Assembly: GCF_035594765.1 (NCBI RefSeq)
Contig: NW_026943818.1
Coordinates: forward strand, 32,361,559-32,425,558
Direction of reading: 5' to 3'
DNA length: 64,000 nt
DNA from: Anolis carolinensis
Taxonomy: Eukaryota
Position 1 is the first letter of the stretch, and each line of letters starts with the position of its first letter. Position numbers and translations under genes: made by a program. This document shows positions 1-64,000 of this stretch, piece by piece. The notes beneath the pieces are model-generated. The model worked only from the letters and a program-made list of their open reading frames with translations, was not told the DNA's origin and ran no database searches.

Positions 1-11589: not shown

Positions 11590-14500
11590 AGATGTAATAT
11601 AATAATACTATATTATATACAATTATTATATTAGTATTATATTGATCAAGACTCAATATCATGTATCTCAAGCTTCAAGCAACAGCATAATTGTATTATA
11701 GATGTAATATAATAATACTATATTATATACAATTATTATATTAGTATTATATTGATCAGGACTCAATATCATGTATCTCAAGCTTCAAGCAACAGCATAA
11801 TTGTATTATAGATGTAATATAATAATACTATATTATATATTATTATATTAGTATTATATTGATCAGGACTCAATATCATGTATCTCAAGCTTCAAGCAAC
11901 AGCATAATTGTATTATAGATGTAATATAATAATACTATATTATATATTATTATATTAGTATTATATTGATCGGGACTCAATATCATGTATCTCAAGCTTC
12001 AAGCAACAGCATAATTGTATTATAGATGTAATATAATAATACTATATTATATACAATTATTATATTAGTATTATATTGATCGGGACTCAATATCATGTAT
12101 CTCAAGCTTCAAGCAAAAGCATAATTGTATTATAGATGTAATATAATAATACTATATTATATACAATTATTATATTAGTATTATATTGATCAGGACTCAA
12201 TATCATGTATCTCAAGCTTCAAGCAAAAACATAATTGTATTATAGATGTAATATAATAATACTATATTATATACAATTATTATATTAGTATTATATTGAT
12301 CAGGACTCAATATCATGTATCTCAAGCTTCAAGCAACAGCATAATTATATTATAGATGTAATATAATAATACTATATTATATACAATTATTATGTTAGTA
12401 TTATATTGATCAGGACTCAATATCATGTATCTCAAGCTTCAAGCAACAGCATAATTGTATTATAGATGTAATATAATAATACTATATTATATACAATTAT
12501 TATATTAGTATTATATTGATCGGGACTCAATATCATGTATCTCAAGCTTCAAGCAACAGCATAATTGTATTATAGATGTAATATAATAATACTATATTAT
12601 ATACAATTATTATATTAGTATTATATTGATCGGGACTCAATATCATGTATCTCAAGCTTCAAGCAACAGCATAATTGTATTATAGATGTAATATAATAAT
12701 ACTATATTATATACAATTATTATCTTAGTATTATATTGATCAGGACTCAATATCATGTATCTCAAGCTTCAAGCAAAAGCATAATTGTATTATAGATGTA
12801 ATATAATAATACTATATTATATACAATTATTATATTAGTATTATATTGATCAGGACTCAATATCATGTATCTCAAGCTTCAAGCAACAGCATAATTGTAT
12901 TATAGATGTAATATAATAATACTATATTATATATTATTATATTAGTATTATATTGATCGGGACTCAATATCATGTATCTCAAGCTTCAAGCAAAAGCATA
13001 ATTGTATTATAGATGTAATATAATAATACTATATTATATATTATTATATTAGTATTATATTGATCGGGTCTCAATATCATGTATCTCAAGCTTCAAGCAA
13101 AAGCATAATTGTATTATAGATGTAATATAATAATACTATATTATATACAATTATTATATTAGTATTATATTGATCAGGACTCAATATCATGTATCTCAAG
13201 CTTCAAGCAACAGCATAATTGTATTATAGATGTAATATAATAATACTATATTATATATTATTATATTAGTATTATATTGATCGGGACTCAATATCATGTA
13301 TCTCAAGCTTCAAGCAAAAGCATAATTGTATTATAGATGTAATATAATAATACTATATTATATATTATTATATTAGTATTATATTGATCGGGTCTCAATA
13401 TCATGTATCTCAAGCTTCAAGCAAAAGCATAATTGTATTATAGATGTAATATAATAATACTATATTATATACAATTATTATATTAGTATTATATTGATCA
13501 GGACTCAATATCATGTATCTCAAGCTTCAAGCAACAGCATAATTGTATATAGATGTAATATAATAATACTATATCATATATTATATATTAGTATTATATT
13601 GATCGGGTCTCAATATCATGTATCTCAAGCTTCAAGCAAAAGCATAATTGTATTATAGATGTAATATAATAATACTATATTATATACAATTATTATATTA
13701 GTATTATATTGATCAGGACTCAATATCATGTATCTCAAGCTTCAAGCAAAAACATAATTGTATTATAGATGTAATATAATAATACTATATTATATACAAT
13801 TATTATATTAGTATTATATTGATCAGGACTCAATATCATGTATCTCAAGCTTCAAGCAACAGCATAATTATATTATAGATGTAATATAATAATACCTTAT
13901 TATATACAATTATTATGTTAGTATTATATTGATCAGGACTCAATATCATGTATCTCAAGCTTCAAGCAACAGCATAATTGTATTATAGATGTAATATAAT
14001 AATACTATATTATATACAATTATTATATTAGTATTATATTGATCAGGACTCAATATCATGTATCTCAAGCTTCAAGCAAAAGCATAATTATATTATAGAT
14101 GTAATATAATAATACTATATTATATACAATTATTATATTAGTATTATATTGATCGGGGACTCAATATCATGTATCTCAAGCTTCAAGCAAAAGCATAATT
14201 GTATTATAGATGTAATATAATAATACTATATTATATACAATTATTATATTAGTATTATATTGATCAAGACTCAATATCATGTATCTCAAGCTTCAAGCAA
14301 AAGCATAATTATATTATAGATGTAATATAATAATACAATATTATATGTATAATTATTATATTAGTATTATATTTATCAGGACCCAATATCATTATATCTC
14401 ACCTCAAGCTGCAGCCAAAGGCATATGTATTGTATTATAGATGTAATATAATAATACTATATTATATACAGTTATTATATTAGTATTATATCGATCGGGA

Positions 14501-14644
14501 CCCAATATCATTGTTTCTCATCTCAAACTGCAAGCAAAAGCATATATTATTATACATATATATATATATATATATATTGTATTATACATGTAATATAATA
14601 GTACTATATTATATATAATTATATTAGTATTATATATATTATAG

Positions 14645-14700
<56 letters not shown>

Positions 14701-15100
14701 TAGTTATATTACTCATAATACCATATTATATACAATTATTATATTAGTATTATATCGATCGGGACCCAATATCATTGTATCTCATCTCTAGCTTCAAGCA
14801 AAAGCATATATTATTATACAATATATATATATTGTATTATGGATGTAATATACTATATTATATACAATTATTATATTAGTATTTATTATATCGATCGGGA
14901 CCCAATATGATTGTATCTCACCTCAAGCTGCAAGCAAAAGCATATTATGCATATATGTATAATTATAAATGTAATATAATAATACTATATTATAGTATTA
15001 TTAATTATATTATTAATACTATATTATACATCATATTAGTATTATATTTATTATGATTGTATCTCACCTCAAGCTGCAAGCAAAAGTATATATATATAAT
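11590..15100. repeat. 110-bp AT-rich satellite (AAGCTT in each unit)
   Basis: GATGTAATAT recurs at 11591, 11701, 11811...; about 25 near-identical copies to about 14400, then degenerate. Confidence 0.92.
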
Positions 15101-15744
15101 TGTATTATACATGTAATATAATAATACTATATTATATATAATTATCATATTAGTATTATATATATATATGTATTAAATATTATAGTATCATTAATTATAT
15201 TATGTTATATATATATTATAGTATTAATTATATTGTATATATTATATATAGTATTATTTATATATGTTATATATGTATTAGTATTATTAATTATATTATA
15301 TATATTACAGTATAGTATTATAGTTTAGCCCCATGTAAGCCGCCCCGAGTCCCTTCGGGGAGATGGGATGGAGTATAAGAATAAAAAAAAAAATTATTAT
15401 TATTATTATATTAATACTATATTAAATATATTTATTATATTCAAAATATATTATCTAGACATCTATCTATCTATACACATAATAAAAGTGAAAATATATA
15501 TGTGTGTGTATGTGGCTGGGGTGTCCAATTCCACAGATAATTAGATAACGCCTAGTAAATAATAAAATAAGAAGGCCGTATATATTGGAAACAACTTGAA
15601 GACGCCCATCAACAGAATCATGTCAACCTATGTTCCCAAAAAGACAAGACGAGCCACATAAAAAGCTATCAATTAACTTAAGTCGTTTATTGGTTATTTA
15701 CCTCCGTTCGCCACCTCTGTAAACTCATAGCAGTACAAAAATAT

Positions 15745-15750
15745 TTTATT
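15745..15750 (-). terminator. Candidate KXD1 polyadenylation signal
   Basis: AATAAA on - strand; a second one at 15686-15691. Confidence 0.5.
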
Positions 15751-16159
15751 TGAATTAGAATGCATTTTGGAGAGATGACAGTGGACGAGGGAGAGACAAG
15801 TAGTTTGTACCACAGTCTGGCAAGGGAGATGAAAATGTGAAGACAAGAGAGGGGTCTAAAACAGAACACGGGCACACAGAGTAAACAAAGGCATTGAAGA
15901 CGGTCGGGACAGAGTTGGAAACGTGACACACGACAGCGCAGGCAAATGCAACGGGGAGAAAATCCTTCAGGTAGTTATTATAAGGTGCATTTGTTAGGAG
16001 AGAGAGAGCCAGGGATGGAGGAAAGGATGCAGACGTAAACAAATCGCAGCTCACAACTGTTAGGAAGACGACGGGCGGACTCGTGCAGAAAGCGGCGTCT
16101 CCGTATCTCCCGGAAACATTTGACCCGGACGACGCGGAAATATGGACTGAAAATAAATG

Positions 16160-17439
16160 GCTAGAGAGTTTCCCTCCTAGTCCGTCTCGTTGTTTTTGTC
16201 CCAGAGAGTCTCCCTCCTAGTCCGTCTCGTTGTCGTCCGTGAATGGCTAGAGAGTCTCCCTCCTAGTCCGTCTCGTTGTCGTCTGTGAATGGCTAGAGAG
16301 TCTCCCTCCTAGTCCGTCTCGTTGTTGTCGTCCGTGAATGGCTAGAGAGTCTCCCTCCTAGTCCGTCTCGTTGTTGTCGTCCGTGAATGGCTAGAGAGTC
16401 TCCCTCCTAGTCCGTCTCGTTGTTTTTGTCCCAGAGAGTCTCCCTCCTAGTCCGTCTCGTTGTTGTCGTCCGTGAATGGCTAGAGAGTCTCCCTCCTAGT
16501 CCGTCTCGTTGTTTTTGTCCCAGAGAGTCTCCCTCCTAGTCCGTCTCGTTGTTGTCGTCCGTGAATGGCTAGAGAGTCTCCCTCCTAGTCCGTCTCGTTG
16601 TTTTTGTCCCAGAGAGTCTCCCTCCTAGTCCGTCTCGTTGTTGTCGTCCGTGAATGGCTAGAGAGTCTCCCTCCTAGTCCGTCTCGTTGTTTTTGTCCCA
16701 GAGAGTCTCCCTCCTAGTCCGTCTCGTTGTCGTCCGTGAATGGCTAGAGAGTCTCCCTCCTAGTCCGTCTCGTTGTTTTTGTCCCAGAGAGTCTCCCTCC
16801 TAGTCCGTCTCGTTGTTGTCATCCGTGAATGGCTAGAGAGTCTCCCTCCTAGTCCGTCTCGTTGTTTTTGTCCCAGAGAGTCTCCCTCCTAGTCCGTCTC
16901 GTTGTTGTCGTCCGTGAATGGCTAGAGAGTCTCCCTCCTAGTCCGTCTCGTTGTTTTTGTCCCAGAGAGTCTCCCTCCTAGTCCGTCTCGTTGTTGTCGT
17001 CCGTGAATGGCTAGAGAGTCTCCCTCCTAGTCCGTCTCGTTGTTTTTGTCCCAGAGAGTCTCCCTCCTAGTCCGTCTCGTTGTCGTCCGTGAATGGCTAG
17101 AGAGTCTCCCTCCTAGTCCGTCTCGTTGTTTTTGTCCCAGAGAGTCTCCCTCCTAGTCCGTCTCGTTGTTGTCATCCGTGAATGGCTAGAGAGTCTCCCT
17201 CCTAGTCCGTCTCGTTGTTTTTGTCCCAGAGAGTCTCCCTCCTAGTCCGTCTCGTTGTCGTCCGTGAATGGTTAGAGAGTCTCCCTCCTAGTCCGTCTCG
17301 TTGTTTTTGTCCCAGAGAGTCTCCCTCCTAGTCCGTCTCGTTGTTGTCATCCGTGAATGGCTAGAGAGTCTCCCTCCTAGTCCGTCTCGTTGTTGTCGTC
17401 CCTGACGCTCTAACTGTTGACGGCCAGGGAGCCTCCGTC
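16160..17439 (-). repeat. Minisatellite made of KXD1 terminal codons plus stop, in the 3' UTR
   Basis: About 28 copies of AACGAGACGGACTAG (NETD*) in 40-bp and 46/49-bp units. Confidence 0.92.
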
Positions 17440-17672
17440 CTAGTCCGTCTCGTTGTCGTCGTCCGTGACGCTCTGACCGTTGACGGCCGGAGAGTCGTAC
17501 GGGCCCTGGGACAGGTCCTCGAAGTCGTGGCTGGTGGCGGGGGAGATGATGTCCGGGCTGGTGTCGCAAGACTCCGTGCTCTGCTCCGAGGTAGCGATGG
17601 TGGTGGCGGTGCTCTTGGGGACCGGGGTGAAGTCGTCGTCGTCGTCGTCCAGGATGGGGGATTCGTGAATAT
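17440..17672 (-). CDS. KXD1: KXD1 last coding exon
   Basis: CCCAG|AT; [11 protein letters not shown]...[17 protein letters not shown]...NETD TAG. Confidence 0.93.
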
Positions 17673-20600
17673 CTGGGACGGAAACAACAAAGAGGCATAG
17701 CGGAGTCAACACTGGAGGAACTACAGGTTCTCATTCATGAAATTAGCTTAGACTTGTCCCGGAGGATTTAGGAATTAACAACTTCCTTAAACACATCTAC
17801 TAAAATCGGTCTTCCGGACGGAGGGAGTGACAGGTAGATTAATTAGGCGTTCGGAGAGAGGTGTGTGAGGTATGATTTGATGGCTTCCTGGTCGGGCTTG
17901 GGTTTCAATTAAGTGAAACCATGCTGAGATGTGATCTCGGAGGGACAACTGAATTATTTCCTGTGATCCCTGGGGGTAAAAAATGGGAGTGACAGGTACA
18001 GTAGAGTCTCACTTATCCAAGCTAAACGGGCCGGCAGAAGCGAATGTCTTGGATAAAAAGGAGGGGTTAAGGAAAAGCCTATTAAACATCAAATTAGGTT
18101 ATGATTTTACAAATTAAGCACCAAAACATCACGTTATACAACAAATTTGACAGAAAAAGCAGTTCAATACGCAGGAATGTTATGTTGCAATTACTGTATT
18201 TACGAATTTAGCACCAAAATGTCACGATATATTGTGTAGCACCTTAATCTTCCTTCTTGTTTACAAGTTCCACTCAGTGCACTTTGCCCAGCTCATTTTA
18301 TGTTTTTATTGCTGTGTTTTTCATGTGTTTTATAATGATTGTGATTTTTAATGCCTTTTAAATTTATTTGTGTGTTTTTGCAAAACTGTATACTGTATGC
18401 TGGTTTTATATCTGTAAGCCGCCCCGAGTCCCTCTGGGGAGATGGTGGCGGGGTACAAGAATAAAGTTATTATTATTATTATTATTATATTATATATTGA
18501 AAACATTGACTACAAAAATGACTTGGATAATCCAGAGGCTTGGATAAGCGAGGCTTGGATAAGTGAGACTTTGGTCTATCTCTTTCTCACGAATTCTGTC
18601 CGATTTTCTGCACCTGAATCCTTCCCCCCTCAGTTTTTGGAAACACCCCTGAGTCCCTTTGGGGAGACAGAGCGGTATACAAATAATTATTTATTTGAGA
18701 GAAGGCAAGTTCAGATGGAGTTTTACTCACTGCTAAATGCATCCGGGTACTGTTTGGCCAGCTTCCCTTTCAGTGTCCTGCAAAGAACGAGAAGCTTAGC
18801 ATGAACCCATGATTCTCAGGAAGGCAACATGGGTTACTAAACATCCCAGAGTCAACAGAAAGATTAATGGCGCTGGGGAGGGTAGGAAAGGTGTGTGTTG
18901 CGTACCTGATTCTCCGGAAGATGCTGTCCAGGTCCTTCTTCATCTCCACCAACGTCCGAGTGTGGTGCAAGAAGCGCTCGTTCATCTGCTGCATGCGGAC
19001 GGCGGAGAGGTTGTTGAAGTTGAGCAGCATCTCGTTGGTTTTCTCGAAGCGGTCGAGCCTGGGAAAGCGGGTTGAACGACATTAGGAGTTTTCCTGAGAT
19101 TTCAGATTAGGTCTCCGGACGGAGGGAGTGAACGATTAATTCGGAGTTTTCCTGAGATTTCAGATTAGGTCTCCGGACGGACGGAGTGAACGATTAATTA
19201 GGAGTTTTCCTGAGATTTCAGATTAGGTCTCAGGACGGAGGGAGTGAACGATTAATTCAGAGTTCGGAGTTTTCCTGAGATTTCAGATTAGGTCTCCGGA
19301 CGGAGGGAGTGAACGATTAATTAGGAGTTTTCCTGAGATTTCAGATTAGGTCTCGGGACGGAGGGAGTGAACGATTAATTCGGAGTTTTCCTGAGATTTC
19401 AGATTAGGTCTCAGGACGGAGGTTGTGAACGATTAATTCGGAGTTTTCCTGAGATTTCAGATTAGGTCTCCGGACGGAGGGAGTGAACGATTAATTTGGA
19501 GTTTTCCTGAGATTTCAGATTAGGTCTCGGGACGGAGGGAGTGAACGATTAATTCGGAGTTTTCCTGAGATTTCAGATTAGGTCTCCGGACGGAGGGAGT
19601 GAACGATTAATTAGGAGTTTTCCTGAGATTTCAGATTAGGTCTCCGGACGGAGGGAGTGAACGATTAATTTGGAGTTTTCCTGAGATTTCAGATTAGGTC
19701 TCCGGACGGAGGGAGTGAACGATTAATTTGGAGTTTTCCTGAGATTTCAGATTAGGTCTCCGGACGGAGGGAGTGAACGATTAATTAGGAGTTTTCCTGA
19801 GATTTCAGATTAGGTCTCAGGACGGAGGTTGTGAACGATTAATTCGGAGTTTTCCTGAGATTTCAGATTAGGTCTCCGGACGGAGGGAGTGAACGATTAA
19901 TTAGGAGTTTTCCTGAGATTTCAGATTAGGTCTCAGGACGGAGGGAGTGAACGATTAATTCGGAGTTCGGAGTTTTCCTGAGATTTCAGATTAGGTCTCA
20001 GGACAGCGGGAGTGAACGATTAATTCCGAGTTCGGAGTTTTCCTGAGATTTCAGATTAGGTCTCCGGACAGAGGGAGTGAACGATTAATTCCGAGGTCGG
20101 AGTTTTCCTGAGATTTCAGATTAGGTCTCGGGACGGAGGGAGTGAACGATTAATTCGGAGTTTTCCTGAGATTTCAGATTAGGTCTCAGGGCGGAGGGAG
20201 TGAACGATTAATTCGGAGTTTGGAGTTTTCCTGAGATTTCAGATTAGGTCTCAGGACGGAGGGAGTGAACGATTAATTTGGAGTTTGGAGTTTTCCTGAG
20301 ATTTCAGATTAGGTCTCAGGACGGAGGGAGTGAACGATTAAATCGGAGTTCGGAGTTTTCCTGAGATTTCAGATTAGGTCTCAGGACGGAGGGAGTGAAC
20401 GATTAATTTGGAGTTTGGAGTTTTCCTGAGATTTCAGATTAGGTCTCAGGACGGAGGGAGTGAACGATTAAATCGGAGTTCGGAGTTTTCCTGAGATTTC
20501 AGATTAGGTCTCAGGACGGAGGGAGTGAACGATTAATTAGTTCTCTAGCTCTCAAGTTTGGGGACGTGCCGCAAAGAAGCCTTACATGTTTTTCTGTGCG

Positions 20601-20680
20601 AGGATGATGGCGTTGACATCCTCCGAGTTGACCATGCTGAGCACCCGGCTGCAGAAGACGCCCGAGGCCGAGGGCTCCAT
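17440..20680 (-). CDS. KXD1: KxDL motif-containing protein 1 (BORC subunit), complete, 175 aa
   Basis: Exons 20680-20586, 19058-18906, 18777-18731, 17672-17440 total 528 nt in frame: [50 protein letters not shown]...[29 protein letters not shown]...TDDDNETD*; KxDL motif (KKDL) present. Confidence 0.96.
17999..18570. mobile_element. Tc1/mariner MITE interrupted by an L2-like LINE 3' fragment (about 18235-18490)
   Basis: MITE halves flank an insert ending TGTAAGCCGCCCCGAGTCCC...(TTA)n, with ATATATTG duplicated on both sides. Confidence 0.75.
18731..18777 (-). CDS. KXD1: KXD1 coding exon 3
   Basis: 47 nt; [15 protein letters not shown]; TGCAG|G...A|GTGAGT. Confidence 0.92.
18906..19058 (-). 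CDS. KXD1: KXD1 coding exon 2
   Basis: 153 nt; CCCAG|G...AG|GTACG. Confidence 0.94.
19075..20540. repeat. 58-bp minisatellite filling a KXD1 intron
   Basis: Unit GGAGTTTTCCTGAGATTTCAGATTAGGTCTCCGGACGGAGGGAGTGAACGATTAATT(CG/AG), about 24 copies. Confidence 0.92.
20586..20680 (-). CDS. KXD1: KXD1 first coding exon
   Basis: Acceptor TTTTCCGCCAG| (exon starts 20699); ATG 20680; donor AT|GTAAG. Confidence 0.93.
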
Positions 20681-21132
20681 GGTCCAAGGGGCGCGCGATC
20701 TGGCGGAAAAACGGCACAACGATAGAGCCTTGGGTCGAAATACCAGCAAAATCCCACAAAGCATTTACTGTAATATGATAAGTATTAAAAGTATTATAAT
20801 ACTAAAGATAATAATTATTAATAAGAAAATATAATAAAATATTAATAATAAATATAATATAATTAATAATGAATATAATACAATAATGTAATAAAATTAT
20901 TAATAGAATAGATTAATATAAAACAATATAAAATTAATAATACATACTGTATAATATAATAATATAAAATATAATAATATAATAAAATTAATAATACATA
21001 TAATAATATAATATAATTAAATTATTAATAATAAATTTAATACAATAATACAATTATTAATAAAGAATGTAATAATATAATAAAACAATATAAAATTAAT
21101 AATAAAGATATTATAATAATATAAAATATAAT

Positions 21133-21428
21133 ACACTTATCCAAGCCTTGCTTATCCAAGCCATTTTTGTTGTCAATGTTTTCAATATATCATGATACTT
21201 TGGTGCTAAATTCGTAAATACAGTATTTACAGCATAACATTACTGCGTATTGAACTACTTTTTCTGTCAAATTTGTTGTATAACATGATGTTTTGGTGCT
21301 TCATTTGTAAAATCATAACCTAATTTGATGTTTAATAGGCTTTCCCTTAATCCCTCTTTATTATCCAACATATTCACTTATCCAACGTTCTGCTGGCCCG
21401 TTTATGTCGGATAAGTGAGACTCTACTG
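21133..21428. mobile_element. Tc1/mariner MITE, one end truncated
   Basis: Same internal sequence and right TIR. Confidence 0.8.
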
Positions 21429-22524
21429 TATAATGTATTAATAAGAAATATAGTATAATAATATATAATAATAAAATAAAATTATTAATAATACACATAA
21501 TAGTAATAAAATAAGATAGAACAATATAATGTATTAATAATAAATATATATATAATATAATAAAATAATTATCGATAAATATAGTAATAAAATAAAATAT
21601 AATAATATAATTATTAGTAATAAAATAAGATATAATAATATAATATATTAATAATAAATATATATAATAATATAAAATAATTATCGATAAATATAGTAAT
21701 AAAATAAAATATAATTATATAATTATTAGTAATAAAATAAGATATAATAATATAATGTATTAATAATAAATATATATAATAATATAAAATAATTATCAAT
21801 AAATATAGTAATAAAATAAAATATAATAATATAATTATTAGTAATAAAATAAGATATAATAATATAATGTATTAATAATAAATATATATATAATAATATA
21901 AAATAATTATCGATAAATATAGTAATAAAATATAATATAATAATATAATTATTTGTAATAAAATAAGATATAATAATATAATGTATTAATAATAAATATA
22001 TATATAATAAAATAAAATAATTATCGATAAATATAGTAATAAAATAAAATATAATAATATAATTATTTGTAATAAAATAAGATATAATAATATAATGTAT
22101 TAATAATAAATATATATATATAATATAAAATAATTATCGATAAATATAGTAATAAAATAAAATATAATAATATAATTATTTGTAATAAAATAAGATATAA
22201 TAATATAATTATTATTAATAAATATATATATAATAATATAAAATAATTATCGATAAATATAGTAATAAAATAAAATATAATAATATAATTATTAATAATA
22301 AATATAATAATACAAAATAAATATAATAAATACAGAGGAGTGCTTTGATTGTGCTTTTCCTGCATGACAGGATGGGGTTGGACTAGATGTCCCAACTCTA
22401 TCCCAGACCCTTCCCAAGCCCCGCCCCCTTTCCCCAAGCCCCGCCCCTTTTAGGCTTTTCATCGGGCTAGGCCCCGCCCACTGGCTGTATCCCAACGGTC
22501 GTTTTGGCCCCGCCCCCTCCGCAC

Positions 22525-22670
22525 CTGAAGGGAGCTCCGAGGCCGAAGGTTCACATCCCGGACGCCGGCGAGGCCTCGGTCGAGACGGAGAGAGAGAGAG
22601 AAAGAGAGAGAGGCGGCGCGGCCTCGGCTCCGTCCCAACCGCCTCACAAACGGCCCACTTCCGGGTAAGG
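22525..22670 (-). other. KXD1: Putative KXD1 non-coding exon 1
   Basis: CpG island; donor CTTCAG|GTGCGG at 22525/22524; ETS motif CCGGAAGT near 22660; TSS not determinable from sequence. Confidence 0.55.
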
Positions 22671-24320
22671 CGGGGCGACGCGCTTGGACGTCGCCTTCTG
22701 CGTCGCCGTACGTGCCGTGCGTGGTTGCCCTTAGCAACGTCCGTCCCACCGCCTCCTTTCGATTGGTGGAGAGGGAAGAGGGCTAAGCCCCGCCCCCTCG
22801 CTGTGTTATGTGAATGTCACTGGCTCCGCCCACGCCTCGTTTTGATTGGTGGAGAGGGAAGAGCACTAAGCCCCGCCCTCTCGCTGTGATATGGCTCCGC
22901 CCCCGCCTCGTTTGGATTAGTCGAAAGGAAAGAGAACTAAGCCCCGCCCCCTCACTGTGTTATGTGAAAGTCACTGGCTCCGCCTCCATCTCGTTTTGAT
23001 TGGTGGAGAGGGAAGAGCACTAAGCCCCGCCCTCTCGCTGTGATATGGCTCCGCCCCCGCCTCGTTTGGATTAGTCGAAAGGAAAGAGAACTAAGCCCCG
23101 CCCCCTCGCTTTGTTATAGGCAGGGCTCTGGCTCCGCCTCTGCCTTGTTTTGATTGGTGGAGAGGGAAGAGAACTAAGCCCCGCCCCCTCGCTGTGTTAT
23201 GTGAAAGTCACTGGCTCCGCCTCCATCTCGTTTTGATTGGTGGAGAGGGAAGAGAACTAAGCCCCGCCCCCTCGCTGTGTTATGTGAAAGTCACTGGCTC
23301 CGCCTCCATCTCGTTTTGATTGGTGGAAAGGGAAGAGAACTAAGCCCCGCCCCCTCGCTGTGTTATGTGAAAGTCACTGGCTCCGCCTCCATCTCGTTTT
23401 GATTGGTGGAAAGGGAAGAGAACTAAGCCCCGCCCCCTCGCTGTGTTATGTGAAAGTCACTGGCTCCGCCTCCATCTCGTTTTGATTGGTGGAGAGGGAA
23501 GAGAACTAAGCCCCGCCCCCTCGCTGTGTTATGTGAAAGTCACTGGCTCCGCCTCCATCTCGTTTTGATTGGTGGAGAGGGAAGAGAACTAAGCTCCGCC
23601 CCCTCGCTGTGTTATGTGAAAGTCACTGGCTCCGCCTCCATCTCGTTTTGATTGGTGGAGAGGGAAGAGAACTAAGCCCCGCCCCCTCGCTGTGTTATGT
23701 GAAAGTCACTGGCTCCGCCTCCATCTCGTTTTGATTGGTGGAGAGGGAAGAGAACTAAGCTCCGCCCCCTCGCTGTGTTATGTGAAAGTCACTGGCTCCG
23801 CCTCCATCTCGTTTTGATTGGTGGAGAGGGAAGAGAACTAAGCTCCGCCCCCTCGCTGTGTTATGTGAAAGTCACTGGCTCCGCCTCCATCTCGTTTTGA
23901 TTGGTGGAGAGGGAAGAGAACTAAGCCCCGCCCCCTCGCTGTGTTATGTGAAAGTCACTGGCTCCGCCTCCATCTCGTTTTGATTGGTGGAGAGGGAAGA
24001 GAACTAAGCCCCGCCCCCTCGCTGTGTTATGTGAAAGTCACTGGCTCCGCCTCTGCCTTGTTATGATTGGTGGAGAGGGAAGAGAACTAAGCCCCGCCCC
24101 CTGAAAGGACGCAAAGGGTGACGGGAAGTGTAGTCTTCCAAGGCACGAGCAGGAAGCGGGTGGTAAATACAGCGCCTGTCCCTTTAAGACGGTTGCGCAA
24201 TGGGGGCGTGCGGAGGTCAGGCTGGAGTGGCGGCTCTCCCAGCCTATCAGCCGCCTCCCCGGCCGTCAGGTGATCTAAAAAAGGGGGCGGAACCCCGGAA
24301 GTGAGCCATTCCTGGGCCCA
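22650..24320. promoter_or_regulatory. KXD1/FKBP8 bidirectional promoter
   Basis: RFX X-box GTTGCC-CTT-AGCAAC 22724-22738; ZNF143/THAP11-type GACTACACTTCCC (- strand) 24123-24135; ETS sites; CCAAT/GC-box array. Confidence 0.8.
22761..24102. repeat. 83-bp tandem array of a CCAAT-box + GC-box module
   Basis: GATTGG recurs at 23152, 23235, 23318, 23401...24065; each unit has CCCCGCCCC (or CTCCGCCCC) and GGCTCCGCC; about 17 units. Confidence 0.93.
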
Positions 24321-24321
24321 G
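24190..24321 (+). other. FKBP8: Putative FKBP8 non-coding exon 1
   Basis: CpG-rich; consensus donor CAG|GTGAGT at 24321/24322 (alternative GAA|GTGAGC at 24301); start approximate. Confidence 0.55.
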
Positions 24322-24714
24322 GTGAGTGTTTTGTAAGCAAAGCGGGGCGGATTTGGGGCGAAGGCCTTGCAACTGGGGTGCCTGGGGTGGGCGGTAAAAG
24401 TGAGTCCCTGCTCTGTGTTGTCTGGGTTGCTGTAAGTTTTTTTTTTTTTCCGGGCTGCTTGGCCATGCCCCAGCATCACTCTCCCCTGACCTTTCGCCTG
24501 CATCTGTGGCAGGCCTCCTCAGAGGTTGGAAACTAGGCAAGTGGGGTTCATTTATATATATATATATATCTGTGGGTGGGAAAAATAACTGGCTGCCTTG
24601 CTTTTAGCATATAATATTGTGCTAATTTATTTATTTATAATGTCAGAAACAATATTACAATAATAATAATGTTATTATATTGTTACTATGTTATAATATT
24701 ATTACATATTGCAT

Positions 24715-25293
24715 TATCACTTCTGACACGTTAAATAAATAAGTATAACATTATATTATATTATATTATCGCTTCGGACACAATAAATGAATATATTAGT
24801 ATAATATTGTTATTATATTATATTATATTATCGCTTCGGACACAATAAATGAATATATTAGTATAATATTATTATTATATTATATTATATTATCGCTTCG
24901 GACACAATAAATGAATATATTAGTATATTATTATTATTATTATTATTATTATATTATATTATCACTTCGGACACAATAAATGAATATATTAGTATATTAT
25001 TATTATTATTATATTATTGCTTCGGACACAATAAATGAATATATTAGTATATTATTATTATTATATTATATTATTGCTTCGGACACAATAAATGAATATA
25101 TTAGTATATTATTATTATTATTATTATTATATTATATTATATTATCGCTTCGGACACAATAAATGAATATATTAGTATATTATTATTATTATATTATTGC
25201 TTCGGACACAATAAATGAATATATTAGTATATTATTATTATTATTATTATTATTATATTATCGCTTCGGACACAATAAATGAATATATTAGTA

Positions 25294-25325
<32 letters not shown>

Positions 25326-26965
25326 TATTGCTTCGGACACAATAAATGAATATATTAGTATATTATTATTATTATTATTATTATATTATATTATCGCTTC
25401 CGACCCGATAAATAAACAAATTAGTATACTATAATATTATATTATTATATTTATTATATTTATTATATTATCACGTCCGATACAATAAATAACCAAATTA
25501 GTATATTATAATATTATTATATTATATTATATTATCGCTTCCGATACGATAAATAAATTAGTATAATATATTATATTAGTATTATATTATTGCTTCTGAC
25601 ACAATAAAGAAAGAAAGAAATTAGTGTAATATATTGTATTATTGTTATATTATATTATCACTTCTGACACAATAAATAAATTAGTGTAATATATTATATT
25701 ATTATTATTATATTATAATATTGCTTCTGACACAATAAATAAATAAAGTATAATATATTATATTATTATTATATTATATTATCACTTCTGACACAATAAA
25801 GAAAGAAATTAGTGTAATATATTATTATAATATTATAATATCGCTTCTGACACAATAAAGAAAGAAATTAGTGTAATATATTATATTATTATATTATATT
25901 ATTGCTTCTGACACAATAAAGAAAGAAAGAAATTAGTGTAATATATTATATTATTATTATATTATAATATCGCTTCTGACTCAATAAAGAAATAAATAAA
26001 TTAGTGTAATTTATTATATTATTATTATATTGCTTCTGACACAATAAATAAATTAGTGTAATATATTATTATTATATTATCGCTTCTGACACAATAAATA
26101 AAGAAATTAGTGTAATATATTATTGTTATAATATGGCTTCTGACACAATAAATAAATAAATTGGTATAATATTATATTATTGCTTCTGACACAATGAATA
26201 AATAAATAAATGTAATATATTATATTATTATTATATTATAATATCGCTTCTGACACAATAAATAAAAAAATTAGTGTAATATATTATATTATTATTATAT
26301 TATATTATTGCTTCTGACACGATAAATAAATTAGTATGATATATTATATTAGTATTATATTATCGCTTCTGACACAATAAATAAATAAAGAAATTAGTGT
26401 AATATATTATATTACTATTATATTATAATATCGCTTCTGACACAATAAATAAATAAAGATATTAGTGTATTATATTATATTATTATTATATTATATTATT
26501 GCTTCTGACACGATAAATAAATTAGTATAATATATTATATTAGTATTATATTATTGCTTCTGACACAATAAAGAAATAAATAAATTAGTGTAATATATTA
26601 TATTATTATTATATTATAATATCGCTTCTGACACAATAAATAAATAAAGAAATTAGTGTAATATATCATATTATTATTATATTATATTATTGCTTCTGAC
26701 ACGATAAATAAATTAGTATAATATATTATATTAGTATTATATTATTGCTTCTGACACAATAAAGAAATAAATAAATTAGTGTAATATATTATATTGGTAT
26801 TATATTATTGCTTCTGACACAATAAAGAAATAAATAAATTAGTGTAATGTATTATATTATTGTTATATTATAATATCGCTTCTGACACAATAAATAAATA
26901 AATAAACCAGTGTAATATATTATATTATTATTATATTATATCGTTTCTGACACAATAAATAAATA
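24715..26965. repeat. AT-rich minisatellite (about 55-65 bp) in FKBP8 intron 1
   Basis: Core CGCTTC(G/T)GACACAATAAA with variable (ATT)n spacers. Confidence 0.88.
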
Positions 26966-27254
26966 AAATAGAATAATATTATATTTACTGCTCGAGTGTT
27001 GGCCGTTCGGAAACCCACTTTATTCGGCTTTATTAAAGTCTCGCTCTCCTGGCTTCTTTTCCAAGCTAACCACATAAAATAGCACATAAAATAATTGTAA
27101 AATTATCACCGCTTTGCATCTCGCCCGGCCCCATAACCACCCCGACCAAACCTGTTTCGCCGGTGGGTTAGTTAGTTGTCTTCCTTGCGGCCAGAGCTGT
27201 TTTGTGCTTTGGCGGAGGAGGCTCATCAACATACCATTAAATATATATATATTT

Positions 27255-27995
27255 TAATTGAAAAACATAGATGGGACGACTATGTCTTTTGTGGCCAAAT
27301 TTGGTGTCGTTTGGTCCAGTAGTTTTGTTGTTTACTCCAAGGTAAAAACACACATTATTGAAATTTGGACTTTATTTTTCTAGGTTTTTTGATTGAAAGA
27401 CATAGAAGGGATGACTATGTCTTTTGTGGCCGAATTTGGTGTCGTTTGGTCCAGTGGTTTTGTTGTTTACTCCATGGTAAAAACGCACATCATTGATTGA
27501 AAGACGTAGATGGGATGACTATGTCTTTTGTGGCCGAATTTGGTGTGATTGGGTCCAGTGGTTTTGTTGTTTACTCCATGGTAAAAACGCACATTATTGA
27601 AATTTGGACTTTATTTTTCTAGGGTTTTTTGATTGAAAGACGTAGATGGGATGTCGATGTTTCTTGTGGCCGAATTTGGTGTGATTTGGTCCAGTGGTTT
27701 TGTTGTTTACTCCATGGTAAAAACGGACATTATTGAAATTTGGACTTTATTTTTCTAGGTTTTTTGATTGAAAGAGGTAGATGGGATGTCGATGTTTTTT
27801 GTGGCCAAGTTTGGTGTGGTTTGGTCCACTGGTTTTATTGTTTACTCCATGGTAAAAACGGACATTATTGAAATTTGGACTTTATTTTTCTAGGTTTTTT
27901 TATTGAAAGACGTAGATGGGATGTCGATGTCTTTTGTGGCCAAATTTGGTGTCGTTTGGTCCAGTGGTTTTGTTGTTTACCCCATGGGAAAAACA
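27255..27995. repeat. About 130-bp tandem repeat, probably DNA-transposon derived
   Basis: GTGGCC(A/G)AATTTGGTGT...TTTACTCCATGGTAAAAAC, about 6 copies. Confidence 0.75.
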
Positions 27996-28034
27996 CCCAT
28001 TACATATATTAGATTTTCATTACATATATATACA

Positions 28035-28534
28035 CTAGCTGTGCCCAGCCACGCGTTGCTGTGGCGAAGTCTGGTGGTATGGCAAATAAAGTATTGAGGA
28101 ATTGGTGGTAGTTAAAGGTCAAGGGTAAAGGTGTGGAGTCCAGATAATCCAGTTAAAGCAGATAATATAAGATTATATGGGTTATATAGCTGTGTGGAAG
28201 GGCCTTGAGTCTACACTGCCATCTAATCGAGTTAAAATCTGATAATCTGTATTTTATAGGCAGTGTGGAAGAGGCCTAAGTGAGGCCTAACTCTGCCTGT
28301 CCCCTGAGCTGAGTGGGTTGTTAGGAGACCAAGCTTAGCCTTCTAACTGGCAGCAATTGGATAAAAACAATTATTCATCTCCCTCTAATTTGGACTTTAT
28401 TTTTCTTTTCTTTTTCTTGTATCAACCTAGAGGCGTGGATGAGGGGTCATGTTGTCAATTTTCGAGGTTGTGGGGTGTTTAGTTTTGTTGTTTTGGCGGT
28501 CGCCAGGATTCCATCACTCTTTTATATATATAGA
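28035..28534 (-). mobile_element. Non-autonomous Helitron
   Basis: Reverse complement of the 4329-5055 ends (CTAGCTGTGCCCAGCCACGCGTTGCTGTGGC...TTTTATATATATAGA). Confidence 0.8.
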
Positions 28535-29037
28535 TTAGGAAAAAATGTTTCAATTCTCGTTTCTGAAGTAGGGGGCGCTGGCGCTTTGATATAGAAAGTA
28601 TTTCCGATTTTTTCACCCAAAAATTTCGGATATTTCCGAAAATTCGTAATGATTCTAAATGTTTCTAAAATGGGGGACGCGCATGCGCAATCCCCCCCCC
28701 CAAAAAAAAGGAACCCAAGGGGGGGGGGACTTTTACAGGGCTCTCCCGCCCTCATTTCTTGAGCTATCCTCATCAAATTTGCAAATAAGCTCCCATTCAA
28801 GGTAGGTTGCAGAAACAAAATGATTTTAAAAATATTTTTTAAAATATATTTTTTAAAATTTGGGGGGGAGGAAAAATTAACGAAACATTAAGAGACAATT
28901 AGAAAATGGGCCAATAATGGTTTGAAATACATTGCTGGTTGCGCTGTGAGACAATGTCTCGGAATGCGTCTCAAAAAGCGAGAACAATCCGAAATAATTC
29001 CGATATACGATTCAAAACGATTTTTTGGACATGTCTA
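28535..29037. mobile_element. hAT-like element, left end missing
   Basis: Same sequence family as 6480-6756; ends GGACATGTCTA, 23 nt before FKBP8 exon 2. Confidence 0.7.
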
Positions 29038-29073
29038 ATATATACATGTATCACTCACAGCTCGGCCGGTGCC

Positions 29074-40388
<11,315 letters not shown>

Positions 40389-40779
40389 GAGGCGGCGGGG
40401 TGGCCCTCCTTCCTCTTCCTCTCCCCGCTTCCCACCCCGTTCCGCTCGGCTTGGGACAACCGGTACGCGATTTCGGACCGCGGGGCGGGATTCGGAGGCG
40501 GGGGGCGGGGACACCGGCACAGTGTTGTTTCCCGACCCGCCCACCCCACGTCGAAGCGGCGGAGACCCGGAACCGTGGACGTTTCACACCTCTTCCTCTC
40601 ACCTTTCTGCTTTCCCTCCTTCCGACTCTCTCTGAGGAAGGAACGACAATATGGGAGCCAAAGCGAGGGACGTAGTGCCGAAATATCGTCCCGCTCGGCC
40701 TCGATATCGCTCCCCAGGTCACTCGTACGAGTCTATAAACCCCATAGGAGTTGACCTACAGGGATCGGGGAACCCTTGG

Positions 40780-40785
40780 AATAAA
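40780..40785 (+). terminator. FKBP8 polyadenylation signal
   Basis: AATAAA about 390 nt after the stop codon. Confidence 0.65.
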
Positions 40786-40794
40786 GCCACGTCC

Positions 40795-41840
40795 AAGTCA
40801 AGGATAATGTCACCCTAGATTTTCTGTTCTGCCTCCACCACGGACACCCCAGTGTTATAGCGAGCGATGTAAACATGTCCAAGAGCCCTGCCAATGTCAT
40901 CCACAAACACCACACTGTCCACCACCCATCCAGACAGGGATAATTTCACCCTAGATTTTCTGTTCTGCCTCCACCACGGACACCCCAGTGTTATAATGTC
41001 CAAGAGCCTTGCCAGCGTCCTCCACGAACACCATCGTCCCCACCACCCAAGTCAAGGCTTTCATACGAGGGTAATGTTATAGCGAGCAATGTAAACATGT
41101 CCAAGAGCCCTGCCAATGTCGTCCACAAACACCACACTGTCCACCACCCATCCAGACAGGGATAATTTCACCCTAGATGTTCTGTTCTGCCTCCACCACA
41201 GACACCCCAGTGTTATAGCGAGTGATGTAAACATGTCCAAGAGCCCTGCCAATGTTGTCCACAAACACCACACTGTCCACCACCCATCCAGACAGGGACA
41301 ATTTCACCCTAGATGTTCTGTTTGTCCTCCACCACGGACACCCCAGTGTTATAATATCCAAGAGCCTTGCCAGCGTCCTCCGCAAACACCATCGTCCCCA
41401 CCACCCAAGTCAAGGCTTTCATACGAGGGTAATGTCACCCTAGATGTTCTGTTTTTCCTCCACCACGGACACCCCAATGTTAGTGGGAGCGATGTAAACA
41501 TGTCCAAGAGCCCTGCCAATGTCCTCCACAAACACTATCCTGCCCACCACCCAAGTGAGGACAATTTCCTCCTAGATTTTCTGTGTTTCCTCCACCACGG
41601 ACACCCCAGTGTTATAATGTCCGAATGCCTTGCCAACGTCCTCCACGAACACCATCGTCCCCACCACCCAAGTCAAGGCTTTCATACGCGGATAATGTCA
41701 CCCTACATGTTCTGTTTGTCCTCCACCACAGACACCCCAGTGTTGTAGCGAGCAATGTAAGAGATCCTTGCCAATGTCCTCTACAAACGGCATCGTCGCC
41801 ACCACCCAAGTGAAGGACAATTTCATCCTAGATGTTCTGG
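40795..41840. repeat. Composite tandem repeat (about 120-135 bp units)
   Basis: Core CCTCCACCACGGACACCCCAGTGTT, about 8 copies. Confidence 0.85.
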
Positions 41841-42059
41841 TGTGATGAGAATGAAATAGAAAGTAAAGTAAAAAAAGTTCCCGCATGGGAAGCTGGAGCT
41901 GACAGACGGGAGCTCACCCCGCTCCCGGGCCATGAAAGCTTTCGACAAGACATTCCTCAATAGTCTGTGCCCACTACTATTGCCTCATTACTGTAGAGTC
42001 TATGCTTCATTTCTTTACTTTATATTGTGTAGTTAAGCCCAGCGAAAAAGACCTAGTTC

Positions 42060-42695
42060 CAACCCAAAACAAGCCAAAACAAGACCCCAAACAACCCAAA
42101 ACAAGACCCAAAACAAGACCCGAAAACAAGCCAAAATAAGACCCAAAGCAAGACATAAAAACAAGACCCAAAACAACCCAAAACAAGCCCTAAAAACAAG
42201 ACCCCAAAACAAGACCCAAAACAACCCAAAACAAGACCCAAAACAACCCAAAACAAGACCCCAAACAACCCAAAACAAGACCTAAAAACAAGACCTAAAA
42301 ACAAGACCCAAAACAAGACCCAAAACAACCCAAAACAAGACCCCAAAACAAGACCCAAAACAACCCAAAACAAGACCCCAAAACAAGACCCAAAACAACC
42401 CAAAACAAGACCTAAAAACAAGACCCAAAACAACCCAAAACAAGACCCAAAACAACCCAAAACAAGATGTCAAAACAAGACCTAAAACAAGACCCCAAAA
42501 CACCCTAAAACAAGACCCAAAATGAGACCCCAAAACAACCCAAAACAACCCAAAACAAGACATAAAAACAAGACCCAAAACAAGCCCTAAAAACCTCCCA
42601 AAACAAGACCCAAAACAACCCAAAACAAGCCCTAAAAACAAGACCCAAAACATCCCAAAACAAGAACCCAAAACAACCCAAAACAAGACCCAAAA
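42060..42695 (-). repeat. (AAAACAAGACCC / AAAACAACCC)n low-complexity repeat
   Basis: Reverse complement of 30625-30945. Confidence 0.88.
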
Positions 42696-42715
42696 GCGAC
42701 CTGAAGTTCAAAGCA

Positions 42716-42721
42716 TTTATT
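42716..42721 (-). terminator. Polyadenylation signal of the small HSP gene
   Basis: AATAAA on - strand about 400 nt after the stop codon. Confidence 0.6.
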
Positions 42722-43117
42722 CATCAATAACCAATTCATCAATAGTTGGCATTACACGTGCTTGTGTCGTACTACAATCCGTATCAATACCACCATGTGT
42801 CATGTGGATAGTTAAATCCAAACTTGGATCAAGATCAGGATCGAGTTCGGGAATATCCGATGAATATCCGAAGTTCATTGAGAGCAAGAAGCGGGATACG
42901 ACCGAGTCGAAGTTCTTTCTTATCTATTTAGTCCAGCCACTCGGTGTACTCAGTTGTCTCTCCCAAACTCAGGTCAAGATCGGGATCGAGTTCGGGAATA
43001 TCCGATGAATATCTGAAGTTCGTTGAGAGCGAGAAACGGGATACGACCGAGTCGAAGTTCTTTCTTATCTATTTACTCCAGTTGTAAATACTCAGTTGTC
43101 TCCAAGTCCGTTCTCTC

Positions 43118-43684
43118 CTAACCTTGTGCCCGGCTGTTTTCCCCGGCTTCGGGTTCCGGTTCCGGTCCGGCGGGGTTTTCCGCCCGCCGGACTTCGATCG
43201 GGACGGTCCGTGGCGCCGGTTCTGATGCAGGGCCTTCAATGCGCAGCTTCCCTTCGCTGGAGATGGAGCAGCTCAAGCGCTCGCGGTCGACGCTCTCCGG
43301 CACGTCCCACTCCCTCCGGAAGACCTCGTAGCGGAACGGCCCGTCCGGCGTGCGGGTGGCCTTCTTCCCGGTGAGGACGATCTTCTCCCCACAGAGCTTG
43401 ACCACCAACTCCTCCGGGTCGAACCCGGTCATGTCTTGGGTCACGGCGAACGGGGCCGTGGCGTCCGAACTGTGCTTTGTTTCTCGTCGGATACTCGTGC
43501 TCGTCGTCGTTGTAGCCGTGGGTCTCCAGTTGCCGGTCAAGAGGTCCCACATCGCGTCCATCTCTCGTTCCATGTTTTCAAAGAGTGAGCCGGCTCTCGG
43601 CCATAAGATCTGACTCCGGAGAGGAGTCCGGAGACTCCGGAGAGGACTCCGAGAGGGACCGGAGAGGTGGAGTCGGCACAGCAT
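43118..43684 (-). CDS. Intronless small heat-shock protein, HSP30/HSP25/HSPB9-like (alpha-crystallin domain), 188 aa
   Basis: N-terminus MLCRLHL...LWP..SLFENMEREM resembles avian HSP25/HSP30-type proteins; ACD FAVTQDMTGFDPEELVVKL...FRREWDVPESVDRERLSCSISSEGKLRIEGP; C-terminal IXI-type VPI; TATA box and polyA signal flank it. Confidence 0.9.
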   Translation of the reverse strand: MLCRLHLSGPSRSPLRSLRTPLRSQILWPRAGSLFENMEREMDAMWDLLTGNWRPTATTTTSTSIRRETKHSSDATAPFAVTQDMTGFDPEELVVKLCGEKIVLTGKKATRTPDGPFRYEVFRREWDVPESVDRERLSCSISSEGKLRIEGPASEPAPRTVPIEVRRAENPAGPEPEPEAGENSRAQG

Positions 43685-43745
43685 CGTTGTTGCGGAAGAT
43701 TCAGATTCTTCGTAATGTTCTGCCTCTCTCTTGGAGCCGCTTGGC

Positions 43746-43753
43746 TTTTTATA
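43746..43753 (-). promoter_or_regulatory. TATA box of the small HSP gene
   Basis: TATAAAAA on - strand, about 62 nt upstream of the ATG. Confidence 0.75.
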
Positions 43754-43759
43754 CCAAAG

Positions 43760-44585
43760 CCCGCGAGGAAATTGAGTATTTCGGGAACGTCATTCAGCCC
43801 GAAAGGCATCTCCGTGTTTACGTATTCGCCTAAATCGGAACCGGGAACGTTATTCAGCCCGAAAGGCATCTCCGTGTTTACGTATTCGCCTAAATCGGAA
43901 CCGTGAAACAGACACCCAACACGTTTCATCAGATTTATATATAGCCATGCTTCGGATATAGAAGCTGAGGTGACCTGATATCTGCGGGAAATCATCTCTC
44001 CCAACTCCGTGACCGACTCGTTGTCTTGTTAAATGTGCGACAGACACTCAGCACATTCCGTCAGATTTATATATAGCCATGCTTCGGATATAGAAGCTGA
44101 GGTGACCCGATATCCGCGATAAGTCATTTCTCCTAATTCTGTGACCGACTTGTCGTTGTCTTGTTAATTCTGGGGAAAACACATGAGGAAATGCCGTATT
44201 TCGGGAACATCATTCAGCCCGAAAGGCATCTCCGTGTTTACGTACGCGCCTAAATCGGCACCGTGCGACAGATACTCAGCACGTTTCATCAGATTTATAT
44301 CTAGCCATGCTTTGGATATAGAAGCTGAGGTGACCCGATATCCACGATAAGTCATCTCTCCTAACTCTGTGACCGACTCGTCGTTGTCTTGTTAATTCTG
44401 GGGAAAACACATGAGGAAATGGAGTATTTCGGGGACGTCATTCAGCTTGAAAGGCATCTCCGTGTTTACTCACTCGCCGTGCGACAGACACCCAGGTTTA
44501 TATATAGCCAGGCTTCGGATATAGAAGCTGAGGTGACTCGATATCCGCGACAAGCCATCTCTCCTGACTCATCGTTGTCTCGTTC
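43760..44585. repeat. Duplicated upstream blocks of the HSP promoter
   Basis: 60-bp duplication 43783-43902; recurring TTTCGGGAAC..CATTCAGCCCGAAAGGCATC and AGATTTATATATAGCC..CTTCGGATATAGAAGCTGAGGTGAC blocks. Confidence 0.8.
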
Positions 44586-44694
44586 GTTCCGGTAACTGTC
44601 AGAGGTATGTATATATGGAGTATAAATACACACAAGTCCGTATCCAAAGGGGTGGTTGAGGGGGTTCAAACCACCCCCAGAATCCTTCAGGCCA

Positions 44695-45390
44695 AAACCT
44701 CTGGAAGCACTCTCTCCTGACGTTTCGCCCACATCTACGCCAGGCATCCTAACAATTTCTCCCGATATTTCAGGCAGGTTTATTATTAGGTTGCTTGGAG
44801 TCCTCTGGGTTATCTGGCCGTGCTCTGAGAGCACTCTCTCCTGACGTTTTGTCCACATCTACGGCAGGGATCCTAACAATTTCTCCCGATATTTCGGGCA
44901 GATTTATTACTGGGTTGCTGGGAGTCCTCTGGGTTATCTGGCCATGCTCCAGAAGCACTCTCTCCTGACGTTTTGCCCACACCTACGTCAGGGATCCTAA
45001 CAATTTATCCCGATATTTCGGGCAGATTTATTATCGGGTTGCTGGGAGTCGTCTGGGCTATCTGGCCGTGCTCCTGAAGCACTCTCTCCTGACGTTTCGC
45101 CAACATCTATGGCAGGGATCCTAACAGTTTCTCCTGATATTTCGGGCAGATTTATTATCGGGTTGCTGGGAGTTCTCTGGGGCTATCTGGCCCTGCTCCG
45201 GAAGCACTCTCTCCTGACATTTCGCCCACATCTATGTCAGGGATCCTAACAATTTCTCCCGCTATTTCGGGCAGATTTATTATCGGGTTGCTGGGAGTTC
45301 TCTGGGGCTATCTGGCCGTGCCCCGGAAGCACTCTCTCCTGACGTTTCACCCCCAGGGATCCTCAGAGGTTGAGGGGTCCGTCGGAAACT
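44695..45390 (-). repeat. 124-bp tandem array derived from a Penelope-like terminus (about 6 copies)
   Basis: CACTCTCTCCTGACG recurs at about 44708, 44832, 44956, 45080, 45205, 45330. Confidence 0.8.
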
Positions 45391-46520
45391 ACGTATACGT
45401 GAGGTTAATTGAGACGAATGACCTCCGTCAGTCTCAATCCCTCTCCCAACAAATCTGTCATTGGCTCAGGAACAAAATTCAGACTTCTCGTTTTTAGCTG
45501 TAACCAGCGGCTTGAACTTTATTGCAAGATATGTACATCTTATATACAGCAGTTCTCCGTCCAACTCCTTTAAATGTCATTTCACATTCTAGTCTTAACT
45601 CAAACTCTAAAATTTCATACTACATCAACAGTTTACTCGTGAACTTGAGAAGTTCAGACTTCTCGGTTTTCAGCTGTAAACAGCGGCTTGAACTTTATGG
45701 CAGGATATGTACATCTTATATACACAACATGCCGGACAACAGCAGTTCTCCGTCCGACTCCTTCAAACATCGTTTCACATTCTAGTCTTAACTCAAACTC
45801 TACAATTTCATACTACGAGTTTACTCGTGAATTTTAACAGAGCCAAGTTTACGAGAAGCAAAAAATTGAGTTTCTCCGGAACGCTCTCAACCAGATTTGG
45901 ATGATTCACACTATCATTACCTACCTTTCTACCCTGGCCCGAAAATTCCTGGACTGCCCGAAAATAGTTTATTTTTACAAGCAGATTGAAATGACTCACG
46001 CTCCGTCATGTCAACAACCTATTTCGGGACCTCTGAAATGCCTTGGCGTGTTCACCCACACGCTTAGAAATACCCCACCCGTGATGACACCGAGGGCATC
46101 TCGTCTGACTTCACGCCTTCCAAAAAATGCCCGTCAATTTCAAAGTCAGCGGGTTAGACGGGATGAGAGTTTCTGGGGGGGTCAACCTGGCATGATGGGA
46201 GTTGTAGTTCATCTCTGAGGATGCCTGTCATAGATGTGGGCGAAATGTCAGGAGAGAGTGCTTCTAGGGCATGGCCTAGACAGCCCGGAAAACTCGCAGG
46301 GACCCAATAATAAATCTGCCCGAAATATTCTCAACAAGTGGATTCGCCTCTGAGGATTCCTGCCACGGATGTGGGTGAAATGTCAGGAGAGAGTGCTTCT
46401 GGAGCCCGGAAAATTCACAACAATCCAGTGGATTCATTGCTTTGCCACTAGAGGGCGACCTTCGACCACAGAAGGGCCATTGGAGGCATTTTTATTTTTT
46501 TAAATATTATTATTATAATA

Positions 46521-46539
<19 letters not shown>

Positions 46540-46551
<12 letters not shown>

Positions 46552-46608
46552 TGGAAGGAATCCCAGACCTGACTCGTAGGACTCAAACCCAATAAGCTGG
46601 GACCAAAC

Positions 46609-46650
<42 letters not shown>

Positions 46651-46841
46651 GTTATTAATAGTAATAGTTATTATGATTATTATTTGGAAGGGATCCCAGA
46701 CCAGACTCATCAGACTCAAACCCAATACGCTGGGACCAAACCATTATTATTATTATTATTATTATTATTACTGTATTATTATTTGGAAGGAAGCCCAGAC
46801 CAGGGGGGTGGGCAGAGCCAAAATACAGTTGGTACCAAACA

Positions 46842-46892
<51 letters not shown>

Positions 46893-47386
46893 TGGAAGGA
46901 ATCCCATATCAGAGGGGTGGGCGGAGCCAAAATACAGTTGGGACCAAACAATTATTATTATTATTATATAGTTGTTATTATTATTATTTGGAAGGAATCC
47001 CATACCAGAGGGGTGGGCGGAGCCAAAAGACAGTTGGGACCATTATATAGTTATTATTATTATTATTGTTATTATTATTATTATATAGTTATTATTATTA
47101 TTATTATTATTTGGAAAGGAATCCCATACCAGAGGGGTGGGTGGAGCCAAAATACAGTTGGGACCAAACAATTATTATTATTATTATATAGTTGTTATTA
47201 TTATTTGGAAGGAATCCCATACCAGAGGGGTGGGCGGAGCCAAAAGACAGTTGGGACCATTATATAGTTATTATTATAATTATTGTTATTATTATTATTA
47301 TATAGTTATTATTATTATTATTATTATTTGGAAAGGAATCCCTTACTAGAGGGGTGGGTGGAGCCAAAATACAGTTGGGACCAAAC

Positions 47387-47428
<42 letters not shown>

Positions 47429-47697
47429 GTTATTATTGTTATATAGTTGATATTATTATTATTATTTGGAAGGAATCCTATACCAGAGGGGTGGGCGGAG
47501 CCAAAATACAGTTGGGAACAAACAATGATTATTATAATTATTATTATATAGTTATTATTATTATATACTTGATATTATTAATATTATAATTGTTATTAGG
47601 AAGGAATCCCATACCATAGGGGTGGGCGGAGCCAAAATACAGTTGGGACCAAACTATTATTATTATTATTATATAGTTATTATTATGATATAGTTGA

Positions 47698-47741
<44 letters not shown>

Positions 47742-47899
47742 GGAAGGAATCCCATACCATAGGGGTGGGCGGAGCCAAAATACAGTTGGGACCAAATTAT
47801 TATTATTATTATTATATAGTTGTTGTTATTATTATTATTATTAGGAAGGAATCCCATACCATAGGGGTGGGCGGAGCCAAAATACAGTTGGGACCAAAC

Positions 47900-47941
<42 letters not shown>

Positions 47942-48025
47942 GTTGTTGTTGTTATTATTATTATTATTAGGAAGGAATCCCATACCATAGGGGTGGGCGG
48001 AGCCAAAATACAGTTGGGACCAAAC

Positions 48026-48058
<33 letters not shown>

Positions 48059-48062
48059 GTTG

Positions 48063-48110
<48 letters not shown>

Positions 48111-48277
48111 GGAAGGAATCCCATACCATAGGGGTGGGCGGAGCCGAAATACAGTTGGGACCAAACTATTATTATTATTATTATTATTATATAGTTGTTG
48201 TTATTATTATTATTATTATTAGGAAGGAATCCCATACCATAGGGGTGGGCGGAGCCAAAATACAGTTGGGACCAAAC

Positions 48278-48316
<39 letters not shown>

Positions 48317-48390
48317 GTTGTTGTTATTATTATTATTATTAGGAAGGAATCCCATACCATAGGGGTGGGCGGAGCCAAAATACAGTTGGC
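46540..48390. repeat. Array of a 55-bp GC-box-containing unit with (TAT)n spacers
   Basis: GGAAGGAATCCCATACCATAGGGGTGGGCGGAGCCAAAATACAGTTGGGACCAAAC, about 16 copies. Confidence 0.88.
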
Positions 48391-48829
48391 CTCCGCTTGG
48401 AATTTTCCTCAGGATAAGGCCGTATAGATCCCTCCGAAAGGCAACCGAAGACAACAATAAACGCGCAGCTGTTGGAACTCTGCTCGGGACCCCACCCTTG
48501 TTGACGTCCTACTTGTATAGATCTATTAGAAAAGCAAAACTAAAGGGGAGTTGTTTCTCTTTGGGATTAGGAGGCCTTTGCAAAAACAACCTGGGCCGGG
48601 AAACGTGGTCGTGACGTGGCCGACAGTCCCTCCCTGGCGATGCCACCCCGTCCGTCCGGCACAGGAATGGGTGTTCACCGCAGCCGGGGCGAAAAAAAGC
48701 ATTGTTTTGGCCGAGAAAAGAGCAAAGCAGAACGCCGGACAATGCACCAATGTCAATCACATGCGGAGATGTCAATCACACCCAAAGGGACAAAAGCAGG
48801 TCGGCGTTGTCGCTGGCGGTGATTCATGG

Positions 48830-49256
48830 GGTCATAGGGTTGGAAGGGTGGGTGCGAAGACGCCACCAAAGCCCTCCCGACAGATGGCCAGCGAGCCCTA
48901 TATGTATATATATATATATAATTAAGATAGATAGATAACATAGATAGAGTATATCGAATACATAGAATACATAGAGTTGATAGAATAGATAGATTGACAG
49001 ACAGATAGATCAGGAAAAAGACCCCAAATTCGAGCCCATGCTGCTGGGTAAGAAGACACCACTAAAGCCCTCCCGACAGATGGCCAGCGAGCCTTATATG
49101 TATATAATTAAGATAGATAGATAACATAGATAGAGTATATCGAATACATAGAATAGATTGACAGATAGATAGATAGGGAAAAAGACCCCAAATTCAAGCC
49201 CATGCTGCTGGGTGAGAAGACACCACTAAAGCCCTCCCGACAGATGGCCAGCGAGC

Positions 49257-49313
<57 letters not shown>

Positions 49314-50224
49314 GATAGATAGATAACATAGATAGAGTATATCGAATACATAGAATACATAGAATTGATAGAATAGATAGATTGACAGACAGATAGATAA
49401 GGAAAAAGACCCCATATTCAAGCCCATGCTGCTGGGTGAGAAGACACCACTAAAGCCCTCCCGACAGATGGCCATTGAGCCTTATATGTATATATATATA
49501 TATAATTAAGATAAATAGATTGATAAAATAGATAGAGTACATAGAATACATAGAATAGATAGACAGACAGATAGATAGATAGGGGAAAGGACCCCAAATT
49601 CGAGCCCATGCTGCCAGGTGAAAAGACACCACTAAAACCCTCCCGACAGATGGCCATCGAGCCTTATATGTATATAATTAAGATAGATAGATAACATAGA
49701 TAGAGTACATCGAATACATAGAATACATAGAAAAGATAGACAGATAGATAGATAAGGGAAAGGACCCCAAGTTCGAGCCCATGCTGCCAGGTGCAAAGAC
49801 ACCACTAAAGCCCTCCCGACAGATGGCCATCGAGCCTTATATGTATATACATATAATTAAGATAGATAGAGAGATAAAATAGAGTACATTGAATACATCG
49901 AATACATAGACAACCAGATAGATAGATAGGGGAAAGGACCCCAAGTTCGAGCCCATGCTGCTGGGTGAGAAGACACCACTAAAGCCCTCCCGACAGATGG
50001 CCATCGAGCCTTATATGTATATATATATAATTAAGATAGACAGATAGATAAAATCGATAGAGTATATCGAATACATAGACTAGATAGACAGACAGATAGA
50101 GATAGATAGGGGAAAGGACCCCAGGTTCGAGCCCATGCTGCTGGGTGCAAAGACACCACTAAAGCCCTCCCGACAGATAGCCATCGAGCCTTATATATAT
50201 ATATAATTAAGATAGATAGATAGA

Positions 50225-50262
<38 letters not shown>

Positions 50263-50420
50263 GGAATAGATAGATAAATAGGGGAAAGGACCCCAAGTTC
50301 GAGCCCATGCTGCCAGGTGGGAAGACACCACCAAAGCCCCCCCGACAGATGTCCAGGGTGGCCATCTGTCGGGAGGGTTCGGATTGTGCCTTGGACTAGA
50401 GTTTCGCTTCCGACTCTTAT
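48830..50420 (-). repeat. Tandem CR1-like 3' fragments with (GATA)n/(TA)n spacers
   Basis: CCCTCCCGACAGATGGCCA, reverse complement of the 3235-4220 core; about 9 copies. Confidence 0.75.
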
Positions 50421-51039
50421 CTTTCTATACAATCTCCCTTTGCCGAGCCGCAGGGTCATAAATCACACAAAACGTTCCGTTCCTGGTTTGGAAGTGTTGT
50501 TTCCTCTTCCATTGTGCACAAGGAAAGCACAATCCGATCCCTCCCGACGGATGGCCAGCCAATATCGGCTCCAAGGGAACGCCACGCCATGAAAAATGTC
50601 ACTTTTCGAAAGCCTGATGTCGTGGCAGATATATCCCTATATTTGAGTGACATGGGCACAGCAAGGTCACGGCACTCGCTTGGAGAGCCAGTAGAGCCGC
50701 ATTGCTAAGGCTCGGGGACGGCCTCGCTCCTAAAAACTCACGGGATCCTCGAGTCCAATAAAAATGGGATTTAATGACTTCTTGGCATGCGTTCGACAAA
50801 AAAAATTAGCCATCGAGCCGTTTCTTTTTGTCTCCCGGGAGGGAAAATGCAAGAATTTGGCTCTCATCACCGCTGGCTGTTTCCCGAACCCTTTTTTTCC
50901 TTCCTCGTCCCAAATTGGGAGCGAACAATGGATATTTATTCCTTCCCGGGGTGTAACAATAGCGGCGGCGGCGGTTTGGCAGCCGGCGACGGAAACGTCA
51001 AGGTGTTGAGGAATAGAGTCAGACGTGGGTGGCCGCAGC

Positions 51040-52690
51040 GGGTGACACGTCCCAGTGAGAATCGTACGAGTCCGAATTCGAGTCCGAAAATCCCCGAAGT
51101 CAGAGATGCCACGAACTTCTGAAAGAGTCCGTTCCACTGCCAAATATATCTGACAATCGGCAGGTGATGTGTCTAGGTGAGAATCGTATGAGTCCGAATT
51201 CGAGTCCGAGAATCCCCAAACGTTGGATTTGACCTCAACTCACTTGGCGTACAATCGAGAATCTGATTCGTCTGGAAGATCAAAGTTTGCGGGACATGGT
51301 TCCAGTCCCAATGAACCTATTTTGATACCTTCAAAGTCAGAGATGCCACGAACTTCTGAAAGAGTCCGTTCCACTGCCAAATATATCTGACGATTGGTGG
51401 GTGATGCATCTTGGTGAGAATCATAAGAGTCCGAATTCGAGTCCGAGAATCCCTGAAAGCTGGATCGGACCTCAACTCGCTTGGCGTACAATCAAGAATC
51501 TGATTCATCTGGAAGATCAAAGTTTGCGGGACATGGTTCCAGTCCCAATGAACCCATTCTGATACCTTCAAAGTCAGAGATGCCACGAAATCCGTTCCAC
51601 TGCCAAATATATCTGACGATCGGCAGGTGATGCATCTCGGTGAGAATCGTACGAGTCCGAATTCGAGTCCGAGAATCCCCGAACGTTGGATTTGACTTCA
51701 ACTCGCTTGGATACATTCGAGAATCTGATTTGTCTGGAAGATCAAATTTTGCGGGACACGGTTCCAGTCCCAATGAACCCATTCTGATACCTTCAAAGTC
51801 AGAGATGCCACGAACTTCTGAAAGAGTCCGTTCCACTGCCAAATATATCTGACGATCGGCGGGTGATGCGTCTTGGTAAGAATCGTACGAGTCCAAAGGC
51901 GAGTCTGAGGATACCCAAATGCTGGATCGGACCTCAACTTGCTTGGCGTACAATCGAGAATCCGATTCGTCTGGAAAATCAAAGTTTACGGGACACGGAT
52001 CCAGTCTGCCAGCTTCCATAGAAGTCTGTTCCACCGCTGAGTATCTCTGACAATTAGCGGGTGAGAATCGTACGAGTCCGAAGGCGAGTCCAGGGATTGC
52101 TAAACGCTGGATCGAACCTCAACTCGCTTGGCGTACAATAGAGAATCCGATTCGTCTGGAAAATCAAAGTTTACGGGACACGGATCCAGTCCCAACTAAC
52201 TCAGAGATGCCGCCAGCTTGCGAAGGAGTTCGTTCCACCGCCGAGTATCTCTGACGATTAGCGGGTGACACGTCCTGGTGAGAATCGTACGAGTCCAAAA
52301 GTGAGTCCGAGGATCTCCAGACGGGTTTGCAGGACACGGATCCAGTCCCAACGAACCCATTTCGGTACGTTCAAAGTCAGAGATGCAACAAATATCAGAA
52401 GGAGTCCGTTCCACCGCCGAATATATCTGACGATCGGCAGGTGATGCGTACCGGTCAGAAGATGAGTTCACGGATCCCCAAATGCTGGATCGGACCTCAA
52501 CTCGCTTGGCGTACAATCAAGAATCCGATTCGTCTGGAAGATCAAAGTTTACAGGACATGGATCCAGTCCCAATGAACCCGTTTTGATACCTTCGAAGTA
52601 AGAGCTGCCACGAATATCCGAAAGAGTCCGTTCCACCTCCGAATACATCTGACGATCGGCGGGTGCCGCGTCCTGGTGAGAATCGTAAGA
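51040..52690. repeat. About 235-bp CpG-rich tandem repeat (about 7 diverged copies)
   Basis: TCAGAGATGCCACGAA recurs at about 51100, 51337, 51575, 51799. Confidence 0.85.
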
Positions 52691-53084
52691 GTCCAAAGGA
52701 TCATGTATGTTTGTACATGCACAACTCGAAAAGTTGTCGTTGGATCAACTTGAAATTTGGACACAACGTGGCATACCAATACACCCATGATTTAATAATG
52801 GGTTTGGGGGAGGGAGAACCATGGATGATGGGATATGGAGTACTTTCAATCACTTCATCTCCCACAGGCTACTGCGACCCCCATCAACAACTGACCCGAA
52901 CCATATTTGGCACACAGATGTGCCGTTACCCACTTCACCTCCTGGTGCCAATAGGAGGAGGATGGACCACGAATGATGGGATTTGTAGTACCTTCACCTG
53001 ATTCAGCTCTCACTTCAACAGACTACTGAGACCCACACAAATGATGGACCTTGACTTAAGTGATAAGATAGACAATCAATGGCA

Positions 53085-53760
53085 GATCAGCCAATCAGAA
53101 CTGGACCTCAATCTTGGATGTAACGGCAGTCTAGCCAGTCACAGCCCAGGTTCCATTCTTGACTTAAGGGCAATGCTGAAAATCAATGGCAGCCCAGCCA
53201 ATCAGAACTGGACTCCGATCTCGGACATAAGGGCAGTCTTGCCAATCACAGTCCAGGTTGTGTCTTCAACTTAAGAGCAATGCAAACAATCAATGACAGA
53301 CCAGCCAATCAGAACCGGACCCCAATCTTGGATGTAAGGGCAACCTAGCCAATCACAGTCCAGGTTCTGTTCTTGACTTAAGGGCAATGCAGAAAATCAA
53401 TGGCAGCCCAGCCGATCAGAACCGGACCCCAGTCTCGGACATAAGAGCATTCTAGCCAATCACAGCCCACGTTGTGTCTTCAACTTAAGAGCAATTCAGA
53501 CAATCAATGGCAGCCCAGCCAATCAGAACTGGATCCCTCTCTCAGGTATAATGGTAGTCTAGCCAATCATGACCCAAGTCCCTTCTCTGATGTTCGTACA
53601 GTTCATCCAACCCCTGGCCAGGTTCCCTTTCTGACATATTAATCAATCACAGCCGATCAGAACCGAACCCTCATTTCCGATGGAGAAAGCGGTCCGGCCA
53701 ATCACAGCTCGGCTCTGCTTGCACTATTTACCGGCTGCTGCCCGTGATATATAGAAGCCG
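53085..53760 (+). promoter_or_regulatory. Array of CCAAT boxes followed by a TATA-like element (putative promoter)
   Basis: About 12 AGCCAATCA-type motifs (9 perfect CCAAT) in units of about 107 bp; GATATATAGA near 53745. Confidence 0.5.
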
Positions 53761-54369
53761 AGCGGCGATTTCCCAGCCTCGTCGCATTCCCGCCGGTCTT
53801 GTATTTCCAGTTTTTTCCCCGCAACCCCGAAGGAATCCACTCGGCTTCGGTCGGACTCGAAACCTCTGTGTGTGTGACAATACAATCCATTCGAAAACTG
53901 ATTTATGATAAACTCGCTTGGGTCTGAAAATGCAACTACAACTCCCATCGAGCCAGGTTCACCCCGAGAATCTCCATCAGTACTTAGTTTGTGATATTGG
54001 ACGCATCGTGAGTGGGGTTGAGTGGGGTGAACTACAACACCCACTCCGGGGAGTCCGTCCCTTCCAAACCCCCCTCCAGTCGGTTGTCAGTCAAAGGGAA
54101 TTTTTTGTTCTCTTGTTGCAAATGTCCCTTCTCCGGCGTGCCTTTCTCTGTTGGGCAACATGGACCCGATTGTTTCATTGTTGTTGTTTTATAAGCGAGG
54201 CGAAAAGAAAATGCCGCCGGAGTCCTTATCGTCTCAGAAACAGAACGCGGAAACACGAGGGTAATAACACCGCCGACGTCTACAATCGGTGTCATGGTTT
54301 ATGTTGTCGGAAGTCTCTGGTGACAACTTTCCCGGAGACCCCAAAGGCCAGACAGTCTAACACCAATCT

Positions 54370-57300
54370 GCTTTGGTTGACTTTGTTGTGCGTCTACACT
54401 GCGGAACAAATGTGTTGACTTTGAGATGTGTCTACACTGCGGAATGAATGTGTTGAGTTTGGTTGAGTTTGGTTGACTTTGGGTTGTGTCTACACCATGG
54501 AATGATTGCGTTGAGTTTGGTTGACTTTGGTTGACTTTGGGTTGTGTCTACACTACGGAATGAATGTGTTGAGTTTGGTTGACGTTGGTTGACTTTGGGA
54601 TGTGTCTACACCATGGAATGATTGCGTTGAGTTTGGTTGAGTTTGGTTGACTTTGTTGTGCGTCTACACTGTGGAACGAATGCGTTGACTTTGAGATGTG
54701 TCTACACTGCGGAATGAATGTGTTGAGTTTGGTTGAGTTTGGTTGACTTTGAGTTGCGTCTACACCATGGAATGAATGTGTTGAGTTTGGTTGAGTTTGG
54801 TTGACTTTGTTGTGCGTCTACACTGTGGAACGAATGCGTTGACTTCGAGATGTGTCTATACCGTGGAATGAATGTGTTGAGTTTGGTTGAGTTTGGTTGA
54901 GTTTGGTTTGTGTCTACACCGTGGAATGAATGTGTTGAGTTTGGTTGAGTTTTGTTGATTTTGTTGTGCGTCTACACTGTGGAACGATTGCATTGACTTT
55001 GAGATGTGTCTACACAATGGAATGAACGTGTTGAGTTTGGTTGACTTTGGTTCACCTTGTTGTGCGTCTACACTGCGGAACGATTGCGTTGACTTCGAGA
55101 TGTGTCTATACCGTGGAATGAATGTGTTGAGTTTGGTTGAGTTTGGTTGACTTTGAATTGTGTCTACACTGCGGAACGAATGCGTTGACTTTGGGGTACG
55201 TCTACACTACGGAATGAATATGTTGAGTTTGGTTGACTTCGGGGTTCATCTACACTACAGAATGAATGTGTTGACTTTGGGGTGCGGAATGAGTGCATTC
55301 ACTTTGGTTGACTTTGTTGTGCGTCTACACTGCGGAACGAATGCATTGACTTTGCGATGTGTCTACACCATGGAATGAATGTGTTGACTGTGGACCACGT
55401 CTATACTACGGAATGAATGTGTTGAGTTTGGTTGGCTATGGGGTGTGTCTAGACTGCGGAACGGATGCATTAACTTTAGTGTGCGTCTACACTGCGGAGT
55501 GAATGTGTTGAGTTTGTTTGACTTTGGAGTGCGCCTACACCGCGGAACGAATGGATTGATATTAGTTGACCTTGGGTTGTGTCTACACTGAGGAATGAAT
55601 GCGTTGACTTTGAGATGTGTCTACACTGCGGAATGAATGTGTTGAGTTTGGTTGAGTTTGGTTGACTTTGTTGTGCGTCTACACTGCGGAACGATTGCAT
55701 TGACTTTGAGATGTGTCTACACCATGGAATGAATGTGTTGAGTTTGGTTGACTTTGGTTGACTTTGTTGTGCGTCTACACTGCGGAATGATTGCATTGAC
55801 TTTGAGATGTGTCTACACCATGGAATGAATGTGTTGAGTTTGGTTGAGTTTGGTTGACTTTGTTGTGCGTCCACACTGCGGAACGATTGCATTGACTTTG
55901 AGATGTGTCTACACCATGGAATGAATGTGTTGAGTTTGGTTGACTTTGGTTGACTTTGTTGTGCGTCTACACTGCGGAATGATTGCGTTAACTTTGAGAT
56001 TTGTCTACACCGCGGGATGTATGTGTTGCTGTTGGTTGACATTGTGGAGCGTCTACACTGTGGAATGAACACGTAGACTTTGGGCCGCGTCTACACTACG
56101 GAATGAATATGTTGAGTTTGGTTGACTTTGGATTGTGTCTACACTGTGGAATGAATGTGTTGACTTTGGGTTGCGTCTACACTGCGGAACGAATGTGTTG
56201 AGTTTGGTTGAGTTTGGTTGACTTTGGGATGTGTCTACACCGTGGAATGAATGTGTTGACTTTGGGTTGTGTCTACACTGCGGAATGATTGTGTTGACTT
56301 TGAGATGTGTCTACACTGCGGAATGATTGTGTTGACTTTGGGTTGTGTCTACACTGCGGAATGATTGTGTTCACTTTGAGATGTGTCTACTGTGGAATGA
56401 ATGTGTTGAGTTTGGTTGAGTTTGGTTGACTTTGTTGTGCGTCTACACTGCGGAATCTCAGTCTACACTACGGAATGTGTTGAGTTTGGTTGACTTTGGA
56501 TTGTGTCTACACTGTGGAATGAATGTGTTGACTTTGGGTTGCGTCTACACTGCGGAACGAATGTGTTGAGTTTGGTTGAGTTTGGTTGACTTTGGGATGC
56601 GTCTACACCGTGGAATGAATGTGTTGACTTTGGGTTGTGTCTACACTGCGGAATGATTGTGTTGACTTTGAGATGTGTCTACACTGCGGAACGAATATGT
56701 TGAGTTTGGTTGAGTTTGGTTGACTTTGTTGTGCGTCTACACTGCGGAACGAATGTATTCACTTTGAGATGTGTCTACACTACGGAATGTGTTGAGTTTG
56801 GTTGACTTTGGTTGACTTTGTTGTGCGTCTACACTGTGGAACAAATGCGTTGACTTTGAGATGTGTCTACACTGCGGAATGAATGTGTTGACTTTGGGTT
56901 GCGTCTACACTGCAGAATAAATATGTTGAGTTTGGTTGACTTTGGTGTGCGTCTACACCACTGAACGAATGGATTGATATTAGTTGAATTTGGGTTGCAT
57001 CTACACTACGGAATGAATATGTTGAGTTTGGTTGACTTTGGGGTGCATCTACATTGCGGAATGAATGCATTGACTTTGGGATGTGTCTACACTGTGAAAC
57101 AAATTTGTTGACTTTGGGTTGCGTCTACACTGCGTAATGAATGTGTTGACTTTGGATCACATCTACATTGTGGAATGAATGTGTTGACTTTGGGCCACGT
57201 CTACACTACGGAATGAATACGTTGAGTTTGGTTGACTTTGGGTTGCGTCTACATTACGGAACGAATGTGTTGACTTTGGGGTACATCTACACTGCTGGAT

Positions 57301-59135
57301 GTGTGTGTTGACTTTGGTTGGCTATGGGTTGCGTCTACACTGCGGAATGAATATGTTGAGTTTGGTTGACTTTGGGTTGCGTCTACACTGCGGAATGAGT
57401 ATGTTGAGTTTGGTTTATTTTTGGTTGCATCTACACTACACTACAATATGAGTTTGGTTGACTTTGCGTCTACACTGCGGAATGAATATGTTGAGTTTGG
57501 TTGACTTTGGGTTGCGTCTACACTCCGGAATGAATATGTTGAGTTTGGTTGACTTTGGGTTGCGTCTACACTGCGGAATGAATGTGTTGAGTTTGGTTGA
57601 CTTTGGGTTGCGTCTACTCTACGGAATGAATACGTTGAGTTTGGTTTATTTTTGGTTGCGTCTACACTACACTACAATATGAGTTTGGTTGACTTTGCGT
57701 CTACACTGCGGAATGAATACGTTGAGTTTGGTTGACTTTGGGTTGCGTCTACACTATGGAACGAATGTGTTGAGTTTGGGATGCGTCTACACTGTGGAAT
57801 GAGTGTGTTGACTTTGAGCTGCGTCTAGGCTGCGGAACGAATGCATTGACTTTAGTGTGTGTCTATACTGCGGAATGAATGTGTTGACGTTGGTTGACTT
57901 TGGGGTGCATCTACACTATGGAACGAATGTGTTGTGTTTAGATTGTGTCTACACTGCGGAATGAATGTGTTGAGTTTGGATTGCGTCTACACTATGGAAC
58001 GAATGCGTTGACTTTGGGCCACGTCTACACTGCGGAATGAATATGTTGAGTTTGGTTGACTTTGGGTTGCGTCTACACTACACTACAATATGAGTTTGGT
58101 TGACTTTGCGTCTAAACTACAGAATGAATATGTTGAGTTTGGTTGACTTTGGGTTGCGTCTACACTACGCTACAATATGAGTTTGGTTGACTTTGCGTCT
58201 ACACTACAGAATGAATATGTTGAGTTTGGTTGACTTTGGGTTGCATCTACACTACACTACAATATGAGTTTGGTTGACTTTGCATCTACACTACAGAATG
58301 AATATGTTGAGTTTGGTTGACTTTGGGTTGCGTCTACACTACACTACAATATGAGTTTGGTTGACTTTGCGTCTACACTACAGAATGAATACGTTGAGTT
58401 TGGTTGACTTTGGGTTGCGTCTACACTACACTACAATATGAGTTTGGTTGACTTTGCGTCTAAACTACAGAATGAATGTGTTGAGTTTGGTTGACTTTGG
58501 ATTGCGTCTACACTACACTACAATATGAGTTTGGTTGACTTTGCGTCTACACTACAGAATGAATACGTTGAGTTTGGTTTACTTTTGGTTGCGTCTACAC
58601 TACACTACAATATGAGTTTGGTTGACTTTGGGTTGCGTCTACACTACACTACAATATGAGTTTCATTGACTTTGCGTCTAAACTACAGAATGAATATGTT
58701 GAGTTTGGTTGACTTTGGATTGCGTCTACACTACACTACAATATGAGTTTGGTTGACTTTGCGTCTACACTACAGAATGAATACGTTGAGTTTGGTTTAC
58801 TTTTGGTTGCGTCTACACTACACTACAATATGAGTTTGGTTGACTTTGGGTTGCGTCTACACTACACTACAATATGAGTTTGGTTGACTTTGGGTTGCGT
58901 CTACACTACACTACAATATGAGTTTGGTTGACTTTGGGTTGCGTCTACACTACACTACAATATGAGTTTGGTTGATTTTGGGTTGCGTCTACACTACACT
59001 ACAATATGAGTTTGGTTGACTTTGGGTTGCGTCTACACTACACTACAATATGAGTTTGGTTGACTTTGCGCCTACACTACAGAATGAATATGTTGAGTTT
59101 GGTTGACTTTCAGATGTGTCTACACTGCGGAATGG
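54370..59135. repeat. 4.7-kb satellite with 30-60 bp variant units
   Basis: Core GTCTACACTGCGGAATGAATGTGTTGAGTTTGGTTGACTTT. Confidence 0.92.
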
Positions 59136-59598
59136 ATGCATTTCTTCAACGCTGCTCGAATCGCCAAGGCTCAAAGCTATGGGATCCTATGTACTAAAGA
59201 ATTCCGGAGACCTTGTGAAACTATAAATCCTAGGATATCCTCGCAGATAGATTTGCACTTCACGACTGTGATGCATCGCTGGATTTTTTGGCGTCTTCAT
59301 CCTCCTCTTCCTCCATTAACCAGGCGCCGTCGGAGCCACGCTCGAGCTCCCTTTCCTTCTCTTCTTTTCTTTGTCGTGTTATGAAATCGTGCCCTTTTCT
59401 CTCTCTCTCTCTCTCCCCGCTTTCCAGGTGAGGGTTGGGTCGGGCGATTGATTGATGCTTCTCGCTCTGGGTGTGTCGGCTTCTTAAGCTCATGGCTTCA
59501 AACGTCCCCGGCCTTTGCCACTTGGCACCGGAGACGGCAGAACGAGGGCTTCCGACAGGAACAGAACGAGCCGCGAAGGACTCCATGCGGGATTCAAG

Positions 59599-59674
59599 AT
59601 GGTCCGGAAGCGCCACCGCGGACTCCGGAACGTGTTCCTCGTCCTGATCCTATATTGCCACTTATGGGCTCCAG
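59599..59674 (+). CDS. Signal-peptide exon of the mucin-like gene
   Basis: AAGATGG Kozak context; basic n-region, hydrophobic VFLVLILYC; upstream acceptor after a long pyrimidine tract at 59427; TATAAA at 59222. Confidence 0.7.
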
Positions 59675-62600
59675 GTAGGGATTCTTCCGACCTACGAGTT
59701 AGTATTTATCCTACTATTGGGTTGGCTAGAATAACCAATTACGAGCCCGAGGTGAAATTGACGAAATTCGGGATTTGGTTGGTCGTAATATATTGTTTGT
59801 AGACAAAATTGCCAGAAATTCAGGATTCGGTTGCTCGTAATATTTCGTTGGCTATAGTGACCAATTAAGAGCACTAGCGAAATTGCCAGAAATTCGGGAT
59901 TCAGTTGCTCGTAATATATTGATGGTTATAATGACCGATTAAGAGCCTTAGATGAAATTGCTGAAAATTTGGGATTTGTTTGGCTCTAATATATTGTTTG
60001 TAGACAAAATTGCCAGAAATTCGGGATTTGTTTGGCTCTAATATATTGTTTGTAGACAAAATTGCCAGAAATTCGGGATTTGTTTGGCTCTAATATATTG
60101 TTTGTAGACAAAATTGCCAGAAATTCGGGATTTGTTTGGCTCTAATATATTGTTTGTAGACAAAATTGCCAGAAATTCGGGATTTGTTTGGCTCTAATAT
60201 ATTGTTTGTAGACAAAATTGCCAAAAATTCGGGATCTGTTTGGCTCTAATATATTGTTTGTAGACAAAATTGCCAGAAATTCGGGATCTGTTTGGCTCTA
60301 ATATATTGTTTGTAGACAAAATTGCCAAAAATTCGGGATCTGTTTGGCTCTAATATATTGTTTGTAGACAAAATTGCCAAAAATTCGGGATTTGTTTGGC
60401 TCTAATATATTGTTTGTAGACAAAATTGCCAGAAATTCGGGATCTGTTTGGCTCTAATATATTGTTTGTAGACAAAATTGCCAAAAATTCGGGATCTGTT
60501 TGGCTCTAATATATTGTTTGTAGACAAAATTGCCAAAAATTGGGATCTGTTTGGCTCTAATATATTGTTTGTATATAAAATTGCCAGAAATTTGGGATTT
60601 GTTTGGCTCTAATATATTGTTTGTAGACAAAATTGCCAAAAATTCGGGATCTGTTTGGCTCTAATATATTGTTTGTAGACAAAATTGCCAGAAATTCGGG
60701 ATTTGTTTGGCTCTAATATATTGTTTGTAAACAAAATTGCCAGAAATTCGGGATTTGTTTGGCTCTAATATATTGTTTGTAAACAAAATTGCCAGAAATT
60801 CGGGATTTGTTTGGCTCTAATATATTGTTTGTAGACAAAATTGCCAAAAATTCGGGATCTGTTTGGCTCTAATATATTGTTTGTAGACAAAATTGCCAGA
60901 AATTCGGGATTTGTTTGGCTCTAATATATTGTTTGTAAACAAAATTGCCAGAAATTCGGGATTTGTTTGGCTCTAATATATTGTTTGTAAACAAAATTGC
61001 CAGAAATTTGGGATTTGTTTGGCTCTAATATATTGTTTGTAGACAAAATTGCCAAAAATTCGGGATCTGTTTGGCTCTAATATATTGTTTGTAGACAAAA
61101 TTGCCAGAAATTCGGGATTTGTTTGGCTCTAATATATTGTTTGTAAACAAAATTGCCAGAAATTCGGGATTTGTTTGGCTCTAATATATTGTTTGTAAAC
61201 AAAATTGCCAGAAATTCGGGATTTGTTTGGCTCTAATATATTGTTTGTAGACAAAATTGCCAAAAATTCGGGATCTGTTTGGCTCTAATATATTGTTTGT
61301 AGACAAAATTGCCAGAAATTCGGGATTTGTTTGGCTGTATTATATTGTTTGTAGACAAAATTGCCAAAAATTCGGGATTCGGTTGCTCGTAATATATTGT
61401 TTGTAGACGAAATTGCCAAAAATTCGGTATTCAGTTGCTCGTAATATATTGTTGGTTATAATGACCGATTAAGAGCCTTAGATGAAATTGCCGAAAATTT
61501 GGGATTCGGTTGCTCGTAATATATTGTTTGTAAACAAAATTACCAAAAATTCAGGATTCGGTTGCTCGTAATATATTGTTTGTTATAATGACCGATTAAG
61601 AGCCTTAGATGAAATTGCCGAAAATTCGGGATTCGGTTGGCTGTAATATATTGTTTGTAGACAAAATTGCCAAAAATTCCGGATTTGGTTGCTCGTAATA
61701 TTTTGTTGGCTATAGTGACCAATTAAGAGCACTAGTGAAATTGCCAGAAATTCGGGATTTGTTTGGCTGTGATATATTGTTTTTAGACAAAATTGCCAGA
61801 AATTCGGGATTTGTTTGGCTGTAATATATTGTTTGTAGACAAAATTGCCAGACATTTGGCATTCGGTTGCTCGTAATATTTCGTTGGCTATAGTGACCAA
61901 TTAAGAGCACTAGTGAAATTGCCAGAAATTCGGGATTTGTTTGGCTCTAATATATTGTTTGTAGACGAAATTGCCAGAAATTCGGGATTTGGTTGCTTGC
62001 AATATATCGTTGGCTATATTGACCGATTAAGAACATTAGGCGAAATTGCCGGAAATTCGGGATTCGGTTGTCCGTAATATATTGTTGGTATAATGACAGA
62101 TTAAGAGCCTTAGATGAAATTGTCGGAAATTCGGGATTCGGTTGGCCGTAAATTACCGATTAAGAGCACTAGGCGAAATTGCCGGAAATTCGGGATTCGT
62201 TTGCCCGTAAATGCACTTTGTTGTTTATTGTAACTGTGAAACTCCCTGCCCAAGGAGGACACCGTATGTCATACGAAAACCCGTTTCGACGTGTGATCTT
62301 GTGCCAACTCTGCTAGTCGTGTGTTTGAGAATCCGATTATGGTTGACAGCTTGACATGAGAAATCTTTCTGGCCTCAAAACTCACAATATTTTGATTATT
62401 TCGAGCACCGTTCGGGATAAAATTCGGACCGTTGTCCGATGCGGTTGCTTTCTGTTTTCCGGCTCGCCGAGCGTGTCTTTTGTCACCATTATTCCTGTCC
62501 GCGCGACGGTTCGGTTTCCTTTCTCGCAAAATCAAGACGAGCTTGTTGATTTAAGCGACGGGGCGAGAGATCAGCGCAAACAGTGCGGGCGGCGAGAAAG

Positions 62601-64000
62601 TCGCCCGACAAGCCTCTTTTGGCAGCAACAACGGGAAAGGCATCCAGAAGTTCAGAAAGAGTTCGGCGGGGAAGCGAAATTCAAGTCAGGAACACTGGGG
62701 TGTCTGTGGTGGAGGCAAAAAAAAGAAATAGGAAAAGGGTTGAGGGAGAGTCAGTGGGTGGGGTGATGCGAATTCCACACCCATGGAGAGAGTCAGGAAC
62801 ACTAGGGTGTCTGTGGTGGAGGAAAAAAGAAATAGGAAAAGGGTTAAGGGAGAGTCAGTGGGTGGGGTGATGCGAATTCCACACCCATGGAGAGAGTCAG
62901 GAACACTAGGGTGTCTGTGGTGGAGGAAAAAAGAAATAGGAAAAGGGTTAAGGGAGAGGCAGTGGGCGGGATCATGCAAATTCTACACCAATGGAGAGAG
63001 TCAGGAACACTGAGGTGTCTGTGGTGGAGGGAAAAAAGAAATTGGAAAGGGTTAAGGGAGAGGCAGTGGGCGGGGTCATGCAAATTGCACACCAATGGAG
63101 AGAGTCAGGAACACTGGGGTGTTTGTGGTGGAGGGAAAAAAGAAATAGGAAAGGGTTAAGGGAGAGGCAGTGGGCGAGGACATGCAAATTCCACACCAAC
63201 GGAGAGAGTCAGGAACATTAGGGTGTCCGTGGTGGAGGAAAAACGGCAAATTGTCCCAGTTGCGTGGTGGGCACTGTGGTGTCTGTGGATACACAAATTC
63301 ATATTTTCACTGTTATTATTTGTATATATTATTATTATTACTATTTATTATTATTAGTAGTAGTAGTAGTAGTTGTAGTAGATGGTGACATCTCTCTTTG
63401 TCTTTCAAGTGAATTCACAAAGCACAGAATCAAGCCAGGAAAGTGTTACTACGGTCAAGGATGTGTCGACTGAGGCGGAAACCACTTTTCCAACAACTAG
63501 TGCGAGAACAAGTTCAGAGACAACCACCTTGACGCTTACTCCATCTACCAAAGAATCCACATCTGCTTCAAAGACAACCACGTTGTCAAAGGATACGTCT
63601 ACTGGGAAATCCACGTCTACTCCAGAGACAACCGCCTCTTCCCAAACTACTCCAGAGACCACCACCTTGACCCCAACTACATCTTCCGAAGAATCTACCA
63701 CTGCTCCAGAGACAACCACCTTGTCTGATTCTACCACTGCTCCAGATACAACCACCTTGTCTGAATCTACCAATGGTCCAGAGACCACCACCTTGTCTGA
63801 ATCTACCACTGCTCCAGAGACCACCACCTTGTCTGAATCTACCAATGGTCCAGAGACCACCACCTTGTCTGAATCTACCACTGCTCCAGAGACAACCACC
63901 TTGTCTGATTCTACCACTGCTCCAGAGACCACCACCTTGTCTGAATCTACCACTGCTCCAGAGACCACCACCTTGTCTGAATCTACCACTGCTCCAGAGA
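59599..64000 (+). CDS. Unidentified mucin-like secreted or membrane glycoprotein, 5' part
   Basis: Exon 59599-59674 (MVRKRHRGLRNVFLVLILYCHLWAP, phase-1 donor G|GTAGGG) joins exon 63410->64000 (TCTCTTTGTCTTTCAAG|) in frame to give ...LWAPVNS-QSTESSQESVTT...; open to the window end. Confidence 0.75.
59750..62210. repeat. 52-bp minisatellite in the mucin-like gene intron
   Basis: TAGACAAAATTGCCAGAAATTCGGGATTTGTTTGGCTCTAATATATTGTTTG, period 52. Confidence 0.92.
62685..63245. repeat. About 105-bp purine-rich tandem repeat (about 5.5 copies)
   Basis: GTCAGGAACACT(G/A)GGGTGTCTGTGGTGGAGG...GGAAAAGGGTTAAGGGAGAG. Confidence 0.85.
63410..64000 (+). CDS. PTS-rich mucin exon with 36-bp (12-aa) repeats STTAPETTTLSE
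   Basis: Uninterrupted Thr/Ser/Pro/Glu frame; repeats start at 63694, about 8.5 copies before the window ends. Confidence 0.82.

Follow-up and report, generated by a model that had tools for sequence, protein, structure and literature searches.

The window analysed here is a stretch of 64,000 nucleotides of Anolis carolinensis DNA, located at 32.4 Mb of the 41.2-Mb contig C9. Within it lies a head-to-head gene pair. Pfam finds a KxDL domain on the minus strand, encoded in the exon after exon 2 of KXD1, and TPR and FKBP_C (below cut-off) on the plus strand, in a gene that we take to be FKBP8. The space between the two is largely filled by a tandem array.

The first exons are visible in sequencing run X19. 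A contig of 755 nt runs from 22664 to 22525 and is then spliced to KXD1 exon 2 (20699), while one of 1891 nt runs from 24024 to 24321 and is then spliced to FKBP8 exon 2 (29061). Both first exons are therefore real and non-coding, and both genes are transcribed from the interval between them, which is the arrangement of a bidirectional promoter. The features are:

20545..20699, minus strand: KXD1 exon 2, the first coding exon, from the open reading frame (acceptor AG at 20699, lower boundary approximate; the loose end of the X19 contig covers 20670-20699)
22525..22664, minus strand: KXD1 non-coding exon 1, from X19 (donor 22525; 22664 is the contig end and not a mapped start)
22657..22664, minus strand: ETS-like site, motif match
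22724..22738, no strand: RFX X-box-like palindrome, 67 bp from the KXD1 contig end
22740..22760, plus strand: diverged partial unit tail, GC-box-like, from comparison of the left flank with the tail of unit 1
22761..23151, plus strand: units 1-5, the diverged and older end, with two 71-bp units, two ATTAG boxes and a 154-bp dimer present twice
23152..23981, plus strand: units 6-15, the homogeneous 83-bp core
23982..24102, plus strand: unit 16 with a variant tail, and the 38-bp unit 17 with CCAAT and one GC box
24103..24321, plus strand: unique FKBP8 flank and non-coding exon 1, from the X19 contig (donor 24321)
24123..24135, minus strand: ZNF143/THAP11-like motif, motif match
24295: ETS-like site in the FKBP8 flank, motif match
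29061..29380, plus strand: FKBP8 exon 2, the first coding exon, from X19 and the open reading frame (acceptor 29061, upper boundary approximate)

The flank motifs are presumed to be what their names say (RFX X-box, ETS, ZNF143/THAP11), and NF-Y and Sp are likewise the factors we assume for the CCAAT and GC boxes.

The start sites of a bidirectional promoter conventionally lie within about 1 kb of each other. If FKBP8 starts to the right of the array, the gap between start sites is more than 1.4 kb. The first base of the FKBP8 contig lies exactly 30 bases ahead of the first private base of unit 16, an edge that suggests a boundary in the assembly graph rather than a transcription start. Read that way, the contigs of this one run hint that some RNA runs from inside the array into FKBP8.

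Anatomy of the array

Counted from 17 GATT[G/A]GT anchors, the array at 22761..24102 consists of 16 full units and a 38-bp stub, and has a TRF score of 2058. It takes up 1342 bp of the 1657-bp interval that separates the KXD1 contig end (22664) from the FKBP8 donor. Fourteen of the full units measure 83 bp; units 2 and 4 have a 12-bp deletion and measure 71 bp. Units 2-3 and 4-5 are one 154-bp dimer, duplicated.

The CCAAT-type box reads ATTGG in 15 of the 17 units and is lost in the other two (ATTAG in units 3 and 5). The first GC box lies 21 nt past ATTGG and is exactly CCCCGCCCC in 12 of 17 units, with the variants CTCCGCCCC in three and CCCCGCCCT in two. The second GC box, GGCTCCGCC, is found in all 16 full units, and that of the modal unit is weaker than that of units 1, 2 and 4. 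Every CCAAT has GC boxes 14-21 bp away on either side.

None of units 6-15 is more than one base away from the modal unit, and there are eight distinct unit types in all. Just left of unit 1, 21 bases look like the tail of a unit; they are probably a relic of an ancestral single module.

Much of this had been claimed in an earlier note on the same DNA. It described an 83-bp unit amplified about 17-fold over almost the whole space between the divergent first exons, with an ATTGG per unit (ATTAG in two), a GC box about 20 nt later, a second GC box, and nearly identical central copies. It also placed RFX X-box-, ETS- and ZNF143-like motifs in the flanks, where matches indeed lie at 22724-22738, 22657/24295 and 24123-24135. 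The measurements bear this description out, except that the unit is 83 bp long in 14 cases and shorter in units 2 and 4.

CpG observed/expected and GC content are 0.91 and 64% in the left flank, 0.64 and 56% in the array, and 0.72 and 61% in the right flank. An 83-bp unit has 4 CpGs, versus 10 and 5 in the flanks. This is CpG-island composition, but with a whole-window ratio of 0.92 it discriminates little here. That ratio, along with CpG-rich exons, is itself unusual for vertebrate DNA.

Open reading frames in the array meet a stop in every unit and are 50-74 aa long. Most 83-bp units also have a plus-strand ATG-TGA (24029 and equivalent offsets), so FKBP8 RNAs begun inside the array would carry start-stop upstream frames.

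Two composite elements were considered by their consensus patterns. Neither TGACAG nor TGAnTGACA (DECA-CCAAT composite) occurs within the array, nor does the ERSE pattern. Composites of TALE (PBX/PREP) with NF-Y, and ERSE, were rejected on these grounds.

The array in other sequencing runs

Seven of 24 listed runs were examined: six of organism A, from five studies, and one (X21) of the related organism B. The list contains no library on record as RNA. Contigs of array units are present in all six organism A runs, and in the DNA or unlabelled runs X4, X5, X10, X11 and X13 these stand at several times flank depth. The core stands at 9.6 times flank depth in X13, where the assembly predicts 11, at 6.1-10.6 times in X4 (9.6 predicted) and at 5.3-7.4 times in X5 (9.1 predicted); contig depth is not copy number, so these ratios are read only as the array being multi-copy.

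At several flank positions X4, X10 and X13 differ from the assembly, which makes them other haplotypes. Unit types also differ between runs. The variant tail of unit 16 is found in X19, stands at about half the flank depth in X5, and is not among the contigs of X4, X10 and X13. This distribution suggests internal polymorphism.

X10 is very deep and fragmented and was counted as presence only. Coverage of the promoter in X11, a run of 19.7 million letters with no library type recorded, ends near 22445; the run may come from an enriched library, and this pattern was given no weight. In X19, contigs are missing from 22675-22743 and from the first introns, which was likewise not counted as evidence. 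No X21 contig reached the promoter at 80% likeness, a gap that is no evidence of absence.

The genome assembly, G000, was also searched. All eight matches to the unit, among the best candidates scored, lie at the KXD1/FKBP8 locus. A pattern search found 9 of its 15 matches there, the other six having unrelated spacers. Dispersed copies with the structure of a mobile element, LTR12-like or transposon, did not turn up among these unit matches, which all come from one locus.

The earlier note had taken the array to be a recent expansion of a CCAAT and GC-box module. Multi-copy unit contigs in independent runs and haplotypes indicate that it is not an assembly artefact, and the youth of the expansion is likewise supported.

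Tandem repeats in the region

Tandem repeats make up 57% of the surrounding 464 kb, where 46 TRF rows have a period of at least 30, at least 8 copies and at least 85% identity. In two more blocks of 200 kb the figures are 52% and 49%, for a studied neighbourhood of 864 kb. Along C9 the share ranges from 11 to 74% (13 samples), versus 0.3 to 3.0% in seven samples of C1-C4. The repeat load of C9 is 10-30 times that of these macrochromosome samples. An array is found in 573 of 1386 tiles of 600 bp, and in 119 of 257 GC-rich tiles. This is a background rate of 41-46%.

The KXD1/FKBP8 repeat is therefore far beyond chance as a repeat, and ordinary as a repeat within its region. A regional tandem-duplication process is the likely source of the array.

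Some other arrays were noted in passing. An 89-bp array of 12 copies at 16163-17402 adjoins the last KXD1 coding frame (17288-17734), overlaps its end, and possibly amplifies acidic C-terminal or 3' UTR sequence of that gene. A 36-bp array of more than 300 copies extends over 63691-64000, L029 and L030:1-885, and there is a 42-bp array at L031:6004-9933. The periods of both are multiples of three, and they may encode mucin-like repeats rich in Ser/Thr. A 4-kb array of 55-bp GC-box units lies near the start of contig C6 (G000:C6 437,429-441,633).

GC-box arrays with 93/94-bp units fill two introns of an SH2 kinase gene, presumably ZAP70-like (L037:1790-2740 and 4500-6150, 10 and 17.5 copies). 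As a locus-born intronic control these were rejected, because the unit recurs on C1, C5 and C9 and thus belongs to a dispersed family.

Similar arrays at other promoters

The 864 kb contain 13 promoter-like motif clusters, five of which have a motif module in three copies or more. The clusters were defined by one ad hoc motif list, and three of the 13 do not look like promoters. Seven were checked by repeat search and the remainder by TRF or reading. Five of 13, or of 10, comes close to the 41-46% found in background tiles. Besides KXD1/FKBP8, the amplified clusters are:

L115:8950-10000 and L116:1-620 (C9, around 31.98 Mb, some 400 kb off): 123-bp CCAAT and GC-box unit with 15 CCAAT boxes and an X-box-like half site
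L119:7200-7600 (C9, 32.02 Mb): NRF1/ETS-like module, 53 bp x 7, at a MAU2-like start codon, in a bidirectional promoter whose exons are the Cohesin_load (MAU2-like) first exon and a divergent one
L152: 22 GC boxes across 1.1 kb
L047: module in at least three copies

Between the L115/L116 array and its first exon sit older CCAAT/GC modules that face the opposite way.

More arrays are found elsewhere on C9. They come from pattern searches, which select for arrays:

L167: ETS and CCAAT, 14 ETS cores; L173: ETS, 55 bp; L209: 45 bp x 10
L203, L204 and L207: further arrays
L180:1300-1850 (40.64 Mb): nine old ETS-CRE modules upstream of a first exon that has no Pfam match and that we assume to be SLC35E1-like
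L208:1240-1990 (27.58 Mb): NRF1-type array of roughly 50-bp units at the SPT4 promoter, apparently between two divergent first exons
L205 and L206 (15.69 and 15.74 Mb, 52 kb apart): near-identical promoter copies with a 65-bp NRF1 and GC module

L205 and L206 are either a segmental duplication or an uncollapsed haplotype. They have 6 and 8 units respectively, so such arrays change length fast.

In total, at least 10 promoters on C9 have module arrays, with unit identities from about 95% down to 60%, some with motifs preserved. An array is present at seven of eight C9 loci taken from the NRF1 search, among the matches listed. Twelve CCAAT-GC-CCAAT loci on C1-C6 had at least three copies in two cases (L051 and L162) and a duplication in one.

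Genome-wide, a search for CCAAT triples gave 1069 matches versus 150 for the control, the 100 listed being dominated by satellites and dispersed repeats. GC-box triples gave 256, with one subtelomeric array dominating the 100 listed, and NRF1 triples gave 221, many of the 100 listed belonging to a single dispersed palindromic family. No match was obtained for ETS triples at 79-108 bp.

Motif retention

Older arrays can be examined for motifs that stay while spacers drift. At L180 the ETS-CRE motif is found in nine of nine units with spacers only 65% identical, and a sparing test on the five motif columns outside the search pattern gives p=0.009. At L208 the NRF1-type 10-mer is nearly invariant across 14 anchors, with spacers 67% identical. 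L119 agrees. At L173, 4 of 17 ETS cores are altered and sparing falls short of significance (p=0.08). Cutting the units at the motif tilts the comparison towards retention, yet to judge by the spacings hardly any unit lacks a motif. The intact motifs in the drifted arrays L180 and L208 suggest that the sites are used.

In the younger KXD1/FKBP8 array, by columns, 2 of 22 motif positions vary versus 23 of 61 others (p=0.009); by events, counted by eye, the result is not significant (p=0.11-0.22). Motif sparing in this array is suggestive only.

Unit length and spacing

The length of 83 bp is 7.90 helical turns at 10.5 bp per turn and 7.98 at 10.4 bp. The earlier note proposed that the sites would lie on one face of the helix. 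This is weakened: of 43 local arrays, 9 approach whole turns at least as well at 10.5 bp and 3 do so at 10.4 bp, and two units are 71 bp long. The note also equated two units with about one chromatosome, which is unsupported, since periods of 75-90 bp are found in 8 of the 43. Intronic minisatellites of birds favour multiples of 10-11 bp as well, according to the available parts of 10.1101/2025.10.14.682431, 10.1101/2025.10.17.683159 and PMC9974502.

CCAAT dimers in NF-Y promoters have preferred spacings of 31, 41, 52 and 63 bp, as given in the accessible portion of PMC4982600. The 83-bp unit fits this series, 31+10.5n. However, 10 of 42 background arrays fall within 0.1 turn of the series and 5 of 42 within 0.05 turn, which is as close. 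Other CCAAT promoter arrays have periods of 73, 76, 123 and 134 bp. Phasing and spacing fit of 83 bp are no better than chance.

How the array may work

We somewhat favour reading the array as a young minisatellite of regional duplication origin that has become an open platform, likely bound by NF-Y and Sp, with end units that fire outward and a copy-number effect that plateaus. For it speak the repeat load of the region, the modules amplified at sister promoters, motif retention at L180 and L208, the distance of the first CCAAT from the end of the KXD1 contig, the duplication bias described at bound sites and the bird parallel given below. Against it count the loss of CCAAT from two units, the weaker second GC box of the modal unit, sparing that is not significant here by events or at L173, the ad hoc motif list behind the 13 clusters, the short human insertions for which the duplication bias was described, and the steep dose dependence of TRIB3.

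A single GC-CCAAT-GC module would have been duplicated by slippage or unequal exchange between its own GC boxes, as suggested by an array that starts and ends in GC-box-like sequence. It would then have expanded and been homogenised in the middle. NF-Y and Sp/KLF are expected to bind the units. With GC boxes on both sides of each CCAAT, the module suits both directions.

Starts inside the array would be mostly blocked, since each falls on the sites of the next unit, while the ends could fire freely. Inner units may keep the region open and buffer the loss of sites. With inner starts blocked, output should climb while copies are few and flatten thereafter. A small amount of RNA would begin inside the array and read into FKBP8.

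Position matters for these factors. As far as the available text of PMC11269187 goes, NFY and Sp1 activate from about -120 to -40, and sites for NFY, Sp1 and NRF1 just downstream of a start repress. Measured from the KXD1 contig end, the first CCAAT is 98 bp away, within the activating zone of that study. Such position dependence makes a linear dial over 1.3 kb less likely than saturation.

That linear version, in which a polymorphic VNTR sets the output of KXD1 and FKBP8 together and roughly in proportion to its unit number, we consider unlikely. It does have a human precedent in the 33-bp VNTR of the TRIB3 promoter, where output rises about 5-fold in reporters from one to five copies and an eQTL is found (PMC7425993, accessible part); short arrays can thus be steeply dose-dependent. 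Each unit is a whole activator module by motif match, unit types differ between runs, and L205 and L206 illustrate fast length change. But most units are more than 200 bp from either end, outside the positional-effect zone described in the available part of PMC11269187. The fit of 83 bp to the spacing series, also cited in favour, is common in the background, and the regional process accounts for the origin of the array without selection.

The opposite possibility is that only the terminal units work, and that a methylated or nucleosomal interior has split one bidirectional promoter into two. Each flank indeed has sites of its own (X-box and ETS on the left, ZNF143-like and ETS on the right), units are poorer in CpG than the flanks, arrays of similar size with GC boxes occur in introns (L037), and motif sparing is not significant by events. 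This inert interior is nevertheless rather improbable: inner units of older sister arrays keep their motifs, the array retains its CpG ratio of 0.64 and GC of 56%, and the X19 contigs, from one run, suggest RNA that goes from unit 16 into spliced FKBP8 and contains a full unit cycle.

An assembly artefact, or an enhancer derived from a transposon or LTR and inserted in the promoter, might explain the near-identical core, and LTR12 does have 5-17 NF-Y repeats (PMC11853044, available part), but it is highly improbable given unit contigs at several times flank depth in five runs, the other haplotypes of X4, X10 and X13, eight unit types with a higher-order dimer, and unit matches in G000 that, among the best candidates scored, all lie at this locus.

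The plateauing platform thus remains the favoured reading for this locus. A wider and more tentative one concerns all of C9. Its housekeeping promoters may have seen the repeated birth of minisatellites from factor modules (NF-Y and Sp, ETS, ETS-CRE, NRF1), with selection possibly keeping sites while spacers decay, and with the youngest, KXD1/FKBP8, perhaps segregating in unit number and tuning two genes.

Taken alone, the KXD1/FKBP8 array is large but unremarkable for a promoter minisatellite. What gives it value is its place as the youngest in a series, and this chromosome-wide series is the part worth following. The series could test whether homotypic clusters arise from mutational bias and are then selectively retained, and whether the output of a promoter grows linearly with site number or saturates. 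If the module-birth-and-selection reading is true, these arrays are a natural titration series for site number versus promoter strength. Short-read assemblies and promoter annotations will collapse such elements in regions like this one.

Comparison with known systems

Promoter VNTRs with factor sites (reviewed in PMC12776774, available part), NF-Y repeat enhancers and a duplication bias at bound sites are all already known. The open-licence literature, supplements falling outside its scope, contained no report of a KXD1/FKBP8 promoter array in the parts accessible, and none of amplified promoter modules in lizards.

The portion available of PMC8559717 describes germline tandem duplication that multiplies sites for NRF1, SP/KLF and further factors at germline-active promoters, through mutational bias and not adaptation. 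Those are single human insertions of 5-20 bp, whereas the lizard arrays have modules of 45-135 bp in 4-20 copies, in a repeat-saturated region.

The U3 of LTR12/ERV9 has 5-17 tandem units with an NF-Y CCAAT box, and acts as enhancer and promoter in open chromatin (PMC11853044, same part). It is retroviral and dispersed, with units of about 41 bp that have GATA/MZF1 sites. The unit at KXD1/FKBP8 is locus-specific among the G000 matches scored, and looks derived from the host promoter.

The CCAAT dimers of PMC4982600 share direct-repeat CCAAT boxes with GC boxes, and 83 bp would extend their series, although the accessible portion reports no peak at 83. They involve two or three boxes with unrelated spacers, unlike the homogeneous array seen here.

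Gene-rich dot chromosomes of birds provide the regional parallel. Minisatellites make up 51% of their euchromatin and more than 70% of introns (10.1101/2025.10.14.682431, 10.1101/2025.10.17.683159 and PMC9974502, available parts), so that these too are small regions rich in housekeeping genes with half the DNA in minisatellites. What the accessible text describes there is intronic arrays and G4s, not promoter modules, and C9 is a 41-Mb lizard chromosome.

The TRIB3 VNTR of PMC7425993 also resembles the array. In both cases, as far as the available part goes, a promoter element with a factor site was amplified in tandem in one lineage. The lizard array too lies in the proximal promoter, with 96 bp between it and the KXD1 contig end and 219 bp between it and the FKBP8 donor, and by consensus match its units carry factor sites (CCAAT in 15 of 17, GC boxes in all). 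TRIB3 has 1-5 copies, one type of site, one gene and a proven dose effect, where KXD1/FKBP8 has about 17 copies of an 83-bp module with three sites, a putative length polymorphism, two genes and a putative effect.
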